From assembly GCF_003334405.1 (NCBI RefSeq), contig NZ_QOWM01000003.1: a stretch of 64,000 nt of DNA; one strand, written 5' to 3'. The position numbers and the translations under genes were made by a program. Below the pieces are notes generated by a model. The model searched no databases. It worked only from the letters and a program-made list of their open reading frames with translations, and was not told where the DNA came from. Source of the DNA: Escherichia coli. GTDB taxonomy: Bacteria > Pseudomonadota > Gammaproteobacteria > Enterobacterales > Enterobacteriaceae. Each line of letters starts with the position of its first letter. The first letter of the stretch is position 1. Below, piece by piece: positions 1 through 64,000 of the stretch.

Positions 1-1491
1 CCGCATGTAGCAGTATTAAGCCAGGTCCAACAGTTTCTCGATCGTCAACACGGTCTTTATATTGATGGTCGTCCTGGCCCCGCACAAAGTGAAAAACGGT
101 TGGCGATCTTTGATCCGGCCACCGGGCAAGAAATTGCGTCTACTGCTGATGCCAACGAAGCGGATGTAGATAACGCAGTCATGTCTGCCTGGCGGGCCTT
201 TGTCTCGCGTCGCTGGGCCGGGCGATTACCCGCAGAGCGTGAACGTATTCTGCTACGTTTTGCTGATCTGGTGGAGCAGCACAGTGAGGAGCTGGCGCAA
301 CTGGAAACCCTGGAGCAAGGCAAGTCAATTGCCATTTCCCGTGCTTTTGAAGTGGGCTGTACGCTGAACTGGATGCGTTATACCGCCGGGTTAACGACCA
401 AAATCGCGGGTAAAACGCTGGACTTGTCGATTCCCTTACCCCAGGGGGCGCGTTATCAGGCCTGGACGCGTAAAGAGCCGGTTGGCGTAGTGGCGGGAAT
501 TGTGCCATGGAACTTTCCGTTGATGATTGGTATGTGGAAGGTGATGCCAGCACTGGCAGCAGGCTGTTCAATCGTGATTAAGCCTTCGGAAACCACGCCA
601 CTGACGATGTTGCGCGTGGCGGAACTGGCCAGCGAGGCTGGTATCCCTGATGGCGTTTTTAATGTCGTCACCGGGTCAGGTGCTGTATGCGGCGCGGCCC
701 TGACGTCACATCCTCATGTTGCGAAAATCAGTTTTACCGGTTCAACCGCGACGGGAAAAGGTATTGCCAGAACTGCTGCTGATCACTTAACGCGTGTAAC
801 GCTGGAACTGGGCGGTAAAAACCCGGCAATTGTATTAAAAGATGCTGATCCGCAATGGGTTATTGAAGGCTTGATGACCGGAAGCTTCCTGAATCAAGGG
901 CAAGTATGCGCCGCCAGTTCGCGAATTTATATTGAAGCGCCGTTGTTTGACACGCTGGTTAGTGGATTTGAGCAGGCGGTAAAATCGTTGCAAGTGGGAC
1001 CGGGGATGTCACCTGTTGCACAGATTAACCCTTTGGTTTCTCGTGCGCACTGCGACAAAGTGTGTTCATTCCTCGACGATGCGCAGGCACAGCAAGCAGA
1101 GCTGATTCGCGGGTCGAATGGACCAGCCGGAGAGGGGTATTATGTTGCGCCAACGCTGGTGGTAAATCCCGATGCTAAATTGCGCTTAACTCGTGAAGAG
1201 GTGTTTGGTCCGGTGGTAAACCTGGTGCGAGTAGCGGATGGAGAAGAGGCGTTACAACTGGCAAACGACACGGAATATGGCTTAACTGCCAGTGTCTGGA
1301 CGCAAAATCTCTCCCAGGCTCTGGAATATAGCGATCGCTTACAGGCAGGGACGGTGTGGGTAAACAGCCATACCTTAATTGACGCTAACTTACCGTTTGG
1401 TGGGATGAAGCAGTCAGGAACGGGCCGTGATTTTGGCCCCGACTGGCTGGACGGTTGGTGTGAAACTAAGTCGGTGTGTGTACGGTATTAA
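1..1491 (+). CDS. feaB: phenylacetaldehyde dehydrogenase, 5'-partial (true start a few codons upstream of the window)
   Basis: Frame is open from nt 1 ([25 protein letters not shown]...); ALDH signatures ELGGKNP and catalytic-Cys GQVCAA; the ORF-track Met at 100 is internal; stop TAA 1489-1491. Confidence 0.9.
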
Positions 1492-1510
1492 TCTGGTTCG
1501 CTCATAAGTA

Positions 1511-1537
1511 AAAAACGGCACCTGGTGCCGTTTTTTT
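1511..1537. terminator. bidirectional rho-independent terminator between convergent feaB and tynA
   Basis: aaaaaACGGCACC-tGGTGCCGttttttt: GC stem flanked by an A-run and a T-run. Confidence 0.6.
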
Positions 1538-1548
1538 GTCTGAAACAA

Positions 1549-3822
1549 TCACTTATCTTTCTTCAGCGCCCCTAGCGTTGGCGTTTCGTCAAAGAAGTTC
1601 CATGGTTTCAGCAGAGTATGTACCCATTCGGTCGGCATAATCGGCCACTCTTCGGCGCGGGCCACATGTGTGGTGCCGGTGGTCATCCAGACAACGGCGT
1701 CGGTGTTGTCCAGCGACTCGTTATCCTTACTGTATTGTCCAAGACCGGTGTCATGAGTAGAACGGTTCGGATATTTGCCTTCCGGGAAACGCTCGCCAGG
1801 ATGATAACGCGTTACCCAGAGCTGCTTGTCCATAAAGCTTAAACGATGATAGATCCACTCGTCCGGCGCGAACTGGGCACCTTTTGCTACCGGGTGAGTA
1901 CCACCTGCATAAGGAATAATTTGATAGGAAACCGGATTGCCCATGCGGTTCTCTTTGTTCGGGTTACTCAACAGACGAATCGTGCCCGGATCAAATTTCT
2001 GTGCGGCATCCTGTTCATTGCCGATGTTGTACTGATTAACTTGCATGGTACTGGTGCGTGGGCCACCGGCAGTATTCGGTTTTACCACTGGGTCCATCGC
2101 CACCGGGCTGTTATTCTCGCCATCTACATCCAGATCGAGGAGGAAATTATAAATATGTTGGTGTGTAGTACCCACGATATTGTGATCGATAAGCGTGCCG
2201 TAGCGCGTGTCATCTTTCGCCGTCTCATCGTGCATGGTTTTCGCTTTAACACCTTTCACCGCTTCGATGCCCGTAGCACCGGCATCGATGCCAATAGTGC
2301 CGTTTTCATGGAAGATCCAGTCAAAAATGTAGTCATAGTTACCCACTGTACTGATCCAGCGCACCACTAACTCCCGGCGTTCGGTACTGACGTTGGGCTG
2401 GCCCATTTCCTGATGCTTATACTCCGGCCCGGCATAACGTTCAAATACCGCGATAGCGCGAGGGATCTCCATCGGCACGCCAGTGTAGTCGGCGATGGTT
2501 TCATTAAGGAGCACTGCGTTAGACGGGGCATCTTTACCACGAGCAATTGGTGAGGTTAGCGTGCCCATACCGTAGTCACCAGAGTCCAGATACGCTTTAA
2601 AGTACCAGCCAATATCAGGATCACCGTAAGGCACAATCATGCCGCCGAGAGAACCTTCGTACATGACTTTGCGTTTGGTGCCATTGTCGTTATAAGTCAC
2701 GGTGGAGATCATCGGCCCGACGCGAGAGTTCATGCTGAGGTGAAAATCCCAGTTCCGCCAGTGAATCATATCGCCAGTAATGGTGTAATTTTTACCTTCA
2801 GGCTCAATGATTTGCATAGGCTTAACTGCCGGAGCAACGCGGTCACGGCCATCAAATGGGCGTGCGGTCATTGGCACCGGAACTACCGGACCTTCTTCAA
2901 TCTTAACGATTTTTTTCTGTTCTAAATCAACGACCGCCACCAGGTTTTCGATGGGATGTGCCCAGTAGTTGCCATCACCGACATCAAGATAGCTGATGAC
3001 TTTGAGCAACCGGGCATCTTGTTTCAGGCCATCTTTACCATCGAAATAACCTACGGTCAGCGGCGTGGTAATCACTTTTTTCGCATCAGTAATACCGCGT
3101 TTCTTCACGGCAGCGGCAAATTCTTCACTGTTGTTAATAATGTTCTGCACACTGGCGAAATCATCCAGCAACACCATACCGTGGGCGTCTTTAATGGGTT
3201 GCCAGGAGAGCAGTTTGTTGTTTTGCAGATCCACCACCGCTTCGATGATATGTTTGCCGTCGAGCATAATGACGTCGGCTTTGCGCGGCTGGTCAACCGG
3301 TTTGTTTTCCAGCGCAAACGCCCAGACAGCTTCTTTATCTGGCGGTAGCAGGGAGATCTCAGTAAAACGGGTATTGGGTTTGAAGTCCGCGGAAGCTTTA
3401 ACAATTTCAACGGCCTGTTTAATTTCGTCCGCAGTTAGCGCATTAAGTGGGTGAGGGCGCTTTTCTACCTGAAAGGTTTGATCCAGCCCGGACTGGAAAA
3501 CATCGTTAATAAAGGTGTCAGAAACCCAGGCTTTATTGTCTTTCATCACTACCGGTACTTGCAGTGCCAGAGGCTGACCATTAACAATTGCTGTTTGCGC
3601 ACCAGGCTTCACTTTCACGTACGCGCCATCTTTAATCAGGGTAAAGAGCTGGGCGTAGTCGTCCCACTGCACATCGGCACCAAATTCTTTAAGCGTTTTA
3701 TCCATTGGCACCATATGCGCTTCACCACCGTGGGCAAATACCGGCGCTTGCCAGGCGAAACTTAAGGCGACTGCCAACGCCAGGGTTGTTTTACGGGCAG
3801 AATACAGAGAGGGGCTTCCCAT
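1549..3822 (-). CDS. tynA: copper-containing primary amine oxidase (periplasmic)
   Basis: 769-aa ORF; Met13 gives the 757-aa form starting MGSPSLYSARKTTLALAVALSFAWQAPVFA (signal peptide); amine oxidase homology over full length. Confidence 0.9.
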   Translation of the reverse strand: MGSPSLYSARKTTLALAVALSFAWQAPVFAHGGEAHMVPMDKTLKEFGADVQWDDYAQLFTLIKDGAYVKVKPGAQTAIVNGQPLALQVPVVMKDNKAWVSDTFINDVFQSGLDQTFQVEKRPHPLNALTADEIKQAVEIVKASADFKPNTRFTEISLLPPDKEAVWAFALENKPVDQPRKADVIMLDGKHIIEAVVDLQNNKLLSWQPIKDAHGMVLLDDFASVQNIINNSEEFAAAVKKRGITDAKKVITTPLTVGYFDGKDGLKQDARLLKVISYLDVGDGNYWAHPIENLVAVVDLEQKKIVKIEEGPVVPVPMTARPFDGRDRVAPAVKPMQIIEPEGKNYTITGDMIHWRNWDFHLSMNSRVGPMISTVTYNDNGTKRKVMYEGSLGGMIVPYGDPDIGWYFKAYLDSGDYGMGTLTSPIARGKDAPSNAVLLNETIADYTGVPMEIPRAIAVFERYAGPEYKHQEMGQPNVSTERRELVVRWISTVGNYDYIFDWIFHENGTIGIDAGATGIEAVKGVKAKTMHDETAKDDTRYGTLIDHNIVGTTHQHIYNFLLDLDVDGENNSPVAMDPVVKPNTAGGPRTSTMQVNQYNIGNEQDAAQKFDPGTIRLLSNPNKENRMGNPVSYQIIPYAGGTHPVAKGAQFAPDEWIYHRLSFMDKQLWVTRYHPGERFPEGKYPNRSTHDTGLGQYSKDNESLDNTDAVVWMTTGTTHVARAEEWPIMPTEWVHTLLKPWNFFDETPTLGALKKDK

Positions 3823-4002
3823 TATTAACCTCGTCAGATGTTGTGTTCTTGTTAGCAACCGCGCTCTGTGGGCGGTTTAGTCAGGTTCACATTATCAGTA
3901 CTGATGCAAAGGGGATTGCCTGCACCTGCCAGGTTGTTTGGCAGGTGTGCCAGCTTTTCATACAGTGGATGCCCTGAAAATAGATGTACACATCATGCAT
4001 AA

Positions 4003-4017
4003 TGTGACAACGTCACA
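4003..4017. promoter_or_regulatory. perfect inverted repeat TGTGAC-aac-GTCACA upstream of tynA (candidate operator)
   Basis: 6-bp arms with 3-nt spacer, about 180 bp upstream of the tynA start in the tynA-paaZ intergenic region. Confidence 0.3.
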
Positions 4018-4027
4018 AAACTTAGTG

Positions 4028-4059
4028 AAATAAAAGGGCAACTATTCGCCGTTGCCCTT
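4028..4059 (-). terminator. rho-independent terminator of paaZ
   Basis: AAGGGCAAC / GTTGCCCTT stem directly after the paaZ stop, followed by a U-run on the minus strand (plus-strand gtgaaataaaa). Confidence 0.55.
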
Positions 4060-4069
4060 CATTCACCGA

Positions 4070-6115
4070 TTAATCGACAAAATCACCGTGCTGCCTGGCC
4101 ACCAGCGTCAGAATTGAATACAGCGCCACCGGGGTTTGATGCTGATTGAATACCTCTACAGCCCATTCCACCACACCTGTTGGTTTTTCTTCTGCGCTAC
4201 GCTGTTTTTTCAGCGTCTTGCGCTTACAGGTGAGACGCACCTGGATGGTATCGCCTGGCTTTACGGGTTCGATAAAACGCAAGCTTTCCAGCCCGTAGTT
4301 AGCAATGACCGGACCGACACCGGCATCGACAAACAGACCCGCAGCCGCAGAAAGCACAAAATACCCATGCACCACCCGCTCACCGAAAATAGATTCGGCA
4401 GCAGCAATCTTATCCATATGTGCATAGAAATGATCGCCGCTGAGGCAAGCAAAGTTAACAATATCGGCCTCTGTCATTGTGCGGCGGGGAGTCAACAGGC
4501 TGTCGCCTGGTTGTAGCTCCTCAAAATATTTGCGGAACGGATGAATACGATCTTCTTCGACTTTCGCACCGCGCACCCACTGTTTACTGATAGCGGCAAG
4601 CATCGTCGGACTACCCTGAACAGCGGTTCGCTGCATGTAATGTTTCACCGCTCGTAAACCGCCTAATTCTTCACCGCCTCCTGCGCGACCAGGCCCACCA
4701 TGTACCAGTTGTGGCAGTGGGGAGCCATGCCCGGTGGATTCTTTTGCCGACTCTTCATTGAGGATCTGAATTCGCCCATGCGTACGTGCCGCGTCGGCAA
4801 TAAACTGACGCGCAATTTGCGGATCAGCCGTCACCAGCGTTCCCGCAAGGCTACCGCCGCCTGCACAAGCCAGTTGCAGAGCATGTCGCTGGTTTTGTGC
4901 TGGCATCAGCGTTGCGACAGGGCCAAAGGCTTCTGTTGCATGTACCGCCGGTGTTTCATCCGGCTGCGGACAGTACAATAAGGTTGGCGGGAAGAAGGCA
5001 CCCGCAGCAGATAAATCCGCCTGACCACCGAGGCGAATCTCGCATCCTGCAGCCAGCAATATGTTCACTTTTTCCTGCACATCGGCACGCTGCTCAGCAT
5101 TTACCAGTGCGCCCATTTTCACGCCTTCCTGAGCAGGATCACCGACCACGACTTTCTGTAATCGCGCAACCAGAGCATCACTGACAGCATTAACCAATGC
5201 CTGCGGCACAATAATCCGCCGGATTGCCGTACATTTTTGCCCGGCTTTTGTGGTCATCTCACGCACAACTTCACGAATAAACAGCGCAAACTCCGGTTGA
5301 TCCGGGGTGACATCTTCGCCCAGTACGCAGCAGTTCAGGGAATCAGCTTCCATAGTGAAGGGGATAGATTTGGCGACGATATTTGGCTGAACTCGCAGCA
5401 TCTGTCCGGTCGCCGCTGACCCCGTGAAAGTCACCACATCCTGGCTGTCCAGATGATCCAACAAGTCGCCAGCACTACCGCAGATCAGACTAATTGCGCC
5501 TTCGGGAACAAGACCACTATCGACAATTGATTTCACCATCGCCTGAGTCAGTTGGGCCGTCGCGGTAGCTGGTTTGATGATGGCTGGCATTCCGCCCAGC
5601 CACGTTGGTGCCAGCTTTTCCAGCATTCCCCAGCAGGGGAAGTTAAAGGCGTTAATATGCACTGCCACGCCTGACTTTGAGGTCAGTAAATGGCGCGCGG
5701 CAAATCCACCTTCTTTCGATAAGGGGATCAATTCATCTTCCGGCCACAGCGTATCGTCAGGCAGCTCCCGGCTACCGAGGCTGGCGTAAGTAAATAACGT
5801 CCCAATGCCACCTTCAATATCAACCCAACTGTCTGCCCGCGTTGCGCCTGTTTGCGCAGAAAGAGCATAGAAACGCTCTTTTTCACTCAGCAGATGTTTA
5901 GCGACCGCTTTAAGCATCGCCGCACGTTCGATAAAGGTCATAGCGCGAAGGGCGGGGGCACCTTTTTCAATGGCAAACTGGCGGGCAGCCGCCATATCAA
6001 GACCTTCACTGGTCACTTCCCATAACGCCTCGCCGCTAATAGCGTGGTGAATCAAACGGCTACGGCCCCGGCCAGACTGCCAGGTACCGGATAAGAAACT
6101 GGCTAACTGCTGCAT
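4070..6115 (-). CDS. paaZ: bifunctional oxepin-CoA hydrolase / 3-oxo-5,6-dehydrosuberyl-CoA semialdehyde dehydrogenase
   Basis: 681 aa; N-terminal ALDH domain plus C-terminal MaoC-like hydratase domain; divergent from paaA. Confidence 0.9.
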
Positions 6116-6399
6116 CGCTACTCTCCAGATGTTTCACATTTCTGTTGCTAATAGTTAAATCGCGAATCATAAAAAGCAAGGGATCTTTTAACGAAATGTT
6201 AACTATGCGATCTGTATAGCAACTGCGGAAAACATTAATGCACTGATAAACAATGATTTATAAAAATAGGGTGCGAAATCCGTCACAGTTCAAACATACA
6301 AAATTTGTGATTTTACTTAACTATTGTGTAACTTTCATAAAACAATGTGATTCGTGTTTTTAATTAATTCACGAAAACTGGAATCGTAAAGGTGATGAC
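6116..6399. promoter_or_regulatory. divergent paaZ / paaA control region (Pz/Pa)
   Basis: 284-bp AT-rich intergenic region between divergent paaZ and paaA carrying PaaX-box-like inverted repeats. Confidence 0.6.
6348..6386 (+). promoter_or_regulatory. PaaX operator-like box TGATTC-N27-GAATCG just upstream of paaA
   Basis: Inverted hexamers 6348-6353 and 6381-6386; a second weaker box TGTTTC-N28-GAATCA lies at 6130-6169 on the paaZ side. Confidence 0.5.
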
Positions 6400-7329
6400 G
6401 TGACCCAAGAAGAACGCTTTGAGCAACGGATAGCCCAGGAAACGGCTATCGAGCCACAGGACTGGATGCCCGATGCTTACCGAAAGACATTGATCCGCCA
6501 GATTGGGCAGCATGCGCACTCCGAGATTGTTGGTATGTTGCCTGAAGGTAACTGGATCACTCGCGCACCAACCTTGCGGCGTAAAGCCATTCTGTTGGCC
6601 AAAGTGCAGGATGAAGCCGGTCATGGTCTGTATCTCTATAGCGCCGCCGAAACACTGGGCTGCGCCAGAGAAGACATCTACCAAAAAATGCTCGACGGAC
6701 GGATGAAATATTCCTCCATCTTTAATTATCCGACATTGAGTTGGGCTGATATCGGTGTTATCGGCTGGCTGGTGGATGGCGCAGCGATCGTCAATCAGGT
6801 GGCGTTATGCCGCACTTCTTATGGCCCGTATGCCAGAGCAATGGTGAAAATCTGCAAAGAAGAGAGTTTTCACCAGCGTCAGGGGTTTGAAGCCTGCATG
6901 GCACTGGCGCAGGGCAGCGAAGCTCAAAAGCAGATGTTGCAAGACGCCATTAACCGTTTCTGGTGGCCAGCCTTAATGATGTTCGGGCCAAACGATGATA
7001 ACTCGCCAAACAGCGCCAGAAGTCTCACCTGGAAAATCAAACGTTTCACCAACGACGAACTCCGCCAGCGTTTCGTGGATAACACCGTTCCACAGGTTGA
7101 AATGCTCGGTATGACCGTTCCTGACCCGGATCTGCATTTTGACACTGAAAGCGGTCACTACCGCTTTGGTGAGATCGACTGGCAGGAGTTTAACGAAGTA
7201 ATTAACGGTCGCGGAATTTGTAATCAGGAGAGGCTCGACGCCAAACGTAAAGCCTGGGAAGAAGGTACCTGGGTACGGGAAGCAGCGCTGGCCCATGCAC
7301 AAAAACAACATGCCCGTAAGGTCGCATAA
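6400..7329 (+). CDS. paaA: ring 1,2-phenylacetyl-CoA epoxidase, subunit A
   Basis: 309 aa, GTG start; di-iron oxygenase family; first gene of paaABCDE. Confidence 0.9.
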
Positions 7330-7340
7330 GGAGATTCAAA

Positions 7341-7628
7341 ATGAGTAATGTTTACTGGCCGTTATACGAAGTTTTCGTGCGTGGCAAACAGGGCTTATCA
7401 CACCGCCATGTTGGCAGTTTACATGCTGCCGATGAGCGGATGGCACTGGAAAATGCCCGTGATGCTTACACCCGTCGTAGCGAAGGATGTTCAATTTGGG
7501 TGGTGAAGGCGAGTGAAATTGTTGCCTCGCAACCGGAAGAACGCGGTGAATTTTTTGATCCGGCTGAAAGCAAGGTCTATCGCCATCCAACGTTTTACAC
7601 CATCCCTGATGGCATTGAGCACATGTGA
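7341..7628 (+). CDS. paaB: ring 1,2-phenylacetyl-CoA epoxidase, subunit B
   Basis: 95 aa; position and sequence match PaaB. Confidence 0.9.
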   Translation: MSNVYWPLYEVFVRGKQGLSHRHVGSLHAADERMALENARDAYTRRSEGCSIWVVKASEIVASQPEERGEFFDPAESKVYRHPTFYTIPDGIEHM

Positions 7629-7636
7629 GGTCGGAA

Positions 7637-8383
7637 ATGAATCAGTTAACGGCTTACACCTTGCGCCTGGGCGATAACTGCCTGGTGCTCTCCCAGCGGT
7701 TGGGTGAATGGTGCGGTCACGCACCGGAACTGGAAATCGATCTCGCACTGGCAAACATTGGCCTCGATTTATTAGGTCAGGCACGCAACTTCTTATCGTA
7801 TGCCGCTGAATTAGCGGGAGAAGGCGATGAAGATACCCTGGCCTTCACCCGAGACGAGCGCCAGTTCAGCAACTTATTGTTGGTTGAACAACCAAACGGC
7901 AATTTTGCCGACACCATTGCACGCCAGTATTTCATCGATGCATGGCATGTGGCGCTCTTTACCCGTCTGATGGAAAGCCGTGATCCGCAACTGGCGGCGA
8001 TTTCTGCCAAAGCAATTAAAGAAGCGCGCTATCACCTGCGTTTTAGTCGTGGCTGGCTGGAGCGACTGGGCAATGGTACTGACGTATCAGGGCAAAAGAT
8101 GCAGCAGGCCATCAACAAGTTGTGGCGTTTTACCGCCGAACTGTTCGATGCCGACGAGATTGATATTGCACTGAGTGAAGAGGGTATTGCGGTTGATCCA
8201 CGCACTTTACGCGCAGCGTGGGAAGCCGAAGTTTTTGCCGGGATCAACGAAGCCACATTGAACGTACCGCAAGAGCAGGCGTATCGCACTGGCGGTAAAA
8301 AAGGACTGCATACCGAACACCTTGGACCCATGCTGGCAGAAATGCAGTATCTCCAGCGTGTCTTGCCCGGTCAGCAATGGTAA
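7637..8383 (+). CDS. paaC: ring 1,2-phenylacetyl-CoA epoxidase, subunit C
   Basis: ORF-track start 7625 is GTG; first ATG at 7637 gives the 248-aa form (MNQLTAY...). Confidence 0.85.
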   Translation: MNQLTAYTLRLGDNCLVLSQRLGEWCGHAPELEIDLALANIGLDLLGQARNFLSYAAELAGEGDEDTLAFTRDERQFSNLLLVEQPNGNFADTIARQYFIDAWHVALFTRLMESRDPQLAAISAKAIKEARYHLRFSRGWLERLGNGTDVSGQKMQQAINKLWRFTAELFDADEIDIALSEEGIAVDPRTLRAAWEAEVFAGINEATLNVPQEQAYRTGGKKGLHTEHLGPMLAEMQYLQRVLPGQQW

Positions 8384-8397
8384 CAGAGGAGATGGGT

Positions 8398-8895
8398 ATG
8401 CAACGTCTGGCCACCATTGCACCGCCACAGGTTCATGAGATATGGGCGCTACTCAGCCAGATCCCGGACCCGGAGATCCCGGTGCTGACCATTACTGATT
8501 TAGGCATGGTGCGTAATGTGACACAGATGGGAGAAGGATGGGTGATCGGCTTTACGCCGACATATTCCGGTTGTCCGGCAACGGAACATTTGATTGGCGC
8601 GATACGTGAGGCAATGACAACCAACGGGTTTACCCCCGTTCAGGTTGTGCTGCGACTCGACCCGGCATGGACCACCGACTGGATGACCCCCGATGCCCGT
8701 GAGCGTCTGCGAGAGTATGGCATTAGCCCGCCCGCCGGACACAGTTGCCATGCCCATTTGCCGCCAGAAGTACGTTGCCCGCGCTGCGCCAGCGTCCATA
8801 CCACACTTATCAGTGAATTTGGTTCCACGGCCTGCAAAGCATTGTACCGCTGCGATAGTTGCCGCGAACCTTTCGATTATTTCAAATGTATTTGA
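8398..8895 (+). CDS. paaD: phenylacetate degradation protein PaaD (Fe-S assembly-like)
   Basis: 165-aa form from ATG 8398 (MQRLATIAPP...); alternative in-frame ATGs at 8377 and 8392; C-terminal Cys cluster. Confidence 0.8.
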   Translation: MQRLATIAPPQVHEIWALLSQIPDPEIPVLTITDLGMVRNVTQMGEGWVIGFTPTYSGCPATEHLIGAIREAMTTNGFTPVQVVLRLDPAWTTDWMTPDARERLREYGISPPAGHSCHAHLPPEVRCPRCASVHTTLISEFGSTACKALYRCDSCREPFDYFKCI

Positions 8896-8902
8896 GGATG
8901 CC

Positions 8903-9973
8903 ATGACAACGTTTCATTCCTTAACAGTGGCAAAAGTCGAGTCGGAAACCCGTGATGCGGTGACCATTACCTTTGCGGTGCCCCAGCCTTTGCAGGAGGC
9001 GTATCGCTTTCGCCCCGGTCAACATTTGACCTTAAAAGCCAGCTTTGATGGTGAAGAATTACGCCGTTGTTACTCCATTTGCCGCAGCTATCTGCCTGGC
9101 GAAATTAGTGTGGCGGTGAAAGCCATTGAAGGCGGACGTTTCTCCCGCTATGCCCGCGAACACATCCGCCAGGGTATGACGCTGGAGGTCATGGTGCCGC
9201 AGGGGCATTTCGGCTATCAGCCGCAGGCCGAACGCCAGGGGCGCTATCTGGCAATTGCAGCAGGATCAGGTATTACGCCAATGCTGGCGATTATCGCCAC
9301 CACTTTACAAACCGAGCCTGAAAGTCAGTTCACCCTGATCTACGGTAACCGTACCAGCCAGAGCATGATGTTTCGCCAGGCACTGGCAGACCTGAAAGAC
9401 AAATATCCTCAGCGTTTACAGTTGTTGTGCATTTTCAGTCAGGAAACCCTCGACAGCGATCTGCTTCACGGGCGTATTGACGGTGAAAAATTACAGTCAC
9501 TTGGGGCCTCGCTCATTAATTTTCGTCTTTATGATGAGGCATTTATTTGTGGTCCGGCGGCGATGATGGATGACGCGGAAACCGCCTTAAAAGCACTGGG
9601 AATGCCAGATAAAACCATTCATCTGGAGCGGTTTAATACGCCTGGCACGCGCGTCAAACGTAGCGTTAACGTGCAAAGTGACGGACAAAAAGTGACTGTA
9701 CGTCAGGATGGGCGGGATCGGGAAATCGTGCTTAATGCCGACGATGAAAGCATTCTCGATGCGGCATTGCGCCAGGGGGCGGATCTGCCCTATGCCTGCA
9801 AAGGCGGCGTCTGTGCGACCTGCAAATGCAAAGTGCTGCGTGGCAAAGTGGCGATGGAAACCAATTACAGTCTGGAACCGGATGAACTGGCCGCAGGTTA
9901 TGTGTTGAGTTGCCAGGCACTGCCGCTGACCAGCGATGTGGTGGTTGACTTTGACGCGAAGGGGATGGCATGA
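8903..9973 (+). CDS. paaE: ring 1,2-phenylacetyl-CoA epoxidase reductase subunit (ferredoxin-NADPH reductase)
   Basis: 356-aa form from ATG 8903 (MTTFHSLTVAK...); FNR-like domain plus C-terminal 2Fe-2S ferredoxin (CKGGVCATCKC). Confidence 0.9.
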   Translation: MTTFHSLTVAKVESETRDAVTITFAVPQPLQEAYRFRPGQHLTLKASFDGEELRRCYSICRSYLPGEISVAVKAIEGGRFSRYAREHIRQGMTLEVMVPQGHFGYQPQAERQGRYLAIAAGSGITPMLAIIATTLQTEPESQFTLIYGNRTSQSMMFRQALADLKDKYPQRLQLLCIFSQETLDSDLLHGRIDGEKLQSLGASLINFRLYDEAFICGPAAMMDDAETALKALGMPDKTIHLERFNTPGTRVKRSVNVQSDGQKVTVRQDGRDREIVLNADDESILDAALRQGADLPYACKGGVCATCKCKVLRGKVAMETNYSLEPDELAAGYVLSCQALPLTSDVVVDFDAKGMA

Positions 9974-10737
9974 GCGAACTGATCGTCAGCCGTCAGCAAC
10001 GAGTATTGTTGCTGACCCTTAACCGTCCCGCCGCACGTAATGCGCTAAATAATGCCCTGCTGATGCAACTGGTAAATGAACTGGAAGCTGCGGCTACCGA
10101 TACCAGCATTTCGGTCTGTGTGATTACCGGTAATGCACGCTTTTTTGCCGCTGGGGCCGATCTCAACGAAATGGCAGAAAAAGATCTCGCGGCCACCTTA
10201 AACGATACACGTCCGCAGCTATGGGCGCGATTGCAGGCCTTTAATAAACCACTTATCGCAGCCGTCAATGGTTACGCGCTTGGGGCGGGTTGCGAACTGG
10301 CATTGTTGTGCGATGTGGTGGTTGCCGGAGAGAACGCGCGTTTTGGGTTGCCGGAAATCACTCTCGGCATCATGCCTGGCGCAGGCGGAACGCAACGTTT
10401 AATCCGTAGTGTCGGTAAATCGTTAGCCAGCAAAATGGTGCTGAGCGGAGAAAGTATCACCGCTCAGCAAGCACAGCAGGCCGGGCTGGTTAGCGACGTC
10501 TTCCCCAGCGATTTAACCCTCGAATACGCCTTACAGCTGGCATCGAAAATGGCACGTCACTCGCCGCTGGCCTTACAAGCGGCAAAGCAAGCGCTGCGCC
10601 AGTCGCAGGAAGTGGCTTTGCAAGCCGGACTTGCCCAGGAGCGACAGTTATTCACCTTGCTGGCGGCAACAGAAGATCGTCATGAAGGCATCTCCGCTTT
10701 CTTACAAAAACGCACGCCCGACTTTAAAGGACGCTAA
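9970..10737 (+). CDS. paaF: 2,3-dehydroadipyl-CoA hydratase (crotonase family)
   Basis: 255 aa; enoyl-CoA hydratase fold; overlaps paaE stop. Confidence 0.9.
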   Translation: MSELIVSRQQRVLLLTLNRPAARNALNNALLMQLVNELEAAATDTSISVCVITGNARFFAAGADLNEMAEKDLAATLNDTRPQLWARLQAFNKPLIAAVNGYALGAGCELALLCDVVVAGENARFGLPEITLGIMPGAGGTQRLIRSVGKSLASKMVLSGESITAQQAQQAGLVSDVFPSDLTLEYALQLASKMARHSPLALQAAKQALRQSQEVALQAGLAQERQLFTLLAATEDRHEGISAFLQKRTPDFKGR

Positions 10738-20800: not shown

Positions 20801-23633
20801 TACTCTGGTAGGGATGGCTGTTTATGAGCATGGTACTGCTATCAACGACCAGACGGGTGTTATCAATATCAATGTTGGTACTGGTCAGGCGTTTTATAAC
20901 GATGGCACAGGAACAATTGTTAACTATGGTACAATCTGCACTTTCGGCGTGTGCCAATCGGGGAATGAGTACAATAATACAGATGATTTCACCTCACTGA
21001 TCTATACCGGTGGCGATACGATTACACGAAGCGGAGAAACTGTAACGCTAAATAAATCTGCTGCTGTGACTGATAAGCTGGCTGGGAATGTTGTTAATAG
21101 CGGAACGCTTTCCGGTGATCAAATTACGGTATCAAGCGGTCTTCTGGAAAATACCAGCGGTGGCATCATCAATAACTTAGTAAAACTTGACAAGGGTGCC
21201 GTCATTAAAAATGCCGGGGTGATGACGAATAACGTCGATGTTAGCGGTGGAATCCTCAATAATGCCGGAGAAATGACTGCGCAAATTACCATGAATGCTG
21301 GTGCTGATAGTTCGTTAGTGAACAACACCGGAACCATCAATAAAATCGTGCAGAACGCGGGGGTATTCAATAATAGTGGCAGTGTAACAGGGCGGATGAT
21401 GTCGGCTGGCGGGGTCTTTAATAATCAAACTGACGGGGCGATTATGAGAGGTGCTGCGCTGACAGGTACTGCAGTGGCAAATAACGAAGGAACCTGGAAC
21501 CTCGGAAGTAGTAGTGAGGGTAACAACACCGGGATGCTGGAAGTTAATAATAATTCAGCTTTCAATAACCGCGGCGAGTTTATTCTTGATAACGACAAGA
21601 ATGCTGTGCACATCAACCAGTCCGGTACGCTTTATAATACCGGTCACATGAACATCAGTAATTCTTCCCACAACGGAGCCGTTAATATGTGGGGCGGAAA
21701 TGGTCGTTTTATCAATGACGGAACGATTGATGTTTCTGCGAAGTCACTGGTAGTCAGCGCTAATAATGCCGGCGATCAGAATGCCTTCTTCTGGAACCAG
21801 GATAACGGGGTCATCAACTTCGATCACGACAGCGCCAGTGCCGTGAAAGTCACCCACAGCAACTTTATTGCCCAGAATGACGGCATCATGAACATCAGCG
21901 GCACCGGTGCTGTGGCTATGGAAGGTGATAAGAACGCGCAGCTGGTTAACAATGGCACCATCAACCTCGGTACCGCAGGCACTACTGACACGGGTATGAT
22001 CGGTATGCAACTCGATGCCAACGCCACGGCGGATGCGGTAATCGAAAACAACGGCACCATCAATATCTTCGCCAATGACTCGTTTGCATTTAGCGTACTG
22101 GGTACAGTAGGTCATGTGGTTAACAACGGCACGGTGGTGATTGCCGATGGGGTTACGGGTTCTGGACTGATCAAGCAGGGCGACAGCATCAATGTTGAAG
22201 GTATGAACGGTAACAACGGTAATAGCAGCGAAGTGCATTATGGCGACTATACGTTGCCGGATGTGCCGAAGCCCAATACGGTTAGTGTAACGTCGGGAAG
22301 TGATGAGGCTGGTGGCAGCATGAACAACCTCAACGGCTATGTCGTCGGTACCAACGTTAACGGCAGCGCCGGGAAGCTGAAGGTTAACAATGCCAGCATG
22401 AACGGCGTGGAGATTAACACGGGCTTTACCGCTGGTACGGCAGACACCACTGTGAGTTTTGATAACGTAGTGGAAGGTAGCAACCTGACCGACGCTGACG
22501 CCATCACCTCAACGTCCGTGGTATGGACTGCCAAAGGCAGCACCGATGCCAGCGGTAACGTTGACGTCACCATGAGCAAAAATGCCTACACCGATGTGGC
22601 AACAGATGCCTCGGTGAATGACATCGCGAAAGCACTGGATGCGGGTTACACCAACAACGAACTGTTTACCAGCCTGAACGTCGGCACGACTGCTGAACTG
22701 AACAGTGCTCTGAAACAGGTCAGCGGTAGCCAGGCGACCACGGTATTCCGCGAAGCGCGCGTGTTAAGCAACCGCTTTAGTATGCTGGCAGATGCCGCGC
22801 CGAAAGTGGGTAACGGTCTGGCGTTCAACGTTGTCGCGAAAGGCGATCCGCGTGCCGAGTTAGGTAATAATACCGAATACGACATGCTGGCATTGCGTAA
22901 AACTATCGACCTGAGCGAAAGCCAGACGATGAGTCTGGAGTACGGTATCGCTCGTCTCGATGGTGATGGTGCGCAGAAAGCGGGTGATAATGGCGTTACA
23001 GGCGGTTATAGCCAGTTTTTTGGCCTGAAACATCAGATGTCGTTCGATAACGGCATGAACTGGAATAACGCCTTGCGTTACGACGTTCACAACCTTGACA
23101 GCAGCCGCTCGATTGCATTTGGCAACACGAACAAAACGGCTGATACCGACGTGAAACAGCAGTACCTGGAGTTCCGCAGCGAAGGGGTGAAGACTTTCGA
23201 ACCGAGCGAAGGACTGAAGGTTACGCCATATGCGGGTGTAAAACTGCGTCACACACTGGAAGGTGGCTATCAGGAGCGCAATGCCGGAGACTTTAACCTG
23301 AATATGAACAGTGGCAGCGAAACGGCGGTGGACAGCATCGTCGGGCTGAAACTGGACTACGCAGGTAAAGACGGCTGGAGCGCTAGCGCTACGCTGGAAG
23401 GCGGGCCGAACCTGAGCTACGCGAAGAGCCAGCGTACGGCAAGCCTGGCAGGCGCAGGCAGTCAGCACTTTAACGTCGATGACGGTCAGAAGGGCGGCGG
23501 CATCAATAGCCTGACAAGCGTCGGCGTGAAGTACAGCAGCAAAGAAAGTTCGCTGAATCTGGATGCGTACAACTGGAAAGAGGATGGCATCAGCGATAAA
23601 GGCGTGATGCTGAACTTCAAGAAAACGTTCTAA
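17865..23633 (+). CDS. ydbA: giant autotransporter (type Va) adhesin-like protein, uninterrupted
   Basis: 1922-aa ORF; signal peptide MQRKTLLSACIALALSGQGWA; Pro/Asp/His-rich linker; Gly/Asn/Thr-rich beta-helical passenger with tandem repeats; C-terminal beta-barrel ending ...LNFKKTF. Confidence 0.85.
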   Translation: MQRKTLLSACIALALSGQGWAADITEVETTTGEKKNTNVTCPADPGKLSPEELKRLPSECSPLVEQNLMPWLSTGAAALITALAVVELNDDDDHHHRNNSPLPPTPPDDESDDTPVPPTPGGDEIIPDDPDDTPTPPKPVSFNNDVILDKTEKTLTIRDSVFTYTENADGTISLQDSNGRKATINLWQIDEANNTVALEGVSADGATKWQYNHNGELVITGDNATVNNNGKTTVDGKDSTGTEINGNNGKVIQDGDLDVSGGGHGIDITGDSATVDNKGTMTVTDPESMGIQIDGDKAIVNNEGESTITNGGTGTQINGDDATANNNGKTTVDGKDSTGTEINGNNGKVIQDGDLDVSGGGHGIDITGDSATVDNKGTMTVTDPESIGIQIDGDQAIVNNEGESTITNGGTGTQINGNDATANNSGKTTVDGKDSTGTKIAGNIGIVNLDGSLTVTGGAHGVENIGDNGTVNNKGDIVVSDTGSIGVLINGEGATVSNTGDVNVSNEATGFSITTNSGKVSLAGSMQVGDFSTGVDLNGNNNSVTLAAKDLKVVGQKATGINVSGDANTVNITGNVLVDKDKTADNAAEYFFDPSVGINVYGSDNNVTLDGKLTVVSDSEVTSRQSNLFDGSAEKTSGLVVIGDGNTVNMNGGLELIGEKNALADGSQVTSLRTGYSYTSVIVVSGESSVYLNGDTTISGEFPLGFAGVIRVQDKALLEIGSGATLTMQDIDSFEHHGTRTPELTYADSGAKIVNKGTVEIQNLGFAFVTGENTTGINSGTISLLQNGKDPAPSPIVLLATNGGSATNAGTITGKVTEQHSVFNKYSTGTSNSFIFNNDVSSITGLVAQSNSTIINTDSGIIDLYGRGSVGMLAIADSTAENQGKITLDSMWVDANDTTAMRDIASNSAIDFGTGVGVGTDSYSGAGKNATAINQLGGVITIYNAGAGMAAYGASNTVINQGTINLEKNGNYDDSLAANTLVGMAVYEHGTAINDQTGVININVGTGQAFYNDGTGTIVNYGTICTFGVCQSGNEYNNTDDFTSLIYTGGDTITRSGETVTLNKSAAVTDKLAGNVVNSGTLSGDQITVSSGLLENTSGGIINNLVKLDKGAVIKNAGVMTNNVDVSGGILNNAGEMTAQITMNAGADSSLVNNTGTINKIVQNAGVFNNSGSVTGRMMSAGGVFNNQTDGAIMRGAALTGTAVANNEGTWNLGSSSEGNNTGMLEVNNNSAFNNRGEFILDNDKNAVHINQSGTLYNTGHMNISNSSHNGAVNMWGGNGRFINDGTIDVSAKSLVVSANNAGDQNAFFWNQDNGVINFDHDSASAVKVTHSNFIAQNDGIMNISGTGAVAMEGDKNAQLVNNGTINLGTAGTTDTGMIGMQLDANATADAVIENNGTINIFANDSFAFSVLGTVGHVVNNGTVVIADGVTGSGLIKQGDSINVEGMNGNNGNSSEVHYGDYTLPDVPKPNTVSVTSGSDEAGGSMNNLNGYVVGTNVNGSAGKLKVNNASMNGVEINTGFTAGTADTTVSFDNVVEGSNLTDADAITSTSVVWTAKGSTDASGNVDVTMSKNAYTDVATDASVNDIAKALDAGYTNNELFTSLNVGTTAELNSALKQVSGSQATTVFREARVLSNRFSMLADAAPKVGNGLAFNVVAKGDPRAELGNNTEYDMLALRKTIDLSESQTMSLEYGIARLDGDGAQKAGDNGVTGGYSQFFGLKHQMSFDNGMNWNNALRYDVHNLDSSRSIAFGNTNKTADTDVKQQYLEFRSEGVKTFEPSEGLKVTPYAGVKLRHTLEGGYQERNAGDFNLNMNSGSETAVDSIVGLKLDYAGKDGWSASATLEGGPNLSYAKSQRTASLAGAGSQHFNVDDGQKGGGINSLTSVGVKYSSKESSLNLDAYNWKEDGISDKGVMLNFKKTF
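18543..19190 (+). repeat. in-frame tandem repeat, 294-bp unit (98 aa), about 2.2 copies, inside ydbA
   Basis: Unit NNNGKTTVDGKDSTGTEINGNNGKVIQDGDLDVSGGGHGIDITGDSATVDNKGTMTVTDPES... repeats at 18543 and 18837 with near-identical DNA; partial third copy from about 19131. Confidence 0.85.
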
Positions 23634-23653
23634 TTTTTAGCATGTGATCCCTA

Positions 23654-23687
23654 AACCGCAACGCTGATACAGGTTGCGGTTTTTTTA
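23654..23687 (+). terminator. rho-independent terminator of ydbA
   Basis: AACCGCAAC-gctgatacag-GTTGCGGTT followed by TTTTTTT. Confidence 0.65.
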
Positions 23688-23840
23688 TTGCCGGATGTGG
23701 TACGTGACGCGTTTTGTTTTGTGTCTTTCAGGACAATAGAGCAACTCATCCAGTAATCTTGTTTACACCTTCGCATTATTTATCTCTTTTCGTTTCTATA
23801 CTGATTTTTCTTAATCCGTTTTATTACAGGGCAGGGTGCG

Positions 23841-24701
23841 ATGAGCAGCAATACATTTACTCTCGGTACAAAATCCGTTAACCGTCTTGGTTATGGCGCG
23901 ATGCAACTGGCAGGTCCTGGAGTTTTTGGCCCCCCACGAGATCGCCACGTCGCTATAACCGTGCTGCGTGAGGCGCTGGCATTGGGCGTCAATCATATTG
24001 ATACCAGCGACTTTTATGGTCCGCACGTCACCAATCAGATTATCCGCGAAGCGCTTTATCCTTACTCTGACGACCTGACAATTGTCACTAAAATTGGTGC
24101 GCGGCGTGGAGAGGACGCATCCTGGTTGCCCGCATTTTCTCCGGCAGAGCTGCAAAAAGCGGTGCACGATAATCTACGTAATCTCGGGCTGGACGTGCTG
24201 GATGTGGTTAACCTGCGCGTTATGATGGGGGATGGTCATGGCCCAGCGGAAGGATCGATTGAGGCCAGCCTGACCGTGCTGGCAGAGATGCAACAACAAG
24301 GCCTGGTAAAACATATTGGCCTGAGCAACGTCACACCGACGCAGGTTGCAGAGGCGCGCAAGATTGCCGAAATTGTCTGTGTGCAAAACGAATACAACAT
24401 CGCGCACCGTGCTGATGATGCAATGATTGATGCTTTGGCCCACGATGGCATTGCCTACGTGCCGTTCTTCCCGCTCGGGGGCTTTACACCGCTGCAATCG
24501 TCCACACTTTCCGATGTTGCTGCGAGCCTGGGTGCAACACCAATGCAGGTGGCGCTGGCGTGGCTGTTACAGCGTTCACCGAATATTTTGCTGATCCCAG
24601 GGACGTCTTCGGTTGCGCATTTACGGGAGAATATGGCTGCTGAAAAATTGCATCTTTCTGAGGAAGTGTTGTCTACGTTGGATGGTATTTCGCGAGAATA
24701 A
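23841..24701 (+). CDS. ydbC: aldo-keto reductase family NAD(P)-dependent oxidoreductase
   Basis: 286 aa; AKR fold. Confidence 0.85.
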   Translation: MSSNTFTLGTKSVNRLGYGAMQLAGPGVFGPPRDRHVAITVLREALALGVNHIDTSDFYGPHVTNQIIREALYPYSDDLTIVTKIGARRGEDASWLPAFSPAELQKAVHDNLRNLGLDVLDVVNLRVMMGDGHGPAEGSIEASLTVLAEMQQQGLVKHIGLSNVTPTQVAEARKIAEIVCVQNEYNIAHRADDAMIDALAHDGIAYVPFFPLGGFTPLQSSTLSDVAASLGATPMQVALAWLLQRSPNILLIPGTSSVAHLRENMAAEKLHLSEEVLSTLDGISRE

Positions 24702-24711
24702 CGAATATACA

Positions 24712-24746
24712 AAAGGGAAAGATGCATTTCCCTTTTTTTCTTTTTT
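24712..24746 (+). terminator. rho-independent terminator of ydbC
   Basis: AAAGGGAAA-gatgca-TTTCCCTTT followed by a long T-run. Confidence 0.65.
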
Positions 24747-24763
24747 AATGGCATGGAGTGCAT

Positions 24764-27070
24764 ATGTTTAAGGCCAGGAATTGCGGCTGGATACGTTTAC
24801 TGCCCCTGTTTATGCTGAGTCTACCAGTACAGGCGGAACTTCGATGTGTTGCAAATGCAGTTGATATTGAATCATTTTTTTCTGCGGCTACCGCTGAAGA
24901 TAAACAACAAGTTGAACAAGCTATCAACAGTAGCGTGAATCTTGTCCCCTTCGGTTTATCTGCATCGAACTGGAAAGTGCATCGTGGCGATTTAGTGGTA
25001 GAAGGTAATATAGAGAGTAATCAAAAATTGATTGTTCTTGGGAATTTGACAGTCAAAGGTAATATTTCCACTTTCTCTCTTTCTAATCCATGGGTTATTC
25101 TCGGTAACGTGACGGCAACGAATATAGTTGCGGATTCACCACTGTTAATTACCGGTTCGATAAATGCAAGTGGACTGGTATTTATCGACTCATATTACGA
25201 TAATCCGTCTACGATTAAGGGGAGTATTAATGCGCGTGGGATATTTATCAATGACATAATTGCACCTGTTGTTGCGTCTTCGACAAATAGTGAATTCATG
25301 GTCCGTGCGAGTGACAAACATGACACTGAAAATGTCAAAAAAGCGCTGATGATAATAAATCCTGATGCATATTATTGGGGGCTAATTAATGATGAAGATG
25401 CTCTGAAAGAAATTTTTAAGCGAAGCAATATTCGCATGGCAGGGAATGTCTGTAATCAGATGAAAAAAGAAGCGCTGTTTCGCCCTAAGCCTTCTCCTGA
25501 GTTAGTGCAAGAATTGCAAATGCTGGATGAAGGCAAAGTTGCTGCATTTGAAGGACGAGACATTGCGACATTTGATCTTGCCGTAATGCGAACTCTCCCA
25601 AGGCTTAAAGGAATTTCAGCTAACCTACGCAAACAACTTATTAATAGCAATGATGAACAAACGATTGAAAGTATGGCGAGATATATGCCTGACAATGAGA
25701 TTCTGGAGTTGACCGATCAGCAATTGGGTTACCAGCCTGTTGTTCTGGGGTTGCTCGACCGTGAACCGCTCTCTGTCGAAATAATGACGCGAATGAGTCG
25801 TCTACCTGATGGTGTCGGTCCGTTGAATCTTGCGCTACGTGAAAATCTCCCTCTGGATATCGTCATGACTCTGGCGAAAAGAGATTGGGATATGATCATT
25901 CAGGAGCTTTATAAAGATGCGTGGTTATTGCCTGAATCCATTATTGATGGCTATATCCGCAGTGATGATTCCTCTATTCGTCAGGTCGGTGCTGGAGGAC
26001 AACTCACCTACAATCAGGCAATGCAGTTGGCGAACGATTCATCAAACAATGTTGTCACAAGCTTAGCGTTCAAGCTGGCAGAGATGAAACACCATGGTCA
26101 ATTGTTGCGGATGACGCCACAAGAGAGTGACAAAGTTGCAGGCTATTTATACCAAAAATTCGAGAATGACGATGATCTAATACGTGTGTTATTTTTAGCA
26201 TTGCCAGATAACTTACAGTTTAATTTTGTTAAAAGGATGGAGAAAAAATCCCCGGCCTACTTTTGCTGTCGGGATATGCAGGTAATTCACTCTGACGCTG
26301 CTTTACAACGGTTATTGACACGTTTCAACGATCCTGAAGGGTGGAGTAATCTGGCGAAAAATCAGTATCTGAGCACGTCGATGAAACAAAAAATTTGGCA
26401 ACGTGCTTTATCGCATCGGAAAAATAATCCGAAAGCAGATTCAGATGCATATGAAACCAGCGCTGATATGATTTTGTCTGAGCTGATTAGCCACGGCGAA
26501 GTTGATGACCAGATGCTATTAAATGCCACCGCCCTGATACGTTCGGACGACTGGGACTTTTTAGAGAGTGCATTAATTAGTTGGGATAATTTACCCGCTG
26601 TTGTTCTCAAGGAATTACAGCAAAACACGCCACGCAATGATATTTGGGCGAAGTTTTTTCTGAGGCAGGAAAACAGTTCCCGTGCGCAGGTTGACGAAGC
26701 GTTACGTGTTTATTATGCACTAGACCCCGATGCGTTAGCACAACTGGATGTACTGGCAAAACAACCGGATCGTATATGGTGGAGTACACTGGCGAAAAGC
26801 AATCTCACATTTTTCAAGTTCGGCGCACTTAACAACCGCCACACACCGCCTGCAGTACTGGCGGCAGAAATTGATCCCGAGTGGTGGATTGTGGCGATGA
26901 ATAATCCCCGTTTTCCAGTTGATGTATTAAAGGCGAGGCTGAAACGTGATCCTTTGCTGGCGTTAGAGCTTGTTAACCCTGAACTGGATTTAGTCCGCCA
27001 GCTGGCGCTTAACGGTAAGACGCGCGCAATACGGGAACAAGCGATGAGAAAACTTGATGAGTTGTATTGA
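24764..27070 (+). CDS. ydbD: large secreted repeat protein (DUF2773-type; beta-helical N-terminal region, alpha-repeat C-terminal region)
   Basis: 768-aa form from first ATG 24764 (ORF-track start 24758 is GTG); signal peptide MFKARNCGWIRLLPLFMLSLPVQA; lower GC than flanks. Confidence 0.8.
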   Translation: MFKARNCGWIRLLPLFMLSLPVQAELRCVANAVDIESFFSAATAEDKQQVEQAINSSVNLVPFGLSASNWKVHRGDLVVEGNIESNQKLIVLGNLTVKGNISTFSLSNPWVILGNVTATNIVADSPLLITGSINASGLVFIDSYYDNPSTIKGSINARGIFINDIIAPVVASSTNSEFMVRASDKHDTENVKKALMIINPDAYYWGLINDEDALKEIFKRSNIRMAGNVCNQMKKEALFRPKPSPELVQELQMLDEGKVAAFEGRDIATFDLAVMRTLPRLKGISANLRKQLINSNDEQTIESMARYMPDNEILELTDQQLGYQPVVLGLLDREPLSVEIMTRMSRLPDGVGPLNLALRENLPLDIVMTLAKRDWDMIIQELYKDAWLLPESIIDGYIRSDDSSIRQVGAGGQLTYNQAMQLANDSSNNVVTSLAFKLAEMKHHGQLLRMTPQESDKVAGYLYQKFENDDDLIRVLFLALPDNLQFNFVKRMEKKSPAYFCCRDMQVIHSDAALQRLLTRFNDPEGWSNLAKNQYLSTSMKQKIWQRALSHRKNNPKADSDAYETSADMILSELISHGEVDDQMLLNATALIRSDDWDFLESALISWDNLPAVVLKELQQNTPRNDIWAKFFLRQENSSRAQVDEALRVYYALDPDALAQLDVLAKQPDRIWWSTLAKSNLTFFKFGALNNRHTPPAVLAAEIDPEWWIVAMNNPRFPVDVLKARLKRDPLLALELVNPELDLVRQLALNGKTRAIREQAMRKLDELY

Positions 27071-27240
27071 TCCACAACGTAATGTTTTTTAACTATCTGA
27101 TTAATTGGGGATAATCATTCCTGACAGTGAGTCCCCAATACCTTGATATATTCTGAATTTTTAATGAAACGGCGTGTTGCGATATCTCCGTCAGGGGAAT
27201 TGATGCACCATAGCGCAAACCGAATTATCAAGGATTGATA

Positions 27241-27846
27241 ATGACGCTCTACCAGATAAAACCGCTCTTTCAGTCGCTGTTAAGGCCGACGATGTTTTGG
27301 CTTTATAAGCACCACGTTACAGCGAATCACATCACTCTTGCTGCACTGGCGCTTTCTCTTCTTACCGGATTGCTGTTGATGTTGGCGGCACAACCCATCC
27401 TCTTTTTGCTATTGCCCATCGTGCTTTTTATCCGTATGGCGCTCAATGCGCTGGATGGCATGTTGGCGCGTGAGTGCAACCAGCAAACACGTCTGGGGGC
27501 GATTTTGAATGAGACTGGCGATGTTATTTCCGAAATTGCGCTCTATTTACCATTTTTATTTTTACCGGAAAGTAACGCATCACTCGTGATACTCATGTTA
27601 TTTTGCACCATATTGACCGAGTTTTGCGGTTTACTCGCGCAGACGATTAACGGTGTTCGCAGTTATGCCGGTCCATTTGGCAAAAGCGATCGCGCGTTAA
27701 TATTTGGTCTGTGGGGTCTGGCCGTTGCCATTTATCCACAGTGGATGCAGTGGAATAATCTTTTATGGAGCATTGCTTCAATTCTGCTTCTCTGGACTGC
27801 GATTAATCGTTGTCGGAGTGTGCTTCTTATGAGCGCTGAAATATAA
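27241..27846 (+). CDS. ynbA: CDP-alcohol phosphatidyltransferase-family inner-membrane protein (PgsA-like)
   Basis: 201 aa from ATG 27241; motif NALDGMLARECNQQTRLGAILNETGD resembles PgsA [26 protein letters not shown] but with Asn at two Asp positions; multiple TM helices. Confidence 0.85.
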   Translation: MTLYQIKPLFQSLLRPTMFWLYKHHVTANHITLAALALSLLTGLLLMLAAQPILFLLLPIVLFIRMALNALDGMLARECNQQTRLGAILNETGDVISEIALYLPFLFLPESNASLVILMLFCTILTEFCGLLAQTINGVRSYAGPFGKSDRALIFGLWGLAVAIYPQWMQWNNLLWSIASILLLWTAINRCRSVLLMSAEI

Positions 27847-28742
27847 TGCTGGAAAAATCTCTGGCAACACTTTTCGCGTTGTTAATTTTAGCAACGCTGA
27901 TAAACCGTTTTCTGCTATGGCGGTTACCGGAGAGAAAAGGGGGTGAGGTTACATTACGTATTCGTACCTGGTGGGGCATCGTCATTTGTTTTTCAATGGT
28001 GATTTCAGGTCCACGCTGGATGACGTTGACGTTTTTTGCGCTGATAAGTTTTCTGGCATTGAAAGAATATTGTACGCTTATATCTGTACATTTTCCGCGT
28101 TGGTTATATTGGGGTATTCCTCTTAACTATTTGCTTATCGGTTTTAATTGCTTTGAGCTGTTTCTGTTATTTATACCTTTGGCTGGGTTTCTGATATTAG
28201 CCACCGGGCAAGTTTTAGTGGGTGACCCCTCTGGTTTTCTGCATACCGTGAGCGCCATTTTTTGGGGCTGGATAATGACCGTTTTCGCCTTGAGTCATGC
28301 CGCCTGGTTATTAATGTTGCCAACCACAAATATCCAGGGCGGGGCGTTACTGGTGTTATTTCTTTTGGCATTAACCGAGTCAAACGATATTGCACAGTAT
28401 TTATGGGGAAAATCCTGCGGCAGAAGAAAAGTGGTCCCTAAAGTCAGCCCGGGAAAAACATTGGAAGGTCTGATGGGCGGCGTCATCACCATCATGATTG
28501 CGTCACTGATTATCGGACCGTTACTGACACCGCTAAATACATTACAGGCATTATTAGCGGGTTTGTTAATTGGTATTAGTGGTTTTTGCGGCGATGTCGT
28601 GATGTCAGCCATCAAACGAGATATTGGTGTTAAAGATAGCGGAAAACTATTGCCAGGACATGGCGGACTCCTTGACAGGATTGACTCATTAATTTTCACC
28701 GCTCCGGTATTTTTTTATTTTATACGCTACTGCTGTTACTGA
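27846..28742 (+). CDS. ynbB: CdsA-like phosphatidate cytidylyltransferase paralogue
   Basis: 298 aa; exact CdsA C-terminal signature SAIKRDIGVKDSGKLLPGHGGLLDRIDS; start overlaps ynbA stop by 1 nt. Confidence 0.85.
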   Translation: MLEKSLATLFALLILATLINRFLLWRLPERKGGEVTLRIRTWWGIVICFSMVISGPRWMTLTFFALISFLALKEYCTLISVHFPRWLYWGIPLNYLLIGFNCFELFLLFIPLAGFLILATGQVLVGDPSGFLHTVSAIFWGWIMTVFALSHAAWLLMLPTTNIQGGALLVLFLLALTESNDIAQYLWGKSCGRRKVVPKVSPGKTLEGLMGGVITIMIASLIIGPLLTPLNTLQALLAGLLIGISGFCGDVVMSAIKRDIGVKDSGKLLPGHGGLLDRIDSLIFTAPVFFYFIRYCCY

Positions 28743-28757
28743 AGGAAAATAGAGAAA

Positions 28758-31821
<3,064 letters not shown>

Positions 31822-31830
31822 GTGGATTGA

Positions 31831-31860
31831 GATGTGGACTGAATATCTACAGTCCACATC
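31831..31860. terminator. bidirectional terminator between convergent ynbD and azoR
   Basis: Perfect 11-bp stem GATGTGGACTG-aatatcta-CAGTCCACATC. Confidence 0.6.
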
Positions 31861-31874
31861 AAGACCGTGTCCGG

Positions 31875-32489
<615 letters not shown>

Positions 32490-32680
32490 TTATAGATGTT
32501 TGAATGGGCGATGCCCCGTTGCTTGTTGACACTTTATTCACAATCCTGCCACAGAGATAGCGCAATAAATCGAAGCCTATGTTCGAATTTATTGAACAAC
32601 GCATAGAAAGCCGCGATGTGGTACTCTATATCTATCATTTAAAAGAAAATTAATCAGGCAGACTACTGCCCACTAACGTT

Positions 32681-35600
32681 ATGACAGAACAACAAAAATT
32701 GACCTTTACGGCCTTGCAGCAGCGGCTGGATTCGCTGATGCTGCGTGACAGACTGCGTTTTTCTCGCCGTCTGCACGGCGTGAAGAAGGTTAAAAATCCT
32801 GATGCACAACAGGCCATTTTCCAGGAGATGGCGAAAGAGATTGACCAGGCGGCAGGGAAAGTCCTGCTGCGTGAAGCGGCACGACCGGAAATTACTTATC
32901 CTGACAATTTACCGGTTAGTCAGAAAAAACAGGACATTCTCGAAGCGATTCGTGATCACCAGGTGGTGATCGTCGCCGGGGAAACGGGTTCTGGTAAAAC
33001 GACTCAGTTACCGAAAATCTGTATGGAGCTGGGGCGCGGGATTAAAGGACTGATCGGCCATACCCAGCCGCGTCGTCTGGCGGCAAGAACAGTGGCGAAC
33101 CGTATTGCGGAAGAGCTGAAAACGGAGCCGGGCGGTTGCATCGGTTACAAAGTGCGTTTCAGCGATCACGTAAGTGATAACACGATGGTCAAGCTGATGA
33201 CCGACGGTATCCTGCTGGCGGAGATCCAGCAAGACCGCCTGCTGATGCAGTACGACACTATCATTATTGACGAAGCGCACGAACGCAGCCTGAATATCGA
33301 TTTTTTGCTCGGCTATTTGAAAGAGTTGCTGCCGCGGCGTCCTGACCTAAAAATCATTATCACTTCCGCGACTATCGACCCGGAACGCTTTTCGCGCCAC
33401 TTTAATAATGCGCCGATTATTGAAGTCTCCGGTCGGACCTATCCGGTGGAAGTGCGCTATCGCCCGATTGTTGAAGAAGCCGATGACACCGAGCGCGATC
33501 AGTTGCAGGCGATTTTTGACGCCGTAGACGAACTGAGTCAGGAAAGCCATGGCGACATTCTGATCTTTATGAGCGGCGAGCGGGAAATCCGCGATACCGC
33601 CGATGCGCTGAACAAGCTGAACTTACGCCATACCGAAATCTTGCCGCTTTATGCGCGGCTTTCGAACAGCGAACAAAATAGGGTATTCCAGTCGCACAGC
33701 GGACGGCGCATTGTGCTGGCGACCAACGTCGCGGAAACGTCGCTGACCGTACCGGGGATTAAATACGTTATCGACCCCGGTACAGCGCGTATCAGCCGCT
33801 ACAGCTATCGCACCAAAGTGCAGCGTTTGCCGATTGAGCCGATTTCCCAGGCGTCTGCCAATCAGCGTAAAGGCCGCTGTGGTCGTGTGTCCGAAGGGAT
33901 CTGTATTCGTCTCTATTCCGAAGACGATTTCCTCTCGCGCCCGGAGTTTACCGATCCGGAGATTCTGCGTACCAACCTGGCCTCGGTTATTTTGCAGATG
34001 ACCGCGCTGGGGCTGGGCGATATCGCTGCGTTCCCGTTTGTCGAAGCACCGGATAAACGCAATATCCAGGATGGCGTGCGTCTGCTCGAAGAGCTGGGCG
34101 CGATCACCACTGATGAACAGGCCAGCGCCTATAAACTGACGCCGCTCGGTCGCCAGCTCTCGCAGTTGCCTGTCGACCCACGTCTGGCGCGTATGGTGCT
34201 GGAAGCGCAAAAACATGGCTGCGTGCGTGAGGCGATGATTATCACGTCCGCGCTCTCCATTCAGGATCCGCGCGAACGTCCGATGGACAAACAGCAGGCA
34301 TCGGACGAAAAACATCGTCGCTTCCACGACAAAGAGTCTGACTTTCTCGCGTTTGTGAATCTGTGGAATTATCTTGGCGAGCAGCAAAAGGCGCTTTCTT
34401 CCAACGCCTTCCATCGCCTGTGTCGTACCGATTATCTCAACTATCTGCGCGTGCGCGAATGGCAGGATATCTACACCCAGTTGCGTCAGGTGGTGAAAGA
34501 ACTTGGCATTCCGGTTAACAGCGAACCGGCGGAGTATCGCGAAATTCACATTGCGTTGCTGACCGGTTTACTTTCCCATATCGGCATGAAAGATGCCGAT
34601 AAACAAGAATATACCGGCGCACGTAACGCGCGTTTCTCCATCTTCCCCGGTTCTGGTTTATTCAAAAAACCGCCTAAATGGGTAATGGTGGCGGAACTGG
34701 TAGAAACCAGCCGCCTGTGGGGGCGCATTGCTGCGCGTATCGACCCGGAATGGGTGGAGCCAGTTGCTCAGCATTTGATTAAACGCACCTACAGCGAACC
34801 GCACTGGGAACGGGCGCAGGGCGCGGTGATGGCAACGGAAAAAGTCACTGTTTATGGTTTGCCGATTGTTGCCGCGCGCAAGGTCAACTACAGCCAGATC
34901 GATCCGGCGTTATGTCGTGAACTCTTTATTCGCCACGCGCTGGTGGAAGGTGACTGGCAGACGCGTCACGCATTCTTCCGTGAAAACCTGAAACTACGGG
35001 CGGAAGTAGAAGAGCTGGAACACAAATCACGTCGCCGCGATATTCTGGTTGATGACGAAACGTTGTTTGAGTTCTACGACCAGCGCATCAGCCACGATGT
35101 AATCTCCGCTCGCCACTTCGACAGCTGGTGGAAAAAAGTCAGCCGCGAAACGCCTGATTTGCTCAACTTTGAAAAAAGCATGTTGATCAAAGAGGGCGCA
35201 GAAAAAATCAGCAAGCTGGATTACCCGAACTTCTGGCATCAGGGCAATCTCAAGCTGCGTTTGAGCTATCAGTTTGAGCCCGGCGCGGATGCTGACGGTG
35301 TGACCGTACATATTCCGCTGCCGTTACTTAACCAGGTTGAGGAAAGCGGGTTTGAATGGCAGATCCCCGGTCTGCGCCGCGAACTGGTGATTGCTCTGAT
35401 TAAATCGTTGCCGAAACCGGTACGCCGTAATTTTGTACCCGCGCCAAACTATGCCGAAGCGTTTTTAGGCCGCGTCAAACCGCTGGAGTTACCGTTGCTC
35501 GACAGCCTTGAGCGCGAGTTACGGCGGATGACCGGCGTTACCGTTGACCGCGAAGACTGGCACTGGGATCAGGTGCCCGATCACCTGAAAATTACCTTCC

Positions 35601-36583
35601 GCGTGGTGGATGACAAAAACAAGAAGCTAAAAGAAGGGCGCTCGCTACAAGATCTGAAAGATGCGCTGAAAGGCAAAGTGCAGGAAACGCTATCTGCGGT
35701 GGCGGATGACGGTATCGAGCAGAGCGGCTTACATATCTGGAGTTTTGGTCAGCTGCCGGAAAGCTACGAACAGAAGCGTGGCAACTACAAAGTGAAGGCG
35801 TGGCCGGCGCTGGTGGATGAGCGCGACAGTGTGGCGATCAAACTGTTTGATAACCCGCTGGAGCAAAAGCAGGCAATGTGGAACGGTCTTCGCCGTCTAC
35901 TGCTGCTGAATATTCCATCGCCAATCAAATATTTACATGAAAAGTTACCGAACAAAGCCAAGCTGGGACTGTACTTTAACCCGTATGGCAAAGTGCTGGA
36001 GCTGATCGACGACTGTATCTCCTGCGGTGTGGATAAATTGATCGACGCCAATGGTGGCCCGGTCTGGACGGAAGAAGGCTTTGCTGCGCTGCATGAAAAA
36101 GTGCGTGCCGAACTGAACGACACGGTGGTGGATATTGCGAAGCAGGTCGAGCAAATCCTTACGGCAGTGTTCAATATCAACAAACGTCTGAAAGGGCGGG
36201 TGGATATGACCATGGCGCTGGGGCTTTCTGACATTAAAGCGCAGATGGGCGGGTTGGTATATCGCGGTTTTGTCACTGGTAACGGCTTCAAACGGCTGGG
36301 CGACACGCTGCGATATTTGCAGGCGATTGAAAAACGGCTGGAAAAACTGGCGGTTGATCCACATCGCGACCGTGCGCAGATGCTGAAAGTCGAAAACGTC
36401 CAGCAGGCGTGGCAGCAATGGATCAACAAACTGCCGCCCGCACGTCGTGAGGATGAAGACGTGAAAGAGATCCGTTGGATGATAGAAGAGTTGCGCGTTA
36501 GTTACTTCGCTCAACAACTTGGTACGCCTTATCCGATTTCAGATAAGCGTATTTTGCAGGCGATGGAGCAGATTAGCGGTTAA
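32681..36583 (+). CDS. hrpA: ATP-dependent RNA helicase HrpA (DEAH-box)
   Basis: 1300 aa; Walker A GETGSGKT, DEAH box IIDEAHERS, C-terminal HA2/OB domains. Confidence 0.9.
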   Translation: MTEQQKLTFTALQQRLDSLMLRDRLRFSRRLHGVKKVKNPDAQQAIFQEMAKEIDQAAGKVLLREAARPEITYPDNLPVSQKKQDILEAIRDHQVVIVAGETGSGKTTQLPKICMELGRGIKGLIGHTQPRRLAARTVANRIAEELKTEPGGCIGYKVRFSDHVSDNTMVKLMTDGILLAEIQQDRLLMQYDTIIIDEAHERSLNIDFLLGYLKELLPRRPDLKIIITSATIDPERFSRHFNNAPIIEVSGRTYPVEVRYRPIVEEADDTERDQLQAIFDAVDELSQESHGDILIFMSGEREIRDTADALNKLNLRHTEILPLYARLSNSEQNRVFQSHSGRRIVLATNVAETSLTVPGIKYVIDPGTARISRYSYRTKVQRLPIEPISQASANQRKGRCGRVSEGICIRLYSEDDFLSRPEFTDPEILRTNLASVILQMTALGLGDIAAFPFVEAPDKRNIQDGVRLLEELGAITTDEQASAYKLTPLGRQLSQLPVDPRLARMVLEAQKHGCVREAMIITSALSIQDPRERPMDKQQASDEKHRRFHDKESDFLAFVNLWNYLGEQQKALSSNAFHRLCRTDYLNYLRVREWQDIYTQLRQVVKELGIPVNSEPAEYREIHIALLTGLLSHIGMKDADKQEYTGARNARFSIFPGSGLFKKPPKWVMVAELVETSRLWGRIAARIDPEWVEPVAQHLIKRTYSEPHWERAQGAVMATEKVTVYGLPIVAARKVNYSQIDPALCRELFIRHALVEGDWQTRHAFFRENLKLRAEVEELEHKSRRRDILVDDETLFEFYDQRISHDVISARHFDSWWKKVSRETPDLLNFEKSMLIKEGAEKISKLDYPNFWHQGNLKLRLSYQFEPGADADGVTVHIPLPLLNQVEESGFEWQIPGLRRELVIALIKSLPKPVRRNFVPAPNYAEAFLGRVKPLELPLLDSLERELRRMTGVTVDREDWHWDQVPDHLKITFRVVDDKNKKLKEGRSLQDLKDALKGKVQETLSAVADDGIEQSGLHIWSFGQLPESYEQKRGNYKVKAWPALVDERDSVAIKLFDNPLEQKQAMWNGLRRLLLLNIPSPIKYLHEKLPNKAKLGLYFNPYGKVLELIDDCISCGVDKLIDANGGPVWTEEGFAALHEKVRAELNDTVVDIAKQVEQILTAVFNINKRLKGRVDMTMALGLSDIKAQMGGLVYRGFVTGNGFKRLGDTLRYLQAIEKRLEKLAVDPHRDRAQMLKVENVQQAWQQWINKLPPARREDEDVKEIRWMIEELRVSYFAQQLGTPYPISDKRILQAMEQISG

Positions 36584-36604
36584 CCCTGCTATTTGCCTGA
36601 TAAA

Positions 36605-36641
36605 GAAAAAACCCGGTAAGCATTTAGCGCCGGGTTTTTTA
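36605..36641 (+). terminator. rho-independent terminator of hrpA
   Basis: aaaaaACCCGG-taagcatttagcg-CCGGGTtttttt. Confidence 0.55.
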
Positions 36642-36854
36642 TTAATTCTAAAACGGTAAGGGTAAAAATTCAGGAATTCAGAAAAATACAATTCTCTGCT
36701 GCAAGATGAATAATGTTTATCTACAGCATTTCCTTAAAAGATATGTCAGGCTTGCGGAGTGGCGGTTAAGGACATACGATTTCCTCCTTTCAGAGTGCTC
36801 CGCTTCTCACTATTATCTCACGCAGTATTCTTAAGGGAACGATAAGGAGGAACC

Positions 36855-37655
36855 ATGAACATTACCCCGTTTCCGACGCTTTCGCCGGCAACTATAGATG
36901 CCATAAATGTTATCGGACAGTGGCTGGCGCAGGATGATTTCTCCGGTGAGGTGCCGTATCAGGCCGATTGCGTGATCCTTGCAGGCAATGCGGTTATGCC
37001 GACTATCGATGCGGCATGTAAGATTGCCCGCGATCAGCAAATTCCTTTACTGATTAGTGGTGGTATCGGTCACTCGACAACTTTTTTGTATAGCGCCATC
37101 GCACAGCATCCGCACTACAACACTATCCGCACCACTGGCAGAGCAGAAGCGACCATCCTGGCGGATATCGCTCATCAGTTCTGGCACATTCCGCATGAAA
37201 AAATCTGGATTGAAGACCAGTCAACAAACTGCGGTGAAAACGCACGCTTTAGCATCGCGCTATTGAATCAGGCCGTAGAACGAGTTCATACGGCTATCGT
37301 TGTTCAGGACCCCACCATGCAGCGGCGCACGATGGCGACGTTCCGCCGTATGACTGGGGACAATCCCGATGCACCACGCTGGTTAAGTTATCCCGGATTC
37401 GTTCCTCAGTTAGGAAATAACGCAGACAGTGTAATCTTTATTAATCAGTTACAAGGATTATGGCCAGTTGAGCGTTATCTCTCACTACTCACTGGCGAGC
37501 TGCCGCGTTTACGCGATGATAGCGATGGCTACGGTCCCCGCGGGCGAGATTTTATCGTTCACGTTGATTTTCCGGCAGAAGTCATCCATGCATGGCAAAC
37601 GCTGAAACATGATGCGGTGCTCATCGAGGCGATGGAAAGTCGCTCGTTACGTTAA
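36855..37655 (+). CDS. ydcF: DUF218 (YdcF-like) protein
   Basis: 266 aa; RBS aaggagg precedes the ATG. Confidence 0.85.
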
Positions 37656-37851
37656 AAATTGCCCGTTTGTGAACCACTTATTTGCAAACGGGCATGACTC
37701 CTGACTTTTATTTCTGCCTTTTATTCCTTTTACACTTGTTTTTATGAAGCCCTTCACAGAATTGTCCTTTCACGATGCCGTCTCTCTGATGATTGATGTT
37801 AATTAACAATGTATTCACCGAAAACAAACATATAAATCACAGGAGTCGCCC

Positions 37852-39291
37852 ATGTCAGTACCCGTTCAACATCCTATGTATATCGATGGACAGTTTGTTA
37901 CCTGGCGTGGAGACGCATGGATTGATGTGGTAAACCCTGCTACAGAGGCTGTCATTTCCCGCATACCCGATGGTCAGGCCGAGGATGCCCGTAAGGCAAT
38001 CGATGCAGCAGAACGTGCACAACCAGAATGGGAAGCGTTGCCTGCTATTGAACGCGCCAGTTGGTTGCGCAAAATCTCCGCCGGGATCCGCGAACGCGCC
38101 AGTGAAATCAGTGCGCTGATTGTTGAAGAAGGGGGCAAGATCCAGCAGCTGGCTGAAGTCGAAGTGGCTTTTACTGCCGACTATATCGATTACATGGCGG
38201 AGTGGGCACGGCGTTACGAGGGCGAGATTATTCAAAGCGATCGTCCAGGAGAAAATATTCTTTTGTTTAAACGTGCGCTTGGTGTGACTACCGGCATTCT
38301 GCCGTGGAACTTCCCGTTCTTCCTCATTGCCCGCAAAATGGCTCCCGCTCTTTTGACCGGTAATACCATCGTCATTAAACCTAGTGAATTTACGCCAAAC
38401 AATGCGATTGCATTCGCCAAAATCGTCGATGAAATAGGCCTTCCGCGCGGCGTGTTTAACCTTGTACTGGGGCGTGGTGAAACCGTTGGGCAAGAACTGG
38501 CGGGTAACCCAAAGGTCGCAATGGTCAGTATGACAGGCAGCGTCTCTGCAGGTGAGAAGATCATGGCGACTGCGGCAAAAAACATCACCAAAGTGTGTCT
38601 GGAATTGGGGGGTAAAGCACCAGCTATCGTAATGGACGATGCCGATCTTGAACTGGCAGTCAAAGCCATCGTTGATTCACGCGTCATTAATAGTGGGCAA
38701 GTGTGTAACTGTGCAGAACGTGTTTATGTACAGAAAGGCATTTATGATCAGTTCGTCAATCGGCTGGGTGAAGCGATGCAGGCGGTTCAATTTGGTAACC
38801 CCGCTGAACGCAACGACATTGCGATGGGGCCGTTGATTAACGCCGCGGCGCTGGAAAGGGTCGAGCAAAAAGTGGCGCGCGCAGTAGAAGAAGGGGCGAG
38901 AGTGGCGTTCGGTGGCAAAGCGGTAGAGGGGAAAGGATATTATTATCCGCCGACATTGCTGCTGGATGTTCGCCAGGAAATGTCGATTATGCATGAGGAA
39001 ACCTTTGGCCCGGTGCTGCCAGTTGTCGCATTTGACACGCTGGAAGATGCTATCTCAATGGCTAATGACAGTGATTACGGCCTGACCTCATCAATCTATA
39101 CCCAAAATCTGAACGTCGCGATGAAAGCCATTAAAGGGCTGAAGTTTGGTGAAACTTACATCAACCGTGAAAACTTCGAAGCTATGCAAGGCTTCCACGC
39201 CGGATGGCGTAAATCCGGTATTGGCGGCGCAGATGGTAAACATGGCTTGCATGAATATCTGCAGACCCAGGTGGTTTATTTACAGTCTTAA
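37852..39291 (+). CDS. aldA: lactaldehyde / glycolaldehyde dehydrogenase
   Basis: 479 aa; ALDH signatures LELGGKAP and catalytic Cys GQVCNCAER. Confidence 0.9.
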   Translation: MSVPVQHPMYIDGQFVTWRGDAWIDVVNPATEAVISRIPDGQAEDARKAIDAAERAQPEWEALPAIERASWLRKISAGIRERASEISALIVEEGGKIQQLAEVEVAFTADYIDYMAEWARRYEGEIIQSDRPGENILLFKRALGVTTGILPWNFPFFLIARKMAPALLTGNTIVIKPSEFTPNNAIAFAKIVDEIGLPRGVFNLVLGRGETVGQELAGNPKVAMVSMTGSVSAGEKIMATAAKNITKVCLELGGKAPAIVMDDADLELAVKAIVDSRVINSGQVCNCAERVYVQKGIYDQFVNRLGEAMQAVQFGNPAERNDIAMGPLINAAALERVEQKVARAVEEGARVAFGGKAVEGKGYYYPPTLLLDVRQEMSIMHEETFGPVLPVVAFDTLEDAISMANDSDYGLTSSIYTQNLNVAMKAIKGLKFGETYINRENFEAMQGFHAGWRKSGIGGADGKHGLHEYLQTQVVYLQS

Positions 39292-39295
39292 TGAG

Positions 39296-39330
39296 TGAAA
39301 GAGGCGGAGGTTTTTTCCTCCGCCTGTGCG
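39296..39330. terminator. bidirectional terminator between convergent aldA and gapC
   Basis: AGGCGGAGG-tttttt-CCTCCGCCT. Confidence 0.65.
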
Positions 39331-39332
39331 CG

Positions 39333-40345
<1,013 letters not shown>

Positions 40346-40521
40346 TCAGGAACGTTCGGATGAAAATTGATCCTTTCCAGGCTTAGACCAGGATGGCGGG
40401 ATGGGCAATCTCCATTCTCACAGTGAAACGTAACGTACTGAAAACGGGTGAACAATATTTAATGAAATTTTGAGAAAAGCCCGTTATGTTAACGGAAAAT
40501 TATGTTAAAGCAGGAAATGTT

Positions 40522-41052
40522 ATGGAAAATAAATATTCAAGGTTACAAATCAGCATTCACTGGCTGGTCTTTTTACTGGTTATCGCAGCGTATTGCGCAA
40601 TGGAGTTTCGTGGTTTCTTCCCACGTAGCGATCGGCCACTCATCAACATGATTCATGTTTCCTGTGGCATCTCAATTCTCGTGCTGATGGTCGTTCGTCT
40701 TTTGTTAAGGCTGAAATACCCAACCCCGCCGATTATACCTAAGCCAAAACCGATGATGACGGGACTGGCGCATTTGGGACATTTGGTGATTTATCTCCTG
40801 TTTATTGCGCTGCCAGTGATTGGTTTGGTGATGATGTATAACCGGGGCAACCCGTGGTTTGCGTTTGGTTTGACGATGCCTTACGCTTCAGAGGCCAATT
40901 TCGAACGGGTAGATAGCTTAAAGTCGTGGCATGAAACGCTGGCGAATCTGGGATATTTTGTCATCGGGTTGCACGCTGCGGCTGCACTGGCACACCACTA
41001 TTTCTGGAAGGACAACACACTTCTACGCATGATGCCGCGTAAACGTTCCTGA
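40522..41052 (+). CDS. cybB: cytochrome b561
   Basis: 176-aa form from ATG 40522 (MENKYSRLQISIHWLVF...); SD aggaaa; transmembrane His ligands. Confidence 0.9.
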   Translation: MENKYSRLQISIHWLVFLLVIAAYCAMEFRGFFPRSDRPLINMIHVSCGISILVLMVVRLLLRLKYPTPPIIPKPKPMMTGLAHLGHLVIYLLFIALPVIGLVMMYNRGNPWFAFGLTMPYASEANFERVDSLKSWHETLANLGYFVIGLHAAAALAHHYFWKDNTLLRMMPRKRS

Positions 41053-41062
41053 AGGATATTTA

Positions 41063-41126
41063 AAGAAAACGCCTGTACTAAAACCGACCCGTGGTACAGG
41101 CGAAGAATACGGGTCTACATCGGAAG
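41063..41126 (-). ncRNA. rydC: Hfq-dependent small RNA RydC
   Basis: 64-nt minus-strand segment CUUCCGAUGUAGACCCGUAUUCUUCGCCUGUACCACGGGUCGGUUUUAGUACAGGCGUUUUCUU in the cybB-ydcA intergenic region, ending in a stem (CCUGUAC/GUACAGG) plus U-tract. Confidence 0.6.
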
Positions 41127-41296
41127 CGCCTATTATATTTATTTGTATGATAAATAAAACCATAATCCTTGCCCATACGTCCATCTGGCTTATTTTTAAT
41201 CAATTCACCCGATCTTTGATCTCATCAACGGTATCAAAATAAACCAGCGTATAACGTTCAAATCGAACATAAGATTCGATAAACCATGGAGGTTAT

Positions 41297-41470
41297 ATGA
41301 AAAAACTGGCACTTATTTTGTTTATGGGAACGCTTGTTTCCTTTTATGCCGATGCCGGGCGCAAACCCTGTTCTGGTTCGAAAGGGGGGATCTCACACTG
41401 TACGGCAGGCGGCAAATTTGTCTGTAATGATGGTTCTATTAGTGCATCGAAAAAAACATGCACTAACTGA
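41297..41470 (+). CDS. ydcA: small secreted Cys-containing protein
   Basis: 57-aa ORF MKKLALILFMGTLVSFYADA|GRKPCSGSKGGISHCTAGGKFVCNDGSISASKKTCTN with signal peptide and RBS ggagg; too short for the ORF track. Confidence 0.7.
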   Translation: MKKLALILFMGTLVSFYADAGRKPCSGSKGGISHCTAGGKFVCNDGSISASKKTCTN

Positions 41471-41541
41471 AGTGTAAAAGGGGTGCCATGAGAAAATGAA
41501 TCTGCTAGTCAAATGCGCGGGGAAAATCCCCGCGCTTGCCC

Positions 41542-41738
<197 letters not shown>

Positions 41739-41749
<11 letters not shown>

Positions 41750-41794
41750 TCGTTGGCCTCGGTTGATAGAAATATCGGTCGGGGCCTTCGTCTT
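41739..41794 (+). ncRNA. sokB: Sok-type antisense RNA (antitoxin of hokB), approximate extent
   Basis: Plus-strand promoter-like TTGCCG-N17-TAAGAT (41703-41731) inside mokB would start a transcript near 41738 antisense to the mokB start region; 3' end not resolved. Confidence 0.4.
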
Positions 41795-42023
41795 TCTGAT
41801 TCCCGGTTAGCCTGAAAACAGAAAGTCTCAGGCACCCGCAGGCATCCTATGAGGTTTCCTTAGGGACGAAAATAATCACTTCACGAAATTGCGTGCTGTT
41901 TTCCAGAATTTTTCGTCATTCGGGTTAGCCAGTTTAGCCATTCGTTACTCTCTTCATTCCAATAGCATTAATTTTCTATGCAATAATTGTTGTAAAAATG
42001 TGACGCAAAGAGGTTTTTGGTCA

Positions 42024-42050
42024 TAAGTAATTACCGTCAAGTGCCGATGA
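42024..42050 (+). promoter_or_regulatory. sigma28 (FliA)-type promoter of trg
   Basis: TAAGTAAT-N11-GCCGATGA versus consensus TAAAGTTT-N11-GCCGATAA, ending about 40 bp upstream of the trg ATG. Confidence 0.5.
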
Positions 42051-42089
42051 CTTTCTATCAGGAGTAAACCTGGACGAGAGACAACGGTA

Positions 42090-43730
42090 ATGAATACAAC
42101 TCCCTCACAGCGATTAGGTTTTTTGCATCACATCAGGTTGGTTCCGTTATTTGCCTGCATTCTAGGCGGTATCTTAGTTCTATTCGCATTAAGTTCAGCC
42201 CTGGCTGGCTATTTCCTCTGGCAGGCCGATCGCGATCAGCGTGATGTTACTGCGGAGATTGAGATTCGGACCGGGTTAGCGAACAGTTCAGATTTTTTGC
42301 GTTCAGCCCGGATCAATATGATTCAGGCCGGGGCTGCGAGTCGTATTGCGGAAATGGAAGCAATGAAGCGAAATATTGCGCAAGCCGAATCGGAGATTAA
42401 ACAGTCGCAGCAAGGTTATCGTGCTTATCAGAATCGACCGGTGAAAACACCTGCTGATGAAGCCCTCGACACTGAATTAAATCAACGCTTTCAGGCTTAT
42501 ATCACGGGTATGCAACCTATGTTGAAATATGCCAAAAATGGCATGTTTGAAGCGATTATCAATCATGAAAGTGAGCAGATCCGACCGCTGGATAATGCTT
42601 ATACCGATATTTTGAACAAAGCCGTTAAGATACGTAGCACCAGAGCCAACCAACTGGCGGAACTGGCCCATCAGCGCACCCGCCTGGGTGGGATGTTCAT
42701 GATTGGCGCGTTTGTGCTTGCCCTGGTCATGACGCTGATAACATTTATGGTGCTACGTCGGATCGTCATTCGTCCACTGCAACATGCCGCACAACGGATT
42801 GAAAAAATCGCCAGTGGCGATCTGACGATGAATGATGAACCGGCGGGTCGTAATGAAATCGGTCGCTTAAGTCGTCATTTACAGCAAATGCAGCATTCAC
42901 TGGGGATGACAGTAGGGACTGTTCGACAGGGCGCGGAAGAGATTTATCGTGGCACCAGCGAAATTTCAGCTGGCAATGCGGACCTGTCATCTCGCACCGA
43001 AGAACAAGCGGCGGCTATCGAACAAACTGCCGCCAGCATGGAGCAACTCACTGCGACGGTGAAACAGAATGCGGATAACGCGCATCATGCCAGCAAACTG
43101 GCGCAAGAGGCTTCTATTAAAGCCAGCGATGGCGGGCAGACGGTTTCCGGTGTAGTAAAAACGATGGGCGCTATCTCCACGAGTTCGAAGAAAATTTCTG
43201 AGATCACCGCCGTCATCAACAGTATTGCTTTCCAGACGAATATTCTGGCACTGAATGCTGCCGTTGAAGCCGCGCGAGCGGGTGAGCAAGGGCGTGGATT
43301 TGCCGTTGTCGCCAGCGAAGTACGGACACTCGCAAGTCGCAGCGCTCAGGCGGCGAAAGAGATTGAAGGCTTGATCAGTGAATCAGTCAGGTTAATTGAC
43401 CTGGGGTCGGATGAGGTGGCAACGGCCGGGAAAACCATGAGCACTATTGTTGATGCCGTCGCGAGTGTCACACATATCATGCAGGAAATCGCCGCCGCCT
43501 CGGATGAACAAAGTAGAGGCATAACGCAGGTTAGCCAGGCGATTTCTGAAATGGATAAGGTGACGCAACAGAATGCTTCTCTGGTAGAAGAGGCCTCAGC
43601 GGCGGCGGTGTCCCTTGAAGAACAGGCGGCACGATTAACTGAGGCGGTGGATGTATTCCGTCTGCACAAACATTCTGTGTCGGCAGAACCTCGCGGAGCG
43701 GGTGAACCAGTTAGTTTCGCTACGGTGTGA
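42090..43730 (+). CDS. trg: methyl-accepting chemotaxis protein III (ribose/galactose transducer)
   Basis: 546 aa; two TM segments, HAMP, and highly conserved MCP signalling domain. Confidence 0.9.
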
Positions 43731-43737
43731 AAATGTT

Positions 43738-43765
43738 CAAGGAGGGATCGACAGATCCCTTCACC
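43738..43765. terminator. hairpin between convergent trg and ydcI
   Basis: GGGATC-gaca-GATCCC stem in the 37-bp gap. Confidence 0.4.
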
Positions 43766-43767
43766 TT

Positions 43768-44691
43768 TCAGAACGGCATTGATTTTCGAATAGCGTTAAT
43801 CATCAACTGGCAACCAGAAGAGAACGTCGCATCTACGCGGGTCAGTATTCCAATCGGTTCGCCTGCACCATGTCCCGGAACAGGCAGGGCCACCAGCGTG
43901 GCATGACGCAGGTCGTCTTTTACAGCGCCAGAAGGGACAAACCACACGTAATCGTATTCAACCGTAAGTTGACGAGATAGCGAAGCAGACAGCGTTTCGA
44001 TACAACCCGAAGGAATTTTACAGCCCTGGCTCTGCACTAATGCATCTGAATGCTGGCGTGGCGCAGTGCCTTCTGGTGATACAACGACCGGCCATTCCAG
44101 CACCCGGCTTAGCGTTACGTTCTCCTGAAGTAGCGGGTGATTAGGGCGGACAACCAGCTTCAACGATTCAAGAAACAGCAGTTCGTAATTAAGCCCGGTC
44201 ATCAGTTCAGGATCTGACATCCGACCAATGCCGATATCGATTTCCCCGGTTTTTAAACCCGCCAGAATCATAGGGTTACTCATTGTCGCAACTTGCAAGG
44301 TCGTCTCTTTTTGTTGCTGATGAAACTGACCTATAACCGAAGGTAATATCCCCAGTGCCGCAGTAGGTAGTGCACCAACCCTGACGACATCATTATTAAG
44401 ACCTTCTTTACGATGAAGCGACCGTCCGGCAGTGTTGATGGCGTCAAGAACTCTGACTGCATGCGTTAAAAATTGTTCGCCGGGTAAGGTAAGTTGCGCC
44501 CCCTGACGACCACGCTCAAACAAGCGAGCGCCAGTCAGCTGCTCCAGTTCATTCAATGTCTTAGAGAGCGCAGGTTGACTCAAATTAAGGGTTTCAGCCG
44601 CGCGCCCCAAAGTTCCTTGTTGTGCGACAGCTACGAATGTATGAAGGTGGCGCAAACGGATGCGCTGACTAAACAGACTATTTTTTTCCAT
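43768..44691 (-). CDS. ydcI: LysR-family transcriptional regulator
   Basis: 307-aa form from ATG 44691 (MEKNSLFSQRIRLRHLHTFVAVAQ...); N-terminal HTH; the ORF-track 354-aa version is an upstream extension. Confidence 0.85.
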   Translation of the reverse strand: MEKNSLFSQRIRLRHLHTFVAVAQQGTLGRAAETLNLSQPALSKTLNELEQLTGARLFERGRQGAQLTLPGEQFLTHAVRVLDAINTAGRSLHRKEGLNNDVVRVGALPTAALGILPSVIGQFHQQQKETTLQVATMSNPMILAGLKTGEIDIGIGRMSDPELMTGLNYELLFLESLKLVVRPNHPLLQENVTLSRVLEWPVVVSPEGTAPRQHSDALVQSQGCKIPSGCIETLSASLSRQLTVEYDYVWFVPSGAVKDDLRHATLVALPVPGHGAGEPIGILTRVDATFSSGCQLMINAIRKSMPF

Positions 44692-44907
44692 AAGCGATGT
44701 TAAAAACGAAGCGGTGTCGCTGACAAGTGAAGTTGTTTGATTATGATAACTTGATTGTAAAATATTATTAACAATTAAAGCAATTATGTTACAGCAAAAT
44801 GGATAATATTGATGTTTTCGCGGCGAGATCACAGTTTGTAAATTCTTCCCGCAAGAGTGAATGCGGTTACCTACACTCCAGATTACTGACCACTGGAGGC
44901 AGACACT

Positions 44908-46251
44908 ATGGCGAACAGCATCACGGCGGATGAGATTCGGGAACAGTTTTCGCAGGCAATGTCAGCCATGTACCAGCAAGAAGTTCCGCAATATGGCACG
45001 CTGCTGGAACTGGTAGCTGATGTGAATCTGGCTGTGCTGGAAAACAATCCTCAACTGCACGAAAAAATGGTAAATGCAGACGAGCTGGCGCGACTGAATG
45101 TTGAACGTCATGGGGCGATTCGCGTTGGGACTGCACAAGAGCTTGCTACTCTTCGGCGGATGTTTGCCATTATGGGGATGTACCCGGTGAGCTATTACGA
45201 TCTCTCGCAGGCAGGGGTGCCGGTACATTCGACAGCATTTCGGCCCATTGATGATGCTTCTCTGGCGCGTAATCCCTTCCGCGTTTTTACCTCCTTACTC
45301 CGCCTTGAGCTTATCGAGAACGAAATTTTGCGCCAGAAAGCGGCGGAGATTCTGCGTCAGCGCGATATCTTCACCCCACGTTGTCGACAACTGTTAGAGG
45401 AATATGAGCAGCAGGGCGGTTTTAACGAAACACAGGCACAGGAGTTTGTGCAGGAAGCCCTGGAAACGTTTCGCTGGCACCAGTCAGCAACGGTAGATGA
45501 AGAAACCTATCGCGCATTGCACAACGAACATCGGTTGATTGCTGATGTGGTCTGTTTTCCTGGATGCCATATCAACCACCTGACGCCACGTACGCTGGAT
45601 ATTGACCGGGTGCAGTCGATGATGCCTGAATGCGGAATTGAACCCAAAATTCTCATCGAGGGGCCGCCGCGCCGCGAGGTACCGATTTTACTACGCCAGA
45701 CCAGCTTTAAAGCACTGGAAGAGACGGTGTTGTTTGCGGGGCAGAAACAGGGCACGCATACCGCGCGCTTTGGTGAAATTGAGCAGCGTGGCGTGGCATT
45801 AACGCCGAAAGGGCGACAACTGTATGATGATCTTCTGCGTAACGCTGGAACCGGGCAGGATAATCTCACTCACCAAATGCATTTACAGGAAACCTTCCGC
45901 ACTTTTCCTGACAGTGAGTTTTTAATGCGTCAGCAAGGGTTGGCATGGTTCCGGTACCGTCTGACGCCTTCGGGTGAGGCGCATCGTCAGGCGATTCATC
46001 CTGGAGACGATCCACAGCCCTTAATTGAACGTGGTTGGGTAGTGGCGCAACCCATCACCTATGAAGATTTCTTGCCCGTTAGCGCGGCGGGGATCTTCCA
46101 GTCAAATCTGGGTAATGAAACGCAGACACGCAGTCACGGTAATGCCAGTCGCGAAGCATTTGAGCAGGCGTTGGGTTGTCCGGTTTTGGATGAGTTCCAG
46201 CTTTACCAGGAAGCGGAAGAACGCAGTAAACGTCGCTGTGGTTTGCTTTAA
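44908..46251 (+). CDS. ydcJ: DUF1338 family metalloprotein (2-oxoadipate dioxygenase/decarboxylase-like)
   Basis: 447 aa; divergent from ydcI. Confidence 0.8.
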   Translation: MANSITADEIREQFSQAMSAMYQQEVPQYGTLLELVADVNLAVLENNPQLHEKMVNADELARLNVERHGAIRVGTAQELATLRRMFAIMGMYPVSYYDLSQAGVPVHSTAFRPIDDASLARNPFRVFTSLLRLELIENEILRQKAAEILRQRDIFTPRCRQLLEEYEQQGGFNETQAQEFVQEALETFRWHQSATVDEETYRALHNEHRLIADVVCFPGCHINHLTPRTLDIDRVQSMMPECGIEPKILIEGPPRREVPILLRQTSFKALEETVLFAGQKQGTHTARFGEIEQRGVALTPKGRQLYDDLLRNAGTGQDNLTHQMHLQETFRTFPDSEFLMRQQGLAWFRYRLTPSGEAHRQAIHPGDDPQPLIERGWVVAQPITYEDFLPVSAAGIFQSNLGNETQTRSHGNASREAFEQALGCPVLDEFQLYQEAEERSKRRCGLL

Positions 46252-46475
46252 AATCTGACCATCCGCCTTTGCAAAAATTTGCCTGATTTTACAAACGAAT
46301 CAGGCTCATCCCATCGACATAAAAAAAATGCCGATTTATGCATATTCTCTCAGTTCAACAATTGGATTATTAATAAATATTGTCTAGAGTGAGCGGTCAT
46401 AAATAAGCACTTTCTTGCCGCTGAAAACGACCAGCGCGGGACCATTCACAACACCAGAAGGACTCACTTTCAGGT

Positions 46476-48131
46476 ATGGATCGTAGACGATTTATTAAAG
46501 GTTCAATGGCTATGGCCGCCGTGTGCGGTACCAGCGGCATTGCTTCTCTTTTTTCTCAGGCGGCATTCGCGGCAGATTCTGATATTGCCGACGGGCAAAC
46601 CCAGCGTTTTGACTTCTCCATTCTACAGTCAATGGCGCACGACTTAGCGCAAACAGCGTGGCGTGGTGCGCCTCGTCCGTTACCTGACACGCTGGCGACA
46701 ATGACGCCGCAGGCTTATAACAGTATTCAATACGACGCCGAAAAATCGCTCTGGCATAACGTTGAGAACCGTCAACTGGACGCTCAGTTCTTCCATATGG
46801 GAATGGGATTCCGTCGCCGCGTTCGTATGTTTTCTGTAGATCCAGCAACACATCTGGCGCGTGAAATTCACTTTCGCCCGGAGTTGTTCAAATACAACGA
46901 TGCAGGTGTTGATACAAAACAATTAGAAGGGCAAAGCGATCTCGGCTTTGCCGGTTTTCGCGTGTTTAAAGCCCCCGAACTGGCGCGCCGTGATGTAGTA
47001 TCATTTCTCGGCGCGAGTTATTTCCGCGCCGTTGATGATACATATCAATACGGTTTGTCGGCCCGCGGCCTGGCGATCGACACTTACACCGACAGTAAAG
47101 AAGAGTTCCCCGACTTTACCGCCTTCTGGTTTGATACGGTAAAACCGGGGGCAACTACCTTTACCGTTTATGCGTTGCTCGATAGCGCCAGCATTACTGG
47201 TGCCTATAAGTTCACTATCCATTGTGAGAAAAGTCAGGTGATTATGGATGTGGAAAATCACCTGTATGCGCGCAAAGACATTAAACAGCTGGGCATTGCG
47301 CCGATGACCAGTATGTTCAGCTGCGGTACTAATGAACGTCGGATGTGCGATACAATTCATCCGCAAATTCATGACTCTGATCGTCTGTCCATGTGGCGGG
47401 GCAACGGCGAGTGGATTTGCCGTCCGCTGAATAATCCGCAAAAATTGCAGTTCAATGCTTACACCGACAACAACCCGAAAGGGTTTGGTTTATTGCAACT
47501 GGATCGTGACTTCTCCCATTATCAGGACATTATGGGCTGGTATAACAAACGCCCAAGTCTGTGGGTGGAACCGCGTAACAAGTGGGGTAAGGGCACCATC
47601 GGCCTGATGGAAATCCCAACAACGGGCGAAACGCTGGATAACATTGTCTGCTTCTGGCAGCCAGAAAAAGCTGTAAAAGCAGGTGATGAGTTTGCATTCC
47701 AGTATCGTCTGTACTGGAGTGCGCAACCGCCTGTTCATTGCCCATTAGCGCGCGTTATGGCGACGCGTACCGGCATGGGCGGTTTCTCGGAAGGTTGGGC
47801 GCCAGGTGAACACTATCCCGAAAAATGGGCGCGTCGTTTTGCCGTCGATTTCGTTGGTGGTGATCTGAAAGCTGCCGCGCCAAAAGGCATTGAGCCGGTG
47901 ATTACGCTTTCCAGTGGGGAAGCGAAGCAAATCGAAATTCTCTATATTGAACCCATCGATGGTTATCGTATTCAGTTTGACTGGTATCCGACTTCGGACT
48001 CCACTGATCCGGTCGATATGCGGATGTATCTACGTTGTCAGGGGGACGCTATCAGTGAAACATGGCTGTATCAGTATTTCCCGCCAGCGCCGGATAAACG
48101 TCAGTATGTTGACGACCGCGTGATGAGTTAA
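46476..48131 (+). CDS. opgD: periplasmic glucan biosynthesis protein D (Tat-exported)
   Basis: 551 aa; twin-arginine signal [32 protein letters not shown]. Confidence 0.9.
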
Positions 48132-48270
48132 TCGTTTTTTCTTCGGCACCTTCTTCGGGAGGTGCCGTCTGGTTAAACACGATCCCGCTCGCATTTTTCC
48201 CTAAGTTAAATGAGTAATCTGATGGTGTGTATTTCAGATACACCTTGTCAGCCACTAACAGGGAGTGCGT

Positions 48271-48495
48271 ATGTTTCCAGAATACCGAGATTTAATATCC
48301 CGTCTGAAAAACGAAAATCCTCGCTTTATGTCCTTGTTCGATAAACACAATAAACTTGATCATGAAATTGCCAGAAAGGAAGGTTCCGACGGTCGAGGGT
48401 ACAATGCGGAAGTGGTCCGCATGAAAAAACAAAAGCTACAGTTAAAAGATGAGATGCTCAAAATCCTGCAGCAGGAGAGCGTCAAAGAGGTGTAA
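48271..48495 (+). CDS. ydcH: DUF465 small protein
   Basis: 74 aa from ATG 48271 with SD gggag; ORF-track start 48265 is GTG. Confidence 0.8.
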   Translation: MFPEYRDLISRLKNENPRFMSLFDKHNKLDHEIARKEGSDGRGYNAEVVRMKKQKLQLKDEMLKILQQESVKEV

Positions 48496-48503
48496 ACTTT
48501 CCT

Positions 48504-48528
48504 AAGCCGCCAGCCAGGCGGCTTTTTT
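48504..48528 (+). terminator. rho-independent terminator of ydcH
   Basis: AAGCCGCC-agcc-GGCGGCTT followed by TTTTT. Confidence 0.6.
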
Positions 48529-48557
48529 AACAACTGCATGGATTGACTGGAGATAAG

Positions 48558-49097
48558 ATGACTGAAACGATAAAAGTAAGCGAATCACTTGAATTACATG
48601 CTGTTGCAGAAAATCACGTCAAACCTCTTTATCAGTTAATCTGTAAAAATAAAACCTGGTTACAGCAGTCGCTAAACTGGCCGCAGTTTGTTCAAAGTGA
48701 AGAGGACACGCGAAAAACGGTGCAGGGTAATGTGATGTTGCATCAACGCGGCTATGCCAAAATGTTCATGATTTTCAAAGAAGATGAACTTATCGGCGTT
48801 ATCTCGTTTAATCGTATTGAACCACTGAATAAAACCGCTGAAATAGGCTACTGGCTGGACGAATCTCATCAGGGGCAGGGGATCATTTCTCAGGCGCTGC
48901 AGGCATTGATTCATCATTACGCCCAGTCTGGTGAACTTAGACGCTTCGTGATCAAATGTCGGGTGGACAATCCGCAAAGCAACCAGGTCGCTTTGCGCAA
49001 TGGTTTTATCCTTGAAGGTTGCCTGAAACAGGCTGAGTTCCTGAATGATGCCTATGATGATGTGAACTTATACGCGCGTATTATCGATTCACAATAA
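48558..49097 (+). CDS. rimL: ribosomal protein L7/L12 serine N-acetyltransferase (GNAT)
   Basis: 179 aa from ATG 48558 ([11 protein letters not shown]...); ORF-track start 48543 is TTG. Confidence 0.85.
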
Positions 49098-50069
49098 CCC
49101 TGCCAGCGGCGTTCGCGTAATGCGCTCCTCGCCGTTAATGACTTTTGGACCACGGACATGAACCGTGTCGCCATCAAAGGCTTCAACGACGGCGTGGTCG
49201 GTTAACTCCACATGGTTTTCAATTATCACCGCACCTGTAATACGGCTCTCACCTTGTATGACAACGTGCTCGTCGAGCAGAATCGGTCCGCCACGTACCA
49301 CGGCATTTCCGCCAACCAAGACATGATGTTTTAACACACAATTACCTTCCACAATGGCATATTCCGCCACCTGCGAACTGTAATGAATCGTCGGAATGGC
49401 ATCTTCTTCTATGCCAGCTTTCACCTGCGCGTGACCGTAGACTTTAGCGCAATCGCATAGCCAGACATTGTTCTCTTCATTACCTTCAATACTGGCAAAA
49501 TCAAAAACTTCGGCGCGATGTTCAATAAAAGCATACCGGACGACGGCATCGCCATAAATTTGTGCCTGGTGGACAATACGCGAGGCGCTAACCCTTGCGC
49601 GATCATAAATTTGGAGCAGGAGTTGATGGTCGGGCGTTAAGCCTTGTGCGGCGACGATCATAGAATGTTGATCAATTAAGGCGTGACCAAATATTCTACA
49701 TTGCCCGTAAACTAATGAGTCATGAATGGTGACGCTGTCACTTATATATGCACCCAAGCTGATTTCACTATTATCGATCCAGACGTTATCCGTTGCGTAA
49801 ACCTCTCCCCACAGCACGCTGGTGCCGGTGATACGCGTATTACCGGAAATCACCGCTCCGCCGAACGCAATAGCATTCTGGTCGTAAATCCAGCAATTTC
49901 CTTCTTGTGCTAACACCGTTTCGCGATCGATCCAGCCGCCAGCGGTTCCTGCTATCACATCGTTAAAATCGCTAATGGCGATAATCTGCCGTAATAACAC
50001 ATTTTTTTTAGTGCCATCTTCCTGATAACTAAAGGCTCGCTGTTCTTCACTTAGACGATATTTGCGCAT
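49089..50069 (-). CDS. ydcK: hexapeptide-repeat (left-handed beta-helix) protein, putative acyltransferase
   Basis: 326 aa; repeated [LIV]-G-x4 hexapeptide pattern; divergent from tehA. Confidence 0.85.
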
Positions 50070-50192
50070 AGCGTTTTCCCACAGGTGACTTACTATAACC
50101 GTAGCAAATTCTGCGGCTCTGGCTATGCTCGAGAAAATTCCATAAAATGCATTTCAAATATACTTTATAAATTAAACAAAATGAGTAAGAAG

Positions 50193-51185
50193 ATGCAGAG
50201 CGATAAAGTGCTCAATTTGCCGGCAGGCTACTTTGGTATTGTGTTGGGGACGATAGGGATGGGATTTGCCTGGCGCTATGCCAGCCAGGTTTGGCAGGTC
50301 AGCCACTGGTTAGGGGATGGGCTGGTGATTCTGGCGATGATCATCTGGGGATTATTGACTAGCGCATTTATTGCCCGACTCATACGCTTTCCGCATAGCG
50401 TGCTGGCGGAAGTTCGCCATCCAGTGCTGAGCAGTTTTGTGAGTTTGTTTCCGGCAACGACGATGCTGGTGGCGATTGGTTTTGTTCCGTGGTTTCGCCC
50501 ACTGGCGGTGTGCCTGTTCAGTTTTGGTGTCGTGGTTCAGTTGGCTTATGCCGCCTGGCAAACTGCGGGATTATGGCGCGGATCTCACCCTGAAGAAGCT
50601 ACCACGCCTGGACTGTATCTGCCGACAGTTGCCAACAACTTTATCAGCGCAATGGCCTGTGGTGCGTTGGGCTACACCGACGCCGGTCTGGTGTTTTTAG
50701 GCGCAGGCGTTTTCTCATGGCTAAGCCTTGAACCGGTGATCTTGCAGCGTCTGCGCAGTTCGGGAGAATTACCCACGGCACTGCGGACATCACTCGGCAT
50801 TCAGCTCGCTCCTGCGCTGGTGGCTTGTAGTGCCTGGCTGAGCGTCAACGGCGGCGAGGGTGACACGCTGGCGAAAATGCTTTTCGGTTATGGACTGCTG
50901 CAACTGCTGTTTATGCTACGTCTGATGCCATGGTATCTCTCCCAGCCATTTAATGCTTCATTCTGGAGTTTCTCGTTCGGCGTATCTGCACTGGCAACCA
51001 CCGGTTTGCATCTGGGGAGTGGCAGCGATAATGGATTTTTCCATACGCTGGCGGTGCCGCTGTTTATCTTTACCAATTTTATTATTGCAATACTGCTCAT
51101 CCGTACTTTTGCGCTTCTGATGCAGGGAAAATTGTTAGTCAGAACCGAGCGCGCCGTTTTAATGAAAGCAGAGGACAAAGAATGA
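50193..51185 (+). CDS. tehA: tellurite resistance / C4-dicarboxylate transporter family membrane protein
   Basis: 330-aa form from ATG 50193 ([19 protein letters not shown]...); about 10 TM helices. Confidence 0.9.
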
Positions 51186-51775
51186 TCATTCGTGACGAAA
51201 ACTATTTTACTGATAAATATGAATTAACCCGCACACACTCTGAAGTACTGGAAGCGGTGAAAGTGGTTAAACCGGGTAAAACGCTGGATCTGGGCTGTGG
51301 CAATGGTCGTAACAGTCTTTACCTGGCAGCCAATGGTTATGATGTTGACGCATGGGATAAAAATGCCATGAGTATCGCCAACGTCGAGCGCATTAAATCC
51401 ATTGAAAATCTGGATAATTTACACACCCGAGTCGTTGATCTGAATAACCTCACATTTGATAGACAGTACGATTTTATTCTTTCGACTGTGGTGCTGATGT
51501 TCCTTGAGGCTAAAACCATCCCCGGGTTGATTGCCAATATGCAACGTTGCACTAAACCTGGTGGTTACAACCTGATTGTGGCGGCGATGGATACCGCTGA
51601 TTATCCATGTACCGTCGGCTTCCCGTTTGCCTTCAAAGAGGGAGAATTACGTCGATATTACGAAGGCTGGGAGAGGGTGAAATACAATGAAGACGTCGGC
51701 GAGCTGCACCGCACCGACGCCAACGGTAATCGTATTAAACTGCGTTTCGCCACGATGCTGGCACGTAAAAAATGA
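51182..51775 (+). CDS. tehB: tellurite SAM-dependent methyltransferase
   Basis: 197 aa; ATGA overlap with tehA; methyltransferase motif [12 protein letters not shown]. Confidence 0.9.
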
Positions 51776-52076
51776 CCCGGTAAGCACAAAACGCGTGAAA
51801 ATTCCCCACGCTGAGATGATTTACTGTTCTTCTTTTCGGTAAGCATATTTTTTATCGAAGGGATGTGAAATTAATCACAGTAGTCGAAGTTTTTAGCAGC
51901 TTAACTTACTGAAATTTAAGTACTGATGATTGACTTAGCCCCTTTTTCGGCATTGACTATGTCGTCTGAAAAGGGGCTGAAAAATTTATTTTCACCAACA
52001 CTTTTTTTGCCACAACACGAAGCGGCGCTTTTTGCTATAACTTAGAAAGTAATATAATCATCTCAGGAAACTATTC

Positions 52077-52745
52077 ATGCGTACCACATCATTTGCGAAA
52101 GTTGCAGCTTTATGCGGCTTATTGGCTCTGTCTGGTTGTGCCTCTAAAATCACCCAGCCAGATAAATATTCTGGTTTTTTAAACAATTACTCTGATTTAA
52201 AAGAAACAACCTCGGCTACAGGTAAACCTGTTTTACGTTGGGTAGACCCGAGTTTTGATCAAAGCAAATATGACAGCATCGTCTGGAACCCAATCACTTA
52301 TTATCCGGTACCGAAACCGTCGACCCAGGTAGGGCAGAAAGTTCTGGATAAAATTTTGAACTATACCAACACCGAAATGAAAGAAGCGATAGCGCAGCGT
52401 AAACCACTGGTTACCACCGCTGGGCCGCGTAGTCTGATTTTCCGTGGGGCCATTACCGGTGTAGATACCAGCAAAGAAGGGCTGCAATTCTATGAAGTGG
52501 TTCCTGTTGCATTAGTGGTTGCGGGGACGCAAATGGCTACAGGCCACCGTACCATGGATACTCGCCTCTATTTTGAAGGTGAGCTGATTGATGCAGCGAC
52601 TAATAAACCGGTTATCAAAGTCGTTCGTCAGGGCGAAGGTAAAGACCTGAATAACGAAAGTACGCCAATGGCTTTCGAAAATATTAAACAAGTTATTGAT
52701 GACATGGCGACCGATGCCACCATGTTTGACGTTAACAAAAAGTAG
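52077..52745 (+). CDS. ydcL: lipoprotein (DUF3313)
   Basis: 222 aa; lipobox LALSGC in MRTTSFAKVAALCGLLALSGCASK. Confidence 0.85.
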   Translation: MRTTSFAKVAALCGLLALSGCASKITQPDKYSGFLNNYSDLKETTSATGKPVLRWVDPSFDQSKYDSIVWNPITYYPVPKPSTQVGQKVLDKILNYTNTEMKEAIAQRKPLVTTAGPRSLIFRGAITGVDTSKEGLQFYEVVPVALVVAGTQMATGHRTMDTRLYFEGELIDAATNKPVIKVVRQGEGKDLNNESTPMAFENIKQVIDDMATDATMFDVNKK

Positions 52746-52753
52746 TTCCAGAC

Positions 52754-52778
52754 GCGCCATCGTTAGATGGCGCTTTTT
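52754..52778 (+). terminator. terminator of ydcL, overlapping the tnpA stop; possible IS left-end hairpin
   Basis: GCGCCATC-gtta-GATGGCGC followed by TTTTT. Confidence 0.55.
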
Positions 52779-53269
52779 ATCCGGTGCGCCGTAAAACCCC
52801 ATCCTTCAGGGCGGGGATATAAGGCGCGGTTTTCCACCTGACCAGGTGTTTGCTGTTGTTCAATGTATTGGCGGATGACGGATATTGGCGCACCTCCGCA
52901 GCTACTGGCAAAATAGCCAGGACTCCACAAAACGCCTTTGTAGTAATACCTGAATGCAATATCTGGTCGATCTCGTCGCAGTCACCTACCCGATACGCCT
53001 TTGAGGCTGTTTACCAGACTGGATATCGCCAGTTTGGGAGGATAGTTAATTAACAAATGGACGTGATCTGGTTCGCCATCCATTTCAACCAGTTCAGCTT
53101 CAAAATCAGCACATACATTTGAAAAGTAAGTGCGTAGTTTTTCTGTCGCGTCATGGTCAAAAATCTGGCGTCGGTATCTGGTGACAAAGAGCAGGTGAAC
53201 ATGCATCAGGAAAACACAATGCCTTCCACGCCGGATATCGGTTTCTTTTTTCACAGACCAAAGTATCAT
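52763..53269 (-). pseudogene. insP: IS200/IS605-family Y1 transposase TnpA interrupted by a single in-frame TGA
   Basis: N-terminal 95 aa (HVHLLFVTRYRRQIF, HUH motif PDHVHLL) then TGA at 52982-52984, then same-frame continuation LRRDRPDIAFRYYYKGVLWSPGYFASSCGGAPISVIRQYIEQQ... to TAA 52763-52765. Confidence 0.75.
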
Positions 53270-53276
53270 TTGACCT

Positions 53277-54485
53277 GTGAAACGATTACAGGCATTTAAA
53301 TTCCAGTTAAGACCCGGTGGTCAACAGGAGTGTGAAATGAGGCGCTTCGCAGGCGCATGTCGTTTCGTTTTCAATCGTGCTCTGGCACGTCAGAATGAGA
53401 ATCATGAGGCCGGTAATAAATACATCCCTTACGGGAAAATGGCTTCCTGGCTGGTTGAGTGGAAAAATGCCACTGAAACGCAATGGCTTAAAGATTCTCC
53501 CTCACAGCCATTGCAACAGTCACTGAAAGACCTTGAGCGGGCTTACAAAAACTTCTTCCGGAAGCGGGCTGCTTTTCCCCGATTCAAAAAGCGGGGACAG
53601 AATGATGCATTCCGCTACCCGCAGGGCGTTAAGCTCGATCAGGAAAACAGCCGTATTTTTCTGCCGAAACTGGGCTGGATGCGCTACCGGAACAGCCGTC
53701 AGGTCACGGGTGTTGTGAAAAATGTCACTGTCAGCCAGTCCTGCGGTAAGTGGTACATCAGTATTCAGACAGAAAGTGAAGTATCAACTCCGGTTCACCC
53801 TTCAGCATCAATGGTCGGGCTGGATGCTGGCGTGGCTAAACTCGCCACGCTGTCAGATGGCACAGTCTTTGAGCCTGTAAACAGTTTTCAGAAAAACCAG
53901 AAGAAGCTGGCGAGACTTCAGCGACAGTTAAGCCGCAAGGTCAAATTCAGCAACAACTGGCAAAAGCAGAAACGCAAAATACAGCGACTGCATTCCTGTA
54001 TCGCAAATATCCGCAGGGACTACCTTCACAAAGTCACAACGGCCGTCAGCAAAAACCACGCAATGATAGTCATTGAGGATTTGAAGGTCAGCAACATGTC
54101 AAAGTCAGCAGCGGGTACGGTCAGCCAGCCGGGGCGCAATGTCCGGGCAAAATCAGGTTTAAACCGTTCGATACTGGATCAGGGCTGGTATGAAATGCGC
54201 CGCCAGCTTGCGTACAAGCAGCTCTGGCGTGGCGGTCAGGTGCTTGCTGTTCCGCCAGCGTATACAAGCCAGCGTTGCGCGTACTGTGGTCATACAGCGA
54301 AAGAGAACCGCCTGTCACAAAGTAAATTCAGATGCCAGGTATGTGGATATACAGCGAACGCCGATGTAAATGGCGCTCGCAACATTTTAGCGGCGGGGCA
54401 CGCCGTTCTTGCCTGTGGAGAGATGGTGCAGTCAGGCCGCCCGTTGAAGCAGGAACCCACCGAAATGATTCAGGCGACAGCCTGA
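53277..54485 (+). CDS. insQ: TnpB (OrfB) RuvC-like RNA-guided endonuclease of the IS200/IS605 family
   Basis: 402 aa from GTG 53277 (first ATG 53337 gives 382 aa); N-terminal motif [10 protein letters not shown]; RuvC-I VGLDAGV, RuvC-II IVIEDL, zinc finger CAYCGH...CQVCG, Ruv[13 protein letters not shown] all present. Confidence 0.85.
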
Positions 54486-54525
54486 ACGTAGCAGGGATCC
54501 ACGTCCTTCAGGGCGTGGAGGATGT
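54330..54525 (+). ncRNA. predicted omegaRNA (right-end RNA) of TnpB; extent approximate
   Basis: By analogy with characterised TnpB systems the guide RNA scaffold derives from the tnpB 3' end and the right-end hairpin (candidate stem TCCACG/CGTGGA 54500-54521); not directly demonstrable from sequence. Confidence 0.3.
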
Positions 54526-55700
54526 CAATATCGGTTTCTGTCAGCGATTAAATTCAACACCACGTAACAAACGCCTCCGGCAATTAATCCCCAAAACGCA
54601 GAACCAATCCCGACCAGCGTCAATCCACTTGCCGTTACCAGAAATGCCACCACCGCCGCGTCTCGCTCACGCTCATTATGCAGCGCCTGATACAAACTGC
54701 CGCCGATGGTACTTAACAGCGCCAGACCTGCCAGCATCTGGATCCAACTTACGGGCAGGGCAGCCATCATCCCGGTAATGGCACTACCAAACAGACCTGC
54801 GAGCAAATAGAAAATGCCTGCAACGGCAGCGGCCAGCCAACGTTGATCTTTATCCGGATGCGCTTCCGGGCTTTGGCAAATAGCCGCGGTGATTGCCGCA
54901 ATACCGACGGAATAAACGCCGAAAGGGGAAAAAACCAGTGCCAGCAATCCAGTAAATACAATTAATGGCGAAACAGGAGCCGAATATCCAGCTGCTTTCA
55001 TTGCTGCGATACCCGGTGCGTTTTGCGATGCCATCGTCACCAGAAAAAGGGGGAGTGCAACGCTCAGGCTGTGAGCAAACGAAAAATCAGGGGTAATATA
55101 AGTGGGGAGAACGGGTTTAAAGACAACATCAGTTGTGACAACGTCACCTTGCGCGATGACGATCACGATCCCAATAATCATCGCGGCAATTACCGCATAG
55201 CGCGGCGCAACGGCCTTGGTTGCCAGCCATACCAGCAACATACTTCCACACAACGTAAATTGACCGTCCAGACTGGCAAACGCCTGTAAACCAAAGCGTA
55301 ATAAAATCCCGGCAAGCATTGCCGCCGCAAGCGAGTGCGGAATAATGCGCATCAGACGAGCAAAGAGTCCCGTTATGCCGCAGAGGACTATTAGCGCGTT
55401 GGTGACAATAAAAACGCCGATGGCTTCGTTAAGTGTTAGTCCCTGCAATCCGGTGACCAACAAAGCCGCGCCAGGCGTTGACCATGCGGTGAGAACAGGT
55501 ACGCGATACCATAATGTCAGAGTCAGCGTACTGACGCCCATTGCCAGCCCCAGCGCCGTCATCCAGCCAGAGATTTGTGCAGTGGTGGCTCCGGCGACAA
55601 TCGCTGCTTGCCAGATTATTGCCGCTGAACTGGCGTAGCCAATTAATACCGCCAGAAACCCCGCCAGTAGCGTGGGTGGAGGAATAGAAAACAGACGCAT
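54525..55700 (-). CDS. ydcO: BenE-family (benzoate transporter-like) inner-membrane protein
   Basis: 391-aa form from ATG 55700 (MRLFSIPPPTLLAGFLAVLIGY...); polytopic membrane protein; ORF-track 478-aa version is an upstream extension. Confidence 0.85.
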   Translation of the reverse strand: MRLFSIPPPTLLAGFLAVLIGYASSAAIIWQAAIVAGATTAQISGWMTALGLAMGVSTLTLTLWYRVPVLTAWSTPGAALLVTGLQGLTLNEAIGVFIVTNALIVLCGITGLFARLMRIIPHSLAAAMLAGILLRFGLQAFASLDGQFTLCGSMLLVWLATKAVAPRYAVIAAMIIGIVIVIAQGDVVTTDVVFKPVLPTYITPDFSFAHSLSVALPLFLVTMASQNAPGIAAMKAAGYSAPVSPLIVFTGLLALVFSPFGVYSVGIAAITAAICQSPEAHPDKDQRWLAAAVAGIFYLLAGLFGSAITGMMAALPVSWIQMLAGLALLSTIGGSLYQALHNERERDAAVVAFLVTASGLTLVGIGSAFWGLIAGGVCYVVLNLIADRNRY

Positions 55701-55791
55701 AGTCACCTCGTGCGTTATAGCGTACAGGCACCGTAGCATTTGTCCGTTATAACGCACAAGTGATAAACTTCCGTTTTGCCGGAGGAGTCGC

Positions 55792-64000: not shown

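What the first reader, a model, noticed from the sequence alone, without database searches (positions are those of the whole stretch)
52763..53269. IS609-like tnpA is inactivated by a single in-frame TGA and is otherwise full length
The minus-strand Y1-transposase frame runs 95 codons (HUH motif PDHVHLL), hits TGA at 52982-52984, then continues in the same frame through the catalytic-tyrosine helix (VIRQYIEQQ) to a TAA inside the ydcL terminator hairpin. By my alignment to a remembered TnpA the stop sits where an Arg is expected, consistent with a CGA to TGA transition. The element is therefore probably immobile through one point mutation.
Basis: partly seen in the sequence, partly recalled or inferred. 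Interest (0 to 1): 0.5.

Follow-up and report, generated by a model that had tools for sequence, protein, structure and literature searches.

The report
Known dead transposase gene in IS609
This is the already-annotated yncK pseudogene, the broken transposase gene of the single IS609 insertion sequence of E. coli K-12. The premature stop is real, but it replaces a leucine, is only one of several defects, and is found in only part of the species.

Summary
The sequence observation holds. The minus-strand frame 53269..52763 is 169 codons with one in-frame TGA at 52982-52984 (codon 96). The HUH motif lies before the stop and the catalytic tyrosine (Y135) after it. The frame ends at a TAA in the loop of the ydcL terminator hairpin.

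- The ancestral codon is TTA (Leu), invariant in 11 full-length homologues, not CGA (Arg). The change is a T>G transversion.
- The gene is not otherwise intact. The family's normal stop after residue 143 is CAG here, so the frame runs 25 sense codons out of the element into ydcL flank. The copy also carries V27L, V107F and a stem-weakening G>A in the left-end hairpin.
- The TGA is not fixed. 1,999 of 5,426 complete E. coli genomes have an empty site and 3,266 carry the insertion. Among 16 sampled occupied loci, 7 have the TGA, 5 a 5-bp deletion plus Y76*, 3 a 1-bp deletion and 1 none of these.

The MG1655 reference already annotates IS609 with pseudogene yncK (b4578) at these coordinates. tnpB (insQ) next door is intact and looks weakly constrained. 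Verdict: ordinary, known pseudogene decay in a non-autonomous IS609.

The parts
52781..54528 (+). IS609 element. The + strand is taken as the top strand. It begins CCGGTG and ends GGATGTCAA.
   Evidence: The boundaries come from the blast limits of copies at other loci and from the junction and empty-site comparison. They are identical to mobile_genetic_element IS609 1503161..1504908 in NC_000913.3.
52776..52780 (+). TTTAT, the target pentanucleotide 5' of the left end and the presumed TAM of TnpB.
   Evidence: TTTAT precedes the left end at all four loci compared. The empty site shows no target duplication. The TAM role is inferred from the known TnpB mechanism.
52786..52827 (+). Left-end subterminal hairpin, weakened in this copy by A at 52801.
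   Evidence: ssDNA fold: -10.5 kcal/mol, z -1.0 here, against -18 kcal/mol, z -3.9 in the O157:H7 copy. 52801 A is present in all the ydcL-locus copies aligned and absent from all copies at other loci.
52838..53269 (-). tnpA pseudogene, equal to yncK/b4578 (143 codons plus the former stop position).
   Evidence: The translation matches NF033573 IS200/IS605 transposase over residues 13-138. NC_000913.3 annotates it as a pseudogene. PGAP notes 'internal stop; missing C-terminus'.
52982..52984 (-). Premature stop TGA at codon 96 (ancestral TTA, Leu).
53057..53065 (-). HUH motif H69-V70-H71.
   Evidence: Aligned with DHIHIL of IS608 TnpA.
52865..52867 (-). Catalytic tyrosine codon Y135, downstream of the premature stop.
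   Evidence: RQYIEQQ aligns with KQYIENQQ of IS608 TnpA.
52838..52840 (-). CAG at the position of the canonical stop codon (TAG in the intact O157:H7 copy).
   Evidence: Homologues from other genera all end ..QQQTP[G/S/D].
52763..52837 (-). Read-through tail of 24 sense codons and the TAA stop after the CAG. It crosses the left end and stops in the ydcL terminator loop.
   Evidence: The element boundary at 52781 lies inside this tail.
53277..54485 (+). tnpB / insQ, intact at 402 aa, divergent from tnpA with 7 bp between the start codons.
   Evidence: NF040570 guided_TnpB, 380 bits, profile positions 1-388 of 389. E 1.9e-54 to ISDra2 TnpB structures. In the printed alignment, LDAG, IEDL and NADVNGA sit opposite the DlG, vEDL and DrDeNAA motifs, and there are two CxxC pairs.
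54498..54519 (+). Right-end subterminal hairpin TCCACGTCC-TTCA-GGGCGTGGA.
   Evidence: ssDNA fold of 54480-54535 gives -9.9 kcal/mol, z -2.2. Nearly invariant among copies.
54380..54544 (+). Presumed omega-RNA: scaffold to 54528, then the 16-nt guide TATCGGTTTCTGTCAG at 54529-54544.
   Evidence: This is inferred from the TnpB mechanism. Supporting data: RNA fold z -2.3, sub-threshold Rfam HgcC and RAGATH-18 hits, and a match of TTTAT plus guide to the empty site (14 of 16 in HM670).
52754..52773 (+). ydcL terminator hairpin. It is flanking DNA, not part of the IS.
   Evidence: It is present unchanged at the empty site.

Best explanation
The region is the tnpA gene of the single IS609 copy (IS200/IS605 family) lying between ydcL and ydcO in a K-12-like E. 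coli. It is the pseudogene that the MG1655 reference calls yncK (b4578).

In this lineage a T>G transversion turned Leu96 (TTA) into TGA. Translation would then stop after the HUH motif and before the helix that carries the catalytic Tyr135. No active Y1 transposase can be made.

The stop is one of several defects:
- every sampled copy at this locus has also lost the canonical stop codon (TAG>CAG);
- every sampled copy carries a G>A change in the left-end hairpin;
- K-12 has since added V27L and V107F.

Other E. coli lineages disabled the same gene independently (a 5-bp deletion with Y76*, a 1-bp deletion, R33*). This is ordinary neutral decay of a transposase gene at an old, vertically inherited insertion.

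The element is left non-autonomous. Its tnpB (insQ) ORF is intact and it has a plausible guide RNA. K-12 has no second IS609 copy that could supply TnpA.

Shown: the lesions, their distribution and the relaxed constraint. Inferred: loss of activity, the order of the lesions and the effect of the hairpin change.
For: - Frame and stop.
- Reference annotation of IS609, yncK pseudogene and insQ at exactly these coordinates. PGAP note 'internal stop'.
- Ancestral TTA and the canonical TAG stop in the intact 143-aa O157:H7 copy WP_000604943.1.
- Leu96 invariant, and the C-terminus ..QQQTP[G/S/D] in all homologues aligned from other genera (138-146 aa).
- IS608 and archaeal structures have Ile or Leu at position 96; HUH and Tyr align.
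- 16 ydcL-locus copies: 7 with TGA96, 5 with del5 plus Y76*, 3 with del1, 1 with none of these. All have CAG and 52801A.
- tnpA substitutions: 18 nonsynonymous to 3 synonymous, including 4 nonsense, with no third-position excess.
- Whole collection: TGA 61-mer exact in 2,596 records, TTA 61-mer in 2,322, del5 haplotype in 672, del1 haplotype in 616.
- Occupied junction in 3,266 genomes and empty site in 1,999 of 5,426.
- The K-12 MG1655 record listed has one place matching the tnpA 61-mer.
Against: - No activity was measured, so loss of function is inferred from the truncation.
- UGA followed by C is a weak terminator context in E. coli (established knowledge, not tested here). A trace of full-length L96W protein cannot be excluded.
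- The effect of the 25-residue C-terminal extension and of the hairpin mismatch on transposition is unknown.
- The CAG form occurs at four or more loci. Either it was still mobile or it spread by gene conversion.
- The locus-specific allele frequencies rest on 16 fetched loci plus 61-mer counts that are not locus-specific.
Confidence: 0.9

Rival explanations
1. One reading: the TGA is the only thing wrong, so one reversion would restore an active, mobile IS609.
For: - The frame is open on both sides of the stop, with HUH and Tyr intact.
- The conserved domain (NF033573, residues 13-138) is fully covered.
- The right-end hairpin and the TCAA end are intact.
- The C-terminal tail lies outside the conserved domain, and IS608 TnpA (155 aa) extends about 20 residues beyond the aligned domain.
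Against: - The canonical stop is lost, adding 25 residues encoded by left-end and flank DNA.
- V27L hits a nearly invariant position.
- The left-end hairpin loses a G-C pair and about 7 kcal/mol relative to the intact copy.
- Strain 361 (L007) lacks the TGA yet carries R14C and D55Y; R14 and D55 are invariant columns in the homologue alignment. This suggests the gene was already unconstrained.
Confidence: 0.15
2. The gene, or the element, was already disabled before the TGA arose. The disabling change would be the shared stop-codon loss, the left-end hairpin change, or both. The TGA would then be a later neutral hit.
For: - All 16 ydcL-locus copies share CAG and 52801A, whereas the nonsense and frameshift lesions differ by lineage.
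- At least three independent disabling events are what relaxed constraint from the start would give.
- tnpA has 18 nonsynonymous to 3 synonymous substitutions.
Against: - The CAG form is present at the DUF3251/nrdR, lsrG-tam and tetR/ytfB loci too. It may therefore have been transposition-competent.
- A C-terminal extension outside the catalytic domain need not inactivate.
- The hairpin effect is only a predicted energy.
Confidence: 0.35
3. The TGA is a leaky or recoded stop (tryptophan read-through or selenocysteine), so a low level of full-length TnpA is still made by design.
For: - The fourth base is C, and UGA-C is the weakest termination context in E. coli (established knowledge).
- The downstream frame is open.
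Against: - The TGA is absent from all full-length homologues aligned and from 9 of the 16 sampled copies at the same locus.
- Other lineages carry frameshifts in the same gene.
- There is no stable structure downstream of the UGA: z +0.42.
- A second stop, R33*, has been added in one TGA lineage.
Confidence: 0.03

Closest known systems
yncK (b4578) pseudogene within 'insertion sequence:IS609' of E. coli K-12 MG1655 (NC_000913.3)
   Same: The coordinates match after offset: IS609 1503161..1504908 equals window 52781..54528, and yncK 1503218..1503649 (-) equals 52838..53269. The window differs from MG1655 at 2 of 2,524 bases here, neither of them in tnpA.
   Different: Nothing substantive.
Intact IS609 of E. 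coli O157:H7 (TnpA WP_000604943.1, 143 aa, at the tetR/ytfB locus)
   Same: 97.7% nucleotide identity over the whole element. Same divergent tnpA/tnpB layout, same TTTAT target and same GTCAA right end.
   Different: The O157:H7 copy has TTA at codon 96, a TAG stop at codon 144, V27, K51, V107, A131 and a fully paired left-end hairpin.
IS608 of Helicobacter pylori (TnpA structures 2A6M, 2VJV and others)
   Same: HUH/Y1 fold, with E 7e-19 and the HUH and QYIE-QQ motifs aligned. Insertion 3' of a short target without duplication. Right end finishing in TCAA. Subterminal hairpins. The last three rest on established knowledge of IS608, compared.
   Different: The identity to IS608 TnpA is visibly low in the alignment. 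The target is TTTAT rather than TTAC. tnpA and tnpB are divergent here, as in IS605, whereas IS608 has them in the same direction (from knowledge of the family).
ISDra2 TnpB / omega-RNA RNA-guided nuclease (8BF8, 8EXA, 8H1J); transposon-retention model of Meers et al. (bioRxiv 10.1101/2023.03.14.532601)
   Same: InsQ matches over residues 3-376 with E 1.9e-54, and the RuvC-type motifs and zinc-finger cysteines are present. The sequence after the right end, together with TTTAT, reproduces the empty site, as that model requires.
   Different: No omega-RNA has been shown for this copy. With tnpA dead there is no excision for TnpB to repair, so the retention function has nothing to act on in K-12.

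Membership tests
IS200/IS605 family, IS605 group (IS609) | Encodes a Y1 HUH transposase TnpA. | tested here: met
   NF033573, 142 bits, residues 13-138. PF01797 on all homologues. HUH and Tyr aligned to IS608. The gene is a pseudogene here.
IS200/IS605 family, IS605 group (IS609) | Carries a tnpB (OrfB) gene beside tnpA. | tested here: met
   A 402-aa ORF at 53277..54485 matches NF040570 with 380 bits.
IS200/IS605 family, IS605 group (IS609) | No terminal inverted repeats; subterminal hairpins at both ends. | tested here: met
   Related hairpins CCCC(A/G)TCCTTCAGGGCGGGG at the left end and CCACGTCCTTCAGGGCGTGG at the right end, on the same strand. The left-end stem is weakened in this copy.
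IS200/IS605 family, IS605 group (IS609) | Inserts 3' of a fixed short target with no target-site duplication. | tested here: met
   TTTAT precedes the left end at four loci. The empty site reads TTTTTAT|TATCGG and the occupied site TTTTTAT[IS]TATCGG.
IS200/IS605 family, IS605 group (IS609) | Near-identity to the ISfinder IS609 reference sequence. | not testable with these tools
   ISfinder is not available here. The indirect support is that NC_000913.3 labels the element IS609 and PGAP names the 98%-identical O157:H7 TnpA 'IS609 family transposase'.
Nonsense-mutation pseudogene | Premature stop where intact orthologues have a sense codon. | tested here: met
   TGA against TTA/Leu in the full-length copies and in 11 homologues.
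Nonsense-mutation pseudogene | Relaxed selection, with independent lesions in related lineages. | tested here: met
   18 nonsynonymous to 3 synonymous substitutions, 4 nonsense mutations and 2 indels among 16 copies.
Programmed UGA recoding (read-through or selenocysteine) | The UGA is conserved among homologues. | tested here: not met
   Absent from all full-length homologues and from 9 of the 16 same-locus copies.
Programmed UGA recoding (read-through or selenocysteine) | A stimulatory hairpin just downstream of the UGA. | tested here: not met
   Fold of the 71 nt from the UGA: -13.6 kcal/mol, z +0.42.
TnpB/omega-RNA RNA-guided nuclease | RuvC catalytic triad and zinc finger intact. | tested here: met
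   LDAG, IEDL, NADVNGA and CAYC..CQVC lie in the aligned positions.
TnpB/omega-RNA RNA-guided nuclease | An omega-RNA is transcribed from the tnpB 3' end and right end, with the guide taken from the flank. | tested here: inconclusive
   Only sub-threshold Rfam hits (HgcC 22 bits, E 0.025), a fold z of -2.3 and a low density of variable sites. There are no expression data.

The most novel reading that the evidence does not exclude
The tnpB (insQ)/omega-RNA module at the ydcL-ydcO insertion may be kept by selection in E. coli long after tnpA died at least three separate times. The selection could be for a self-preserving homing nuclease against the empty allele met through recombination, or for a host-adopted function.

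Hints:
- 14 of 16 tnpB ORFs are intact, against 0 of 16 canonical tnpA ORFs.
- Nonsynonymous to synonymous counts are 28/19 for tnpB against 18/3 for tnpA (Fisher p 0.049).
- Nonsense mutations among nonsynonymous changes are 0 of 28 against 4 of 18 (p 0.019).
- Disabling events per base are about 8 times fewer in tnpB (binomial p 0.006).

The samples are small, and gene conversion between copies confounds the counts.
Probability: 0.25. Interest if true: 0.4.

Novelty: already known. Interest (0 to 1): 0.12.

Why it matters
It matters little as a discovery, because the pseudogene and the IS609 element are in the reference annotation of E. coli K-12.

Two practical corrections come out of it. 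The stop replaces Leu (TTA), not Arg. And repairing it alone is not known to be enough to remobilise the element.

The side result is a modest lead. An old, fixed IS609 copy lost its transposase several times while its RNA-guided nuclease gene mostly stayed open. This could be a natural case for studying why tnpB genes outlive their transposases, in the very strain used for most TnpB assays.

Tried and rejected
- Rfam scan of 52400-54900 at a permissive threshold gave only sub-threshold hits (HgcC, RAGATH-18, sot0042), so no curated RNA family applies.
- Literature searches for IS609+tnpA, insQ/TnpB/K-12, b4578/insP, yncK and IS609+TnpB found no paper about this stop codon. They found only an IS census that counts one IS609 in K-12 (PMC3032704) and a study that purified an IS609 TnpB (PMC12781874).
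- The selenocysteine or read-through idea was rejected: there is no downstream structure and the TGA is not conserved.
- The sigma-70 promoter scan was at chance level (2 found, 1.9 expected), so nothing can be said about expression of either gene.
- I considered that the CAG at codon 144 might be the ancestral state, because most E. coli copies have it. I rejected this for the family as a whole, because every homologue aligned from another genus stops there.
- I could not get locus-specific allele counts for all 5,426 genomes. The 61-mer counts are not tied to the ydcL locus, and the TGA also occurs at the DUF3251/nrdR locus (L018).

Full report
**1. What is in the sequence.**

The window here is a K-12-like tehB-ydcL-[IS609]-ydcO-sutR region. 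It differs from MG1655 at 2 of 2,524 bases, neither of them in tnpA.

On the minus strand, an ATG at 53269 opens a frame of 95 codons that ends at TGA 52982-52984. The same frame then continues to TAA 52763-52765, so the stretch is 169 codons with one internal stop.

The N-terminal part holds PDHVHLL (H69, H71). The part after the stop holds VIRQYIEQQ (Y135). Both align with the HUH motif and the QYIENQQ segment of IS608 TnpA, where I place the catalytic tyrosine from memory. The frame matches the IS200/IS605 transposase model NF033573 over residues 13-138.

The final TAA sits in the GTTA loop of a terminator-like hairpin, GCGCCATC-GTTA-GATGGCGC followed by TTTTTAT, just after ydcL.

**2. It is already annotated.**

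NC_000913.3 carries a mobile_genetic_element 'insertion sequence:IS609' at 1503161..1504908, which equals window 52781..54528. It also carries a pseudogene yncK (b4578) at 1503218..1503649 on the minus strand, which equals window 52838..53269. The third feature is insQ (b1432), 'putative RNA-guided DNA endonuclease'.

**3. The ancestral codon is Leu, not Arg.**

An intact IS609 copy in O157:H7 ATCC 43888 encodes a 143-aa TnpA (WP_000604943.1). Aligned base for base, its codon 96 is TTA where the window has TGA.

Leu96 is invariant in 11 full-length homologues. These include proteins from Salmonella, Photorhabdus, Morganella, Proteus, Klebsiella, Yersinia and Hamiltonella. The solved structures have Leu (Sulfolobus) or Ile (IS608) at that position.

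The mutation is a T>G transversion on the coding strand.

**4. The gene is not 'otherwise full length'.**

- *Lost stop codon.* All homologues aligned from other genera end ..QQQTP[G/S/D] and are 138-146 aa long. The O157:H7 copy has TAG there and the window has CAG (52838-52840). The frame therefore runs on for 25 sense codons in all. It crosses the left end of the element at 52781 and stops only by chance in ydcL flank. E. coli database proteins of 168, 204 and 213 aa are the same read-through at different insertion sites.
- *Missense changes.* K-12 carries V27L at a nearly invariant position, and V107F. A TGA-bearing relative (L022) still has V27 and V107, so these changes probably came after the stop.
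- *Left-end hairpin.* All copies at the ydcL locus have A instead of G at 52801, inside the left-end hairpin stem. The predicted ssDNA hairpin drops from -18 kcal/mol (z -3.9) in the O157:H7 copy to -10.5 kcal/mol (z -1.0) here. Part of that drop comes from a second, polymorphic change at 52822.

Whether any of these abolishes activity is not known. Together they mean that 'immobile through one point mutation' is not established.

**5. The TGA is not fixed.**

- *Occupancy.* A 61-mer across the ydcL/left-end junction is present in 3,266 of 5,426 complete genomes. A 61-mer across the empty site is present in 1,999, among them UTI89 and HM670.
- *Sampled loci.* I fetched 16 occupied ydcL-locus copies, 15 of them taken at even steps down the similarity ranking plus the window itself.
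 - Seven have TGA96: window, L001, L006, L008, L009, L022 and L024. L024 has a second stop, R33*.
 - Five have a 5-bp deletion at tnpA nt 112-116 together with Y76*.
 - Three have a 1-bp deletion at nt 42.
 - One (L007) has neither stop nor frameshift, but carries R14C and D55Y.
 - All 16 have the CAG stop loss.
- *Estimated share.* Of the 22 evenly spaced ydcL-locus rows, about 13 (59%) carry or very probably carry the TGA.
- *Collection-wide counts of exact 61-mers.* TGA allele 2,596 records; TTA allele 2,322; 5-bp-deletion haplotype 672; 1-bp-deletion haplotype 616.
- *Exchange between copies.* The TGA also occurs in a copy at the DUF3251/nrdR locus (L018). Y76* occurs there too (L015). Lesions have therefore moved between copies by gene conversion.

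**6. Signature of decay.**

Among the 16 copies, tnpA shows 18 nonsynonymous and 3 synonymous differences. Four of the nonsynonymous ones are nonsense, and there is no excess at third codon positions. That is what a pseudogene looks like.

**7. The rest of the element.**

- *Insertion site.* Comparison with an empty site and with copies at four other loci shows insertion 3' of TTTAT with no target duplication. The right end finishes in GTCAA.
- *Effect on neighbours.* The insertion lies in the T-tract of the ydcL terminator and inside the ydcO stop codon (TA|A). YdcO therefore gains one Tyr and ends at a TGA supplied by the IS.
- *tnpB.* tnpB (insQ) at 53277..54485 starts 7 bp from the tnpA start on the other strand. 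It matches guided_TnpB with 380 bits and ISDra2 TnpB with E 1.9e-54. In the printed alignment, the RuvC-type motifs and both CxxC pairs are in place.
- *Presumed guide.* The 16 nt after the right end (TATCGGTTTCTGTCAG), preceded by TTTAT, reproduce the empty site (14 of 16 in HM670). That is the arrangement expected for a TnpB guide under the retention model of Meers et al. (bioRxiv 10.1101/2023.03.14.532601). No omega-RNA is demonstrated. Rfam gives only sub-threshold HgcC and RAGATH-18 hits, and the fold z-score is -2.3.

**8. Is tnpB constrained?**

Fourteen of the 16 ydcL-locus tnpB ORFs are intact.
- L023 has lost the GTG start.
- L022 has a 1-bp deletion in a T-run, in an assembly that also contains an N, so this may be an error.

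Nonsynonymous to synonymous counts are 28/19 with no nonsense mutation, a ratio of about 0.42. For tnpA they are 18/3. The Fisher tests give p 0.049 for N/S and p 0.019 for nonsense mutations. Disabling events per base are fewer in tnpB (binomial p 0.006).

This suggests weak constraint on tnpB. The sample is small, however. Copies at other loci do show truncated or frameshifted tnpB (L017, L018, L019), and gene conversion blurs the counts. I treat it as a lead, not a result.

**9. Mechanism.**

Shown: the lesions and their distribution.

Inferred:
- The 95-aa product lacks the tyrosine helix. From established knowledge of IS608 TnpA, the active site of the dimer needs the HUH of one subunit and the Tyr of the other. 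The fragment therefore cannot cleave or rejoin DNA.
- K-12 has one IS609 copy (one search lists one place in MG1655; PMC3032704 counts one). No TnpA is available in trans, so the element should be immobile.

A leaky UGA-C stop is conceivable. It is not supported: there is no downstream structure (z +0.42), the stop is not conserved, and other lineages carry frameshifts.

**10. Verdict.**

The feature is already known and ordinary. Interest is low.

Noticed in passing
window 54525-54529 (ydcO stop) and L003 1578-1583: IS609 inserted inside the ydcO stop codon (TA|A). In IS-bearing strains YdcO gains a C-terminal Tyr and ends at a TGA that belongs to the IS right end (GTCAA). In empty-site strains it ends ..NR-TAA.
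   Followed up: partly
window 52754-52780: The IS target TTTAT is the end of the T-tract of the ydcL intrinsic terminator, so the insertion sits immediately after the terminator hairpin.
   Followed up: partly
L015/L018 (DUF3251-nrdR), L016 (lsrG-tam), L002/L017/L019 (tetR-ytfB), L020 (yhgE-hslO): E. coli has at least four other chromosomal IS609 insertion sites that recur between strains. Their tnpA genes carry assorted lesions: start-codon loss, Y76*, TGA96, a 1-bp deletion and a large truncation. Their tnpB genes are sometimes shortened or frameshifted.
   Followed up: partly
window 52983 and 53042 compared with L018 and L015: The same nonsense mutations (TGA96, Y76*) occur in copies at two different loci. 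The tnpB variable sites are mosaic between loci. Both point to gene conversion between IS609 copies.
   Followed up: partly
window 52835-52848: The stop-loss change (TAG>CAG) creates a perfect palindrome CACCTG-AC-CAGGTG followed by a T-rich run, which the scan flagged as terminator-like on the + strand. The intact O157:H7 copy has CACCTAACCAGGTG.
   Followed up: no
window 54422-54538 (+): Sub-threshold Rfam hits to HgcC (22 bits, E 0.025) and RAGATH-18 (25 bits) lie over the tnpB 3' end and right end, where an omega-RNA would be expected.
   Followed up: partly
window 53277-54485 across 16 ydcL-locus copies: tnpB stays open in 14 of 16 copies, with a nonsynonymous/synonymous ratio of about 0.42, while tnpA is disabled in every copy. 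One copy lost the GTG start (L023) and one has a 1-bp deletion that may be an assembly error (L022).
   Followed up: partly
window 54449-54457 and 54533-54541: In the RNA fold of the presumed omega-RNA, the guide segment (GGUUUCUG) pairs with CAGGAACC inside the tnpB 3' end. This may be chance.
   Followed up: no

Follow-up and report, generated by a model that had tools for sequence, protein, structure and literature searches.

The window analyzed here, a 64-kb stretch of Escherichia coli DNA, contains a copy of IS609, a member of the IS200/IS605 family identified from its sequence as the already known insQ/ydcM element of K-12. The nuclease gene of this copy, tnpB, is intact, a conserved guide RNA scaffold (omegaRNA) is predicted to overlap the 3′ end of that gene, and the transposase gene, tnpA, is dead. 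We consider the TnpB-omegaRNA pair to be probably best explained as a selfish device against loss of the element and not as a new host function.

IS609 between ydcL and ydcO

The element spans positions 52781 to 54528, with tnpB on the plus strand and tnpA on the minus strand, and is flanked by ydcL and ydcO. Comparison of the occupied with the empty site revealed no target-site duplication and a flank of TTTAT; the insertion target and TAM, TTAT (TTTAT with the preceding T), lies at 52777 to 52780 on the plus strand, directly 5′ of the left end (LE; 52781 to 52837, plus strand), whose boundary was set from the empty site and from copies at other loci. Across the IS609 family, TTAT or TTAC flanks 17 independent insertions. 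The right end (RE), 43 nt at 54486 to 54528 on the plus strand, ends in GGAGGATGTCAA; the enterobacterial copies that we compared all have this sequence in common up to GTCAA and diverge right after. Both ends bear a subterminal hairpin containing CC(N)TCC-TTCA-GGGCG, which, together with the lack of a target-site duplication and the insertion 3′ of a fixed tetranucleotide, identifies the element as a member of IS200/IS605. The LE hairpin, CCCCATCC-TTCA-GGGCGGGG, occupies 52797 to 52816 (plus strand), shares its sequence with the RE hairpin, and has an A.C mismatch in the window allele. A mutation in this hairpin was ruled out as a shared immobilizing lesion, since the A/G position is polymorphic among ydcL-ydcO alleles. 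The RE hairpin anticipated in a preliminary description of this DNA is real (54498 to 54519, plus strand; 9 bp, with 54498 to 54506 pairing with 54511 to 54519), but the element ends at 54528 rather than at 54525. The RE also provides the stop codon of ydcO (TGA, 54525 to 54527, minus strand): according to the ORF list and the RefSeq CDS ends of occupied and empty genomes, the YdcO C terminus is ...DRNR* in the empty allele and ...DRNRY* after insertion.

K-12 and related strains carry, at the same ydcL/ydcO position and under the same RefSeq annotation, sequence that is 99.9 to 100% identical to IS609 of the window. Among 5,426 complete E. coli genomes, ~60% carry the ydcL-ydcO insertion and 38% have the empty site (junction counts: LE, 3268; RE, 3265; empty site, 2048). 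Alleles at the locus diverge by 1 to 2% from one another, and the insertion is old enough for this divergence. K-12 has a single IS609 copy, and transposition of IS609 was never seen in K-12 mutation-accumulation lines (PMC5009759). The element has been deleted in MDS42 with no reported harm and is hence dispensable (PMC2891674).

The tnpA pseudogene (Y1/HUH transposase; 52838 to 53269, minus strand) is divergent from tnpB, and 7 bp separate their start codons. Compared codon by codon with the intact TnpA of O157, it has an in-frame nonsense mutation at codon 96 (L96*; TTA>TGA, 52982 to 52984), which precedes the catalytic Tyr region, and has lost its natural stop codon, which now reads CAG (52838 to 52840). 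RefSeq flags tnpA as a pseudogene ("internal stop"), and a stop codon in the transposase ("ynck") was already described (PMC2891674). The intact TnpA homolog matches NF033573 (transpos_IS200). A frameshifted tnpA was ruled out: both ORF pieces share one frame, with a single nonsense codon between them. With tnpA dead, the window copy of IS609, which has no functional Y1 (HUH) TnpA, cannot move on its own; it is a non-autonomous derivative. Unlike this copy, that of O157:H7, located in a TetR gene close to ytfB, retains an intact TnpA.

tnpB (insQ/ydcM; 53277 to 54485, plus strand) is an intact 1209-nt ORF with a GTG start and encodes 402 aa. The same 1209-nt CDS is annotated in the RefSeq entry of K-12 BW2952 as "insQ: RNA-guided endonuclease InsQ/TnpB family protein", and the window TnpB is identical to that InsQ in protein, with 1 synonymous difference. 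A protein homologue search was of no use for diversity, its matches being nearly all 97 to 100% identical and nearly all from E. coli; diverse relatives were taken instead from a related-locus search of genome contigs. These relatives bear out the preference of the preliminary description for the GTG at 53277 as the start: the alignment begins at residue 1 in 80/80 related loci, the homologous codon in relatives is ATG, and the Pfam model HTH_OrfB_IS605 aligns residues 1 to 48 with model positions 1 to 47/47. Pfam domains PF12323 (residues 1 to 48), PF01385 (162 to 277), and PF07282 (304 to 370) follow the order of TnpB architecture, i.e., an N-terminal HTH/WED-REC, an OrfB_IS605 RuvC core, and a C-terminal zinc-ribbon TNB, and the match to the NCBIfam model guided_TnpB (NF040570) reaches 379.8 bits, where 100 is the cutoff. 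The RuvC motifs are VGLDAGV (residues 180 to 186; D183 codon, 53823 to 53825), IVIEDL (264 to 269; E267 codon, 54075 to 54077), and ADVNGARNI (362 to 370; D363 codon, 54363 to 54365), and the zinc ribbon is formed by CAYC at 334 and CQVC at 353 (C334/C337/C353/C356). D183/E267/D363 align with D191/E278/D361 of ISDra2 TnpB (E = 1.9e-54). The window TnpB therefore has a complete set of RuvC nuclease residues and is apparently catalytically competent, and the earlier reading of an intact TnpB, with its RuvC triad and CxxC...CxxC, beside a dead TnpA holds. One study purified and assayed an IS609-type TnpB ortholog, with TTAT as the TAM (Table S2 of PMC12781874). Some TnpBs, e.g., that of H. pylori IS608, are inactive in interference assays (PMC10055086).

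A scan with the sigma-70 consensus upstream of tnpB gave no promoter on the plus strand. Alignment of the start regions of 25 loci points to a possible −10 box, TATCAT (53264 to 53269, plus strand), 7 nt upstream of the GTG, where relatives have TATAAT at the same spacing from their ATG. This arrangement suggests that the tnpB mRNA may be leaderless. Given the leaderless-looking layout, the GTG start, and TATCAT in place of TATAAT, the level of InsQ protein may be very low.

Predicted omegaRNA scaffold and its guide

By analogy with characterized TnpB, the preliminary description expected the 3′ end of tnpB and the RE hairpin to give rise to a guide RNA. RNAalifold and a covariance model predict an omegaRNA scaffold of 150 nt and 44 base pairs at 54379 to 54528 (5′ boundary uncertain), composed of the last 107 nt of tnpB and the 43-nt RE. 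It lies on the tnpB (plus) strand and ends at the transposon boundary. A closing helix pairs 54382 to 54387 with 54520 to 54525, and internal stems and a terminal hairpin complete the fold. The covariance model, a check that had been proposed in the same description, matched over its full length at the 3′ end of tnpB in 72/72 loci; in the window, it matched once, at 54379 to 54528 on the plus strand. In an alignment fitted to this model, 28/44 pairs showed a compensatory change and 95.6% of cells paired, versus 42 to 53% in slid controls; in an independent MAFFT alignment, 97.8% of cells paired, versus 40 to 48% in controls, and 9 pairs had a compensatory change. Such changes were seen in helix 8 (the RE hairpin), and many G-U pairs in the omegaRNA are strand-specific. 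Where tnpB overlaps the omegaRNA, synonymous changes are suppressed (synonymous-codon identity of 0.786 versus 0.577 upstream), and ydcL-ydcO alleles do not vary in the RE or over most of the omegaRNA. The single-sequence fold of the scaffold was not significant (z-score, −1.74), and covariation was relied on instead. A predicted hairpin at 54360 to 54374, upstream of the model, was left out, as it had no compensatory support. We conclude from the modeled covariation in the 72 loci, together with the suppressed synonymous change, that a conserved omegaRNA scaffold spans the 3′ end of tnpB and the RE, in line with the earlier proposal. In this model, the RE hairpin would double as the TnpA recognition hairpin and the last omegaRNA stem, its UUCA loop lying at −22 to −19 from the guide.

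In Rfam, no family reached its gathering threshold, and weak matches to HgcC, sot0042, and RAGATH-18 are hints and not membership. Both sot0042 and HgcC lie across the ends of archaeal IS1341/IS605 tnpB genes, on the 3′ side, and would thus be transcripts of the omegaRNA type. The matches to sotRNA (Rfam sot0042) and HgcC cover the terminal hairpin and neighboring stems at 15.5 and 22.2 bits, against gathering thresholds of 88 and 50, so that the scaffold is a member of neither family. The literature searched contained no link between insQ and an sRNA. Publications on R-loops and Ter replication that name "ydcM" were set aside as a functional link, the gene being a qPCR marker there and nothing more.

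With the RE boundary at 54528, the guide begins at 54529, so that it reads into the ydcO 3′ end, as had been anticipated. By analogy with ISDra2, from which the guide length is taken, we infer that the first ~16 nt beyond the element form the guide as a 3′ extension of the scaffold. The predicted 16-nt guide, TATCGGTTTCTGTCAG (54529 to 54544, plus strand), comprises the first bases past the RE, is antisense to the last ydcO codons, and is invariant in 12/12 alleles. Identical bases are present in the empty allele, there preceded by TTTAT, and the empty ydcL-ydcO junction (TTTAT-TATCGGTTTCTGTCAG) is a perfect TAM-plus-guide target. The occupied allele would be protected because GTCAA replaces the TAM. 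A search of the 64-kb window for off-target TAM-plus-guide sites found nothing beyond the locus itself; an 11/12 guide match at 53236 to 53247, inside the element, has no TAM and was judged to be chance. The only perfect target predicted is the empty ydcL-ydcO allele, which 38% of E. coli genomes have.

Selection on tnpB and reasons for its retention

All 18 sampled alleles at ydcL-ydcO combine an intact tnpB of 402 aa with a dead tnpA. Among 12 aligned alleles, the 489-bp LE and tnpA segment has 3 indel events and 3 nonsense codons (E62*, Y76*, and L96*), whereas the 1209-bp tnpB has neither indels nor nonsense codons. Disruptions of tnpB therefore number 0 in 18 alleles, versus at least 6 in the three-times-shorter 432-bp tnpA; the probability that all six fell in the shorter gene by chance is ~4e-4, and for indels only, where the contrast rests on 3 events, a conservative p is ~0.02. 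Variable sites in tnpB comprise 17 synonymous and 30 nonsynonymous changes (12 alleles), a synonymous excess over the neutral expectation (omega ~0.5; binomial p = 0.02) that amounts to weak constraint in a sample of 12 to 18 alleles. The dN/dS check suggested in the preliminary description thus returned non-neutral evolution of tnpB at ydcL-ydcO. The nonsynonymous polymorphisms include Cys residues (C19R and C241R). The pattern of an intact tnpB with a dead or truncated tnpA is repeated at the DUF3251/nrdR and yhgE-hslO loci. Disrupted tnpB copies occur in some strains, with one IS3 insertion and one truncation at ydcL-ydcO and one frameshift and one early stop at the TetR/ytfB locus. The E62*, Y76*, and L96* alleles of tnpA are each found in hundreds to thousands of genomes. 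We tempered the reading of these as three independent tnpA knockouts at one locus and as such proof of selection: trans-mobilization or gene conversion between copies contributes, because allele counts exceed occupied sites and Y76* is also found at the DUF3251 locus.

In the selfish anti-loss explanation that we favor, InsQ, if expressed, would cut any empty ydcL-ydcO allele that arises, after which the element would be copied back or the cell that had lost it would die. Empty alleles could arise through trans excision by the TnpA of another IS609 copy or through recombination with DNA of strains that lack the insertion (38%). Since K-12 has a single copy, trans excision would not occur there, and the target would appear only by recombinational replacement. 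TnpB is known to keep the transposon in place by cleaving the donor joint, and a nearby tnpA accompanies only ~25% of tnpB genes, most being without one (PMC10055086). Anti-loss activity needs no transposase in cis, which can account for an intact tnpB beside a decaying tnpA; that it would operate with no transposase at all is what we infer. It is also possible, if doubtful, that selection has kept the pair as a transposase-independent "allele addiction / homing" module and has repeatedly favored TnpA loss. Such a module would cut empty alleles entering from strains without the insertion and so favor the occupied allele in the Ter region.

We assign a low probability to tnpB being a decaying relic, a nuclease gene that is not usefully functional or expressed and merely not yet hit, with its apparent constraint stemming from overlapping RNA/DNA signals, IS609 gene conversion, or sampling. 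The modest omega, the many nonsynonymous polymorphisms (C19R and C241R among them), the GTG start with its degenerate −10 box, the disrupted copies in some strains, and the dispensability and inactivity of the element in K-12 all speak for decay, and the flagging of insQ as "positively selected" in a scan (PMC9110714) fits relaxed constraint or paralog mixing. Against it stand the lack of any frameshift or nonsense codon in tnpB in the very genomes in which tnpA was independently disrupted, the synonymous excess, and the fact that alleles are identical in the guide, in the RE, and over most of the omegaRNA. The preliminary description took retention of the nuclease as a hint of a host-level function, for instance as a barrier to incoming DNA or as a regulator. 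We regard such co-option as unlikely, even though several loci keep tnpB after tnpA is lost, the insertion has an age that let its alleles diverge, and exapted TnpB relatives (TldR) offer a precedent. Nothing in the D-E-D triad, LE, RE, TAM, or donor-joint guide sets the element apart from an ordinary insertion sequence; the insertion is missing from 38% of E. coli, is deletable in MDS42, and is disrupted in some strains; its perfect target is the empty allele, with no second one within the window; and the selfish model already accounts for retention, so that host function need not be invoked. Least probable of all, in our judgment very unlikely, is a role as antisense regulator of ydcO, in which tnpB/omegaRNA read-through would pair with the 3′ end of the convergent ydcO mRNA. 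No intrinsic terminator was predicted on the plus strand after the RE, the ydcO stop lies inside the RE, and the guide with downstream read-through would be perfectly complementary to the ydcO 3′ end; however, the same would hold for any convergent neighbor, and neither the conservation of the tnpB ORF nor the scaffold in 72 loci with unrelated flanks would be explained.

Relation to known systems and significance

The window element does not differ in kind from IS609 of E. coli (insQ/ydcM, with the tnpA pseudogene "ynck"/insP); it is the same element. Its TnpB is homologous to that of ISDra2 from Deinococcus radiodurans (PDB 8BF8/8EXA/8H1J) over residues 3 to 376, with the triad and zinc ribbon aligned. 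Like the omegaRNA of ISDra2, the one predicted for IS609 extends from within the 3′ end of tnpB into the RE, pairs the bases nearest the guide with a remote 5′ segment, and has a terminal hairpin whose UUNA loop lies ~20 nt before the guide (in ISDra2, a UUUA tetraloop at −20 to −17; PMC10097598). IS609 differs in its TAM (TTAT/TTAC in the family versus TTGAT), in its divergent tnpA with start codons 7 bp apart, and in an RNA sequence so unrelated that no Rfam threshold is reached. The donor-joint retention described for IS605-family TnpB (PMC10055086) follows the same guide and TAM logic, the scarless donor joint being the empty site; here, in contrast, the TnpA in cis is dead and K-12 has no other copy.

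Exapted TnpB relatives such as TldR are nuclease-dead and have left the transposon ends behind, and their guides point to a host gene or promoter. The IS609 pair resembles TldR in that a TnpB-family protein persists without a working transposase. It differs in that the nuclease triad is intact, LE and RE are kept, the guide is that of its own donor joint, and the insertion is polymorphic in E. coli.

The finding is not new in kind: element, gene, and class of mechanism are all on record, as are the dead transposase, the immobility, and the annotation as an RNA-guided nuclease. Its value is that the best-studied of bacteria offers a natural test case at this locus, a single-copy TnpB-omegaRNA with a dead transposase, in which the only perfect target is a common alternative allele and the nuclease is intact while the transposase has decayed by at least three independent routes. 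For work on these nucleases, K-12 hosts used in TnpB/Cas12 assays would carry an endogenous TnpB-omegaRNA pair with a predicted TTAT TAM. For the biology of the family, the locus raises the question of whether TnpB, acting in homing or addiction, can keep a transposon in place when no transposase is left.

The IS609 copy and its two genes

The chromosome segment is close to that of K-12, with the gene order tehA-tehB-ydcL-[IS609]-ydcO-sutR. Comparison with an empty ydcL-ydcO site and with copies elsewhere placed the IS609 left end (LE) at 52781, with TTTAT directly before it, and the right end (RE) at 54528, ending ...GGAGGATGTCAA; no target duplication was found at the ends in this comparison. 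Across 19 enterobacterial copies, conservation reaches GTCAA and then gives way at once to unrelated sequence, and TTAT or TTAC flanks 17 independent insertions of the family. Table S2 of a 2026 study lists an "IS609" TnpB ortholog assayed with TTAT as the TAM, the short motif 5' of the target (PMC12781874). Similar subterminal hairpins lie at 52797-52816 (LE) and 54498-54519 (RE). The LE stem has an A.C mismatch at 52801, where O157 and two ydcL-ydcO alleles have G; the O157 copy, whose TnpA is intact, has a G>T mismatch in the terminal stem of the RE and omegaRNA (the TnpB guide RNA), at the equivalent of 54515. The insertion point falls exactly on the ydcO stop codon (54525-54530): the uninterrupted gene ends ...CGA TAA (..DRNR*), and with IS609 the last codon, TAT, spans the RE boundary and the stop TGA lies within the RE (..DRNRY*). 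At the other end, the T-run of the ydcL intrinsic terminator (52754-52773, GCGCCATCGTTAGATGGCGC then TTTTT) supplies the TTTAT target, the element having inserted into the terminator's U-tract.

tnpB (insQ) occupies 53277..54485 on the plus strand, both as an ORF call and as a RefSeq CDS (GTG start, 402 aa) labeled "insQ: RNA-guided endonuclease InsQ/TnpB family protein." The protein is identical to that of K-12 BW2952, the genes differing by one synonymous change. Pfam matches comprise HTH_OrfB_IS605 (residues 1-48, entire model covered), OrfB_IS605 (residues 162-277), and a Cas12f1-like TNB zinc ribbon (residues 304-370), and the NCBIfam model guided_TnpB scored 379.8 bits (cutoff 100). The nearest natural solved structure is ISDra2 TnpB (E = 1.9e-54, residues 3-376), which the AI-designed nuclease 9yyg outscores. 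In the alignment, catalytic residues D191, E278, and D361 of ISDra2 TnpB correspond to D183, E267, and D363, and all four zinc-finger cysteines are present. The GTG start is correct because the HTH model requires residues 1-20, the alignment begins at residue 1 in 80 of 80 related loci, and the homologous start codon in relatives is ATG. The neighboring tnpA (52838-53269, minus strand) is a pseudogene that has lost its natural stop and carries a single in-frame nonsense codon, L96* (TTA>TGA, 52982-52984), rather than a frameshift, which we rejected; RefSeq likewise annotates the tnpA beside insQ as a pseudogene with an internal stop. These results bear out the preliminary description of a full TnpB ORF starting at the GTG, with intact RuvC residues and zinc finger, beside a dead TnpA.

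Neither this kind of system nor insQ as an example of it is new. A stop codon in the IS609 transposase gene "ynck" has been reported (PMC2891674), and the 2026 study describes an IS609-type TnpB that was purified and assayed (PMC12781874). In MG1655, IS609 is single-copy and did not transpose in mutation-accumulation lines (PMC5009759). MDS42 derivatives without IS609 exist (PMC2891674), and insQ is therefore dispensable.

Predicted omegaRNA, guide, and target

The preliminary description had proposed a guide RNA derived from the tnpB 3' end and RE hairpin, together with a covariance-model search for it. RNAalifold analysis of 19 enterobacterial copies gave a 150-nt structure at 54379-54528, and the covariance model built from it matched full length at the tnpB 3' end in 72 of 72 related loci searched (58-97% protein identity) and only once in the 64-kb window. 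In the model-fitted alignment, 95.6% of pairing cells were consistent, versus 42-53% with partners slid, and 28 of 44 pairs showed compensatory changes; the corresponding values in a structure-blind MAFFT alignment were 97.8%, 40-48%, and nine compensatory pairs. Among 15 intact tnpB orthologs, synonymous-codon identity was 0.786 in the RNA overlap (codons 368-402) versus 0.577 upstream; of 333 equally sized windows taken upstream, none attained 0.786. The single-sequence fold was not significant (z = -1.74), and Rfam returned no family at threshold for the region, with weak HgcC and sot0042 matches over the terminal hairpin. The scaffold prediction is thus well supported by comparative sequence analysis. 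RAGATH-18 gave an Rfam match below threshold (25.4 bits, E = 0.11; 54412-54455) over the conserved CCUGUGGAG...GUUGAAGCAGGAA stem, a hint that this motif may be part of TnpB guide RNAs. In Serratia sp. DD3, an Enterobacteriaceae MAG, and an Enterobacterales MAG, tnpB has internal stops at codons 52, 3, and 355, respectively, and the omegaRNA match is nevertheless full-scoring; these loci may be what is left of elements reduced to their guide RNA, which could be served in trans.

The predicted architecture resembles that of the ISDra2 omegaRNA, in which positions -5..-3 form a pseudoknot with -105..-103 and a UUUA tetraloop lies at -20..-17 (PMC10097598). Here, too, guide-proximal bases (54520-54525) pair far upstream, with 54382-54387 (~140 nt), and a hairpin forms the final stem; its loop, at -22..-19, reads UUCA (UUUA in relatives). 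Given this architecture, the guide should begin at 54529 (TATCGGTTTCTGTCAG...), antisense to the final ydcO codons, in line with the proposal that it reads into the ydcO 3' end. In the empty allele, TTTAT|TATCGGTTTCTGTCAGCG, a TAM directly precedes a sequence that matches the guide perfectly; once IS609 is in place, GTCAA stands where the TAM was. Within the 64-kb window, no further TAM-plus-guide match was found. A sequence in the tnpA 5' coding region (53236-53247) that agrees with the guide's first 12 nt (TATCGGTTTCTT) at 11 positions was rejected as a target: it is preceded by CGGA, with no TAM, and is probably due to chance (0.28 matches expected). The identity of the element as a non-autonomous IS609 with a TnpB, omegaRNA scaffold, TAM, and guide is secure.

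Distribution and selection across strains

Among 5,426 complete E. coli genomes, the ydcL-LE junction was found in 3,268, the RE-ydcO junction in 3,265, and the empty site in 2,048. All 18 ydcL-ydcO alleles sampled at even steps down the search rankings retain tnpB intact at 402 aa with a pseudogenized tnpA. In 12 aligned alleles, LE plus tnpA (489 bp) contained 26 variable sites and three indel events, and tnpB (1209 bp) contained 47 and none; tnpA nonsense codons differ by allele group (E62*, Y76*, L96*). Were these six disruptive events random over both genes, the chance of all falling in tnpA would be ~4e-4; for the three indels only, over the 1,698 bp that LE, tnpA, and tnpB span together, the chance of all missing tnpB is ~0.02. 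The tnpB variable sites comprise 17 synonymous and 30 nonsynonymous changes (omega ~0.5; synonymous excess over neutrality, p = 0.02). Because of this omega and the location of all disruptive events outside the gene, the aligned alleles indicate that tnpB, whose neutrality the preliminary description had raised, is not neutral at ydcL-ydcO, under weak constraint. A study of wastewater E. coli listed insQ as a gene "under positive selection" (PMC9110714), which fits the relaxed omega observed here.

Counted by allele-specific 55-mers in the same genomes, L96* occurred in 2,729, Y76* (53042) in 1,026, and E62* (53086) in 719. Their sum exceeds the number of occupied ydcL-ydcO sites, and Y76* is present both there and at DUF3251/nrdR. 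This means that the alleles have spread from locus to locus or from genome to genome, and ydcL-ydcO need not be where all three nonsense codons arose. The presence of Y76* at two loci implies that an element with a dead tnpA was mobilized in trans or that copies underwent gene conversion. The tendency to keep tnpB and lose tnpA extends to other IS609 loci, with exceptions. The yhgE-hslO copy has an intact tnpB and truncated LE and tnpA; at TetR/ytfB, O157 keeps both genes intact, and in other strains an early stop or an 11-bp deletion interrupts tnpB. At ydcL-ydcO itself, tnpB is disrupted by an IS3 insertion in one strain and truncated in another. On a 2,057-bp contig of Streptomyces mutabilis JCM 4400 (NZ_BMTT01000064.1), an IS609-like element of enterobacterial type (82% protein identity) looks like assembly contamination rather than a real actinobacterial copy.

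Retention of the nuclease without its transposase

A tnpA lies near only about one-quarter of tnpB genes, and TnpB cuts the donor joint (the empty site), the transposon being restored through recombination (PMC10055086). Selfish rather than host-level retention of TnpB is the most economical account of the locus, and a moderately probable one. TnpB-omegaRNA would cut the empty ydcL-ydcO allele and so protect the insertion, either when IS609 is excised in trans or when recombination with the common empty allele replaces it; neither case would need TnpA in cis. The host-level function at which the preliminary description had hinted is not supported: exaptation of TnpB-omegaRNA by the host lacks positive support and appears improbable, and antisense control of ydcO, likewise without positive support, seems very improbable.

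The main rival, a slowly decaying and poorly expressed relic, is possible but rather unlikely. In relatives, TATAAT is intact and ends 7 nt before the ATG (equivalent to 53264-53279), a spacing that points to a leaderless tnpB mRNA; on the opposite strand, tnpA typically starts <20 bp away (7 bp in E. coli copies). At these positions the IS609 copies of E. coli read TATCAT and GTG, and one Escherichia sp. retains TATAAT with a GTG start. Judged from these motifs, TnpB translation in the E. coli copies may be very low. The degenerate -10 box and GTG start, an omega that signals weak constraint, and the occurrence of disrupted tnpB copies all fit a relic, against which stands the absence of any tnpB disruption in the 18 sampled alleles. 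The ydcL-ydcO locus offers a clean, testable natural case of a TnpB kept without its transposase.
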